A stretch of DNA of 64,000 nucleotides from Marsupella aquatica (GCA_973895155.1 OZ316899.1:14449934-14513933), one strand, 5' to 3'. Counted from the first letter of the stretch, positions 1-64,000 are shown. Notes: generated by a model from the letters alone, not told the origin. Numbers and translations are program-made.

Positions 1-545
1 CTAATACTAAGTATTAGTTTAGTACCTTCGGGTATTAGTCTAATACAATAAGGTATTACTGTAAGAGTTTCAGGTGTTAGTCAATTCCCCTGGTATTTTC
101 ATAATACCTCAAGTACTATTATCTCAATACCGTTGAGTTTTATCTCAATACCATTGAGTATTATCATAATACCATTGAGTATTATCACAAAACCGTGTAT
201 TATTATCATAATACCTTGTAGTATTGTCACAATACCGTGTAGTATTATGTAAATACCTTGTAGTATTATGTAAATACCTTGTCAGTAGTATTATATAAAT
301 ACCTTGTCAGTAGTATTATGTAAATACCTTGTAGTATTATGTAAATACCTTTGAGTATTATGTAAATACCTTTGAGTATTATGTAAGTTACGCGTTTGAG
401 TATTGTTTCAAATTCTTGCGAGTATTAGTTCAATACCTTTGAGTAGTAGTGTAATCCCTTGAGGATTGTGTGTCATGTTGTGGTAGTGCAAGCAAGGTTT
501 TGTCATTGAATATCCATCGGGAATCCTTGAGTATTGATTTGAGTA
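1..545. repeat. Degenerate ~20-25 bp tandem repeat (GTAGTATTATGTAAATACCTT-like)
   Basis: Repeated agtattat...aatacc units seen directly; ends just before a splice-acceptor-like tttgcag at ~560-565. Confidence 0.85.
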
Positions 546-585
546 TTGGACTTGTAGTTTTGCAGGATCTTGTTGACGCAGAAGA

Positions 586-1209
586 ATGGGGACTCCTGTA
601 ACAGAAGTTGAGCAGGTCGTGGAAGCAGGGTAGTCTGCTTCATTTCAAGATGTCGTGGTTCATATTGTGAACTTTCATTCAACCTTCCCCCATCCTAGGC
701 GCTTTATTTATAAAGCATGCTCACATCGGCTAGGACATGGAGGCATTTGTGGCACATCAAAGGAGCTCGGCCGGCAGGTGTGTGGCCATGCAGGGGAGGG
801 TGTTGATACATATGGTTTTGAAGTTGTGATTGTTGATGCGGTGTTTAAGCAGGCAACCCCCATTCGTGCTGAGATTCGGGATAGCGCTTCAGTCTGGTTG
901 GGGCTAGGAGCTTCAGACCTACGAGCTTGCACCGAACAGGAGCAGATGGACTACATCCGGGCTGTTGCCTTGCAGTGTCGAAGGTGCTCAGTGGCCTTGG
1001 CTGCAAAAGATGGGGTACTATCAATGGAAATTTTGTCTCTCCTTGGGGTTCCTACCCATAGTTGGGTCCCCTGGCCTCTCACTGTGATAGTTTCTAGATC
1101 CCACCCAAGGTCCACCAATGTGGAACGATCCCTCGTACCAAGAGGATCTGTCCTTTTGGACCAATTGGAGGGTATTTTAGTCGCACTTCGCCATCAAGGT
1201 TTAGACTAG
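586..1209 (+). pseudogene. RPA70 C-terminal (Rep_fac-A_C)-like OB-fold/Zn-ribbon ORF with one premature stop
   Basis: ATG at 586 is in frame with ORF 655-1209 through a TAG at 631. FIYKAC...C...CGH...YGFEVVIVD...A..WLGLGASDL resembles the RPA70C pattern Y.AC..C...C..C...Y.L...I.D...A..ILG.SA.EL. Confidence 0.5.
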
Positions 1210-2267
1210 GAATGAGGTGATCTGAGGAGAATGTTTTGGGAATTGTAGAGACATATATAGAGCTGCAATTTTTGCAGTAGTGTTTTTGCATACGGATTTT
1301 GTGGCCAGGATTTTCTACAGGCCCCAACAGTTTAGTGTGGTTCTTTCTATCTCTGCTTGGATTAGTTACAATCAATCAATCTTGTATCCTGTGAGTACTT
1401 GATTTACTGTACAAAGCTAAAGTCTAGCTTGCATAAATAAATTGAGTGACTACAAGATGTCTCATTTTGTACAAATCTTGATGTATTGGAAACTATAGAG
1501 AAATAGAGTTGCCTACTTGACAATTGCTAGAGTAGTTTTTTTAATCGCGGAAAAGTGAACTGAATTCTACAGGCCAAACAGTTCAATGGATTACATGGAT
1601 TTGTTACAGTCAATTTTGTAATCCGCATGGTATTGCATTTACTATTGAAAGCAACAGGACTTGCACTGTAAATAAACTGAGCGAGTGTTTGTGACTCGTG
1701 TTTGTGAAGAAACAATGAATGAGTTTAATTTTTGTTTATAGTCCAAAATGTTGGCCTTCAACAATGCCAAGCTTTCGACCTATATCCAGGTTGTTGTTTG
1801 GATCATAATGTAGATGTTAGCGCAATTAGTTATTGTGAGAAACCTTAGAAAGTGAACCCTTCATAGCAATCATTTGCCTTGGAATAGAAAATGTCATTGA
1901 TGCTCATAGTGATCTCAGTATGTACACTCAGGAAAAAACTGAATGAGTGTACATACTGGTACTGTGAAACAATCATGCTCCTCCTTTGATGATTGAAATA
2001 AAGAAATCAAACTAAGGCAGATCTCAAAAGACAACATGAACTGTGAATAACCTGGGTCCATGAATGGACGAATGCTTAATTTAGGAAAAGTAACAGTATG
2101 CTATAACATGCATGGGGGTAAAATAAGATCTGGATGGAGGTTGAGAGCTAAAATTTGCTTCCCTTTGCAAAGTTCTGGGAACTAAGGCACTACACCGAAC
2201 AGGAGGAATAGACCAAGGTGATCACCGAATTGAGATAATTAAAGTTGCACCAGAGGTCCAGGAAGGC

Positions 2268-2294
2268 TTTAGGGTTTAGGGTTTAGGGTTTAGG
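2268..2294 (+). repeat. Interstitial plant telomeric repeat (TTTAGGG)~4
   Basis: tttagggtttagggtttagggtttagg read directly. Confidence 0.9.
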
Positions 2295-2694
2295 AAGAAG
2301 ATGGACATCCATTGGCATTTGATGAGAACTTTTATAGATTTGATAGACAACGTTCAAATTGCGTTTCAAGCTTATTCTGAAACAGAAGCATGATCACAAA
2401 ATGCTGCTGAACGAAGACACAATGGTCCTGTGGCCACTACTCAACTAGCTAATTTGCTAGCCACAACTCACATGACTAAAATTTATGATAAATTATATCC
2501 ATATCTAGCCAAACAAGGGTAGTGATTGTCGTGCCTCTAGGCAACAAAGAGAGACTCATTATATCACCTGCATGAAAAAAGAGACAGGTCCAGCAGTTAA
2601 AATGTATCAGTGGCTTGCTTTTGCAATATAGCTACTAGTCTCACAACACCCACTACATCAAACAGTCAACTGTATAAAACTATTAGCCTAGGCT

Positions 2695-3265
2695 ATAGTA
2701 TTGAGTATTGGGTCGGACTGCAAGTACTGAGTACTAAAGCCAGGTCTTGAGTACCAGGTACTCAACGTATTGAGCTCGGTATTAAGTACTAGGTACTCAA
2801 GGTACTAAGTACTTGATACTCAGGGTACTGAGTACTAGGTACTTAAGGTACTGAGTACTTAAGGTACTGAGTACTTAAGGTACTGAGTACTGGGTACTTA
2901 AGGTACTGAGTACTGGGTACTTATGGTACTTGGTACTATGTACTCAAGGTACTATGTACTTAAGGTACTGAGTACTAGGTACTTACTTAGGTACTTGGTA
3001 TTATGTATTGAGTACTAGGTACTCAAAGTACTGAGTATTTGGTACTTAAGGTACTTAAGTTGGTACTGCGTACTTATGGTACTGAGTACTTGGTACATAC
3101 GTAACCAGTACTGGTACTTAAGGTATTTAATACTTGACTAAGTATTATGTACTAGGTACTATGAGTATTTATTATCAAGTAGGTACTAGAAAAGGCATTA
3201 AGTATTAGCAAATAAATATTACAAGTATTAGCAATAGGTATTACAAAGAAGAACTAGTATTCGGT
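2695..3265. repeat. AGTACT/GGTACT-rich low-complexity tandem array
   Basis: Dense ggtactgagtact units. Confidence 0.9.
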
Positions 3266-3670
3266 AAGGAGGAGTTGCAAGTTTACTTGCCACTGAGAAT
3301 CATGGGCCATGTGCATTGCGCAGTCATCAAATTGAACACCTGCACACAATAAACTAGATTGGTCAAAGACATGAATCAGTGTACAAGAATGTCACAAAGT
3401 GCCTTTTCACAGAGTTTTGAGATTGAGGGACCAACATCAAGTGAGGATGACCACCTCATAAAACATTAGCATCTGCGCTTTTAATTTGCTTACCTAGAAC
3501 TTTAGGCGTACAGGTTCAATTCAACCACACTCGGATTTCCTCTGCAGTCAATAAAGTTGCAATTAGAATTAAACCAGCACAACCAACAATCTACCCAATG
3601 TAACTATTCTCTTCCAATGAGTGTCTTTAGTGTCTTCAATAAACAGATAAATATTGGCAGTGAAAGAAAA

Positions 3671-6600
3671 TTACCTGTCCGCTGAATCCAAAATTGCTTG
3701 ATAAGTGTTAGGGGCAAGCTTGAACCCTGGTGATCCCCTCAGTATTTTTGTTGGCACAAGTCCAAATTTTATGTGAATCACGGATGCCACATCGGCATAG
3801 CTAATGCTAGATTTGTCGTTACGAACAAAGCAAGTCGGATGCCTGCCATATTGCTGAAACCAAGTGCCTGCCAAAACTCGATCGCCCTTATAAAATTCAG
3901 CAGAATAGTCGTCTATGAAATCATTTTCAACAACATGAGCCTTTTTTGTACACAAAAGAACGTAGAATTCTGCTTTCCAAATGTTGTCTTCTTCAGCCTT
4001 CACAGCAAAATAGTCACCCACTTCAACTAGATCACCAATGTAGCCCTCGTAATCACAGGTCTCACTATCCAACCCGCCACCCATGTCTTCAATAATGGAT
4101 GCAATCTCTCCAGCATTTTTGGGGTACACATAATCTACCTCCCACGGTAGAACATGAGCCTGATTTTCACAGAGTTCTTGACTTTCTGGATGAAGTGCAC
4201 AGTTGATGCAGAAGCAAGCCAATTGTCTACATTTCAGCATCATGGGATTGTCAGGGCTATATCCCAAAAAGAAATGCTTTTGTCTCACACCTTTGATAGG
4301 CAAACATTCTAGGCCTGAACTCCGCTCCACCTCTTGCACACCGACCTCCCAGAAAAAATGTCTCACACCCTGTGTCTTGTCATACTCCATTTGCTTTCCT
4401 AGGCAAAACCGTTCCTTAAGAAACTCGACCACATCCTTGGCACCCTCCATTGGATGCCCTCCTTCTTTCCGCAACTGCTCCTTTCGAAGAGCTTGCTTCA
4501 CCCCACCTCCTAGTCCATCCTGTGGAAGCAAGCATACAACAAAAATGCATCAAATCCTGCACGCTAAAAACTTCAAAGCTATCGCATAAATCAGCACGTA
4601 AAAATGTAACACTATTACATACTATAGACAATGAAGCAAAAAAAGGGCCTGGCAAGTAATTACTTGTACACCTTTCCCATGCCCCGAGGCATGGAAACAC
4701 CACATTAGTGGGACCCCATAGTCATGATTGTATTTTGCCACATAGGAAAAAGGGCGGCAAGCTTTAAACTATGTTGCACACCCGTCTGACCACATAATGT
4801 GATTGTCTACAAAAATCTCTTTCTCTTTCATCCACTTCCAATGGAAATCCAAGCTGTGTTGCACAAAGAAGGTATCATGGCTATTGTCATCTGAAATAAA
4901 GAAGTGGTAATCAGCCTCAATAAATCTGGTGATCCTCTGGCCCATTTTGTTGTACACCATAGGATCCTCCTCCTCCTTGTCATACTGGTGCCGGTAGGTG
5001 ATCAGAACAAGAATAGTGACCTGTCTATTATCCCAGTGAAGGGATTGTACCTCATCTTGCGTTGCAAATGTGTAGTTCTCTGCAAAGTCAATCGAACTCA
5101 CTATGGTGCCTTTAGGAAAGGACTTGAGACAATTCTGGTACTGCTCAGCTTGCCATCTAGCATAGAAGTCATGTTTTATAAACGTTTCTATAGTAGCTGT
5201 TACTTTTTCCATAAACACCACCATTGAGGTGACTTTAGTTACTAATCTAAGCCTCTTTCTAACCTTGGAAATCTCTGCATCATCACGATTCTGGAATTTC
5301 TTCTTTTTGGCACTCTTTGGCTTTGGTAAATCATCCAGGTTAACATACTCATATGTTTGCCACACCACAAACTCATCCTCTTCATCCACTCTTTCCTCCC
5401 ACGGACACAACTCTAACAACCCTGGCCCACAGATCTCACAACTACCTAGTAAACAGTCCCTCTTGTGCCAAAGATCATCCTCTCCTTTCTTACATAAGGT
5501 TTGTGCGCACCACTCTCTCACAGAGCATTGTGTATACTTGTGAGCTTTGTAGGGTTCATCATAACTATTCAGACTCACATGAGTAGTGGTACTGCAAGTA
5601 CCGTCGACAACACTACCATCAATACTATGACTCACTCCAGCAACAATTATAGGGGAACAAACTACACATTGACATGTGCAACCCACAGGATGTTGAGCTT
5701 GTCGTTGCTTGGCAAAGGCTTTGCAAAGTAGGTGCATCTCAACATGTTGCTTACAACAGCAGACATCCCTTTCTTTCATTGTACGTATGAAGTAAGGTTT
5801 GAGGGCTTGAAAAGATCGCAAACCGATAGTGTAAGCTTTATGTTCTTTCTTCAGCCATTCCTGGAACTTGAAAAAGTACTCTGCCTGTCACCATGTGCAA
5901 CATAAGTGAACAAAATGAGTAGTGCACAAAATAAACCAATATTGATTACAGACTTGCACTACTACACTTGCAGACTTACTACACGATTAGAAATGAGATG
6001 CACTACTACATAATTAGCAATTACCTCAGTATCCTCAAGGCGGTGAGTCCTGTGCTCCACATATTCATTCTTTGCAATCCTTTTTCGTACAAAATCCTTC
6101 TTGCGTGGACCAGGCCTGGTAAGCGCCTCCCAGAACCACGCAACATCACCTCGAATCTCCAGAGAAAGGCGATCACTCCTTTCCTTTCGCTGACCCATTG
6201 GAAAACGCAATGTTGCATCACCATCTAGCAGAATTCTTTTCTTACTAGCAGCATACACAGATGCTCTTTTGATACACAATGCTCGAGCAAGAGAAGATTG
6301 GTATCTTGCATCCACAATCTTGGGACCTATAAAAGAAGATAGTAGAATATCTTTGGCTGCTTTATGATCTTTACGCCTTGCATACTTGACTGTTTTCAAA
6401 GTGTTCTTTATATCATCGATAGCTGTACTCCATGATTGATCCGCTTTAGGGCAGCCTAGTGAAGTGGGGTGCAATTAAACCATTCCCTTATGAGTCCAAA
6501 AACACTCCATGATGATCTTCTTAGCAGCAAAATTATGTCGTCTCGTTAATTCGGAAAAGTGCTTTACCATCCCAGTGACAACTTGGGTCTGGCTACGGAC

Positions 6601-7149
6601 ACTTCTGTTTGGGATATCAGAGGCATCATAATTCTCGATTACCTCACCAAGTAGACACCGCTTCCTCAAACAAGACTTTTGTTGTCTCCTTCTAGCTGAT
6701 GCACGCATAGCCTCTTGAGTTGCCACCCTTGTTGCATCTCCAAAAGACTGATCATTTGCACTGCACTCCTCCGCTGATCTCAACCTGGACTCCAAATCAA
6801 TAGTTTGATTATGCAAGTCATGAATTTGGTATTCCAAAGTTGCAAACTCCCCAGTCAATTGTAGCCGAATTTCATCCTTGAAGTTGTCAGCCTGCTCTCT
6901 TGCATTAGCAAGCAGCTTCTCTGCCTCTATTGCAGCCTCTCGTCCAGCCTGAACAAGCAACTTCTCCGCCTCTATGGTAGCCTTGTGTCTAGCTTGAGCA
7001 ATCAACTGCTCTACCTCTATTGCAGCCTTGTGTCTAGCCTTAGCAAGCAACTTCTCGGCCTCTATGGCAGCCTCCTGAATCACCAGCTTCTCTGCCTGCC
7101 CCTGAGCATCTTGTAAAGTTTCTTTGGCATGTGTTCTTACTGCATTCAC
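3671..7149 (-). pseudogene. Intron-containing Sola2-like DDD transposase, disrupted by stops
   Basis: Motifs SSIDFAENY..QDEVQSLHW..QVT, SDDNSHD, WSDGCAT*FK (TAG where Q expected), HASGHGKGVQ|intron|DGLGGGVK. Cys clusters and an N-terminal 15-aa coiled-coil repeat (AAIEAEKLLAxARH). GT-AG introns near 6020-5886 and 4665-4523. Confidence 0.8.
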
Positions 7150-7319
7150 TGCTTGCCCTGCCCTACGCTCTCTTCTCTTAAAATTTCGTCGTCTCTTTTG
7201 GCTTTCGCTGCTTCATCCCAAACACTACTCATGATGTTGGGTTAACACCATGAGATCATGTGTGAGGGTAGAGATTCACCCTACTTCAACCGCCCTTGAG
7301 CTACAATGTTTGTTCTCCT

Positions 7320-7835
7320 AAACACAGAGTAATGCCACAGAGTAATGAAGGTCTAAACGTAGAGTAATGCCGCAGAGTAATGCCGCAGCTTCCTATCGCA
7401 GAGTAAGGAACATTCGCTACGAGGTCAGATGTTTACAGTCCTTAATATCCCTTAGACCACAATGCATGGCAATGCGACGCAAAACGCAACATTGAAGCTC
7501 CAAACAGGAGCAAAAGAAGGTGAATGTCAAACACGAAAAGGACAAGGTAACACAAAAGTTCTGCAACGCGATGTCCGCGCTTGTTTCTCTCAATGTCTGG
7601 GCTTGTTTCTTGCAAGAAAAACTTACAAGTATAGTGCGTCTGTGAGTACCACTAAATTTCTGCAACATACGCAATGTTTGGGCTTGTTTCTCGCAAGAAA
7701 AACTTACTTGGTATATTGCATCCGTGAGTACCACCAAATTTCTGCATCGCAATGTCGGGGCAGCTTGTTTCCCTCAAGAAAAACTTACTCAAGATTAAGA
7801 AAAACTTACAGGTATAGTGCGTCCACGAGTATATG
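7320..7835. repeat. Short repeats upstream of the Sola2-like gene (CAGAGTAATGCC; CTTGTTTCTCGCAAGAAAAACTTAC), possibly subterminal
   Basis: 3-4 copies of each motif visible; no matching TIR partner found in the window. Confidence 0.5.
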
Positions 7836-8209
7836 ACACGTAACGATGTTTGTGGAAGGACTCATGACCTAACGCGCCATGTACAATGGACTTGGGAACT
7901 TGCATAGAGTTCAAACCATAGGGTCAACACGAGTTACGAGGTATTTGAATTCCAAGAAAGTACTACTTAAGCTTAGTACCTTAAGTGACAATGTCGGCTG
8001 TGGGTAGTGAAGGGTAACACCAAGGAAATCATCACCTTTACTTCTTGGGCTACACAGTAATGCTTGTCTAATCTTGGCCACCCATTCAAATACATCTGAG
8101 CCCTTCCATGGTCCTTTTTGGTCCTTGTACATTTCAAGTACCATCCTCTATGGTATTTGAAATGTGACATTTGTGACATCAAATAATAACCCCTCTAGCT
8201 TGCTTTTGG

Positions 8210-8473
8210 CCTTTAGAAGGTCGTGATGGTATGGTTTGGAAGGATCATGTGCGCAACTGTGCACCTTGTCACCTTCCAAACATTGATGATAGCATAGATC
8301 CTAGTCTAGCAGTGATACCTGCAGGCTTACATTGTATGTTGTGTGGATCCACTCGTGGAGCTGCAACCATGTTGATTTGTGATGGTTGCTCAAGAGGTTG
8401 GCACTTAGCATGTTTGACGCCACCTCTTGATTCAGTCCCTGAAGAACGGTGGTTGTGTCCCAATTGTAGATAG
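8210..8473 (+). pseudogene. PHD finger, probably the C-terminus of a Ty3/Gypsy integrase
   Basis: CMLC...MLICDGCSRGWHLACLTPPL..VPEERWLCPNC is a C4HC3 PHD; preceded by GRDG.VWKDHVRNCAPCH; lies among retroelement fragments. Confidence 0.75.
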
Positions 8474-9449
8474 AGAGTGGCTTTAGTTAGCATAAAATTT
8501 ATTAGACAGTATAGATTGCAGGCAGGTGATTAACAATGGGGCTCCTTTGCACCCCGCCTCTTGATCCGTGCACCCAAAAGGTGTATACTTCCTTTTAGGT
8601 TTTGGGCTAGCTGTAGTTAGCGGGACCTAACCACCAGTTAGGGGGGCGGTTATGGATTTTGGTGTACATGTGTTGTGTGTTGTGTGATTATCTTTTTTTC
8701 TTGTTTACATGGTGTGTCGTGATGTGAGTTGTGTATGGATGTGTGTCCGCACGATAGGGCAGTACACCTTGACATCATATTGGCGGTTCCTTATGAAGCC
8801 TTGGTGCCTCTAGTTGTGAGCTTTTAGTAGGGGCTTGCTTGCAGGTTTTGTCTGGCTACCCTACTTGAAGCATATTAGTAAAAGTTGCACTCTCATAGGG
8901 AGGGAGTCCTTGTGGAGAGTTAGGTTGTTTTGTTGTTGTAGTCTATTGGTTTGAAGTGGAGAAAGCTCTCCAACCTCTTGGAAGATAGAGGTAGGGTTTT
9001 GTTGGTTCTAAGAAGTATTTTCGTCCATCTTTCGCTTGTGGTCGCACCCTAAGCTCTTCCATGGGAACGAATTGGTAGAAATAGCAATATCTTTGTTTGG
9101 GTTGTGTGCTATCCATAAGTTACCCACCACGACATCTACCAAAACAACACCCAGATTACCATTAGAAGTGACATTCACAAAAATCAGCTTGTCAGAATCC
9201 ATTGTCTTAACCTTAGGTACTTTTTATTGCAACAACACCTTCTCTTTGGCAGGAATATCCCCTACAAGGACCTTGTCAACTATTAAGGGTTTGGTTAGAG
9301 CAATATTTACCATAACGCCCTGTTGTGCGCATAAACATTGTTACACAACATACATTGCTTGTCACACATATCTAAGCATAGTCACAATCAACATCACAAA
9401 CATAAGAGAATGGAGTACAAGTGGAACTCTTATCCACACATGTCCAAAA

Positions 9450-9640
9450 CCCACAATCCACGGCTTGTGGCCTCTTCAACTCCAAAGGAAAACGTCATAG
9501 TTTTAATGGAGAGTCACAGCCCACGGCTTGTGGCCTCTTCAACTCCCAAGGAAGACATCATAGTTTTGATGGAGAGCCATAGCCCACGGCTTGTGACCTC
9601 TTCAACTCCAAAGGAAGATGTCACAGGTTTGATGGAGAGT
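9450..9640 (+). repeat. 63-bp tandem repeat x3 (HSPRLVASSTPKEDVIVLMES)
   Basis: Three near-identical units upstream of the RT fragment. Confidence 0.85.
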
Positions 9641-10022
9641 TGGGAACCACAGATTGGTCCTAATTTGATCGGGAGGGAGAGACGTTGCATGCATCAATTC
9701 TTGAAGAGTTTTTGGAATTGTTTTGCATTTAGTATGAAGGATTTGGGGACATTGAAGGGCCCTAGTATTCAGATCGAATTGGCTAGTGATGCGCCAATCT
9801 TTTGACGACCGTATCGGTATAGTGACATGGAGAGGGCTTTGATCCAAAGTAGAACTCAAGATTTGTTGGAGGCTAGTTTGGTGGAGATCTCATACGGGGA
9901 GTATGCATCTGCCACAATGATGCCAGCCAAGAAGGATGTGCATGGCAATTACACAGATAGGCAAATGTGTGGTGATTATTGACATATTAATCGTCAGAAA
10001 AAATCTGATTGATATGCCATAC
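9640..10022 (+). pseudogene. Ty3/Gypsy reverse transcriptase N-terminal fragment
   Basis: FAFSMKDLG..PIF*RPYRYS..E..YASATMMPAKKD..RQMCGDY..IN..D*YAIP with stops; truncated. Confidence 0.8.
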
Positions 10023-10344
10023 CCACACACACAATCTTCAAGAGCAATCAAACAGCAATTGATGCCAATCAAACACACAATCCTGTCCAACGCAATCACA
10101 CACTTATGTCAAGTCAAACGCACCTTGCGCCACAAGGAATCCACGTTACGTACACACAACCTAGATAGCCACACGATAGCCGCTAGAGCTTGTGCTCGCA
10201 AGACTCAACATCAAAAGATGAGACCTTTGAGCCAACACAAAGAGATATAACTATCCCTCACAAACATACACTAACCCTAAAACACTTAGATAACACACAT
10301 ATGAAAGCCCCAAACCTACAAAGTCCGATATCCTATACTATCAC

Positions 10345-11100
10345 TCATACTGGTGTGACAGCCCTTTTGCCCCCATCTCCGCTTGGCTTGCCACCTTTTA
10401 TGAGACAATCCTTACTTAGATGGCCCATGGCGCCACATGTGTAGCACAAGCCTTCAGCTAGCCTCTGCTCCACGAGCGCCTGGTTTTTCACTTTTTGTGC
10501 CGCTGAGGTTCCTTTCTTGAAGTTGTTGGCCTTCCGATTGCGCTTTGCTTCTCCATTCCGAGGCTGAGGATCCAAACCACCGGCCCCCGCCCTCTTCGGC
10601 TGCTTGCGCCTATTCTTGGGACCTTTCGCTTTCCCAACTTCCCGTTTGGATCCCTTGCCACCAACCTTCGCCAAGTCCAGCCGGTTATTCACCAACATAG
10701 TGTCCTTGTCGAAGGCGTCAGAAAGCGTTTTAAACTCATGATGCTTTTCCTGTAACTTTTCCTGTAACTTTTCCTTGAGCAACAGCGGAAACTTCACTAT
10801 AAAGTTATGAAGCTACGTATGTAGGGTCTCCATCGTGGAGAGCCAACTCAAGAAATTCTGTCCACTTTGCTCATAGACCCCGTCGTAAGTTGGAGGAGTT
10901 GGTAGCTCACTTGGAACATACTCCGTCCAACTATCATTCCCCCTCGGGACGCGTTGCGCTCTAACTACCCAAACTAAGTAAGTATTTAATTTGGGCCCCC
11001 TTGTTGTATTCTAGCTAGTCATAAATGAACCGCTGGTCTTGGGTCAACGGACCTAAACCGTTGTCAGCGGTCGGGCCCTTGCGGATTGTATGAGGACGGT
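10345..11100 (-). pseudogene. gag-like gene with CCHC zinc knuckle, internally deleted copy
   Basis: CYTCGAMGHLSKDC; inverted paralog of 17950-18970, lacking its ~18225-18510 segment. Confidence 0.8.
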
Positions 11101-11349
11101 CCTCCAACCGCCTTTCCTTTGCGGGCCGTCTATCCTTAGGTTCTCTAGTGGATTTTGGTGACACTCCCCATGACTTGCAAGCACCATGACCTCTTGGGGC
11201 TGTGGCATCACCCGCATCGCCCTGATTTTGTTTGGTCAAATTATCCACGATGACGTCCGGCTTGACATCATCCTCTAGTTTTGCATCCAACCGTCTTAAG
11301 GCTGGGATCAGTCCCTCTTTTGGGTCTTGACCCTCTCCCACGGATTCAG

Positions 11350-14300
11350 CCTTGGTGTTTGGGTGAGCCTTGCTGGTGGCAATTGGCTGGGGGCAATTGG
11401 CTGGGGCAAGAAAGGTGTTTCCGAATGCTACTTAAGGCTTGAGTTGCAGTCCATTGGGGTTCTATTGGTTTGGCTGTTGTTCTATTGTTTTGCTGTTTGT
11501 TGCTTGCTGTGGGTATTGGATTCGGTGTTGGTTTTGAGCTTTGTGTCTTGGGCCTTTGAGCACCGGGTCTTGTCGGTCCAGGCCCAAGTTTTTTGAGCTG
11601 GAATGCAACTAGTCAAGTAGCTAGTCAACTTTGGAGGTTTGTGAGCTAAGCAGGAGGGTTTTTCCATCAATTTTGATCAGACAACCACTCAAGGGGTTGA
11701 GCTTGACAAGTTAGAGGTAGCGGCCCATGTAGGGTCAGCTACCAGACTCTTGCAAGCAAGCCTACTTGAGGGCATCCATTGTAACCATTGAGAGAAAAGT
11801 AAAAAAAATAAAGGAGTGAGAGTTTGCTCCAAAAAGTGCTTGCCGCCTGTTCCCGTTGCAGCTAGAAATGCAAAGTTTACCCAAGGAGCCCCTAACTTCT
11901 AGTCCTTGCGACATTGGCAACCATACTAGGGATTCCTTGGGGCGATTGGTTGAGATGGGTGGCTATGACAAAGTCGACGGGATTTTGGGTATCGTCATGT
12001 CAATGATGAAAGCCATAAGGAAGGAAGAGCTTGAGGTAGAAAGGGCAAACAGAGAAGCAAATAGAACTACTCAATGTCTCTAGGAGGTTTTGAAAGAGAA
12101 TGGGCAATTTGATGGGAGGAATGTGACAAGCTACTTGAAGTCCTACTTGATAGAGGCCGTTGTCTACAAGTTGAACAAAGAGATGGCGGTGAAAGAGTTC
12201 ATGGTGCTGGTCGAGAAATCTGAGCTGAGTTTAACGGTAAGGACCATCATTGACTTGGCTGAGAGCTGGGAGGACTCTGATCAAAAGATGAAAGAGGAGT
12301 TCCAAGCGGAGGATGCTAATTGGGTCATGCAGGCTACCTTAACTTCTTGGATTGGGTGAATGATAGGAACAAGAAGCTGAAGGAGCCGCAAGAGCTTCTA
12401 AGGGAGTTCAAAAGGAGGGTGTCTCAGTTACCAAAGAGGGATGTGGGAATCATTGAGTTGCAATGCTTGACACTTTTCTTGAGGGCGATTGACGAGGACC
12501 TTTGAGAGGAGCTTGAGAACGCAATGGAGCTATTGGAACCTCAAGAGTTACCTTATCAAATGATTGGAACCAAGTTGAGAAAAAGGTGTTGAAAGTGAGC
12601 AATCATCATTGGAGGCAAGAGCTGGACAAGGAAGCAACCGCTCTCAACCTAAAGCCGTCCAAACCAGCATTAAGAAAAGGGAAGTGAGAACCAGTGAGGG
12701 AAGAGATCAAACCAACAGTGGATGATATTGCCAAAATGATGCAAAACCTGAAGATTTTGGCGGCACATGCCATTGAGAATCTGAAGCCGAGGGTTGCAAG
12801 TGCTCCCGAGAGAAAGCGAGAGATACAGAGTTGGCCATGTATGTGGTGCGACAGCAAGGAGCATGACAAGAGGGAGTGCCTGAACTTGAGGGAAGTTGCG
12901 GATAAGGGGCTGATCAAGGTCATCGGTGAGGTTGGTCATTTGCCAATACTGAGGAACCAATTTTGTTCAACTCCAACAAGGGAGGCATAAAGGCTTTGGC
13001 CGAGAAGCAAGTTGGGAAGCGAGTTGAAGAGGCATCCTCTTCACACTTGGAAGCAAATGTTTACAATGTGGAGACAGAGTGTCATCCTCATCCTCATGCG
13101 GGATACGCAAGATAAGGAAAGGAGGGTCAGATTTGAAGATGACAAATTAAGTGGGAAAGAGTCGGCTAAGGAGAAGCCAATCAGAAAGGATCCGGGATGG
13201 GTGCTAGGTAGGGATGTTGACCAGGCTATGTACCCGGAGGTTGTAGCTGAAAAGTTCTGGAGCCAACATGCTCAAGGGTTTACCAATGCTGAGTTCTTTG
13301 GCAGCATGAGGTGGGAGATCCAGGAAGCAATCTTGGAGAGATCCAAGAGAAAGCGCATTTACAAGGAGGGCCTCACACCTTGATGGGGGAGGCTGGCAAG
13401 TTGAAAATATGAAGTTTCCAAACCTATACTGCTGGGATGTCTGTGGGTTCCGGAAGGGAGCTTGGTGACTCCAAAGAGTCAAGCTTGGGGAAGCCAAAGA
13501 GGGTCAAGACCCTAAGAAGGAAGCCCATGGGCTGTGATGAGTTCATGGATTCCTATTGTGAGTTTGTGGACTCAAATGATGGGTTCTTTGATGCGGAAGC
13601 AGAGCTCATGGGGACCAAAAGCAAAGTTGGGTCCGTGACAAACAGGGAGCTGGTTGAGGAGGAAAAGCGAGAGGGCACTACTGCGCAATCAAGAACCATT
13701 CATGTCATGGGCTTGATGAAAGGGAGCGGCTATGCTTACAGAGATGGATACTGGGCTTGAGCAAGTTTGGAGAGTGAGCTAGTGTCAGCTAGAAGAAATG
13801 GAAGGGAAAGTGTGAGCTCTCATTGATACCGGTTTGAAGATTAACTTAATGGATCCAAAGGTGTTTCAAAAAGGGAATTGGCCAGTGGACAATGAGTTGC
13901 TTTGGAGTATGAATTTGGTGAGCTCGATGAATTTGGTGAGGACTATCTTCGGGGTGGGTGTCCAAATGTGATGGTAAAGTTTGGAAATGTCAAGCAGGCT
14001 TGTAACATTTTTGTTCACGAGCTCTTGTCATTTCCGGTGATACTGGGCATGCCGTTCATTATTGAATGGAGGATGGAGACAAAGGTTCTTGATGACACCA
14101 CCTTCATGCATGGTGAAGGTTTGAAGCAAAGATGGCAAGGAGGTGGTTCAGTTTTTGGCTATTCTACCTGGGAATGAGAGGGACAACAGGGTTGAGGACT
14201 AAGAGTGCTGACTTTGGTCCAGGTTCAAAAAACAATATGGCACTTCACTGAAAAGAGTGGACTGTCTGGCAAAGTGCTCGTTCATTAGCTCCACATGTGG

Positions 14301-15902
14301 AAGGAGACACGATGGATAATGGAGAGGATGAGCCACTCGAAGGTGTAGAGTCTAACTTGGAAAGGGACAAGCTGGAGGTAGAGTTGGAAAGGCAGTACTC
14401 ATCTATATATGGCCGTGCTTGTATACTTGGATACCAAATACAAGACGGTTGACAAGAAGGTGAAGCCGGCAGCAATGCCTTTGCAGGATGATGCCTGCAA
14501 TGGAGGTTATGGATCGAGCAAGATTGGAACCGAGGCTGAGGCCAACTGATTGGATAGGGCATAAGTTTACTCAAGAGAGTTTGTCAAAGCTTAAGATTGG
14601 TTTGGATGGGTTATTTACTGAGGTGAAACAAGTAGCATTTCAAAACATGATAATGGAGCATGGCAAGGCTAAGGAACAAGGCCAGGTTTGACAAGACTCA
14701 TCGGTTGAGGCCTGTTTTGGTTAAGGAAGGGGATTGGGTTCTGATTTATGAGAGTAAGTTGGACAAGCAACACTTGAGCACAAACAAGTTTGCTCGAAGG
14801 TGGCAAGGTCCGTATGTGGTGGTTGTTGTTCATTTGAATGCGACCTATACTATTTGAGAGCTGGATGGAACTGTTCACCAAGTACCTTACGCAGGGAAGA
14901 GGGTGAAGATCTTCAAGAGGAGGACCGAGAAAGGGATGGACTCAAGTTCCAACTTGAGTGAGTTTGAAGATGAGGCACTGGTCCATGCGCATCCAATGGA
15001 CTTGAGTTTCAAAAGGGAAGAGACTAATTTGGATTTGGATGAGTTGGACTTTGAGTTTCTTGAAAGTGGAGTGCCTAAGGCTGAGTTTGAAGGCTTCGGT
15101 TTTCAGTTTCTTGAGGGGAAAGTGGTCTAGGCAAATGGTTCGAGTTCTGATTCTAACTTAGAGAAATCTGATAGATTGGAGCAGATCGGAGGCTGTTCAG
15201 GTTTTGTAGGGGAGGATGTTGTGCCAAAACATTTTGGCAATGGAATGTCCCTTTATAGTGGCTGATGGGGAAGCCATTGTTGGTCAGTTGCGGGTATGCT
15301 AACTCGGACAGGTTGCTTGTTTAGATGGGATAAGGCTTGGTGTTTGGGTGAGCCTTGTTGGTGGCAACTGGCTGGGGGCAACTGGTTGGGGGGAGAAAGG
15401 TGTTTCCGGATGCTACTTAAGGCTTGAGCTGCGGCTCATTGGGGTTCTGTTGGTTTGGCTGTTGTTCTGTTGTTCTGTTGTTTGTTGCTCGTTGCAGGTT
15501 CTGGATTTGGTGTCGGTTTTGAGCTTTGTGTCTTGGGCCTTCAAGCATCGGGTCTCATTGGTCTAGACCCCAGTTTTTTGTAAGCTAGAATGCGACTAGT
15601 CAAGTCGTTAGTCAGTTTTGGAGGTTTTGTGAGCTAAGGAGGAGGGTTTTTCCGTCAGTTTTGATCAAACAACCACTCGAGGGATTGAGCTTGACAAGTT
15701 AGAGGTAGCGGCCGGCTGTAGGGTCAGCTACCAGACTCTTGCAAGCAAGCCTACTTGAGGGCATCCATTGTAACCATTGAGAGAAAAGTAAAAGAAATTA
15801 AGGAGTGAGAGTTTGCTCCAAAAAGTGTTTGTTGCCTATTCCAGTTGCAGCCAGAAATGCAAAGTTTACCCGAGGAGCCCCTTACTTCTAGTCCTTGCAA
15901 CA
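11350..15902 (+). mobile_element. Internally deleted Ty3/Gypsy LTR retrotransposon (non-autonomous)
   Basis: 5'-truncated 5' LTR 11350-11913; PBS-like tggcaaccatactaggga 11915-11932; decayed gag (CMWCDSKEHDKREC); protease LIDTG at ~13820; deletion to the integrase C-terminus (RWQGPY); PPT aggggagga 15208-15216; 3' LTR 15217-15902 TGTTG...CAACA. Confidence 0.85.
15217..15902 (+). repeat. 3' LTR (686 bp); its 3' ~565 bp is duplicated at 11350-11913
   Basis: TGTTG/CAACA termini, preceded by a PPT; direct repeat seen. Confidence 0.85.
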
Positions 15903-15904
15903 AT

Positions 15905-17923
15905 GGTCAGCTGGTGATGGATAGGTACGAGGGGGAACCCGGGCAGCGCCCAAGGAAGGAGCTATTTTGGACAAACACTGGGCATCGGTTCTGGTTCCGG
16001 CTTATGGCATTAGGAGGACCTATCACTGACCTACTTACCAATGTCTGTTGAGGTTGAGTTAGGATGCTACACTTGGGAGACCTAGATCCTGAAGGGTTAC
16101 TTACTGAGATGCTTTGTTGCTTGTGCAGATAGTGAGGACCGTTGAGTAGCGATCATGTTTAAGGGCAAGTGTGGCTTTGTATGGGAGGGGACGTTGGTGG
16201 GGCAAGGGGCACTAAGTTGCTTGCTCAAGGTATTCCGTGGAGGCATTTGGGCACTAGGGGCACTCAGGCTGGGTGTTGGGATTGGTGAGGGTGCTGGGTG
16301 GCAAGGTCCACCACTACACTTAGCTTCGACATCGCTGACTCCAACGTCAACCTCCCTTATGGTCCAGGCCCGGATAGGCCATCCGAGGAGGACTTAGTAT
16401 GGGGAGACTTGTGGGCAATGAGACATGGCATTGGCGAAGGCAAGGCGCCAAGCTGGTGACACGCACTAAGGACTTAGATTGGCTGAGAGCTGGTTGGGTC
16501 AAGGGGAAAAGGACCGGGATCAAGGTTGACCGTCTGGACCCCCAGACGGACTTTGAATTATGAGGGCTTGAGTGAGAGCTCATCTCGGGCCCAAGGCCAA
16601 TAGAGTTGACGCCATGGGCAACGGACGCTTTGGGGCGCGAGTGATGGCCCGATCCAGGTTTGGCCAATCAAGGGCCCCAAGCAGAAATGAGATACAAGGG
16701 CCTAGGCATGAGCCTTGGGTTGGCCCAATCGCAATGGGCTAAGGCACTCCGCTTGCGGATGCCTAACTAGGAAATTATGGGCGTTGCTAGTTGGTGGCGC
16801 GCCAAGACATGCGGGATAGTTGGGGGCTAAAAGTTTGGGGACCAAATTGGTCCGGGGGTGACAGGTCTCCAGAAGCATGTATGAGGGGGAGTGGTGTCTT
16901 CCTGGGGGCTAAGGGTGAGCCAAAGTCGTGAGCCGCGGTGGTCGCAACACTAAGGGAAAATACCAAATGGAAACGACAATAACTTCCCAATGGGAAGTCC
17001 ATTGGGGGACTTCTTGGGTGCGTTGGAAATCTCTAAACAAGGGCTACATCCTCTTGGGCTCAACTAGGTTTGGGGGCACCATAGGTTCTTGAGGTTTGCG
17101 GGTGCTATCTCGCCCATTTGCCAAATCCTGTCAAAATAGCAGCCAAGCCGTGTTCAATCTCTCAAGGGAGCTTGTGTTGGGGAGGCAAGGCCAAGTAGGC
17201 GTGGAGGTTGAGTTCCAAGGGCACTTGGCCCCTAGACCATGAGTGGGGCGAGAACCAGGAGTTAGTTGCTAAAGTAGGGGACATCCTAGTCCCGGCGTGT
17301 AGGGACAAGCTTTAGGACAAGCTACACTATTTGGGCCATGAGCATGTCCTGGGGGCAGGGCAGTCAATTGGTGATGGATAGGTACGAGGGGGAACCTGGG
17401 CTGCGCCCAAGGAAGGAGTTGTTATGGATGAACAGTGGGCATTGGTTCTGGTTCCGGCTTATGGCATTGGGAGGACCTATCACTGACCTACTTACCAATG
17501 TCTATTGAGCTTGCGTTGGGATGCTAGACTTGGGAGATCATGCCTAGGCCCTCAGGTCTCATCGCCGCTCGGGGCCCTTGATCAGCCAAACCTGGATTGG
17601 GCCATAACTTGCGCCCCAAGCGTCCGTTGCGCATGGAGTCAACTCCATTGACCTTGGACCCAAGAGGAGCTCTCACTCAAGCCCTCAAAACCCTCAAAAC
17701 TCAAAGTCCGTCCGGGGGTCCGGACAGTTGACATTGAGCCCGGCCCTTTCCCCCCCAACCCGACCAGCTCTCAGCTAGTCTAAGTCTTTAGCGTGTGTCA
17801 CCAGCTTTGCGCCTTGCCTTCGCCAGTGCCACGTCCCACATGCTAAGTCCTCCCCGGATGGCCTATCCGGGCCTGGACCATAAGGGAGCTTGGCGTCGGA
17901 GTCAGCGATGCCGGAGCTAAGTG
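15905..17923. repeat. Repeat block: direct pair A (15905-16080 / 17365-17538) and inverted pair B (16316-16678 / 17571-17923)
   Basis: ggtgatggataggtacgagggggaacc occurs twice in the same orientation; cttatggtccaggcccggataggccatcc occurs reverse-complemented near 17855-17885. Confidence 0.8.
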
Positions 17924-18096
17924 TTAAGGTAGTTGCGTTTCGCAACAACCTTCCTCATACAACCCGCAAGGGGTCCAGCCATTGACAATGGTTTGGGTCC
18001 ATTGACGCAAGACCAACGACTCATTTATGAAAAGTTGGAACACAACAAGGGGGCCCAGATTAAGTACTTACTTAGTCTGGGTAGTTAGAGTGTGAC

Positions 18097-18970
18097 GTGT
18101 CCCAAGGGGGGAATGGTAGTTGGATGGAGTATTTCCAAGTGAACCAGCTACCGACTCCTCCAACTTACGACGGGGGCTACAAACAAAGTGGACAAAAGTT
18201 CTTGAGTTGGCTCTCCACGATGGAGATTCATCTCCAAGCGTGGGTTGAGCATTCCACTTGGACTACCGCAGCCACTCCTTACCTAAAGGACTATGCCTTG
18301 ACTTGGTACAAGTCTTGGAGGAAGTCGCAAGAGGACTCCTCCCTGCCGTTAACTTGGGAAAACCTGGTTGAGGGTCTCCGTGCTTATGTCACTACTAAGT
18401 ACCCACTGCGACACGCTCAGAAATGTGTAACGGAGATGAGCTTCAGGGGTGATATCCACAAGTTTATCACTTATTACTAGAATCAGTTGGTGTGTATCCC
18501 GGTGGGGCAAGAGACCCTACATACGCAACTTCACAACTTTATAGTGAAGCTCCCATCGTTGCTCAGGGAAAAGTTACAGGAAAAGCGTCATGAGTTTAAA
18601 ATGCTTTCTAACGCCTTTGACAAAGCCACTACGTTAGTGAATAACTGGCCGGACTTGGCGAAGGTGGGCGAAAAGGTATCCGAGGGGGAAGCTAGGAAAG
18701 CAAAAGGTCCCAGAAACAAGCGTAAGCAGCCTGAGGGGGCGGGGGCCGGTGGTTCGGATCCTCTACCCCAAATGGAGAAGCAAAGCGCAACCGGAAGGCC
18801 AACAACTTCAAGAAAGGAACCTCATTGGCACGAAAAGCGAAGATGCAGGCGCTCATGGAGCAAAGGTTGGCTGAAGTTTTGTGCTATGTGGCGCCATGGG
18901 TCATCAAAGTAAGGATTGTCCCATGAAAGGTGGCAAGTCGAGCGGAGATGGGGGGCAGAAGGGCGTTAAG
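18097..18970 (+). pseudogene. gag-like gene (capsid-like region plus degenerate knuckle), cut by the CACTA end
   Basis: PTYDG..FLSWL..YLKDYALTWY..TW..L gag pattern; stops/frameshift; paralog of 10345-11100. Confidence 0.75.
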
Positions 18971-20199
18971 GTACACTAGAAGAAAACCTGTGTTTTACTA
19001 TAGGCCTTGCAACTACTTTGCCTAAACAACTCATACGTGGTGCCAACCACTATTTTTTAATGGGTTATAATAATCTGCATTTTATGACTCTACTTAGAAC
19101 TATGTTACCTTAATCACTGATTACAACTCTCTTTTTTCCCACTAAAACTTAGATCACTTGAATTAGAGTTGTATATTACACAAATTTGCAAATCACTACA
19201 ATCCACCATCCACTACACCGTCGATGTTTACAACTCTATTTTCAACTAGGATTTTACCACTGGCCAAAACCACTACAAATACAAGTACCACCAATATTTG
19301 AATGGTAAAGGTTCATTTTTAATCAACTCCCAATCAAGTGAATCTTTTCCAAGTGATCTTAATTACTTAAAATAATGTCACTTGTGAGCACACCTTTTGT
19401 TACTATAAATATCACCAATAGTGGAGTCATAAATGAATTTTGGCAAAATCTCTTAAAATATTTTAGTGACAAGGAATTCTTACAAACAACTTAAGATTGA
19501 GTGAATTAATTGTCATTGTCCAAAATCTCTTTCAATAAAGTCATTATTATCACAAATTGTACGACTACAAATGCCACTAATATTAGAGTCCATTAAATAT
19601 TATTTGATGCAACTTCAAACCAAATGCCACATCCTCCTTAGTCCAAAAACACTCTAAAGAATGTCATTCTCTTCACACATTTTAGTGACTCCAAATGCCA
19701 CTAAGAGTAGAGTGTCAATGCAGGGCCTTGCAAATGACTTGAAATGAAGTAGATCATTTTCCATTCTCAGAAATCACTATGAATAATGTCATTCTTTAAA
19801 TACATTTTGCAACTACAAATGCCACCAACATTAAAGTGTCAAAACCTCTGGGCCCTCACTCCGTGTAAAAGAAGTGGACCCCCTATGATCCGGCCCTTTT
19901 CCTGTTTACCCCTTGTTATTTCCATTTTACTATTAAAAGTTCCCTTATTATCGGTAATAGTTATAACTATTAGTTCAAAATGAACAAAAATTACCCTTCG
20001 AGCGTTCACACGTCCTCCACGTATTAGTTAAGAATGAGGGCCCAGGGGTCAAAACAGTTTTGACAAATGACTGAAAATTGAATGGATTATTTTGTGATGT
20101 CCAAAACCTCTCCCAATGATGTCATTATCAACACACATTTTCAGTCAAGATATGCATGCCACCGGAATTAAAGCAACAAACAAATTATTTTTTATAGAT

Positions 20200-22160
20200 T
20201 GTACCCAAACCACTACAGAACATGTGGTTTGAGAGTTTTGGGCACCTGTCACTTGAAATACCACCATGTTTTGAGTTGGCACACGTGATGGGGGTGTCCC
20301 ATGGCTTCACCATGGGGGCTAACACAAAGGAATTGTTATGGCGGCGGGCCCAACCCTCCTCCTTTAATCGTGGCCCTCCGAGAATTACGGCAAGGTGGAT
20401 CCACTTCTCATTATCCATTGTAAGTTTGTCACTCCTGAAACCACTCAAAACAATGTGCTTCAAAGCCCTCATTTCTAGCTACTAACATTGTCACTTAAGC
20501 TGGGGTGGTACATCACGCATCCTTCTAAACAACTTCTCATGAAATGGTAGTCCTAGGGTGATTGTTGTTCCCAAACCACTACAAATGAGGTGGTTTTATG
20601 GTTTAGGGCAAATGCAACTTAAGATACCACCTTTATTTGAGTTGAGAAGTAAATTGGGTGCGAACACTTGCAATGAAGTGTATTTATATGTACACGCCCA
20701 ATTGACTTGAAAAAAGGTCCTCTCATGCCCTCGCCTTTTGGCGACTACAAATTGCACCCATATTTGAGTGATGCAACACACTTTAGTGTGATCCCAAACC
20801 ATGAACTAGTGCTAAAAGGAGTGAATTGTGTGGACACATCACATAAGCCCCATATTTGTAATTCGGTAGAGTCTTGGAGTGATTTGTGTGGAGTTCATGA
20901 TGTTCCATCACTTATGTGTCTCAAATCTCTCCACCTTGGCATTTTATGCGTCAAACCTCATTGTTGTTGGTATAACTAGTTGGCACACGTGATGGGGGTG
21001 TAGCACGGCCTCACCTTGGGGGGGCTAACACGGTGGAATTATTATGGCGGTGGGCGCAACCCTCCTCCTTTAATCGTGGCCCTCTGAGAATTGCTGCAAG
21101 GTGGATCCACTTCTCATTATCCATTGTAAATTTGTCACTCCGCAAATCACTAAAAACTATGTTCTTGAAAGCCCTCAAGTTCTCGACTAACACTAGCACT
21201 CAAGCTGGGGTGGTACATCAAGCTGGGGTGGTACATCAAGCATCCCTCTAAACAACTTCTCATGAAGTGGTAGTCCGAGGGTGATTGTTATTCCCGAACC
21301 ACTACAAATGAGGTGGTTTTAGGGCTTAGGGCAAATGCAACTCAAGATACCATGGTTATTTGAGTTGAGAAGTAATTTGGGTGCGAACACTTGCAATGAA
21401 GTGCATTTTTAAGTACCAGCCGAAAGCACTTGACATAAGGTCAATTCAGGCCCTCGCCTTTTGGCCACTACAAATTGCACCCATATTTGAGTCATGCAAC
21501 ACACTTTGGTGCGACCACTTCCCATGAACTAGTGCTAAAAGGAGTGAATTGTGTGGACGCATCACATAAGCTCCATATTTATAATTCCATAGTCTTGGAG
21601 TGATTTGTGTGGAGTTCATGGTTCCATCACTTCTGTGCCTCAAATCTGTCCACCTTGGCATTTTATGCGTCACAACCTCATTGTTGTTGGTATAACTAGT
21701 TGGCACACGTGATGGGCGTGTTGCACGGCCTCACCATGGGAAGGCTAACACGGTGGAATTGTTATGGCGGCAGGCCCTACCCTCCTCCTTTAATCATGGC
21801 CCTCTGAGAATTGCTGCAAGGTGGATCCACTTCTCATTATCCATTGTAAGTTTGTCACTCCAAATCACTAAAAATGTTGTCTTTCAAAGCCCTCATTTCT
21901 AGCCACTAACACTATCACTCAAGCTGGGGGGTACATCACGCATCCCTCTAAACAACTTGTCATGAAGGGGTAGTCCTAGGGTGTGTTGTTCCAAAACCAC
22001 TACAAATGAGGTGGTTTTAGGGTTTAGGGCAAATGCAACTCAAGATACCACGGTTACTTGAGTTGAGAAGTAAATTGGGTGCGAACACTTGCAATCAAGT
22101 GCATATCTATGTACCTGCCCAATCAACTGGAAAGAAGGTCCCTTCAAGCCCTTGCCTTTT
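20200..22160. repeat. ~710-bp tandem repeat, ~2.7 copies, with diverged ~360-bp subunits
   Basis: gttggcacacgtgatggg at ~20276, ~20979 and ~21700; accactaca motif recurs. Confidence 0.9.
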
Positions 22161-24574
22161 TGCAACTCCTTGTTGGGACTGGCAAAAGTACTTGGAGTGC
22201 GGTGATTTTCCGGAGTGCGAGGCATTAAATTGCCAAAGAATTTTAGGCAATGGTGCCAAGGGTAATTAAACATAGACAAAACTAAAACAACATCCTGGCC
22301 GGAACAGGGTTTAGGGTACATGGAAGCTTGGGGTTTCAGGACACTCAGCGTATCTCTCAAGGGAGTGTCATAGAAAATGTATTTTGTAGCTCCACTAGCA
22401 TTAATTCTCAAGCTTTGTATGATTTACACACTTTGAAGGAGTAAGTAAGGTATTCAAATTGGCAATAGACAAAAAGTGATTTACATAGGGTACTCTAGAA
22501 ATGAAAATGTGGGTTTAGGACTCACATGGATCATGTTTCTCACTTAAAAAGTGTGTCTTGCGAGAAATTAAATTCTTACTACCCAAGTAATGATACCACC
22601 TAGGTAACATTGTTGGTGGCATATTGGAAGTTTCTCATTTTTTTCTTTACTTTGAAAAAGCCAGGTTGTCATGACTTAGCACTTATTTTTAGGGGTTAGA
22701 CTAGGGGCAACGCCGGGTTGAAACTACATTACAAAAAAACTTGAATTGGGGTGTGAGTGGGTTGGATTTATAACATATGGGATGGCCTAGGGGCTTGGGG
22801 TGTAAATGTAGACACTTTTAAGGAGAGGCAATAGAGGCCTTGGGTTAACATCAAATGCCCCCACATTGATGGCTGAGATCGCTCAGGGCAATCTCCCTTC
22901 ATCCAATGGCTGAGATCACCCTAGGTGCTTCCATGTCAGAGTAAGAAAGTAAGGGTTTGCACCAAATGGCTATTTGCACCCGCCTTACCGTGGATGAAGA
23001 GTTGCATTTCACTTTTCCAAGAAAATATCGAGGCAAAATGCTGAATGTTGTGGTTACTCTCTAGCACAAAGGGTTTGGGAGACAAGAGTGCAGGGGTTTA
23101 GCAAGGTTGCACTACGTTTATTTGCCTCCAGAGCTATGGAGTAGGCTACATGGATTGAGTTTGTGGAGTGCAAAGCTACGGGAGTGAATGTGGGCATGGT
23201 GCGCTGGAGTTAGTGCTGCAATCAAGGCTCGTGGCTTTTTTCTGAAGTGGAGTGCAGAGCTGCACGGCTGAGCTACGAGAGTGCAAAGCTGCAAGAGCAC
23301 GGAGCTGTGGGAGTGCGGGAGTGCGGGAGTGCGGAGTGCAGGAGTGGCAAGAGCTGCAAAGCTGGAGAGCCACACATTGCGATTCAGTGCAAAGCGATTG
23401 AGTGCGGAGCTGTGATTTAGCCGTAGCCTGTTGGAGCTCAAACAGAGGAGGCAATGTCAGGTTTTGATCTCTAACATAGGCTGAATGTGCGCACATCTAT
23501 AGACAGGAGTATTGCTTTCAGAAAACATGAATTAGTGCCTTTCAGTTTGACTTTTGGCTGGGCTGCTGCTGCTACTTTGGGCAACTGAGATGCGACCTGC
23601 AGTTTGAAGAGGCATTTAGGGTAGCTCTTGCTGGTGCTGATTAATCAAGTGTGATTGTCTTGTTTAGAATCAGTGAGCTCAAATGCTATTGCACGTCTAA
23701 GGAATTTCATGGTAAGGCTTCCAAGCGGTTGACCTCCCAGGATGTGCGATGGCAGAGCTGTTACAGCTGGACTTGAGTTGTGAGAGTTGTGAATGCTCGT
23801 TGGGAGGTTGGCCGCCTGGCTTTGCTTGGCTTTTGTTGGTGCATTTGTTTTTGATTTTGCTTGGAAAACCTATGCTAGAGTCTGTGACTTGTTAGCTTTT
23901 GAAGGCGTGCATCGGGAACCTGTTTGGAAGTTGGAGCAATCTTCTCTCTAGGCTGATGGTTACTGTGGAGCAAAGTTCTGTTATTGAGGCAACTATGAGG
24001 CAACTGAGTGCATTTGTCATGGTATTGTTATGGATATAAGTGCTTGAGGCATGGACAAGACTATTTCTGGGAGTATCAAGTTTGCGTCTTTCTTTTCTGG
24101 CTGGTTTCTTGCATGTGCGCTGTTAGCCGGAGGAAGGAGCTTTCTAGTATACACATTGGCAGGGATTCTTTTTGTTTCAGCCTAAGAGATTGTTGTTTTC
24201 TCTCCGTGATGTAGCCTGGAGTTGGAGGACTTTTGGAGATCTTCTACGGAAGACAATAATGATTTGAGGCCTATGCAGTGCTTTGAGTGTTACTCTCAAC
24301 TTTGGATGAGTCTTACGGGGGGGGGGGGGACTTTGGAGAACTATTCTCCCACTTTGCTCTCTCCTTAAGACTCTGCGCTAAGATTTTTAGAAATGATTGC
24401 TGATGGTGTGAAGTAGGACTGTATCCCTGCCCCGTAGATTTGGATTGTTGGGTTGTCTTGGTTTTGTTTACTACTGCTAAAGTCAAGCATCATTTGGCTA
24501 TGGAGAGATTGGAAGCGTGCAATGAAGATGGGAGAACTTGCAATGGGGAAGGAATTTGGCTATTGATTGTTTAG

Positions 24575-24660
24575 GCTCGTCGCCTCCCGAATGAGATCAT
24601 CTGTCACATATTTCAATAATTGTCGCTCCATTGTAGTTGCTTGAATTCTTTGACCCATGG
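24575..24660 (+). pseudogene. F-box motif remnant
   Basis: Manual translation ARRLPNEIICHIFQ*LSL. Confidence 0.35.
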
Positions 24661-26307
24661 CGGATCATTCAGACCTTCTCTGTTGGAGAAATGTTCTCAA
24701 CTGCATGATGACTGAAGGTGAGCTGCAACGGGCTGTATTTACAGAAGGACAGAATTGTGAGTTGAATGGTGATCATGGTGATGGTGGTCGGTAGTACTCG
24801 GTGTTCTTCCGATTCTGCTTGGGGTGCCGTTCTTTTGCTTTTGCTTGGGATATTGAGTTTTCTTAGACAATGAGATGCATGCTCTTGACTGTGAGGTTTA
24901 GGAAGCATTTGGAGCTTAAATTGGGAATGACAACGACAAGTAGAAAGAATTTTGGTCTCCTTCTCTATTGCTGAGGATGTCGCAAGGGTTTAAGGCTTTA
25001 GGGATCGTGGTTGACTCGTGGATTGCCAGTTCTAAGGGGATGAGCACATTGACAATGGATTCAATCTTGTTTTGTATAAGATATGGTACACTCTGATCAG
25101 CTGGCCCATCCTGGGTTTGATGGAGTCTAGCCATAGGTGCTATTGTGCTTGGTTACTCACTAATGTTTGGTGATCTAATTATCTGGACTGAATGTTGGCA
25201 TGAGAATCCTTTCATCTTGTCTGCTTGCTAGGCCTTGTGCTTTAAATACTCATCAAATGATTGATTAGTTGTGACTCTTATCAGATTGATCATGGAACGA
25301 TTGGTTAGTTCTTGTGCTTTTCTAGGAAATGCTATTGCAACCTTTCAGCTTATGCCTGCTTATAATGCTATTGCAAGCTTGGCAGTGACCTGAACTCAGC
25401 CTAAACAACCTGCAAACTGCTGCAACGGTCCGTGAGGTTATCAATTGCAACTGAGCCTGGGATGTGTGCATGTTGTTGCTGCATCTGATTGAGCTGGTAA
25501 GGTGCTGTCTCCGATTGAGTTGCTACCTCCAATCGGGCAATGTGAGCTTTTGGTCAATGGTAGTGACATTTCTGTTGTTGAGTTAGACTTTTGGGGCTTT
25601 GCTGACATTGTTGCATTGGGCATCTGAGATGCGACTTGCAGTTTGAGGAGACGCAACAACATTTGTTTTAGGAGGCACGAGAACATCAGTTTGAGGCTCA
25701 GGCAACTTGACATGTGACTTGCAGTTTTAGGAGGCGCAACAAGATCAGTTTCAAGAGGTGACTTGAGATGCAACTTGCTGCTGCTAATCAAGTTTGATTA
25801 ACAGTGAGTTAAAATTCTGTTGCAACCTTTGAGTTGGGCTACATTTGTAATGCTGCAAGGTTTGAGGTGACCTGTACTCAATTGAAAAGTCTTTAGCCTA
25901 TCTGAGCTTGTCCTTTAAAACATTCAGGGATTCATCCTTGTATATAAACTGAAATTCATTTCTAGTAAGTCTATTTGCCACATGCATCATCTCATTTTAC
26001 CAACAAAAAATGATTTGATAGGCTATCAGGGCCAGTCATGAAATCTCCAGTTTTTTAACCATGGTCTTATGGTTTCAGGAGCGAGTGGACCTGCTGACGT
26101 GAAAGGAGATTGAGATCTACATCTGAAATCAATCAAGACAATCTCCCAATTTCATTGCCTTCCTCTTGGTTGAGTATAGTTGGTGAGTGCTCTGCATTTT
26201 GGCCCCACATTGGATTGCAATATGCAAGTGGTAGAATGTGTTTTATGACATCCAATGTAACAGTTTAATAACTCTTCAAGTTTTCTTGTTCATGTCCAGT
26301 GGTCATA

Positions 26308-26955
26308 ATGGCTAGGACCAAGCATAAAGCCAGAAAGAATGATACTCGAACGAGAAAGGAGAAAGATGTGTTGATGATTGAATTGTGGTCAGACATTGAG
26401 AAACGTTAGTGTAGTCCCCAGCTTTGTGGCATTTGTGATTGGCATGGAGATCTGGCCATGTGTGATGGGGCTTGCCATCGGCACCATGTTTCCAAAGTTG
26501 GTGAGGCTGTCGGCAGGTGCCCTGCCGTATTTATTGCACCAGGCAAGGATGACGATCCTTGGTATTGTCTAGAGTGTAAGGATAAGACATACAGGTGTTT
26601 TCAATGTGGCATTGTATCTGTTGCAGCCAGGCAGTGCCCCCAGCCATATTGTGTTTGTTTTTATTGTCATGGATGCTTGCCACTTGATGTGGAGTCTTGC
26701 CCCATCCATACATGTGTTGCATGCCAGCAAGACCATCGTGACCCTCATTTGGCAGAGGCCGTGCAGTGTTTGAGATGTCCCAAAACTTGGCATCGTACTT
26801 GCCTAGCCGAGAGCCAGCGTCAAGGTTTTGCACCGGACAGAGTGCCCTGGCATCATACTGCACATGACCAGGGATGTTGGATGATTTACTGTCCTGACCA
26901 TCCTATTGACCCTGCTCTAGGCACGGCGGCTCATGATCACATCTCTTGGCTTTGA
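26308..26955 (+). pseudogene. EDM2-like atypical PHD-finger cluster with N-terminal histone H3/CENH3-like tail; one in-frame stop
   Basis: ATG 26308 reads MARTKHKARKNDTRTRKE...EKR*CSPQLCGICDWHGDLAM, in frame with ORF 26458-26955 (CDGAC..H, CLEC..RCFQCG, CPIHTCVAC, CLRCPKTWHRTCL, MIYCPDHPIDPALGTAAHDHI). This parallels the EDM2 PHD region. Confidence 0.8.
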
Positions 26956-27564
26956 TTGACGTGGTCCATTTTGGTTCAAATACATCAATACTACTATAGA
27001 CATCGATACACTTAGTTAATGGAACAATGACAGTTTGTTTGCATCACACATTTTCTTCACGCATTTTGTTTATTGTGTGAATGGTTAGCACAAGCATGGA
27101 GACAATGCTCCGGGTTTAATTCACTAAGTCTAGCTGTCTAGAAAATCAAAGTACTCAAACTCTACTTATTTATTTGGTAATTACTTTGTATACCAGTATG
27201 AGGACCATCCCAGTTGATGTTTATGGATGTCAATACTTTGGATGTGATTGAATTGTTTGGACCCAGTGTTTATACGGTTGTCTTGGTTGTTGGGTGTCAT
27301 GGATGGGGCACTGTCAATGGGGTATTTTCTTCAACCTGCTGTCTGTGGGTAGCAATAGAATTTCAGGTTTGAAAGAAGCATCCTAAACACATGCAACGTA
27401 AGACATAAAACGTAAAACCTTTCTGCAAATAAAAATTCACAATATAAACTCAAAGAGACAACTACGGAGTGGCAAGTATAGATTATGAGGGAGCTGAACT
27501 TATTGTCGTGTCCATGTTGTAGGTTCTCACCAGTGAATGTTAGAGGTGAAACACTACACTTGGT

Positions 27565-28014
27565 ATGTCATTTTTTCTAGACTACCAGACCATATGTAGA
27601 CCCCTCATACGGGTGGCTACATGGATGTATTTTGTGGTGGTTTGGCTGGTTGGTTTGGTAATCCGAAAATTTGTACCCCCACCTGGCAGAATCATTGTGA
27701 ACCTTGAATCTATTGTACAATATTGTAGGGCAAATGAGGAGGAGGTTTACTTTTTGGCAGATGAGTGTGAAGCTGGGTGTGAAGAGGATGATGAGGAATG
27801 TAGTAGTTTGCTACATGTTTTGCCATATGATTTACTAGTCACAAATGTATGGCCTAGGTTCTTTCCATGTCATCAGCGCAGGACATTTGCCAATATATAT
27901 CGACTCATTAGTACCCAATGGAGAGACTTGGTAGCCATGTCCCCACAATGGAAGGCATTGAAACCACTACTTGTAGGCACAGATCGTAGAACACCATGGC
28001 ATGATCTTGGTTAG
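27565..28014 (+). CDS. F-box-like protein fragment
   Basis: LLHVLPYDLLVTNVWPRF...YRLISTQWRDLV fits the F-box pattern LP.DL...R....R.V.K.WR.L. Confidence 0.55.
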   Translation: MSFFLDYQTICRPLIRVATWMYFVVVWLVGLVIRKFVPPPGRIIVNLESIVQYCRANEEEVYFLADECEAGCEEDDEECSSLLHVLPYDLLVTNVWPRFFPCHQRRTFANIYRLISTQWRDLVAMSPQWKALKPLLVGTDRRTPWHDLG

Positions 28015-28769
28015 ACTTAGATGACTTAATGTACTTGCCTGAGTACCTGAGGGTTGACTATCATCGAGCACAGGAGTGGTATTTGTACTGATCTGATAAG
28101 ATTCACAGATCTGATATCACTCTAGTGGAGTGGGTTTCTATGACTATACACCATTGTATTCTGATATGGTCATGGATGTACGTGCAGAGTGGCCTAGAGG
28201 TGTGGAGTCCAGTGCTGGTACCATTAGAGTGGAGGATTGCAGTATCCAGAGAGCTTGCAGAGGTTGCAAGGTACATGGGTCCTCTACATTCTGGAAAATT
28301 GAGTGGAAGACGTTGATTGGATTGACTTGAAGTGGCTGAAACAATGTTGAGGAACTTTTGTGGTAGTCAAGATGACTTGAATAGGAGGGATGACAAGTTA
28401 TGGAGTCGACAGATTGCAGCCTGTAGAGCTGCTGGGATGACAAAGATAAAATGTCCTTGATACATTTGGAACTGTAGGGGTAATCGTGTGAGTCTAGGGA
28501 CGGTCAAAAGCACCTCATTCAGAATTCTTGCCACCCATTGCAAAGGTATTGGTGGGGAGAGGACTGTGACTCTTTTGATGATGAGTGGAATGCACGCTGC
28601 ATGGAGGGGGATGGTGCATTTGAGGGCCCTGTGGACAATGCAAGATGTGCAGAGGAACTTGCCAATGATATGGATTGTGGCATAGATATCCCTGGGATAC
28701 TAGAGGACCTGATTATAGCACACCGGGGTCTGCCAGATTTTGGGTTTAGACGGTATTCTTGGATTACTA

Positions 28770-30200
28770 ACCACCTGGGGGTATGGATATGGGGTATGGA
28801 ACCCTGTATTGTGGCCGCTTAGTGTGCAAGGTCCCGTCATACTCATCTGGAACACCGCCTTGGCTGGATCCTCGAAGAACTACTCCATAGTGCTCCCCTT
28901 TGGCTTGGATTGTCCGGGCTCCAACTCCATCTGGTGTACGCGAGTATTCCACCTTGGGCATTCCTGCACCACGTTTCCAAACTGATAACACTTAGAGCAC
29001 CAAGCATGTGCTCAGGTTTCCGGTGGTTTCTTTTTGTGTGGTGGTTTTTCCGCCAAATGCACGGATAGTGCTTTCAGGCGGTCTGTGATCTCGTCCAACT
29101 TCTCTACCTCCGTGGCCTTGGGGTCTACGGCGACAACCTTTGATCATGGTCTATGTTTACCCGTGTCTGCCTGAGAGTCCTTCTTCCTTTGTCGGTTACA
29201 AGAATCTGACTTGGTATCACTGGAGGACAAAGCTGCCGAGGTCTCGGCTGAGGTTGGACTACTGGATAGTGAATCACTAGACTCTAAGTCGGAGTCTGAA
29301 GAGGAGCTCGTCCGCCCCTTCTTCTTACGCTGCTTCCTTCTCTTCCTTCTTTTCTCATCATACTCTGAGTCTGAATTGCTAAAGGTCTGATACCTCCTGC
29401 TCTTCTTATGCTTTGTTCTCCGATTAAGCTGAGAGGCGTAGTGTGATTCCCAAAAGGATTCCGCACTCTTGATTGCCTATTGTAGGGTGGTGGTCTTCTT
29501 ATCCAACATTAAGAATGCCATCTTTTGAGGTAGTGTGTTGACAAACCACTTTCTCAAAAGGGAGTCATCGGGCTTAGGCCGAATCTTGGCGGCAACCTTC
29601 TGGAACCTTTGCAAGAATTTGGGAAGTGAGTCATGCTTACCCATCTGCATCCGTCCAATCTTTGACAGGGCTCGGTATTCAATACCCACAGGCCTGAATT
29701 CTTGCAAGAATGCTGACTGAAATTGGGCCCACGTGAAGCCGGGTGTTTGCAAGTTAAGCCACGACCACGCTCCTCCCTGTAGCAGGCCTGGAAGAATGGT
29801 TAGCTTAATGGCTTCCTTGCCATTTTCTTTGGCCGTGGCCTCAAATTTAGCTAACCATTCATCTAGGTCGTCCGTGGGTCGTCCCTTGAAGGGTCGATAG
29901 TGGAACCAAGATCGCTGCAACACAGTATTCTGCACCACAGGGGGCGTAGCGCACCTGGTACTTGTGGGGCTAGCTGGACCGGCGGAACTGGTGGCGTCCC
30001 CCCCGTAGTTGGTGCTTGGGTTCCCATTGGAATAAGTGATCCGTCTGGGAGGCCTGGCTCCTTGCGTTGTTCCCTTCCAAACTTGATGCTCCTTCTGTGT
30101 ACTGTAAATACGCAGATCGCGAGCGGGTAAGGGGCATGCCCCCTTCTTCCCATCAAGGACACAATCATATGTTAATAACTCACTACACAGCTCCACTCGT
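28770..30200 (-). pseudogene. gag of a Tat-like Ty3/Gypsy element, truncated before pol
   Basis: ORF 29477-30235 (PFKG..DDLDEWLAKFE..AWSW..TW..F..AFLQEF..WFVNTLP); knuckle WCSKCYQFGNVVQEC near 28960-29005. Confidence 0.8.
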
Positions 30201-30216
30201 AAGGCAAAATGAGTGC

Positions 30217-30234
30217 CCCCTCCATCTAGCGCCA
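30217..30234 (-). promoter_or_regulatory. Primer-binding site, Tat-type (TGGCGCTAGATGGAGGGG)
   Basis: Follows the minus-strand LTR end at 30240; resembles the TGGCGCTAGA PBS of Tat-lineage elements. Confidence 0.75.
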
Positions 30235-30239
30235 AAAAC

Positions 30240-30805
30240 TGGCCCGTCGTATATGTCGCGCCAATAACCCTGGCCTTAAATCCGAGTTAGCTCATTGGCG
30301 CCTGCACGACCACCAGTAGGGGTGAGGTTTTGGGCAAGGAGGTGTGTAGTGGCCCTAGCTAGTCCAAGTCGGACTATGTAGATATACGTACCGGTATAAT
30401 ATTACACAACCATTATTGACATCATAGGTATGTTTGTTTTCCACCGTTGGAAGGCTCCCATAGTTAGTGACTCGGACTAACTCTTGGCTTGGGGACTTTC
30501 AAGCCATTGCCGCGACTAGAACTTTGCAACATGCACTTCTTTGACAATCCCAACCATTAGTCCGCACCCCGTACATCCCTCAAAATGGCCCCTTTGTCTA
30601 GGCAAGGCATGCATGCAACACCACTTACTCGCAAGAGATCAGAGGGAAAATGCCAGGTTTACTCAGATAAGAAGAACCAATTTACATAGTTGACTCGACT
30701 TCTAAGTGATCAATAGGCCTAATGGCAGTCAATGCCCAGTTTCTATGAGGCCTTGCCTTGCACTTGCCCAGCAAGCTTGACTCTGGCTCTCACTCCTTAG
30801 TGCTT
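30240..30805 (-). repeat. Tat-like LTR, 3' part (remainder at 62273-62333)
   Basis: Bounded by the PBS on one side; after removing the Athila-like insertion it continues to a minus-strand TG at 62333 and a PPT. Confidence 0.65.
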
Positions 30806-31780
30806 TGTGGAAAGCCTTTTTTGTGGAAGTATTCTAAGGAGTATTAAATCTACATTTTTCAAATCTTTTGAAGCATTTTAAGTGACAAAATGAAGTCACT
30901 TAGAGAAGATGAAGGAGTTAAGGACATAAGATCAGTTTAACCAACAAACTGTTTTGACAAATTATTTTCACATCTGAAGAATCATTCAAGCTTTTTAAGT
31001 TGGATTTTGATTCAACTTCTCTTAAACCATTTTTCCTCTCCCTTTTTGCACCCGAGCTCATTAGATAGAACTTAGTTTAGCCAAAACTACTTTAGTTATC
31101 ATTAGTAGTTTTAACTTAGGAAAGTAGTTCAAACTACTCACCTCTTCAGATCTTCAATTAATAGTTAGTTTGGAGGTAGTTTAGTAACCTTTTCAGATCT
31201 CTTTGATCTGTGAGGGAGTATTACAATTGAACTCCCAAGCAAAATTGTCTTGTCATTTTCTCTGGAAATGATTTGTGACCAGTATGGGTCTTTTCCTCAT
31301 GCCAGGTTGGGCTTAGGAGGAAGAATCGTAGAAATGAGAAAATGCACCACCCAAATTCCATTGTTATTTATGATTTCCCTCGTGCATTTCTTGTAAACCT
31401 TGGAATGAATGAATACATTTTAAGAAAATGTTTCTTTGGTTTTGTATGGAAAAATATGAGTAAAGTTATGAAATCTAGAGTTTAGAGAATTGTAATGAAA
31501 TTTACTAATGTAAAATCGATCTCTGTTGAGTATAAGGAATTTAGGAATGGAACGAAAATCAAACTTCTATTGAGAAGGAGCGATAATCTGGAGTTTCCAT
31601 ATTAAAACGATTGATCATAAATATTTTGAGTGATACATAGTAGTTGTGTAAGGAAAGAGACTCCTAAAGATCTCAAAATCCTTAATACCATCATAAGTTG
31701 ATTTCCTTTATTCCTTACGGGAACGAATTTGAGTTTCTAAGATACATTTTATACAAGTTTCATCTAAAACACTTACCACA
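30806..31780 (+). repeat. 5' LTR
   Basis: Highly similar direct repeat of 60970-62267 once the MITE is removed. Confidence 0.95.
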
Positions 31781-31789
31781 TATTCTTTT

Positions 31790-31807
31790 TGGCGCCGCTG
31801 TTGGGGA
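31790..31807 (+). promoter_or_regulatory. PBS, Athila-type (tRNA-Asp-like) TGGCGCCGCTGTTGGGGA
   Basis: 9 nt after the LTR; near-match to TGGCGCCGTTGCCGGGGA. Confidence 0.85.
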
Positions 31808-32455
31808 ATAAACTAAGAGATCGATTTATGAAGACAGCGGATTGAAGTTGGCCAATAGATTGGAAACTGCGGACAAATTGAAGCGTGAAGGCTGCGCCAA
31901 AGCTTAACAAATCGTTCGTGACGGAGGATGATTTGTGGATACCGCCCTTGGTGTTTAAGTTTGATGTACAACCATTCACCATCAAGAATGCACCCAAAAT
32001 GTATGTCAAAAGGATGACCAAGGTACTCCATCAAATCCTCAAAGAGGAAACAAATAACAAGGTTCAGGAAACAGAACCGCTGACCCTTGACGCCAAGAAA
32101 GAATCGTCTTGACAAAATGAATTGATAGACATATCAATTCATTGGTAATTAAGATTGACGGGTATCATAGGTTGCAAATGTTTATGATCTAAGATAGTAT
32201 TTAAGGATTTGATGTTGTGCGGTAGTAGGAATCTGAATTCCGACAGCTTCAATTTAAATTGCTGAATGAGCAACACAAATAAAAATGGTTACAAAATTTG
32301 GGGATTTTCAATTGCGCCAAATTAACGTAACAATGTGGTTTGGAATTCGGAATATATGGAGGAAGTCTGATACATATTTTTTTTCTTCTTCTTTTTTCTT
32401 AATGGAGTACGTTCCTGAATGAATAATTAGAATTGTGAAGTAAGGATGGATCTCC

Positions 32456-33466
32456 ATGAGTACAGACAGTACTAACCCCAAAGAGAGAGAGATACGCTAT
32501 CGAAATAGAGAAGAGAAGAAACGCCTTCACGCCCAAGCACAACTTGAAGAGCAAAGGTCAATATCGGCCTCTATAGATCGAGGAAAAGCCCCTATCAACA
32601 GAGATAGTCCAGTTCCTTATGTTGATCTTATGAGATATGTACTAGGTGGTTCCATTGTTGAAAAGGAAAGAGCGAAGGATGATTTCAATCACCAAGGAAT
32701 AACTGACTTAGAGATTCAACCCAAATTTTTGACTGTAGCAAAAAAGGTGAGAAATTTAGAAGAATCCGTTACTCTTGATATAGATGTCCTCGATAGTAGT
32801 CCTAGAGTAGTAATTAGTTCTGCAATTAGAAATAATTTGTTGCCCCCGATTCCATTACGAATAGTCAATAGTCAAGTTCAGTAACCTACTGTTAGATTAC
32901 CTACTACTTTGGCATTTGCCATCATGACGACTTCCACTAGATTGAGATATACAACTTTAAAGGCAGAGGCCAGGACCCAGATGATTGGCTGGGTGAATTC
33001 TTGTCGACGGCCAAAACTAATAAAGAGAACACAGAGCCCAATCTCCTCCAAATTTTTGAAGGTCTGATGAAGAAAGAGGCCCATAAATGGTACACTTTAT
33101 CCCTCACTCCTACCATTCAGGGAAGTTGGTTGGACTTGCAAACCGCTTTTCGGAACGAATTTCGAGAAGCAGGAGCGACTTCGAGGGTACTTCCTCGGTT
33201 AAGGAGAATTCGCATGCAAAAGAAAGATACCCTAAAGACTTATTCTCAGGAGGTAAGGAAATTGATTTTGAAATTAAGACCTTTACCCAATGATGACATG
33301 CAAACCAAATATTTTGTAGGAGGGCTACCACGCAAAATGAATCGGTATGTCAGAAGAGCACACCCTGCCAACTTAGCGGCAGCGATTGAGGCTGCACAGG
33401 AATTTGAGGATACTAAGATGTCCCAGCGGAAGGAGCTCAAGAACGAGGAAAAATGAGAAAAGGAAC
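32456..33466 (+). pseudogene. gag, 5' part
   Basis: AHKWY..SWLDLQTAFRNEF..YFVGGLP..PANLAAAIEAAQ; stops; interrupted at 33467. Confidence 0.85.
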
Positions 33467-33998
33467 CACAACTACAATTTTTAACGTTGCTTGCCCTATG
33501 AACGTCTTCAACGTAGACGTTCAATTGGATCACGTTGGACAAGACGTCATTCCATATAGCTGAAGATGTTAGGCCAACGTCGTAGAATATGGTGCGACAA
33601 TCGGAACTATTTTTACGTCGTGTGATACGACGTAAGATTTATGTCTCCTCATCCGGGTAATTATACATCGTCTAGAAAGAGGTAAAATTAATTGCGTCGT
33701 CCAAAGCGTCATAATATACAGTTTGTTGGACGACTTGTAAAAGTACATAGGAATCTGAGAGGTTAAATCCATTCTAGAGCTCTCATGGACGTTTGAGAGT
33801 TACTCTGCCACATGATATGTGCAAGACATCATTTTGGTCAACGTAAATGACAGAAATTCCTTGTTGACTCGGGTTTTCTACCCGTGGCTTTTGGTTCATA
33901 GCTGCTAAGACCTTCCAAGACTTGCATTCAAGAGTTTTTGAGTGAGCTCTCGTCTTGAGTAGGGAGAAATTTTTGTGGGGGATAGAAAGTGCTAAGCT

Positions 33999-34559
33999 AT
34001 GGTGCGCAAGCTATTCAAGGATGTGCATTGTTGCTTCCTTCCTCTCGGTGAAGAGGACAAGACTGTGCGTGGGTTCTTTTGTCGTGGAGGTGTTATTGAG
34101 AAGTTGTGTACCTCAGAGACAGACTACTTGCTGGCCTATACCTGGAAAGATGTTGTTGAGCACTTCAGTGACTACCCAGGATTGATTGAGCACTTTGCGG
34201 AGACAGTGCATTTCATTTCTATCCGTTGGGTTGAGTGCTCCATTCTGGCTAACAAGGAGTTGGATCCAGGAGACTTCTTGTTGCAGCCGGGTGATCATGA
34301 GATCCTTGATGATTTGCCCAAGCCTGATGATGGTGAGGCATATCCACCTACCTTCTCTAAATGTGGGTTATCGCCTACTGAGCTTGGGATTGTATTGTAC
34401 GATTACAAGGAAAGTTGTGCAGCTGAGGTTGAGGCTGAAAGGCTGAAGGTTGGGGAAGCGGTTGTGCGGAAGAAATGGAACCAAAGCCAGAGGCATGATT
34501 CATACAAAGCAAGGAAGGCCGATGAGGAGTACTACTGGTCTGGTGAAGGGACCCCTTAA
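33999..34559 (+). CDS. Unknown 186-aa ORF inside the CACAA element
   Basis: Uninterrupted ATG ORF of normal complexity, followed by aataaa at ~34684; no recognised domain. Confidence 0.55.
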   Translation: MVRKLFKDVHCCFLPLGEEDKTVRGFFCRGGVIEKLCTSETDYLLAYTWKDVVEHFSDYPGLIEHFAETVHFISIRWVECSILANKELDPGDFLLQPGDHEILDDLPKPDDGEAYPPTFSKCGLSPTELGIVLYDYKESCAAEVEAERLKVGEAVVRKKWNQSQRHDSYKARKADEEYYWSGEGTP

Positions 34560-35112
34560 GCAACAATACTTCAAATTGCAGCTGGTGGTGGGGTTTAGGT
34601 TCCATGATTCGCATAGGTTAGCATTGCTTTAGTGGAAAGACATTGTGTTGTGAAATGTATAACTTGTGTGTTCATATCACCTTAATAAAGACACCCATGA
34701 TTGTATTATTTTGATTGTGGCGGTGAATGTGCCCTTTCAGTGTGTGCACTGTGAGTAACGTCGCCCCTCACACGTTACGTTGTCCTCCACGTTGTCCCAA
34801 AATAGTTTACGTATCATAATAAGATGTTCCACAATTTACGTCCTTTAGGGCTACGTTTATTTACATCGTAATTTAGTATCACGTCGTGTAGGGCTACGTA
34901 AGAATGATGTTAAGTTAGTGGTTTACGTCATTTTTGGTGGGGTTTCGTGACGACGTACGGGTTTTCTACGTCGCTTTGGGTGTTACAAATGGGATGTTTA
35001 ATTATATAAACGACGTAAATGAGGACTGTCCAACCAGATTTGTATATATGTAAAGGATGGCTACGACCAATATACATGCATCCAAAGCATCATGACAGTG
35101 GTGATGGTCATA

Positions 35113-37622
35113 TCAATCAGCATCATCTACAATTGCTGATTGCATCAAACCCTTCCTCCGCCGTGGGAAGATGGGAATGACAATGGACCACCCTCTCATA
35201 GTCTGCATGGGCACCATAATACACTGATCCACTTGGCTAGGAAAAACTATGGTATCACTAACCTCAGTCCCGCTTGGTGCTACACGAGTCGTGTCCACCC
35301 GGTAAAATTCACACTCATCTTTCACCATGGTGGCTCTCACAAGAGGTGACATGATGGACTTGTGCCACCGCACCTCTAACACAGTAGTGGTAAATGACCA
35401 AAAGTCAACATCTAAAATGTCCAATACAGTGCCGCAATAAGGAACCTCAACATCACCTCGGTCTGTCAACATGAACACTCGTGAGTTACATGTTGTCTTT
35501 TTCATATGGTCTGTCCTCCAAGTCCAAAAGTGGTGCCTCGACTCATACATGTGTGTATGATTTGTTGCCCACATCGATGGCCCCCTAATGATGTTCTGAA
35601 CATCAATCGGGATGGATGTGGGCCCATGCTCTGCCAGGCCCCTCTCCATGTGCTCCAATGCCCATGCGTGGAATGATGCAATTGTGCATACATGTCCTGC
35701 AATAATTGGCTGTCGCTCCCTCCATGCCCTGGCATTTGTATACACAAATATTGTTAGAAATTTGCAATATCCTATGGACAAAAAAGTACTCCCCAACTTC
35801 ACAATCTAAATGCCTCATACCTGTACAACTCCCTCCAAGCTGACATGTCAGGGCGGTTTTCCAACACATAATTGTGGATTTGTCGTCAAAAAATGTCGTC
35901 ATGTAGTGACCGCTTCTTCGACGCACCCATCACGCGCAACCCACCATTGTCCTCATCCTGTGCCTCTTCCCAAGTTGTGGGAGCTGTAGGGTCCAAAATC
36001 CCTATCATCCCCCCTGAATAGAAGAGGCACTCAGACATAATGTACCCTGTTGCCATGCTTCCCTCTGGTCGAGCTGGTTGACGTACCATGGACTTGAGCA
36101 CTTTCATGAAGCGCTCAACCCAATACATCCACCGCGCATGAACTGGACCATCAATAGCTACCTCATCCACGAGGTGACATAGCAAATGCAATTGCATGTC
36201 AAAGAGACAAGGAGGGAACACCTTCTCCATATTGCACATCACACGTGCTGACCTCTCCCTCATCAAAGGAATCTCACACTCCTTTATCTCCTTAGCGCAT
36301 ACCCACCTATATTCCACCTCATACAATCCAATTGATTTAATATCACAATCACACCAAGCAGTTGCCAAAATTACCAACTTAATTAATTATAATACTGGTA
36401 ATGATAAAAATTAAGCCCAAAACAACAAGTCTCTAGTTTTAAACTTAGGGTTTAGGGTTTTAAACCCTAAACTTCTTTAAAAACATACTTGAAATAGAGC
36501 ACAAGTCGTAAATGGTGAGTCGAAGTAGGCGTCTTTCTCGCGAGTCATCGCAACAACGCAAGACGGCAGGCAGCACATGTTGAATCAACTTGTGATAATC
36601 ATGAGACTTTAGCCCTATTGGGGGCATGTGGTCATTTCTGCTAGTGCACCCACGAAAGCCGGCTCCATAGTGGCTAGGGAATTTCATCTCACAAATCATC
36701 CCATTAATTTGCTTTAATGTCTCCTTTGGCAATACCCAAGGAGCAGGTGGTTTCCCCCCAGTACTTGTCATCCAGCAAGACTTCACAACTCCTACATTCT
36801 CAGCACCCTCTCGGACTTTACGAGTATCATTTCATCCATAAATGTGCTTCAACAAATTCTTAGCAACATTCACTTTGATGTGCATGGGGTCCAACAACCA
36901 CCGGACCTGGAGGATCTGGAGCATGAAAAAACAATAATGTTGGAGTTCACTAATAAATTTCTCAATAGCAATAGTTTTCAATGAAGACTCCAATTTGCAA
37001 TTAGAAAAATTAACCATTTGCTTTGTCTCACTTACCCTCCAATAAGGCAAGTCCCACAAAGCTGAGCGGCGATTTACTCCACAATCTTTGGGTTTGAGTA
37101 ACTTTGCCTCCACCATCTCTACCATTTGGATCTGCCCTTCAGCTGAAGGGCCATTGGGACATGGTCTTAACTCACTTTCTGCCCAATGAGTTGTGTTTCG
37201 CCGCAAGTGATCATCCATTGACAAGCGGACCCTACTTCCCTCATATGTGGTTTTGTGCAATAGTGATGAGTACCTCCCATGCAACTCAGGACCACATGAA
37301 GGGCAAGCTGAATAACCTGCCACCTTCAAACCAGATATTGTTCCCATACCTGCACATGATATTTTGGGTCCATAGAATATGTCATTATCTCTATTACATT
37401 GTACAATATAATGCAATTAGAAAAATGCTCTAGGTTGTCTTGTGAATTACCTGGACCATCGGTGGTGCAATGGGTGATCATCACTCTCATCTGGAATATC
37501 TTGCCATTGCTTGGAGCCCGAGTGATATCTGTGGTAGGTGCCCCAACCTCCCACAGGTTTTGTAGCTCTTCATAAGCTGGTGCCAAGCAGACATCTGGAT
37601 TCTTGCAGGCCTCAGGACCAGG
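35113..37622 (-). pseudogene. CACTA TnpD-like transposase, central and C-terminal exons (Transposase_21 / DUF4218 / DUF4216-like)
   Basis: PGP...EEL..LW..G, ACPSC, LWDLPYW, LDPMHIKVNV, GLKSHDYH, FPP..FD...HL..HLVDE..GPVHARWMYWVERFMKVLK..PEGSM. Confidence 0.92.
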
Positions 37623-39442
37623 TGTCAAACACTTGTCAAGGAGCTTAAGCGGCTTTTCTTCCCAAAAGACTACCTAATACCTGCTCCATATCATACCAGG
37701 TCACAAAGGATTGACAAAACTTTTGAAATGTGTCTACAATGTCTAATCACTCCATACATAAGTAGTTTCAACTCTCCACTTCTAGAGAGGTAGTCCCCTT
37801 GACTACTTTTGTACTCACACCCTTCCCCTCTCCTCTACTCCAAGGATCAGCAAGGGGGATCTCCGCTCCAAGCTGTCACCTTAGAGTAGATTCTCACACA
37901 AACACCCAAGAACCCAAAGTACTTTCCTCTTCAAGCTTAAGTCTCCTCAAGACCCTCAAAGTAGTGTTACCCCTCAACCTTGCCCCCTGGCCTTGGTTTG
38001 GGTTCACACATCCCCTTTGAGCTCTAGAGAAGGCTCCTCTATCTAAGGACTCTTCCTCTTGTACTTACTTTTTGTTAACACGGTCACACACCAAGCAAAG
38101 TACTTTCCACTCTCAAGCTATAATCCTCTCTAAGTCTCAAAGTAGTGCTCTACCTTAACTTTGCCTCCTTGGCCTTGATTTTGTACTAGCACATCCCTTT
38201 TGAGCTTAGACCAGGATTACACCATAGCATGGACTCTTCTCTTGCTCCCATACACTTCAAATGCACTCACACTTAATGGTCACAATGAAGATTGACAAGT
38301 CTCCTTTTATTGTATCACCTTTACAACAAAAGTTCACTATACATTCTCCACACTAAGCATGGACCACCTCTCCCTTCTCAAGCTTAGCCCTACCTTGGCA
38401 AGGTAGAGATTTCACTTAAGAGATGAGACTCCCGGTCCCTAACAAATGAAAACTTCCTCCTTATATACTATTTTCCTTCCACACCACACCAAGGTAGTCC
38501 ACCAAGGACCAAGGACCAAAGTGGAGGACCAAGGACCAAGGTCCAATCACCAAAGTCCTCCTAACTACCAAAGTCACACTACAACAAAAGTCCAACTAAC
38601 TACCACTCCCACTCAAGCTCCTTCACCTTGTGATTGCCTGGTCTATTCAACCATCTCCTAGCCGCCCTTGTGCTTGACTTATTCCTGCCTTGTGGTAGCC
38701 TCGTCGAAGCCTTTTTACACTTACTCGGATTTCGTTATTTTGGAAAAAATATAATTCCCCGGCCCATATTGTACCCACCGCCAAAAATCACCCATAAGGC
38801 CAAAAGGACTTTTGAGTAGATCCATAGATTCTCTGGACATAGGTCTATGTCCTGGTTTACTAAGATCTAAACAAAACCCTATAACCAATTTTCTAAAATT
38901 AGGTAAAGAGGGTTAATTCTTATGTTTTCCAAAATTCTTCTCAACTTTGAGATGCTCCCAAAAAGTAACCAAAGGTAACCAAGTTCTCCCACAAGTTTCC
39001 AGGGATAGAGTGGACCATATTTAACCTACTTTGAAACTTGGAACCCCTACCTTTTCCCATCAGCTATTTTTCCCGAGACCCGCTATTTGGTAACTTTAAG
39101 TTTTGCCAAAATACTTACAACTCCTAGGTTAAGACCCCACTTGACTTTGTGACTTTTATGTGCGGACTAGGGACTACCTAGCACCTATAGGGTGAGTCTT
39201 AGCAAAACTTATCACTCAAAAGTATCGGTCATGCCTTCGGCCCGACTTGCCGACTACCATAACTTTTTTCCGCCCTTACCAAATAACTTACTCAACTCTT
39301 GATACTTCTTAGAGAAACATGTCCTCTCCCTCAATTTATTTCCCTACTCTACTTCCTTAGTTATTAAGTTACCCTAAACCTAACAACTCCGCTAATCACT
39401 AAAACTATGTAATTACTACTCCTTGAAAGCAAAAAACTGACG
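37623..39442. mobile_element. Probable solo LTR (~1.8 kb) interrupting the CACTA transposase
   Basis: Starts TGTCA exactly where transposase homology stops; candidate end TGACG; non-coding with an internal duplication; flanks do not form a TSD. Confidence 0.5.
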
Positions 39443-39679
39443 CATTTCCTACTCAAGCCTCCATTGAGCCATTCCACAGCATGCCACCCGCACCATTAGA
39501 GCAGGAGATGAGATTTTTGTAGATTATGATTGGCATTGATCACAACTTTATATGTACATCACCTATTCAATACATGACATTCCTTGCACATATCATTATT
39601 TGAGCTTCATTGCACCCTTCATGGAACTCTTTGTCTAATTATGAGTTTGCATTGGAAATTGCTTACTTATATATGTAGG

Positions 39680-40486
39680 ATGGTGCCAATATTACTCCTA
39701 CACCGCACCCATCCATGATGACTACATCAGCCCATGCCTTCCACGCTCGAGCCACATTACATTTCAGTGACGACAATGATGATGATGTCCATGATGTGGA
39801 TGATGATCTGGATGATGATGATGATGATGTGGACGATGATGATGATGAGTACCATGATGCATATGATGTCGAGTTTGATGATGATGTAGAGGATGAGGGG
39901 CCTGCACCTATTCTTGAAGAGGAAGCTTTTGCCCACCTGGTTGACATTCACTTTGGCCCACATGCACCTGACGATGATCACCCTACTATGGAAGTAGACC
40001 AAGAGGATTGGGACCAGCTCGAATCAGAAGCCAGAACTCCACTATTCGAGGGTTCTCCAACCTCGAGGTAGGAAGCCTATGACTTCTCTAATTGTGAGAG
40101 TGTAATTGCAGGTAGTACCTCATGTTCCATTTTGATGAACTAATTGTGGTTTTGCAAATGCAGGTTGGGTGCCACTCTCTTGATGTTAAATTTGCAAGGA
40201 GTTTTCAATGGTTCGGATGTCCAGGCATACAGATGCACTATTGCAGTTGTTCCACAAGAAATTCTTGCCCCAACCAAACACTCTTCCTGGATGTGTGAGG
40301 GAGGCTAAGAAGTTACTTGTCTCCATTGGATTGGCTTTGGAGACTATCCATATGTGCCCCGCTGGTTGCATCTTGTATAGAAAGGAGTATGCTGAGCACA
40401 CTCATTGCCCAAAGGAACGGTGTGGCCTTCCACGATATCGACCAGACACCATTGGGGACAAAATTCCAGAGAAGTTAAATTACTGA
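39680..40486 (+). pseudogene. CACTA TnpD N-terminal exons, opposite orientation to the rest of the gene
   Basis: Asp-rich tract, EARTPLFEGS, intron, LP..NTLP...EAKK...GL..ETIHMCPAGCILYRKEY...CP..CG..RY. Confidence 0.85.
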
Positions 40487-40957
40487 TGCAAACTCATGTG
40501 ATTAGCGTCCACATACTCAGGTGCAAACTTAACATCCAACTCAACGATGCACATTCACATCATACATGAGCAGGTGGACTCTAGCTTGCGGACAGCAGGG
40601 CAGTGCAAGCACACAGGCTCGTGACAGAGAGAGAGGCAAAGGAGGGAGAGATAGAGGGAGGGAGAGAAGGGAGAGAGGGAGGGAGAGAGGGAGAGATAGA
40701 CGGAGGGAGAGAGAGAGGGACAAGGGAAGGAGAGAGAGAGGGAGGACGAGGAGCCATGTCCACAGGGACACCACCAGGAGATCCCGCGACACTAGAGGCA
40801 AGGGTGCGGAACAGACAGATCCTTTGTCCTCCAGTAGTAGTAGCTCAGATGAGGATGAGCAGAGGATTGAGTTGCGCTGTCAAGGCGGACAGTCAGGAGG
40901 TGCGCAAGAGAGTTCCCTCCATAGGTCTGGACGGAACAGGAGCCACTCTTAGCGACA

Positions 40958-40980
40958 TTAGGGTTTAGGGTTTAGGGTTT
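40958..40980 (+). repeat. Telomeric/telo-box tract (TTTAGGG)~3
   Basis: Read directly; a similar tract lies at 36445-36472. Confidence 0.85.
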
Positions 40981-41646
40981 TCATGACTTCCTCCTGAATT
41001 TTGTAAATTTCCCAATTCTATTTTGATCTCACCCATATGTAGTGGTGCCACATTCCAGGATTGAACTGTGTACAATGGGCATGTATTGATCTTGAACACT
41101 TGATTGTGTATTTTGTATGTATTCCCTACCCCTAAACCCGCCCACATAACCATGGAGCCCTAAACAACATCATACGTCGGAATTAACATCCCCACAAAAG
41201 TCAGATAATTTTAGTATACCTCGTCTATGGGAAGAATCCAACGTCTTATTTGCCGTTGTCAAGTTAATTACATCATTCCATATGACCAACATAACGTCAT
41301 GAACAACGACACACACTCACATATACGTTGTTTATAAGGCCTTGTGTAAACACGTAATGTACGACGTAATTCACTCTGACGTCGTATTAAAGGACGTAAA
41401 CAACTGTAATTCTCTTAGTAAACTCTTCCCCTTGGAACGTTGTACTCAACTACGTTAAGAATGTTATGTCACTTAAAACATGGTAATAAACATCGTTGTG
41501 GACGACATAAATGAGGTCGTCTGGGTCTGGGCTCTTTACGTGCCCAATTTCACGTCGCTGTAATCGACTTTGCTTTGGGGCAAGTTCACATCGTGTTTAG
41601 CGTCAACTCAGATTACGTTAAACCCTCAAGAATTGTAGTTGTGAAC

Positions 41647-43006
41647 GGGAAAAGAGGAAGCGAAAGAAGAAAAGATCCGGTTCTAAAAAGAAGGACCTTA
41701 CTTCTTTGTCCTCCTCATCCTCTTCCTCCTCAAGTTCTAGTTCAAGTTCTTCTTCACCTTCGTCCTCTTCATCATCAGAAGATGAATCTAGTAGTAATAG
41801 GAAAGATTGGAAGAAAATATATCATCCCACTAATAATGCATTGAAATCGCTTACAGGCGTGAAGAAAACGATTGACGATCTTAGTGGTAAATTTGACAAA
41901 GTCTCGGTCAATTTGGCAGATAATCGCCCCAAACGTAGACCACTGCCTGTGCAAAGACCGAATGTTTGGTGTGCTCGTTGTGGAGAACGAGGTCACTACC
42001 CAGTGGAGTGTCCACATGTGGGGAGACAAGTGCATTACATGGTAGAAGAATGGGATGACCAAGGTTGCTATGATGTGGAACCTGAAGAGCTTGATTGGTA
42101 CATGGTCAGTAGTCCTTCATTTCCAAGAAGACCCATGGCCCCATCAAGACAACCTATGGGTTGGAATATGGGGATGAATACAATGGCCCGATCAATGACC
42201 ATTAGACCACTAGTCAAACCTCCCATGGATCCTCCTGGAGGATATCCTCCTTGCACAGAGAATCCCAGGAACTTGCTACAATTGTGGGATCGCTGGCCAT
42301 TATGCTCCTGATTGTCCTTATCCTAAAGCTTCGTATCAATATACCCCTATTTGTGGGAATTGTGGAAGTGAGGGACACTTACCCATTGAATGCCCAAAAC
42401 TGGTGCAACCCAAACTGATGGTGAAATATGTTAAGGATCCAGAGAAGAAGGATGTTGCGGAGGTGCGGCTGATTTTCTTGGAAGATACTCACCATGTGAT
42501 GGAGGAGGAGTTGAATGATGAAGACATTTCATCAGTCTATAGGACCACCACTCGAAGTGCCAAGCAAAAAGCTGAGGAGACAAACCGCCAAAGTGATAGT
42601 TTGGGCTCAAAATTTTCTTCGGGTCAATATGACTCTCCAACCACTCCACGTAAGATTAAGGATAAGACCAAGACTAGCGATCCACCGCCTGGGGGTAAGC
42701 AGGTAGAGGGCCTTCCCAAAGAGTTAGACCCTGCGTATGACATGTACAACCCAAAGTATTTTATAAGAGATATATCGTCTGAAGCTAATGAATATATTAA
42801 TCAAGAGATTAAAGCTAATGCACAACATATTGCAATGAAACCCAAGCATGTTTCCTTTGAGGATAAGCCAAATTTTCAGGGAGTTAGAGTAGATGAGAAA
42901 TTAGGCTATGACATAGTTAAGGATGTGGCTAATGCTCCAGCGACAGTAACTTTTGGAGAATTGTTGAGAAATAATGCTTTGTATAGAAAACAGCTAAAAC
43001 CGCTTC
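41647..43006 (+). pseudogene. gag, 3' part (Ser-rich tract, CCHC knuckles) and linker to protease
   Basis: WCARCGERGHYPVEC, CYNCGSLAHYAPDC, CGNCGSEGHLPIEC; frameshifts. Confidence 0.88.
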
Positions 43007-43056
43007 ATCAGCCTATTCATTAAAAGTGTATTTTCTTTTGTTCACAAATCAGTCCT

Positions 43057-43147
43057 GAAATGTACACTTTTATGTCCCCAAATGTACACTTTACGAAGCC
43101 CAAATGTACACTTTTTGATACCTAAATGTACACTTTATAGGCCAAAT
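43057..43147 (+). repeat. Left subterminal repeats (AAATGTACACTTT)
   Basis: 4 copies spaced ~22 bp apart. Confidence 0.9.
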
Positions 43148-43587
43148 CTTATTAGTATATTAATATAATAATATAATAATATAATATAATATATTATATT
43201 ATAATAGTATTATATTACTTATTAGTTCACAAAGAACCATGGGATAGAGATCATACTTGTAAAAACATTTCCGCACAAAGAAGCCCAGGCAAGGACCATT
43301 GATTGATAATGTGTGAAAATAATTATATACAATTGTGTCCAAACTTACAATGAATATCCAGGGCTGGCACCCATTTTTACTATCTAATGGGCTTAACATG
43401 AGTCAGATCTCTAAACAAAGTGCTCCTTACAATATTTATTTGAGCACATGCCTTTGTCTCCTTTACTATCTACCCTAATGTCATGGTTGCAACTCCCTTT
43501 ATCTTCAGGGAGATGAAATTTGGTGGTGTTGTTCCTAACTGCTATAATCTCCTGCAAAAAGTGTCTGGGATTTTCTCTATACAGACC

Positions 43588-44544
43588 TCAATATTCCCAT
43601 CCTACAAATGATCTAGCAAGTGAGGTGACAAGTGCATCGTCAAGTTCCACCTCAGGACGTAAGCTACATATACGGTGCTTCACAGCCCAAGGGATCTCAT
43701 TGCTATTGAGGTCCAGCACACTATGCCTATACTGTGACTTCCAAATTTTTGTTGCACATCTCTTACTAAGTTGATCATAAGTAATCTCATTTTTTGCCTT
43801 GTCTCTCTTAATGTGCAATAGAGACCACTTTGGAGAGTTTAGGAGAAGATAACAACGAATGTCACTTGCATGTGACAGTTTCTCAAGACATGGCCAAAGA
43901 ATTGTTAGAAGAAAATTGTCTCCACGATTGGCATGCGTGTAGGGCACTGGAAATAGTCCGGTCATGTCTGGGTTGGCAAATGCCTTCAAGGGGGAGTCAT
44001 CCACAAGGAGTGTGTTGGTTTCATCATATAGATTTCCAAATGCACTCCATACCACCCGAAAATCCTTCAATAGCACATTTGCCTTTCCATTTATAATGTC
44101 ACGCCTTTGAATGCCTGTGTCAAAGGCTTCCACCTGTGTGAATACAAACTTCAGTTTCAATTGCTCCTCAATTGTGAACATCATGTTCAACATTTTCACT
44201 GTTCGCGGCATCCCAGCACATGTCCAAATTGCAATGTCAAACCGGTCAAAAACCAACTTTAGAAACTCATGGAGCCCTGGCCTCCCTGTATACATGCGAC
44301 TAGTTCCATTTGATCTATCCCAATGCACTCCACTTGTGGTGACAATATTCCTGGATGTGCCCTTGCTTTGGAATTTAATAGAATCCCAAAGTATTTTATT
44401 AAGGTCCAAAATCAGCAACTTCCGCTTGACGGGACCAGGTCTCGATTCTGCAAGTGCACCAAACACCATTCTCAAAGAAAAGACCAAAAGTGAACTTTGG
44501 ATTAGGATTGTCTCAGTCCAAAAATACAAGACAATGGCTGACAA
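43588..44544 (-). CDS. FCP1/NIF-family (HAD-like) phosphatase-like protein
   Basis: RKLLILDLNKIL, RPGLHEFL..F..FDIAIWT, LKDFRVVW, NTLLVDDSPLKA..NP. Likely ATG ~44468; the frame continues past the TGA to ~43411. Confidence 0.85.
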   Translation of the reverse strand: MSAIVLYFWTETILIQSSLLVFSLRMVFGALAESRPGPVKRKLLILDLNKILWDSIKFQSKGTSRNIVTTSGVHWDRSNGTSRMYTGRPGLHEFLKLVFDRFDIAIWTCAGMPRTVKMLNMMFTIEEQLKLKFVFTQVEAFDTGIQRRDIINGKANVLLKDFRVVWSAFGNLYDETNTLLVDDSPLKAFANPDMTGLFPVPYTHANRGDNFLLTILWPCLEKLSHASDIRCYLLLNSPKWSLLHIKRDKAKNEITYDQLSKRCATKIWKSQYRHSVLDLNSNEIPWAVKHRICSLRPEVELDDALVTSLARSFVGWEY

Positions 44545-45041
44545 AAAAGAAAATTAACCTACATACCATTTTTAGAAGCCTCACAATGTGTAGACGGATA
44601 TGGAGACTTTAATTGGTGAGCGCATTCTGTGAGATTGAGAAGTATTTTAGATTGATATGAATAAATACAAAGTCAAAGGCTGAATTTCATTCCAAAATAA
44701 GAGATCCGTATTCAACCCTAAATGTCAGCACCAAGCTCCTGTTGGATTTCAAAATTGACATCTGAAGTACTTTGTTCTACCCAATAAGGTGAAGTCCAAA
44801 CAGGAGTTATCAACCCCAATTCTCCACTCTTATACTCCTCCTTATTGAGAATTGAAGGAGCAGCATCCAATGATATTTCTTGGCCTCAATTTGGCCCACT
44901 TTTCCACACGTAACATCATGCGTTGCATTCCAATGACCTCCATCCAGTTGATCCAACTCTATTTCCTTTCTTTTTTGAGAGCGGAAGGACAATAGGACTC
45001 CCCGAGTGTGAACAAACAAACACCGATTTGTCATCAGAAGC

Positions 45042-46480
45042 TTAAAAGAGTGTGTCAGGACAAGTTGAAGCACCTGCCTGGTTGTCAGCAGCCGTTGATG
45101 CATTTCCTCCTGGATTGATCGGAATGTCAGGCAATCCGCCAGTCTCCCCCTCGGTCTCCCCCCGAGTCAATTCTTTAGTTTCAGCTTCATTTGAATCTCC
45201 AAGCCTCATTGCGCCTTCATTGATCAGATTGGTTGAAGAAAGATGATCAAATGTATCAACCCTTGCTCCTTCCAGTTGCTCCATCTGTCCTCCCGACGTT
45301 GTTGGATTGGGATCATCCTTGTCCAAGTTATCATCAACTTGAACTTCATTGGGCCCCGGAGGGATGTCATCTAAACCAGATGAACGGTTTGGTGCAAGTC
45401 CAATATCATCATCTACATCGTAAGGCTCACCTTGACCAACACGGTCATCCAAATTCTTGACATATGCCTCCTCTGATGCCTCTACGCCTTCAGCCACTTT
45501 GTCAGCAACATCTTCAGACTCAGAACCATCGGATTCAACAGCGACAGCTACAGCCGCAACAGTGGTAGCCCATTGTCGAGAATTTTCAGCAAGTGATTCA
45601 CAATGAGCTTTAAGTGAGGGAACTCTCTCGCAAAGGTAGGAAACAAAAGCTTCCACCAAATGCCTCTCGGAGTGAGAGTCACAATAAACAAAGCATTCCC
45701 TATCGCAAAAAAATGATGTCTTCATGACTTGGCCACCGGAGAAAAAATCTAGAACCAAATCTCCCGGTTCTGACAAGGATTCAATAATCCTTCGGATCAT
45801 CCGCGTGGGTTTGGCATGAGGATTAACCCACCCTCCGCGACTGCCAACTGTCTCAAATTGAGGGGCCATATTCATAATCTTGACGGCCTCTTCCGGGTCC
45901 AAAACCACTTTAAGGTCGTCGTTTTGTGTCCCCTCATCTGATTCCTTAGCCTTCCCCTTTCCCTTGTCGATCTTGCATACTTTGTAATCAACATCCTTTG
46001 CAGTATACAAGAATTTTGGCTTTGGATAGTTGGGCTTGAAAACTTCATTCCAATTGACGTCTTCATCTCGAGAAATCCCCGCAAAGATAACTTCTTCAAT
46101 CCCCCACCCCAACATGAGTCATGAGGGTGCGGTTGATCATCTTGAGAATAGTTCCCATACTCAATGTGAATGGTCAAAGCTTTCTCTTGTCCCAGTTTAC
46201 GAAGGGCACCATGGACATTCAATGCAAGTTGTCCAGGATGAACTGTTATCGTCACAACAATCGTGGGATTTTGTGGAAGCTCCACAATGTATTCAAAGAG
46301 AACAAGAATCTCTGCTTCAGTCCATTGTTTTTGCGGAAGCCGGCTAAAATCAACAATGGCAAGAGGGCAGGTCGGAGGAGCTTCTTGCAATGACTCTGGA
46401 TCAATGGTCTTCATGAGATTGTCGCTAAAAAATGTAGCCCATGGTAGGGTCCAAGAACGTGATCCTCCGCCAAATTTCTG
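45042..46480 (-). pseudogene. N4/N6 DNA methyltransferase-like (N6_N4_Mtase, beta-type order) exon with frameshift and acidic tail
   Basis: HAKPTRMIRRIIESLSEPGDLVLDFFSGG...DRECFVYCD matches the motif X/I region KP..L..LI...S.PGD.VLDPF.GSG. No canonical DPPY/SPPY seen; LAIVDFSR is at the expected place. Confidence 0.7.
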
Positions 46481-46489
46481 GCAGTATAT

Positions 46490-46800
46490 ATCAGTCCCAG
46501 TCCAGAACAAAACTAGACAGTATCAGTGGAAAAATAATCTATTGAATGTGTATGAATCCATTTGGACTGGGACCATCCCAGTCCAACGCAAAACTAGGTG
46601 ATGTCAATGGAAATATTCTACTGAATGTGCATGAATCCATTTGGACTGGGACCATCCCAGTCCAACACAAAACTAGACGATATCAGTGGACAAAGATTCT
46701 ACTGAATGTGCATGAATCCATTTGGACTGGGACCATCCTAGTCCAACGCAAAACTAGGCGATATCAGTGGAAATATTCTACTGAATGTGCATGAATCTAC
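46490..46800. repeat. ~80-bp tandem repeat (~4 copies), probably intronic, with hairpin TTGGACTGGGA-CCA-TCCCAGTCCAA
   Basis: Stem at 46562 and 46641 (perfect) and 46722 (1 mismatch). Confidence 0.9.
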
Positions 46801-46834
46801 TATATTGTACCCATCAAGCAGTAACACTTTGTAC

Positions 46835-47770
46835 CTGAAATTTTTGATTGTCTTAAGCGTTTGTTTTGTTGTCCCCATGTTTTGGCCGGCTAGGTTTTCC
46901 ACATTCCACAAATTGTCGCCTAGCATGAATGATTGTATCTTTGAAGCATGACTGAAACACCATCGTGCTATTGATCGCATTAGATTGCATTGAATGCTCA
47001 ACTAATATTGACGATGGTGTTCGATGAGATAATATTCTTGACTTTCGAAATTCCAGCTTTTTTGCCAATGCTGTCAGCTTGGCATCCTTGTTTGCCCATT
47101 CTCGAATCCATCTGGCTGCTCTAGCCGAATGTTGACCACTAATGGCAAGGAATTGAACCTCGCCCTTTTTCACGGCTGCTACAAAGTCCCTCCTATCTGA
47201 TTCTGTGTTGTCATACTGCATTAGGTTTCTATGTTTTGTAGTGTAAGGAATCAAGTTTGCTATGTGTGGTTCATGCCCCGGATTTCTTATCATGGAATTG
47301 GCCACCTCCTTTACATGGTCTGCATTCAACATTCTGTAACAGAGTCTTGCCGACGCAGGGAAAATACTGTCTACAGGAATAGAAAATAACGAATTGATCC
47401 CAAACGTATAATATTGCTCCATTTGTTGCAATACCTCATTACCTTCTAAGACCTTCTTCTCCTCAGGAGCGTCCAACTGCTCGTCCACATCTCGTGAATG
47501 CACTGTCAGGTTTTCTGTAGTGTCATCCATGATGGCACTGTCAATTTTCTGTTTCTTCTTCTGTCTTGGTCTCTTTTCACTTGCACTCGGCTTCTCAACC
47601 AGACATTTCTTCTCAACTGGCTTCTCAACTTGGCTTCTCGTACTCAGCTTCTCGTACTCGGCTTCTCGTACTCGGCTTCTCGTACTCGGCTTCTCGTACT
47701 CGGCTTCTCGTACTCGGCTTCTCAACTCGGCTTCTCGTACTCGGCTTCTCAACCAGAAGTTTCTTCTCAA
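46835..47770 (-). pseudogene. ParB/Srx(DndB)-like domain exon
   Basis: IPVDSI...YRMLNADHVKEVANSM...G...QFLAISGQHSARAA resembles R......V..L..S...G...IIDGQHR..A; ends at a GT donor near 46834. Confidence 0.6.
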
Positions 47771-48620
47771 CCGGAGGTTTCCTTTGGCTTTGTTTTTGTT
47801 TTCCCATTGCTCTTTGAGAGGTCGCTGCTGTAGTTCCCACGGTCTCTGTTGTAGGTTCTGGAGCTTTCTCTGGCGCTTGCTCGGGCACAGGGTTTGTATT
47901 CACCGCTGGAAGCTTTCTCATCTTGGACAATGATTCTATCCATTGCTTTGCTTTGACTAAATCAAACTTGGGAGAAAATGCAACATCCTTATCAATTAAA
48001 ACACCAGGCTCCTCCGACTCCAACGATAACAATCCAGCTTTCTCAAGTAAATTGCTTAACGTCCAGGTAGTTGCAAAAGAAAAATTGCCTTGGTGCTTCA
48101 TCATGTTGAGTTTCAAATATTGAAGCCCATACATAATGTCAACTGGAAGCATACCAGTTACCCCGACAACCAACTTCTTTGTGTCATAGGTCTTTGGAAA
48201 AAATCCCATTGACAAAACGCTCAATTCCCCACTTGCGTGCCATTCGACATTGAATTCAGAGGAGTATGCCTTTGACAGAAGGTTAACTTTAACCCAACAG
48301 GACTTATCGTGCATCTCGAGAATGACCGTATTCATCTCTCTCCCTCCAATGCCAACAGAGACCACAGGTCCGCAAACAAAAGTCAGGCTATCATTTCCTT
48401 AGCACTTTAAGGTCAAAACAGGTTCAATCGTGGTTGATGGCACTTCATTATTAAGCGGGGTTCTTGAGAACTCAAGCCCCCATCGAAAGCGTGGGGATCT
48501 CTCATCTAGTAAGAATTCATCCAGGCAGTGGGTCGGTGCAATCGTGGGTTTGGAAACAACAAGATCGCTCCCTGCATCATAAATGTCATCCATGTTAGAC
48601 TTAAAACCTTTAAAACATTC
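47625..48620 (-). pseudogene. N-terminal region of the same minus-strand cargo gene, unknown domain
   Basis: ORFs 48399-48920 and 47625-48365 share a frame across one TAA and shift frame within the 14-bp repeat. Confidence 0.55.
47632..47752. repeat. 14-bp tandem repeat GGCTTCTCGTACTC (~8 copies) inside coding sequence
   Basis: Read directly. Confidence 0.92.
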
Positions 48621-48629
48621 GAATAACTC

Positions 48630-48942
48630 TTGTTGGATTAGGATGGTCCTAGTCCAACTTGAGATGGTTTTAGACTTGCTCCTACAATCGAGATTCAATC
48701 TCCTAGATGGATTAGGATCATCCGAGTCCAACTTTGGATTGGGATGGTCCGAGTCCAACTTTGGATTGGGATGGTCCGAGTCCAACTTTGGATTGGGATC
48801 ATCCGAGTCCAACTTTGGATTTGGATGGTTCGAGTCCAAGTTTGGATTTGGATGGTCCGAGTCCAAGTTTGGATTGGGACGGTCCGAGTCCAAGTTTGGA
48901 TTGGGATGGTTCGAGTCCAACTTTGGACTTGGATGGTCCCAA
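48630..48942. repeat. 27-bp tandem array (TTGGATTGGGATGGTCCGAGTCCAACT)
   Basis: ~9 copies; each unit is an imperfect palindrome. Confidence 0.92.
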
Positions 48943-49099
48943 TCCTCTAAGACTTAGGGAGGATAGGTGATGGATACTTACTAGGGATTCGTGATTGAAA
49001 TTGTCTGGAGTCTTCGAGTGCCAGTTCCATACTGTCGCTCATAGAGGAGAGGTCAAACTCCTCCGTTTCTTCCACATAGGACATCACAAGGACGCGATT

Positions 49100-49720
49100 C
49101 GCTTCCATCTTTCTAACACATGGCAGCGTGACACGTGGCATCTTAGCAGGCGTCCGATCTAGGGCAATAAAAAAGAATGGAGGAGGAAGGCGGAAGGCGG
49201 AGGCAGGCGGAGGCGGGGAGGCGGAGAGAGAACGGAGAGCGGAGAGCAGAGAGCAAGGAGAGCGAGAGAGTGAGGAGGAGAGCGAGAGAGCGAGAGAGCG
49301 AGAGAGCGAGGAGTGAGAGAGCGAGAGAGCGAGGAGTGAGAGAATGAGAATAAGGTCCTGGTTGGACCTCTCCATCCCTTTACCCCCTCCTGCCTCACCC
49401 CGGCCTGTGTACGGCTGGTTGCCTCCTTCTACTGCGTACGGCCTGCTCTGGCGTACGGCCTGCTCCTGCATACGGCCCGTTGCCCTCACCTTGCATACGG
49501 CCTCCTTCCTTGATGTCCTGCCTACCTAACAGCCTTCCATGGTAGTCCCCGCGCAATTAGGCTCGTGAAGATAAGGTGTGTCCGCAAGCTAAGGTGAACG
49601 CGTACTCAACCCTTATCTTCACGTGATTTCCGGTTGAGCCGACTCGAGCGAAGGGTATAATTTGGGAGACGCCCACTTTGGAGCTCATTCTTGTTCTAGT
49701 TTCCCAAATCTGAGCTCCAT
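49100..49720. promoter_or_regulatory. Putative divergent promoter/5'UTR region between cargo (-) and transposase (+)
   Basis: CpG-rich with a GA/CT microsatellite; lies between divergently oriented ORFs and the two 27-bp arrays. Function inferred. Confidence 0.4.
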
Positions 49721-50184
49721 GTAATCCGGAGTGGAGTTTCTCTTAAAGTGTTATGTATTGAGCCACTTACCTTCATTGGGTCAGCTTAGCCAGCTTCTTG
49801 ACTTTTGGAGTCCTCTCAGTTTATCTTTTACAGACATGTGTGGTTTAGGGTTTAGTTTGTTTTTTACTCCCAAGATTTAGTGGCATATAGCTTGTATTTC
49901 AAGGTTTTGGGAAGTTTTTACCATTATTCAAACAACAATGTATACCCCTTGGATGTGATATTCATCTTCTACCAGATCTTAATACTAAGGTGAGTATAAG
50001 GTTAATGCATTCAAATATAAGGTTCCATTATTTCATGAAACTGTATGTAGACATTAGGGTCTGCCTTAAGACCATGCAAACTTTAGGCTACACCATATCT
50101 AGGGAGATCCGTAAAATACGGGGTCTTCCTAAATTTGGATTTTTCTTAGCTTAAGATGTTTGAAGTTTATCTCCCATTACATCA

Positions 50185-50890
50185 TGGGTTGGTCTAGGAT
50201 GGTCCTAGTCCAAGTTTGGATTCGGATGGTCCTAGTCCAAGTTTGGATTAGGATCATCCGAGTCCAACTTTGCATTGGGATCATCTGAGTCCAACTTTGG
50301 ATTGGGATCATACGAGTCCAAGTTTGAACTTGGATGGTCCAAGTCCTAGTTTGGATTGGGATGGTCCGAGTCCAACTTTGGATTGGGATCATCCGAGTCC
50401 AAGTTTGAACTTGGATGGTCCGAGTCCAACTTTGGATTAGGATGGTCCGAGTCCAACTTTGGATTGGGATGGTCCGAGTCCTAGTTTGGACTTGGATGGT
50501 CTAAGTCCTAGTTTGGATTGGGATGGTCCGAGTCCAACTTTGGATTGGGATGGTCCGAGTCCAAGTTTGGACTTGGACGGTCCAAGTCCAAATCCAGAAT
50601 CGGAGGATCGTAGTCCAAATCCAGACTCAAAGGATTGCAGTCCAAATCCGGACTTGGATGGTCCCAGTCCAAATCCAGAATCGGAGGATTGTACTCCAAA
50701 TCCAGACTCGGAGGATTGCAGTCCAAATCCGGACTCAGATGGTCCCAGGCCAAATCCAGAATAGGAGGATCGTAGTCCAAATCCAGACTCGGAGGATTGC
50801 AGTCCTAATCCAGACTTGGATGGTCCCGGTCCAAATCCGGACTCAGATGGTCGTAGTCCAAATCCGAAATTGGAGGATAGTAGTCTGAAT
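50185..50890. repeat. 27-bp tandem array, second block (~25 units, two subtypes)
   Basis: Same unit as 48630-48942, then the variant AGTCCAAATCCAGACTCGGAGGATTGC. Confidence 0.92.
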
Positions 50891-50951
50891 CAAAATTTGC
50901 ATGAGTTTGGTTTTAACCCATTTTTTCAGTGTGTAGGATAACAGGAAAAGG

Positions 50952-53900
50952 ATGTCTCAAAGGTTTTCTAGGGGCGATGATGTTACCTTGACAATCGATG
51001 GTTACGATGTTGGAAATGGGACAGTTCAAAAGACAGATCCGCGAGAGAGTGTTCAAAATATTGTGCTGGGAGAGAATCGAATTGGGGTTCTCATTGAGAA
51101 GGCCTTTGGTGAGACTAGGAAGCTCCCTTTTCCAATGCCTAGGGCAGAAAATCTTCATGATGCCATTGACTCATGTGTCATTTGGGATATGCCATGTGCA
51201 TATCGATTTGCGGATAAGATTACTCAAAAATGCATCAGTATTGGTAGTTGTTCGACTCGAAAAGATAACAACATCCATAATTTTGCAAATGTAGAGGAGG
51301 ATGCTTCGACCACCCTAAGGCCAGGCGATGAGGTTGAAATGTTTATCTCTGGCCATTGTGTGGCCTTTGGAGTTGTTTTCAAGACCGATCCAATGGAGAG
51401 ATGTCATAACATATTACTCGGTGAGTCTCGGGTTAGTGTAAAAGTCACAGATGTGATTCATGGTAGTAAGACTTTACCTTACGCACATGGTGGAGCTGCA
51501 ACAATTGAAGAGGCAAAGGGCTCCTGGGTTCTATGGGATGTGGTTGACGTCCACAATAAAGTATGGAATGTTGATATTGATGGGAGCAACAAATCTTCCT
51601 CTAAGAAGCAGAAGGACAAGGCAAATTTTGTTTCACAGTCTTGTTCGGCGAACACCATGGACACTAAGTGTGACTATTTTCATCGGGAAAACTGGATGTC
51701 AGAGTTGGTTGAACTCTACACTGGTTTGGATCAAACCAAAATGGTTGCCACTGGAACGATCACTGTCCCTCAAGTGACAGCAGCAGTTGATGATGAAATT
51801 CTTGGTGATAACCATGTTGGGATTGCTGTGAAAGATGTCGTGGCAGCACAATACTTTCCCAACATCCACAAGGGAGTAGTGAGTTTGATTCGATGGCGGA
51901 TTGATTCAACAAAACTAGTTGCAAATGGAAAATTCTTGTCAGACATTTTGGTGGAAGGTTCTGAGAGGATGGACTCAATGGATAGGGATGAACTCAATGC
52001 GGATGTAAGTGATAGAGGAGTACTGCGTTCAAGGCCGTACAATTTTAACAAGAGGAATCAAGTAGATCCGAATGAAAAGAAGAGGAGGTTGTTGGAAACC
52101 AAGGCAATTTCAAAAACAACAGAGGCATCAATTGATGACGTGAAAAGAGAAAATTGTTGCAAGCAAAAATGTTGTCTCATTATGCCAAGGGAAAACATCG
52201 AAGATATTAGGATGGAATTTCATGGGATGTCAAGCGAGTCAAAAACGTCACACGTTTTCAACCTCTTTCACTATAGAGAGGATGATGTTCGTGATAAGGG
52301 ACACCATGTTCTTAAGGGTATGGTCTTATACAGACATGCATTTGCAATTATCCACGGTTTTAGCCACACCAAATATTATGATTACAAAAGGAGATATGTG
52401 GAGGGTTGCAAGATTGAGTTCCATGGCAATACGGGCTTGATGAAAACAAGGGCAAATACCTTGCATGCACGAGCTCTGTTGGAGGCTTTTTTGACTCAAA
52501 ATGCAGAGCCCATGCCTCATATGCCTTATGGAGGGGCACATGGGACAGACTCTACTGAGTACCGTCTTCCGGCGTGTTACAAGAAGCTAGAGATTCTGGA
52601 AGATGTGAGAACAAAGATGAAGGAAGAAGGGCTTCCTCTTGTCACAGAGAATACTCTCTACAAGATCTGGAGCAACTCATTTGCAAACTTCAGTTTTCAT
52701 AAAGATGGTGCATTTGCCAAGTGTACTCTTTGTTGTGAATACAAAGACAGTTTGATGCGAGAAAGAAGGAAAAAAGAACGTGCTGAAATTGAAGAAAAGC
52801 GAGCGCAACATCTTTATGAGCAAATGTCACGTAGATATGTTTACTACGCTCATCGAGTGATGGCCAAACAACACCCAGGAGAATATCTTTGCATTATCCA
52901 CGACAAGATGGATCAAGCAAAGACATGGATTCCAAAAATGGTCAGTACTCCTAAATCTCTTTCGGGTCATGGAATGCCGCTACCTATTGCTCTCATAGGG
53001 ATGTTGACCCACGGGAGGGATTCAGGAGTTTATGCACACTTTAGTGTCACTGGCCTTTGGCCAGGAGATGCCGATTTCACAGTGACATCCTTGGCTAAGT
53101 GTCTTCGAGACCTTGAAGAGTACAATGGAGACAAGACAGGTGACATGTTGGATGGCCTTCATTGGGAACCTCACATACCTTTCTTTCAAGCCCTACTTGA
53201 CTTTGAAGCATTTTTGATGGGTTATTTGGAACCAAAGAATATACCGGTGAATAGGTATATTGGTTCTGAAGATGGAGCTGAGAGTCGGACTGAGACCGTC
53301 CCAAACCAACAAGATGAGGATGAAGGAGAAGACATGCAAGGAGAGCAAGGCAGTCCATCGTTCAAGCCCTTGCCAAGGCACCTAACATTGCAGATGGATA
53401 ATTCAGCAAAGGACAACAAAAACCAGACTGTCATGGCATTTTGTAGCGAGCTTGTGAGTAGAGGAGTATTTGAAACTGTTCAAATGTCTTTTCTAATGGT
53501 TGGTCATACGCACGAAGATGTTGATGCACTCTTTTCAAAGGTATCATATCAAGTTCAGCACAAAGAAGTTGCAACCCTCCTTGCTCTTATGGCAGAGGTA
53601 TGGGAATGCGAGAGCATTCATCAAGTTCCCAGATTGATACAAGAAGTTGCATCTTACAAAGAATATCTTCAAACTTTCAAGGTGAAAGATATTCAAGGTC
53701 ACTCAAAACCTGTATCATTTCTTTTCTCTATGAGAGATAATGTACCAATATTTCAGTATAAGTCCCATGTAAAGCAAGCTTGGGCTCCAGTTGGTGGAAG
53801 GTGCATTTGGGCAACAGATCTAACAACAAATTCTCTTCTTTTACCTAGTGGAGAGCCCTTAGCTAAATCCATTGGAGAGATACACAAAAAATTTGAAGAG

Positions 53901-54458
53901 ATTATCCCATTTCTTAACAAGTACCTTGATTTTTTGAGAAGGAGTTGCACTGATGAGACATCTATAGCATATAAGGAAAGATTTCCTCTTGTGAAATATT
54001 GGGAGAGAATTGTGGAGTTGTTGACAAATGGGCTCGCACTAGAAGGGGAGGGAAGTACTCAATTTCCCTTGAAAAACAGATTTTGGCCTAAGACTAACCA
54101 CGGCACTGGTTACAAGGTCAACCAACCGGAACAAAGTGGTCCTCCAAGTGAAGATGCGGAGAATGCAGAGATAACGGCTCTTCAAAATGAGGTCTTGGAA
54201 GAGATGGAAGATCAAGCAACACCATTTGTTGGATCTCGAGCTAAGAGAGAACAAGGACGATGGATTCCTTTACAGGATATTTGTGAAGGAAACTTTGTAT
54301 TTCTTCGACCCGAGGATGATTGGGAGAATAAAAATGGTGGAGGTCATTTCTGGTTGGTGAGAGCTTTGGGTTTGGTGGACCCAAAGCATGAAGTCCCAAC
54401 TACATCTTCAACAAACCCTTCTCTGCCTCGACAGGTACGCTCCAATGTTCCCAGTTGA
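50952..54458 (+). CDS. Sola1-like DDD transposase, 1168 aa; C-terminus probably continues to 54711
   Basis: CCKQKC, FAKCTLC, CIIHDKMDQAK, LQMDNSAKDNKN, SFLMVGHTHEDVDALFS; three N-terminal repeats of a Transposase_23-like module; inside TIRs with a 4-bp TSD. Confidence 0.88.
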   Translation: MSQRFSRGDDVTLTIDGYDVGNGTVQKTDPRESVQNIVLGENRIGVLIEKAFGETRKLPFPMPRAENLHDAIDSCVIWDMPCAYRFADKITQKCISIGSCSTRKDNNIHNFANVEEDASTTLRPGDEVEMFISGHCVAFGVVFKTDPMERCHNILLGESRVSVKVTDVIHGSKTLPYAHGGAATIEEAKGSWVLWDVVDVHNKVWNVDIDGSNKSSSKKQKDKANFVSQSCSANTMDTKCDYFHRENWMSELVELYTGLDQTKMVATGTITVPQVTAAVDDEILGDNHVGIAVKDVVAAQYFPNIHKGVVSLIRWRIDSTKLVANGKFLSDILVEGSERMDSMDRDELNADVSDRGVLRSRPYNFNKRNQVDPNEKKRRLLETKAISKTTEASIDDVKRENCCKQKCCLIMPRENIEDIRMEFHGMSSESKTSHVFNLFHYREDDVRDKGHHVLKGMVLYRHAFAIIHGFSHTKYYDYKRRYVEGCKIEFHGNTGLMKTRANTLHARALLEAFLTQNAEPMPHMPYGGAHGTDSTEYRLPACYKKLEILEDVRTKMKEEGLPLVTENTLYKIWSNSFANFSFHKDGAFAKCTLCCEYKDSLMRERRKKERAEIEEKRAQHLYEQMSRRYVYYAHRVMAKQHPGEYLCIIHDKMDQAKTWIPKMVSTPKSLSGHGMPLPIALIGMLTHGRDSGVYAHFSVTGLWPGDADFTVTSLAKCLRDLEEYNGDKTGDMLDGLHWEPHIPFFQALLDFEAFLMGYLEPKNIPVNRYIGSEDGAESRTETVPNQQDEDEGEDMQGEQGSPSFKPLPRHLTLQMDNSAKDNKNQTVMAFCSELVSRGVFETVQMSFLMVGHTHEDVDALFSKVSYQVQHKEVATLLALMAEVWECESIHQVPRLIQEVASYKEYLQTFKVKDIQGHSKPVSFLFSMRDNVPIFQYKSHVKQAWAPVGGRCIWATDLTTNSLLLPSGEPLAKSIGEIHKKFEEIIPFLNKYLDFLRRSCTDETSIAYKERFPLVKYWERIVELLTNGLALEGEGSTQFPLKNRFWPKTNHGTGYKVNQPEQSGPPSEDAENAEITALQNEVLEEMEDQATPFVGSRAKREQGRWIPLQDICEGNFVFLRPEDDWENKNGGGHFWLVRALGLVDPKHEVPTTSSTNPSLPRQVRSNVPS

Positions 54459-54959
54459 ATGGTGGAGGCCTAAACACTCTAAACTTGATGTGACTTAGAG
54501 TGCGCGGTATCTAAATTGTTTCATGTCCACTAAGACATGGGAACGAGATCCAGGGTTTGGTGAGAATACTCAACATTGGCAGTATGCAAATTCTACAATG
54601 TATGGTTTTAAATCTGGAATGAAAGAAGAAAACATGGCGGGCAGAGGTTTGAAGATCCCTCGAAATGTTCTACAAACTGTCCAAAATTATCTTCAAAGGA
54701 TGGACAAGTAGACTTAGTTGTTAGAAGCTATAATAATTAAATAGATAGTTACTAGTTTTTATGTAACTAAGATAGTCACTCATTCAAACATAGTAATTTA
54801 CGTACTAGTTATTTACTATTCTAATAGTTTTAATTTGATACTATCTCCTCATTTTCTAAACTTTTGATCATTATGAATATGAATGTTTGCTTTTTCTACA
54901 TAATTAAAAATATTTTTCTATTCATTCCTTTCTTTTAAATGATTATAAGAAGAGTTGGT

Positions 54960-55290
54960 AGGCAAATGTACACTTTTTAGGCCAAATGTACACTTTGTTG
55001 CACTAAAAGTTACACTTTCTAGACCAAATGCACTTAAATGTACACTTTTTAAGCCAAATGTATGCATTTTTCACTCAGATGTACACTTTCTAGGCCAAAT
55101 GTACTCAAATATACACTTTTAAAGCCAAATGTGCCTATTTTGATGTTCAAGTTTACACTTTTCATTGCCCAAATGTACACTCTTTGGGCCAATTGTACAC
55201 TTTTCTATCCCCAAATGTACACTTTTCATTGGCCAAATGTACACTTTTCCAAGCCCAAAAGTACACTTTTCATTGCCCAAATGTACATAA
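54960..55290 (+). repeat. Right subterminal repeats (AAATGTACACTTT)
   Basis: ~14 copies, same orientation as the left array. Confidence 0.9.
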
Positions 55291-55330
55291 ATCAAATAAT
55301 AATACACTTTTAATGAATATGCTGATCTTC

Positions 55331-58300
55331 TTAGTTCTAGGCATAGGAAATATAAAATGCCTCTGGTAGCCGTTAATTTTGCTGAAATAGAGGACTTTGG
55401 TGCCCCAGATGTTGAACTCCAAATTGACGGTTGTTTAGTTAGAAGTGTCCCTATTGATGGCGGTTCGGGAGTTAATATTATGATAGCACAAACTGCACAT
55501 TCGTTAGGATTTACTAAGTATGAATCCACACCTAGAGTCCTTAGGATGGCAGATCAATCTACAGTTTTTCCATTAGGTAAATTAGGGAATATTTAAGTTT
55601 TAATTGGAGGCTTACCTTTTATTTTGAATTTCCTTGTTATTGTCCCGCCCACCCAGTCAACTTTGCCTATTTTGTTAGGTCGCCCTTGGCTGTACAAAGC
55701 TAAGGTTAAAGTTAATTGGGCTAATAAAACATTTTCCCTTGGTTATCCTAAAGTCAAGTTGTCCTGGGATAAGATCCAGCATTTGGGGGAACTATGTCTT
55801 CAGACCCAGGTTATACATCCGATAATAGTACCTCTACAATTGATTCACGATGGGTGGATGCGATGATGAAGCTCAAGGAGGACGAATTTAGCTTTGAGGA
55901 GGACGTGCGCTACCTCGAAGTCTACACTTACGAAGATGCAGTACCAGCTGAGCATGTGAGGAAAGTAGACAAAGTTGGTACTTCCTCAAGGTCTGAACTA
56001 CTTGCCCCAAATCCTCAAGCGATATTATCTCCTAAAGTAACTTCTCAGGTTATAACCAGATTTTTATTAGAAAATCGGATCAGTCTAAAACTACATTCAC
56101 AACTGATTGGGGCACCTATGCATTTTCTCGCATGCCCTTTGGGTTGTGTAATGCCCCAGCAACTTTTCAAAGGCTAATGACTGTTATTTTTCAGGATTAC
56201 CTGCGTGATTTTTTGGAGATTTTTATTGACAATTTTTGAGTTTTCAGCGGTGAAAAGGATCATTTGGAGAAACTGAGGAAGACCTTTGCTAAGTGTCGTG
56301 AGGCTGGCTTGTGTTTGCACCCTGAAAAATGTTTCTTCGGGATGACAGAGGGCATTTTATTGGGTCATAAAATTTCTCAGAGAGGCATTGCTGTTGATCA
56401 TGATAAAATCACAGTCGTCCTTGCCTTAGAAGTGCCCACTAATTTGCGTGAGTTAAGGGGATTTTGGGGGTATGTTGGCTATTATAGACAATTTATTGAG
56501 GGTTATTCTGTTCTCTCCACACCTCTTAATCAGCTTCTTAAAAAAGGATGTGCCTTATGAGTGGAATGAAGCACGAGACAATGCCTTCCTCACCCTCAAA
56601 CATACGCTGACTGTAGCTCCAGTTCTTCTTCCTCCTAACTGGTCAAAAGAGTTTCATGTTTTCGTGGATACTTCTAAGTTTTGCATAGGGATTGAGTTGA
56701 GTCAGAAAGATGAGCGTGAAAAGCACCACCCTATTTACTTTGCCAGTCGTCAACTCAATAGTATCGAGCAAAATTATTCCACCACTGAACGTGAAGCTCT
56801 GGGCATTGTTTTTTCTTGTAAAAAATTCCATCACTACCTCCTTGGTTATGACACTGTTTTTCATACTGATCATAACTCTCTTAAGTATCTTTTTAATAAG
56901 GCAGATTTGTCAGGCCGAATTGCACGCTGGATTCTACTTCTTCAAGAATTCCGGTTTAAAGTGGAGGTGCGCCCTAGCAAAAGTCATGTCAATGCTGATT
57001 ACTTATCTCGGTTGGAAGGAGAAGGTGATACCAAGGCAATTCCCGATGTGTTTCCTGATGAGGAGTTATTTCACATGGAGGGTGAACAATCGCTTTATGC
57101 TGAGATTGTTTCTTTTCTCATTACTGGTCAACCTCCTCAACACATGAATGCGGAGCAGCAGGCAGTTTTTGTACATAAGGCGGGACCTTACACCCTTATT
57201 AGAGGTGTGCTCCATAAAACCATGCTTGACCTTAAACTTAAGCGATGTTTGGAGACGCATGAGGTGTCCAAAGTGATTAGTGCATTGCATGAAGGGGATT
57301 CGGGTGGACATTTTGCTGTGGACACTACGGTGGCCAAAATTTGTGATGCGGGCTATTGGTGGCCCTCAATGCATAAGGACGTACTTGATTTTATTAAAGG
57401 GTGTGACCCTTGCCAACGCATTGGAAAACCTTTACTCAGTGGAAGATGGCCCTTAGTCCCCATAATGCCCTTAGCTCCCTTTGAAAAATGGGGCATTGAT
57501 TTTGTGGGCCCCATACAACCGGTTACTCAACGAAGGAGGAATCGCTACATCATAGTGGCAACCGATTATGCCACCAAGTGGGTGGAAGCCGAAGCAGTAC
57601 GGAAGGATGATGCAATTGTTATAGCACTTTTTCTTTTTGATAATATTATCACTCGCTATGGGTGTCCCTTAGAGTTGGTTAGTGATAGAGGCACTCACTT
57701 CCTAAATTGCACTATAGAACTGCTCACCACCACTTATCTGATCAAGCACCGCAAAACTACTCCCTATAACCCTAAGGCAAACGGTTTGACGGAGAGGGGT
57801 AATGGCATCATTTGTAAAATCCTCACAAAAATCGTTCTGCACATAAGAGTGATTGGGACATGAAGTTAGCATCTGCACTATGGGCGTATAGAACTGCACA
57901 AAAGATCACCACAAAAAGAACTCCTTTTTACATGGTTTATGGGATGGACTCTATTCTTCCTATAGAGTTCAGTTTGCCCACTGCACGAATTTTGGAAGAC
58001 AGGCGTTTACCCCCTGAAGCAAGTCAATTAATTAGACTAGCCGAATTAGAACACTTAGAGGAAAATTGTCTATATGCACTTACACATACTCATGTTCAGC
58101 AAGCACATAGGAAAATGACTTATGATAAGAAGTTGAAGCCCACAACCATTAAGGAAGGAGATTTAGTTTTACTATATGATAATCGTTATTTGAAATTTCT
58201 AGGGAAGCTCCACACTAGGTGGGGGGGTCCCTATGTAGTTAAGAATGTTTGGCCTAATGGTAGTTTACAACTTACCACTACTGATGGAGAAGAGTTAATT

Positions 58301-58354
58301 ACTAGAGTCAATGGCCATAGAGTAAAAAAATACATAGCTCAGCCATTGGAGTAG
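55331..58354 (+). pseudogene. pol: aspartic protease, partly deleted RT, RNase H, integrase
   Basis: IDGGSGVNIM; KTTFTTDWGTYAF.RMPFGLCNAPATFQ; FIDNF; FVDTS, NYSTTERE, TDH, ADYLSR; H..GGH..CDPCQ, WGIDF, SDRGTHF, NGLTER; frameshifts. Confidence 0.95.
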
Positions 58355-58769
58355 GGTCGTGAGGTCACTCCCTTATTTAAGGAGGGGATGACTGTGTAGA
58401 GATTAGGTGATGATAGAAGTTAAGATAACCATTTTTAGGTTAAATTTTTTTATTTTGAGCTCCTTCAACAATATACTTTTAGGGAAAGAGGGAAAATGAT
58501 TAAGAGAAGGTTGAATTGCTTTTCAACTTTGAAACGGTTTGATTTGGCGGCATGGAGAAATACATGTACTGAAGCACGTACATAGAGGCCAAACGAATAC
58601 TTCATACCGGCTATAACGAATCAGGCTTGAAAGAAGATTGGCAAACACAAGAAGTAGAGTGCGAAGAGCAATCGGGCTTGAACATTGAGCGCGCGAGACA
58701 AACGGAGGCCAGGAGCAAGGTGAGCTATCGGTGTAGTTGAGGCGCCCATCGGAAGCAAAGTTCGAGCAG

Positions 58770-60530
58770 CAATGGTGAAGGAGAAGACGATTGTGATGCC
58801 TCTTGAATCTGAGATGGCTAGTAACTGAGAGAATTACAAGAAGGTGGGCATCGATTTGTTAGTCGATTTTCTCTCGGTGATCAACAATGTCAAGATGGTG
58901 GACAAGATACGCCTGAGGAATACACGTGGGAAGAACGTGACTGCCCGATCGGATTACACAGCGATCACTGAGCAGACAATGGTGGATTGCTATGGCGTTT
59001 CTTTGGTAGGCCTGATTGTAGAAGATTTCACCTCCTTTCGATTGTTCCATGACATTTGCAAGGATCAATTCTCTGTTTGAGTTTGCGAAGGAAGGCTATA
59101 CCCCGAACTCAGCAAAGGATCCAACACTTCAAGAAATCCTTTGTTTCATTGTACCAATTTTGACACCCGATAAGCCCAGGCAAATTGCAGGTAAGTTGGT
59201 TGCCATGATTGTCACCGCCTACGTTAAAGGTAAACCAATTAATTGGGCTCGCGTGCTTTTAGATTCGTTTCAGTTGAGGTGCAAGAAAGTGAAGGATGGA
59301 ATCGATTTGTTTGTGGCGCCCATGTTGTTTCATTTGTACAAGTTCGAGAAGAAACTTTTGACAGCAGAGTTACAATTCTATGAAGAAGCAGAGGCGAACA
59401 GAGCCCTTATTGAAGACCCATCCTCCAAAGATGAAGACAGTGAGACAAACTAGGATGACGTTGTCGAGATGCCTGTCAAAACTGAGGTTCAGGCATCCCC
59501 GCTGCAAGTGTTGAGGGGTCGACCACGAGGTTCAGCATCAATCAAGAAACCTCAAGAAACCTCTATTATTCAGGTGGATTCGGATGATCCTTTGTGTCCC
59601 TTGGAAAAACGGCTACGCAGCACTGTGGATGATTTTTGTAGAGCTAATTTTGTCAATGCTGGTTTGATTAATTAGCTACACGCTAGGTTTTCTTGTTCAG
59701 GAGATGCTTTATTTGCTAAGATTGAAGACTTACACTCCTCTTCTACGTGAATCGATCAAGAAAGGAAATAGTGGAGATTGGAGAAACGTGAGCTTGAGAA
59801 ATGATTGAAGGAGTTGCTCCATGGCTCAATTTTACCAGCAATTCAGCAATCGGTTCAGACTCTCTCTACTGCCGCAACTAGAATGGCTCTCTCTGTTACC
59901 GATACTCTTCAGCTTGCTGCGTTGACGTCTGAAGGATGGAAAAATGATAGCAAGAATTTGACAAAAATTGCTCCGGCAATTACCAACCAGAAGAATTTGT
60001 TGGACAGGAAGTATGAATCGATTCTGAAATTGATTGGAGATTTGCAAAAGTATACTGAAAATCATTTGGAATTTTGTTCAGCCTTTACACCTGACCAAGG
60101 AACTCCAGCCGACCTACCACAAGGAGTACCTCATGGCTCGAAGGAGGACAAATCAACTGCCATTGCTCCCTGTGAGAAGGATGCTGATCGAAAATCGAGT
60201 GTGGGTCCAACCCTAATCACAACATCAGAGGGTCTTGCTTCCCACACAGTTTCTACTGATCAGTGCTAGGCAATTTCTGCAATTGAGGCCGCTTGTCTTC
60301 TAATTCCTACCCCTTAACAGCAGTCACCAATTTCTAATGTCTATGACGATTTTTCCAACACTGCCCTATTACAATCCATGATTGCTCCCACCACAGATTT
60401 AGCAGCACAGGCTGATTTACAGGTGGAAGTTGACGTAGTTGAATCAGACCCTGAGTCTGAAGTAGTGACTCAGACCCGACTTCCAAAGAAGAAGAAACTG
60501 AAGCGCAAGCACTAGGAGGCAGCTTTTGAG
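58770..60530 (+). pseudogene. Additional (env-position) ORF between pol and the 3' LTR, degraded
   Basis: Consecutive + strand ORF pieces (58844, 59049 with PINWA, 59469, 59805) between two PPT copies. Confidence 0.6.
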
Positions 60531-60953
60531 TTTCCAGCGCAATTAGTGGAAGTATGAGCATTTTCCTTGGATGTAATGATCTTCTCGGATGGTGATGAGA
60601 AAGATCTCATTTTGATCTTTTCTAAAGCGAATGTCTCCCAGCATATCACTACTTTGTACATTGGTGACGGTTCATTTGCACTTCATTCTCTTTGCCACAA
60701 ATTCCATATGTTTCTTTCCCTTGTATCTTTCACTCCAAATTTATTCAACTTGATCCGACTTGCTGAACTACACCTCCCAGTTCATTTTTCACACACCACC
60801 CCAAGCTCAGAATCGGACCTGCAGTCCTCAAATTCCATTGACTCACTCCTTGTTTCTTTCAGTCAGAAATGATGTTCTCTTTACCAATTTCACTTGCCAT
60901 CTTTTATTGAAGACTGCTGGTTGAAGACTTCCTGTTCACGAGGTCGCTTCACA

Positions 60954-60969
60954 TTTAAGGAGGGGATTA
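60954..60969 (+). promoter_or_regulatory. Polypurine tract TTTAAGGAGGGGATTA; second copy at 58376-58389
   Basis: Immediately 5' of the 3' LTR. Confidence 0.9.
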
Positions 60970-62267
60970 TGTGGAAAGCCTTTTTTGTGGAAGTATTCTA
61001 AGGAGTATTAAATCTACATTTTTCAAATCTTTTGGGGTATTTACAAACGACAGGAAACAGCAAACAGTAACAGGAAACAAAAACTGGTAACAGGAAATGA
61101 GTGGTAATTTTTTTGGAAATTTTTTTGGATTTTTTTTTTGGATTTTTTTTTTTTTTGCTCTAGCGCCCGGCGCTGGTAATGCTAGCGCCCAAAGCTAGCC
61201 AAAAAATGTTTGGAAAATTTGACGTTTTAGAAAATATTTTGACATTGTTATTTTTCCTGGTAACAGTAAATTTTTGCTGGTAACAGGAAAATTTTTACTG
61301 GTACCAGTAAACCTGTTTCCTGTTTACTGTCACGCATGCCATACCCAATCTTTTGAAGCATTTTAAGTGACAAAATGAAGTCACTTAGAGAAGATGAAGG
61401 AGTTAAGGACATAAGAAGATCAGTTTAACCAACAAACTGTTTTGACAAATCATTTTCACATCTGAAGAATCGTTCAGGCATTTTAAGTTGGATTTTGATT
61501 CAACTTCTCTTAAACCATTTTTCCTCTCCCTTTTTGCACCCGAGCTCATTAGATAGAACTTAATTTAGCCAAAACTACTTTAGTTATCATTAGTAGTTTT
61601 AACTTAGGAAAGTAGTTCAAACTACTCACCTATTCAGATCTTCAATTAATAGTTAGTTTGGAGGTAGTTTAGTAACCTTTCTAGATCTCTTTGATCTATG
61701 AGGGAATATTACAATTGAACTCCGAGGCAAAATTGCCTTGTCATTTTCTCTGGAAATGATTTGTGACCAGTATGGATCTTTTCCTCATGCCAGGTTGGGC
61801 TCAGGAGGAAGAATCGCAGAAATGAGAAAATGCACCACCCAAATTCCGCTGTTATTTATGATTTCCTCGTGCATTTCTTGTAAACCTTGGAATGAATGAA
61901 TACATTTTAAGAAAACGTTTCTTTGGTTTTGTATGGAAAAATATGAGTAAAGTTCTAAAATCTAGAGTCTAGAGAATTGTAGTGAAATCCCTAATGTAAA
62001 GCCGATCTCTGTTGAGTATAAAGAATTTAGGAATGGAACAAAAGTCAAACTTCTATTGAGAAGGAGCGATAGTCTGAGAGTTTCCATATTAAAACGATTG
62101 ATCATAAATATTTTGAGTGATACATAGTAGTTGTGTAAGGAAAGAGACTCCTAAAGATCTCAAAATCCTTAATACCATCATAAGTTGATTTCCTTTATTC
62201 CTTACGGGAACAAATTCGAGTTTCTAAGATACATTTTATACAAGTTTCATCTAAAACACTTACCACA
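60970..62267 (+). repeat. 3' LTR containing a MITE
   Basis: Direct repeat of 30806-31780. Confidence 0.95.
61035..61346. mobile_element. 312-bp Mutator-like MITE
   Basis: Absent from the 5' LTR; 9-bp TSD AATCTTTTG (61026-61034, 61347-61355); imperfect TIRs GGGTAT...ATACCC with AAACAG/CTGTTT subrepeats. Confidence 0.9.
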
Positions 62268-62272
62268 TGCTC

Positions 62273-62347
62273 TCTGACCCTACTCAGGCCGGGACTCCCT
62301 GTGCCTCACAGGTTCTCATACTGAGATAAAACAAGTCTCTCCCCCCC
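62273..62347 (-). repeat. 5' part of the Tat-like LTR (62273-62333) and its PPT (62335-62347)
   Basis: Minus strand reads GGGGGGGAGAGAC-T-TGTTTTATC. Confidence 0.65.
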
Positions 62348-62703
62348 ATAGCGGAAGGGGGAACCTAAATACTACTTGCGGAAAGGAACCAGGAGATACT
62401 ACCTCCCGTGGGCAACGCGTAATTGACTAACTACCTTCTGACCTTTGACCGTCAGTGGCACGGGTCGCTGACCGGGGTGCCAACAATTGAGTCTACTGTC
62501 AGTAGTACGCTCTAGTCCGTTGATGGACTCTATCCTACGTTGGATGATCCTAACTAACCCTATCCTAACCCTACCTACCGCGCTGCTAATGAGGGCCTAA
62601 TGACAGCTATTCTGTCCTTCAATCAAATCCAAAAAATACCGCTGAACCCAACTGTATCGAGCGGTGCCTGACCGCTCCCTCCGCTAACCACCCCTTGCAC
62701 GTG

Positions 62704-63584
62704 TTACGTTGTTGGTCTAGGGTTTGTCACCTTGTCAGAACAAGGCCTCGAGCCGCCTTGATCAAAGGTGGTTCCCGCCCCATCCCGCTGGCTTACGAGC
62801 AGTGAAATACGGTCTTGCAAGGCCTTGTTATCTCGTACCACCTCCTTTGCCTCGTTTGCAACTTTGTCGGCCTCAGCCTGAAGCCGTGCCACCTCCTGAC
62901 TAAGTTGGCCAATGGTGTTAGGGTGGGTCTGGTTCTGCGTCAGCAGTTTATCTTGCTCGGCGGAGACATTAGCCACCTGTTGGGCTGCCTGCAGGAATTG
63001 GTTGTTGAGGTCGGCCAAGTTTGTAACCCAAGCCGAGGACTCCAAGCATAGCTAAAGCACAATGTCCTCCAGTTTCTTGAGGTCAGCCTGAGTCATGAGC
63101 AACTCTTGGTTTAGTCCTTCCCGCTGTTCGATGGTGCGGACTAACTCAACACGGTGGGTGGTGGCTGCCTCTTCAAGCTGCTCTATTGCCATCTGGAGGC
63201 ATCCAATCTTGTTCCCCTTTTCCATGAGTTCTTCCTCCAAGCGGTTTATGATCCGGGGTGGTGCTCTAACATGAAGAAGGCCGGTTGGAAGTATTGTGAG
63301 ACCTGTTGCCCGATGTACGTCGCTAGTTCCCCCGAGAGGTTTTGGATAAATTTTTAGACCAGGTTGTGGGCTACGGTTCCAGGGACTACTTGGTAGTCCT
63401 CCATTCTTTTGGGCAGAGGTGCATCCTCGGTCGGCGCAACGACTTCCTCCGTGGTCCGCAATGGGGGAGGGATGGGTTCTTCAAGCGGCGGCGGAATAGG
63501 AGGTGGTTGCGTCGGGGGTAGCGGAGGCTTGACGATGGGGGGTGGTGGGGGTTGTAGTATTGTACTAGAGACACAAATCATCAT
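62704..63584 (-). pseudogene. Pro-rich/coiled-coil accessory ORF in the 3' region of a Tat-like element
   Basis: ORF pieces 63354-63584, 63052-63240 and 62704-63045 with heptad-like composition, upstream of the PPT. Confidence 0.55.
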
Positions 63585-64000
63585 TTAAGCTCTAAAACTC
63601 GGTATTCGTTCCCATGGAAGAACATGTTGGGAATGGTTTACAATTCTTTAACACAAATGAATGACTAAGGTAACAAAACACAAAGATAAGCCTTTTACTT
63701 TGAATGCTCAGCAAGGCATAGATTTAAATGTCTGCTTGACATTGTAAATATAATTAACAAAATGAATGAAATTAACAAAATACAAGGAAATCTTGAGGTA
63801 TGATGAGAGAGTCTGGAAAACACCAAGGTAACTTCTCAACAACACTTAATTTGTAATGATTTAAGGTATTGAACTTGCAAGGACATTTCTGGAATGGAAC
63901 TCGCAAACCCCGAGTGGTATCATTGTTCCCTCGAGGGTCCCTTAACCCACTTTAGACCCCGTCCCAATAAATTAAAAACTGAAATCCTTCACAATATAGT

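Follow-up and report, generated by a model that had tools for sequence, protein, structure and literature searches.

Large DNA transposons that carry genes beyond the transposase have been described in several eukaryotic lineages. In the brown alga Ectocarpus, the 21.5-kb element Sola1-1_Ec32 bears, opposite its transposase, a gene with ParB-like and DNA methyltransferase domains; the gene encodes a 1104-aa fusion protein for which a self-marking function was proposed by its authors. The element has 282-bp terminal inverted repeats (TIRs), a NIF gene was unreported, and the transposase has Repbase Sola1-1_PPa as its own best match (Genome Biol 2025, PMC12477816). The giant Plavaka elements of the red algae Bostrychia and Chondrus bear N6-adenine methylase and ParB-like accessory domains, with tandem inverted-repeat arrays beside the ParB-like gene, and were proposed by their authors to bind or modify themselves (bioRxiv 10.1101/2025.02.11.637652). 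In dictyostelids, Sola2 elements of 10-15 kb with 4-bp target-site duplications (TSDs) and short TIRs carry the non-transposase gene Fanzor1 (TnpB-like), and their transposase has a CxxC followed by D, D and a third motif of the H-x-x-x-D-x-D type (PMC3627910). The premise of the original prediction, i.e. that Sola elements carry a transposase only, is thus outdated by both Sola2 with Fanzor1 (PMC3627910) and Sola1-1_Ec32 (PMC12477816).

Within the window, i.e. the whole 64-kb stretch of Marsupella aquatica DNA that was analysed, there is a real 12.3-kb Sola-1-type jumping gene inside a plant retrotransposon. It resembles Sola1-1_Ec32 in its Sola-1 catalytic block, its 4-bp TSD, its large size, and its ParB-like and N6/N4 methyltransferase domains opposite the transposase, the two cassettes being compared by published description. 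It differs in having 26-bp TIRs and probably separate ParB-like and methylase-like open reading frames (ORFs), in adding an N-terminal domain that is PH-like and, as third conserved gene, a NIF-like one, and in having lost the catalytic motifs. The combination of ParB and methylase in Sola-1 is therefore already published, and the window element is a land-plant variant rather than a new kind; the original prediction of a cargo-carrying lineage yields on this point, as the superfamily was already known to carry a cassette of this kind in Sola1-1_Ec32 (PMC12477816). The accessory domains and arrays of the Plavaka giants are also similar, but their transposase is of the Plavaka/KDZ type, their ParB forms a fusion with a 2OG oxygenase, their methylase one with SET, and there is no NIF. 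The dictyostelid elements share the size range, duplication length and order of transposase motifs, but are Sola2 rather than Sola1, with a cargo unrelated to the module in the window. Among prokaryotic systems, KorB of plasmid RK2 and the phage ParB-methyltransferases share the ParB/Srx N-domain (VIA-align Z 7.3 to KorB), and such regulators likewise have palindromic sites upstream of several genes on the same mobile element; they differ in that they have a defined helix-turn-helix and retain the arginine motif for CTP binding, where the window protein has SGQHSxRAA.

Boundaries, insertion site and classification of the element

The element spans positions 43007-55326 (12,320 bp), as bounded by its TIRs and TSD (Table 1). 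The exact boundaries that had been predicted hold: the terminal repeats are identical at 25 of 26 positions, with similarity reaching beyond this core, the CTTC duplication is perfect, and the host ORF at 42403-43006 resumes in frame at 55331, continuing into a retropepsin-like stretch. The TIR sequence has exactly two matches within the 64 kb, against 0 expected. These ends, together with the host frame, also support the claim that a Sola-type unit moved as one, the group being Sola-1. Since RT_RNaseH, Integrase_H2C2 and rve domains are found downstream in the host (56472-57863), after the retropepsin-like stretch, the host is a Ty3/Gypsy element, and its gag-protease frame is broken by the Sola-1 element. 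The insertion into this Ty3/Gypsy element was by cut-and-paste, with a 4-bp duplication made.

Table 1. Positions of the features of the element and its ends, counted from the first nucleotide of the window
Feature	Position	Strand	Remarks
Left TSD copy, CTTC	43003-43006		Identical CTTC directly outside both TIRs
Left TIR	43007-43040	+	26-bp core 43007-43032; 25/26 identical, 34 nt at 88%
Left subterminal repeats, 4 x AAATGTACACTTT	43058-43136	+	22-bp period
NIF/FCP1-homology (HAD) gene	43588-44544	-	PF03031
Beta-class N6/N4 methyltransferase-like gene	45042-46510	-	Two frames; Pfam, profile, Foldseek
~80-bp repeats, 3.8 copies	46495-46797		Between ParB-like and methylase-like genes
PH-like + ParB/Srx-fold gene	46853-48593	-	ATG at 48593
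14-bp tandem repeat, 9.6 copies	47619-47750		In linker of ParB-like gene; frame changes here
27-bp tandem array, imperfect palindrome	48627-49026		Ends 34 nt upstream of ParB-like ATG
Central spacer, GA-rich low-complexity	49027-50108		Between divergent gene sets; position only
27-bp palindrome array, ~30 units	50109-50913		Ends ~40 nt upstream of transposase ATG
Sola-1 transposase ORF, 1168 aa	50952-54458	+	DUF7869, E 6e-42
Transposase C-terminal remnant, ~90 residues	54433-54705	+	Other frame; in-frame TAG near 54496
Right subterminal repeats, 10 x AAATGTACACTTT-like	54964-55269	+	
Right TIR	55293-55326	-	26-bp core 55301-55326
Right TSD copy, CTTC	55327-55330		Adjoins right TIR

The long plus-strand transposase had been correctly recognised: the 1168-aa ORF contains a CxxC at residue 591, DUF7869 across residues 805-939, and a candidate catalytic triad of D651, D816 and D858. 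Residues 813-862, which span the second and third catalytic Asp, are identical to Sola1-1_Ec32 at 22 of 50 ungapped positions, in an alignment made by eye to the sequence in the paper's supplement. A first motif of the form D-x-x-x-Q and the upstream CxxC are also common to the two transposases. Taken with DUF7869 and with the 4-bp TSD flanking the TIRs, as in Sola, the by-eye alignment places the element by sequence within the Sola-1 group. An intron at the frame change before the C-terminal remnant was ruled out, the sole GT..AG pair there spanning 21 nt.

Accessory genes

The minus strand, divergent from the transposase, carries three genes, most likely unfused, in the order PH-like plus ParB, methylase-like and NIF. 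Each broken piece of the genes entered the searches by itself. The ParB-like, methylase-like and NIF parts of the predicted cassette were all found, but the ParB-like and methylase-like parts, predicted as one gene, are probably two separate genes in the window. They are likewise separate ORFs at loci L005 and L006, each of which has three separate intact cargo ORFs; in Riccia, part of the gene models run the two together. The central spacer between the divergent gene sets is, from its position, presumed to be a bidirectional promoter region.

In the first gene, a PH-like domain extends to ~47900 and is followed by a ParB/Srx domain at 46856-47545. The latter domain was modelled with a pLDDT of ~95, and in Foldseek its top 30 matches were all ParB, Noc, Srx, KorB or PadC (best E 5e-3), with VIA-align Z scores of 7.5 to PadC, 7.5 to pNOB8 ParB and 7.3 to KorB, which confirms for the predicted structure a ParB N-terminal/sulfiredoxin fold. 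At the sequence level, Pfam ParBc was not detected in the ParB-like ORFs or their relatives, and a search of the family profile against PDB sequences gave low-complexity matches only. The GERRxRA arginine motif of the CTP-binding ParB clamps was not observed; the conserved motif is (A)ISGQHSxxAA(K), represented in the window by ISGQHSARAA at 47114-47143, in which only the G and the R-A-A part correspond. The N-terminal domain, which the original prediction had noted as unknown, does exist, and a weak fold match (Z 4-5) suggests that it may be PH/PTB-like. Contigs of ~2 kb, i.e. of transcript size, encode ParB-like proteins of 500-570 aa, and the end of the window ORF coincides with the end of these transcript-sized homologues.

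The second gene is related to beta-class methyltransferases by its N6_N4_Mtase fragment (Pfam E 8e-7 in the window, with most relatives below the gathering score), by its family profile against M.RsrI (1.6e-7 over motif X/I) and by its model, which has a pLDDT of 48 and matches M.RsrI in Foldseek at 2.4e-9, the top 40 matches all being beta-class enzymes. The model is that of a permuted Rossmann fold, with the motif IV position ahead of motif X/I. The catalytic motif IV, (D/N/S)PP(Y/F/W), was absent in all four lineages compared: the position reads DFSRLP in the window (46334-46357), DLTHP in ~30 Riccia paralogues, EAQD in L005 and DLHG in L006, in each case on the first of the predicted strands. 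Motif I, canonically FxGxG, reads DFFSGG in the window (45732-45752), followed by an acidic tail, and (D/E)-x-(F/Y)-(S/T/C)-G-G across lineages, with GG alone invariant. These assignments rest on alignments of ~20-30% identity in which both motifs fall on predicted strands, and a divergent active site may be present. A 'mid' domain seen in the Riccia, L005 and L006 proteins was not found in the window. As a query for protein homologues, the window ORF gave no match within the length range searched, and the intact Riccia ORF gave 72 paralogues, all from Riccia. A short intron at the frame change of the window gene was ruled out, the Riccia ORF being continuous and most other copies having one additional base.

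The third gene matches the full NIF profile (PF03031, E 8e-16), with UBLCP1 at 1e-10. Its phosphatase motif I, DxDx(T/V), was not observed in any lineage compared (window, Riccia, L005 and L006): in place of DxDxT, the window has D-L-N-K-I (44389-44412), with DIEGL in Riccia, EIIGV in L005 and ELNGV in L006, the nucleophile Asp itself also being missing in two lineages. A literature search for NIF or CTD-phosphatase cargo in DNA transposons found no paper.

Subterminal repeats and palindrome arrays

There are two classes of repeat in the element, namely subterminal 13-mers at both ends and lineage-specific palindromes that lie within or next to the 5' flanks of the genes. The 13-mer AAATGTACACTTT occurs four times at the left end and ten times at the right end and is absent elsewhere in the window, against an expectation of 0.15; the left repeats are presumed to be transposase-binding sites. 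The window palindrome has 57 matches, all within the element (0.28 expected), and the repeats between the ParB-like and methylase-like genes hold three perfect 25-bp palindromes of the form TTGGACTGGGA-N3-TCCCAGTCCAA. A different palindrome occupies equivalent positions in Riccia, with 64 matches, all inside the Riccia element (0.02 expected), and a third, distinct palindrome is found at L006.

Recurrence, selection and decay

This gene set, with its order and its divergence from the transposase kept, was observed in Riccia sorocarpa (L001, L002 and L008), at L005 and L006 in two further assemblies, and in the lycophyte Diphasiastrum (L007). Overall, at least five lineages share the three cargo genes in one conserved order, with intact ORFs at 20-35% identity, and some models among the 72 Riccia paralogues run on from the methylase-like gene into NIF. 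For one pair of copies, Riccia L001 and L008, dN/dS was 0.33 for NIF, 0.43 for the methyltransferase-like gene and 0.11-0.20 for ParB (pooled: 49.8 synonymous differences over 742 sites and 59.2 non-synonymous over 2645 sites). The accessory module thus appears from these sequences to be under purifying selection (dN/dS 0.1-0.4, one copy pair). Recurrence of the cargo, which had been proposed as a check, thus holds across several plant lineages, where ORFs are intact, contigs are of transcript size and dN/dS lies below 1; the cargo is not a one-off capture. By alignment, neither the methylase and phosphatase catalytic motifs nor the arginine motif of ParB is conserved in any lineage examined. 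Both enzyme folds and further portions of the domains are retained.

Decay has affected the window copy itself, each of whose four genes contains stops or frameshifts. Relative to other copies, it has premature stops at 45042 in the methylase-like gene and at 43588-43590 in the NIF-like gene, both of which are sense codons elsewhere, a private 1-nt deletion in a G-run of the methylase-like gene near 46100, and, in the ParB-like gene, an in-frame stop (TAA, 48399-48401) and a change of reading frame within the linker, where the 14-bp repeat has length variants among other copies. Set against those copies, it has 23 non-synonymous and 5 synonymous differences. Every defect covered by the read tables (four sites in three cargo genes) is restored in contigs from other copies, and the listed cargo defects are private to the window copy. 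The joints of contigs from four runs are repeat-length variants, not introns.

Possible roles of the accessory module

On balance, we lean towards reading the element as one decayed copy of a multi-copy Sola-1 family of land plants with a regulatory or shielding accessory module. The opposite reading, that the minus-strand genes are captured host fragments of the Pack type in neutral decay, is suggested by the stops and frameshifts in every gene of the window copy and by its differences from other copies (23 non-synonymous, 5 synonymous), but those listed defects are private to it, and the reading is refuted, leaving it a very slight probability, by the conserved order of three intact genes at 20-35% identity in at least five lineages and by a dN/dS of 0.1-0.4. 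It was also predicted that the element may mark its own DNA; in this reading, the ParB-like protein would target the element and the methylase-like protein would deposit 6mA or 4mC on it. The complete beta-class fold with its motif X/I region, the apparent purifying selection on the methylase-like gene, the existence of phage ParB-methyltransferase fusions as real enzymes and the role proposed for Sola1-1_Ec32 (PMC12477816) are all consistent with such self-methylation; it is nevertheless disfavoured and improbable, because none of the four lineages compared has motif IV (DFSR, DLTH, EAQD and DLHG in place of (D/S)PP(Y/F/W)), and motif I is invariant at GG alone.

Tentatively, and with well under an even chance of being correct as specified, the module may be a private circuit of three pseudoenzymes, in which a ParB/KorB-like protein reads co-evolving, lineage-specific palindromes and its methylase-fold and NIF-fold partners serve as binding modules, either controlling transcription or shielding the element against host silencing. 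The position of the palindromes upstream of the element's genes points to an operator circuit of the ParB/KorB kind: the accessory proteins would be non-catalytic binding modules, the ParB/KorB-like protein would bind the element's own palindromic arrays as operators, the ParB-like, methylase-like and NIF-like proteins would tune or shield transcription of the transposase and cargo, and the transposase would recognise the subterminal 13-mers. The arrays may also be bound by the transposase or a host factor, or be ordinary internal satellites. Conserved folds without catalytic residues are typical of binding pseudoenzymes, and the closest solved NIF relative is the nuclear phosphatase UBLCP1; together with a PH/PTB-like, peptide-binding N-terminal fold, this is consistent with the counter-silencing that had also been predicted, in the form of decoys, the NIF-like pseudophosphatase and methylase-like protein binding the host polymerase CTD or the chromatin and methylation machinery and so weakening silencing of the element, with the ParB-like protein only providing targeting. 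This is considered unlikely, as the PH-like match is weak (Z 4-5) and nothing in the data ties the module to silencing or to a host partner. Less likely again is a role in partition or tethering, in which the ParB-like protein on parS-like arrays would hold the excised element or its ends together, or tether it to chromatin, during transposition: the ParB/Srx fold has pNOB8 ParB, PadC and Noc among its best matches, and the palindromes are arrayed as for parS, but the GERR CTP-binding arginines are replaced by SGQHS, there is no ParA partner, and the arrays adjoin gene starts rather than the element ends.

These results extend the combination of ParB and DNA-methylase accessory genes in giant algal transposons to land plants, i.e. 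to liverworts, probably mosses, and a lycophyte, and add to the known module a third conserved partner, the NIF/FCP1-like protein. The loss of the catalytic motifs under apparent purifying selection argues against the popular idea of self-methylation, and the palindrome placed within or next to the 5' flank of the genes differs from lineage to lineage. The proposed circuit provides a concrete model, open to experiment, for possible self-regulation or self-shielding by a eukaryotic DNA transposon, and the several lineages supply matched pairs of protein and site for binding experiments.

Insertion boundaries and host retroelement

The boundaries first proposed for the 12,320-bp element were confirmed. 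Its 26-nt ends are inverted copies that differ at one base, with complementarity reaching 34 nt at 88%, and the terminal repeat has just two matches across the 64-kb window, against a chance expectation of none. The sequence CTTC lies directly outside the element at both ends, and the upstream host ORF breaks off one base into a codon and, minus one CTTC, resumes in frame from 55333 for 87 further codons, a retropepsin-like D-G-G-S-G stretch included. The arrangement is that of a cut-and-paste insertion with a 4-bp duplication. A weak CCHC knuckle upstream and RT_RNaseH, Integrase_H2C2 and rve domains downstream identify the host as a Ty3/Gypsy retroelement, whose gag and protease regions the insertion separates.

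Coordinates of features in the element, its host and related loci (L001 and L003, Riccia sorocarpa; L005 and L006, other contigs; L007, Diphasiastrum complanatum)
Feature	Locus	Position	Strand	Remarks
Host ORF	window	42403-43006		upstream of element
Inverted ends	window	43007-43032; 55301-55326
Subterminal 13-mers	window	43058-43136; 54964-55269	all +	4 copies, left; 10 copies, right
NIF gene	window	43588-44544	-
NIF-gene part of raised contig depth	window	43650-44449
Methylase-like gene	window	45042-46510	-
ParB-like gene	window	46853-48593	-
14-bp tandem repeat	window	47619-47750		within coding linker of ParB-like gene
In-frame TAA	window	48399-48401		in conserved PH-like domain
Transposase ORF	window	50952-54458	+	1168 aa
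Conserved C-terminal piece of transposase family	window	54433-54705		last ~90 residues
Host RT_RNaseH, Integrase_H2C2, rve	window	56472-57863		downstream of element
Palindrome sites	window			NIF ORF 5' end
Palindrome sites	window			three perfect copies directly upstream of methylase-like ORF
Palindrome array, 27-bp	window			ends 34 nt before ParB-like ATG
Palindrome array, ~30 units	window			ends ~40 nt before transposase ATG
Palindrome single sites	window			inside methylase-like and transposase coding regions
'mid' ORF	L001	4098-4577		between ParB-like and methylase-like coding parts
'mid' domain	L005	11488-11900		ahead of methylase fold
'mid' domain	L006	5206-5700		ahead of methylase fold
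Inverted duplicate of transposase N-terminal two thirds	L003	3155-5306; 9617-12803
(TCTA)n microsatellite, 2.6 kb	L005	4251-6840		between transposase and cargo genes
Two NIF-like genes	L006	9021-10091; 10590-11375
Two NIF-like genes	L007	4459-5460; 12078-12506

Transposase and Sola-1 assignment

The transposase ORF matched Pfam DUF7869 (E 6e-42), on whose identity no statement was found in Pfam or in the literature searched. It is colinear, with no internal stops, with residues 4-1151 of P0003, a 1250-aa protein encoded on a ~4-kb contig (43% identity), and its relatives are bryophyte proteins, dozens of them from Riccia sorocarpa and a single one from Ceratodon. The W-W-R-P-K-H region at the end of the family is a separately conserved piece, 51% identical to P0003. 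The link to Sola was drawn from transposase sequences in paper supplements: the dictyostelid Sola2 transposases printed there have the same motif layout (PMC3627910), and the Ectocarpus Sola1-1_Ec32 transposase, whose own best match is Repbase Sola1-1_PPa (PMC12477816), shares 22 of 50 residues with window transposase positions 813-862 in an ungapped alignment made by eye. The last two of the three catalytic Asp residues fall in this block, together with an M-V-G-H-T-H run. Because of this match and the 4-bp duplication the element is read as a probable Sola-1, in keeping with the Sola-like transposon of the original prediction.

Cargo proteins

When the ParB-like segment was run with HMMER against all 1.84 billion representatives, 83 relatives were recovered in total. 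The long relatives (500-570 aa, on ~2-kb, transcript-sized contigs) carry the ParB-like domain C-terminally, and their protein end coincides with that of the window ORF. One of these proteins was modelled with AlphaFold (pLDDT 80 on average, ~95 in the C-domain), and its residues 312-489 are predicted to adopt a ParB/Srx fold; the best 30 Foldseek rows were ParB, Noc, KorB, PadC or sulfiredoxin, and VIA-align Z scores were 7.5 for PadC, 7.5 for pNOB8 ParB-N and 7.3 for KorB. The N-terminal residues 15-165 bear a weak PH/PTB-domain likeness (Z 4-5). The 14-bp repeat in the coding linker, its unit not a multiple of three, varies in length among copies (joints, insertions) and is a built-in source of frameshifts.

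The methylase-like gene is an intact 428-aa ORF in Riccia. Its family profile matched M.RsrI (1.6e-7) over motifs X and I, and for a low-confidence model (pLDDT 48) the best 40 Foldseek rows were exclusively beta-class N6A/N4C methyltransferases, M.RsrI among them (2.4e-9). The NIF gene matched the whole PF03031 profile (8e-16) and UBLCP1 (1e-10).

The three cargo proteins seem to retain their folds but not the usual chemistry, because the relevant motifs of each are altered. In the methylase fold, the (D/S)PP(Y/F/W) site, on what is predicted to be the first strand, reads DFSRLP in the window, DLTHP in ~30 Riccia paralogues, EAQD in L005 and DLHG in L006, and the invariant part of motif I is G-G alone. 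NIF motif I reads DLNKI, DIEGL, EIIGV and ELNGV in four lineages, all of which lack the acid/base Asp and two of which have Glu for the nucleophile Asp; the Lys and Asp further along the domain do not vary. In the ParB-like protein a conserved A-I-S-G-Q-H-S-x-x-A-A motif is the counterpart of the ParB GERRxRA box, with the first two arginines missing.

Two classes of repeat

The element contains two distinct repeat classes. The 13-mer AAATGTACACTTT occurs inside both ends and nowhere else in the window (0.15 expected); copies at the two ends are mutually direct, not inverted, and the core TGTACA is itself palindromic. The second class is a 25-bp palindrome, TTGGAyTsGGA-N3-TCCsArTCCAA, with 57 half-site matches, all within 44497-53302 (0.28 expected). 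Riccia has a different palindrome (core GSGACGCRTCBC; 64 matches confined to L001 1200-15893, 0.02 expected), sited directly ahead of where the NIF, methylase-like and transposase genes start and also in the interval that separates the ParB-like from the methylase-like coding part, and L006 has a third, in arrays. The lineages share the layout but not the palindrome sequence, which is what a co-evolving protein and site would give.

Recurrence of the accessory module

The order of a transposase divergent from ParB-like, methylase-like and NIF-like genes recurs in the Riccia loci L001, L002 and L008. The same module lies beside a DUF7869 gene in L005, an ENA contig, encoded by three unbroken ORFs (461, 441 and 299 aa), and its order is repeated in L006, a second contig, and in the lycophyte Diphasiastrum complanatum, where no transposase was found within the 21-kb locus. 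A locus of the moss Ceratodon gave NIF pieces, a weak ParB-like match and no methylase-like match, and an annotated ParB-like protein is present in Calypogeia fissa. Riccia contains at least 72 methylase-like paralogues, several gene models of which extend into the NIF domain. Neither a ParB-like nor a methylase-like gene was found in L003, from a more distant Riccia transposase subfamily; this locus holds an inverted transposase duplicate and, downstream, a segment that matches the NIF protein's C-terminal extension.

For one pair of Riccia copies with 92-96% DNA identity, NG86 dN/dS was 0.33 for NIF, 0.43 for the methylase-like gene, 0.11-0.20 for the ParB-like gene and 0.44 for the 'mid' ORF. 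Pooled differences for the pair, 49.8 at 742 synonymous sites and 59.2 at 2645 non-synonymous sites, are far from the neutral ratio. The accessory module is under selection, and the cargo recurs with intact frames and dN/dS below 1.

A further conserved domain, 'mid' (C-C-S-D ... G-x-I-P-D-V ... F-R-P-x-N-G-L), precedes the methylase fold in Riccia, L005 and L006; no counterpart was found in the window element. The paired NIF-like genes of L006 and L007 suggest duplication of the NIF part of the module. In L005, a microsatellite lies within the element and a 79-bp x 15 array adjoins the transposase 5' end.

State of the window copy

The window copy is dead or dying. Besides the in-frame TAA, it has a frame change in the 14-bp linker repeat, one nucleotide lost from a G-run in the methylase-like gene at ~46100, and a transposase C-terminus that lies in another frame and contains a TAG. 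Other copies were compared using contigs of four public runs (two organisms) aligned to 43450-49440 (5,991 nt). Since the runs contain 32-44% of sampled words, these contigs derive from other copies or close relatives, and summed word depths in the thousands over this stretch point to many copies of the element. Every contig has a sense codon (AGA) at 48400/48401, most carry the base that the window lacks at ~46100, and the window stops ending the methylase-like and NIF ORFs are Ser codons in other copies. The four sites covered, all in cargo genes, are thus intact in the family; the transposase lies outside the compared stretch. The 40 best-supported differences from other copies include 23 non-synonymous and 5 synonymous changes, the pattern that a copy decaying neutrally since its insertion should show. 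Part of the NIF gene reaches ~10x the element's other summed contig depth in run X2 and 3-6x in X1 and X4, perhaps because non-autonomous derivatives or other families contain this segment too.

Known elements and possible function

The premise that Sola elements are transposase-only does not hold, given the Sola2-Fanzor chimeras of 10-15 kb already described (PMC3627910) and the 21.5-kb Sola1-1_Ec32 of a 2025 Ectocarpus transposon survey, which carries a ParB-like plus N4/N6 methyltransferase gene on the opposite strand from its transposase (PMC12477816). Plavaka elements reported in a Bostrychia study contain a methylase-SET gene, as well as a ParB-oxygenase gene bordered by inverted-repeat arrays (bioRxiv 10.1101/2025.02.11.637652). 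It follows from these descriptions that the ParB-like plus methyltransferase kind of Sola is already known. Sola1-1_Ec32 has a single 1104-aa gene, whereas the genes are probably split in the land-plant element. The literature searched described neither this land-plant lineage nor its separate genes, and gave no account of the PH-like domain, of a conserved third gene of NIF type, of catalytic-motif loss or of palindromes placed near each gene start.

Conserved gene order across loci, together with the dN/dS values, rules out neutral passenger DNA as an account of the cargo. Self-methylation of the element remains as an alternative, but has against it a methylase-like fold that lacks (D/S)PP(Y/F/W) in the window, Riccia, L005 and L006; counter-silencing decoys and ParB-type tethering likewise remain. 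Taken jointly, the element identity and the conserved module are regarded as very probable. The mechanism favoured here is tentative and rather doubtful as a whole: the transposase would use the subterminal 13-mers, and a ParB/KorB-like protein would bind the palindromes inside the element and may, together with two partner pseudoenzymes, control or shield transcription from the central divergent region.
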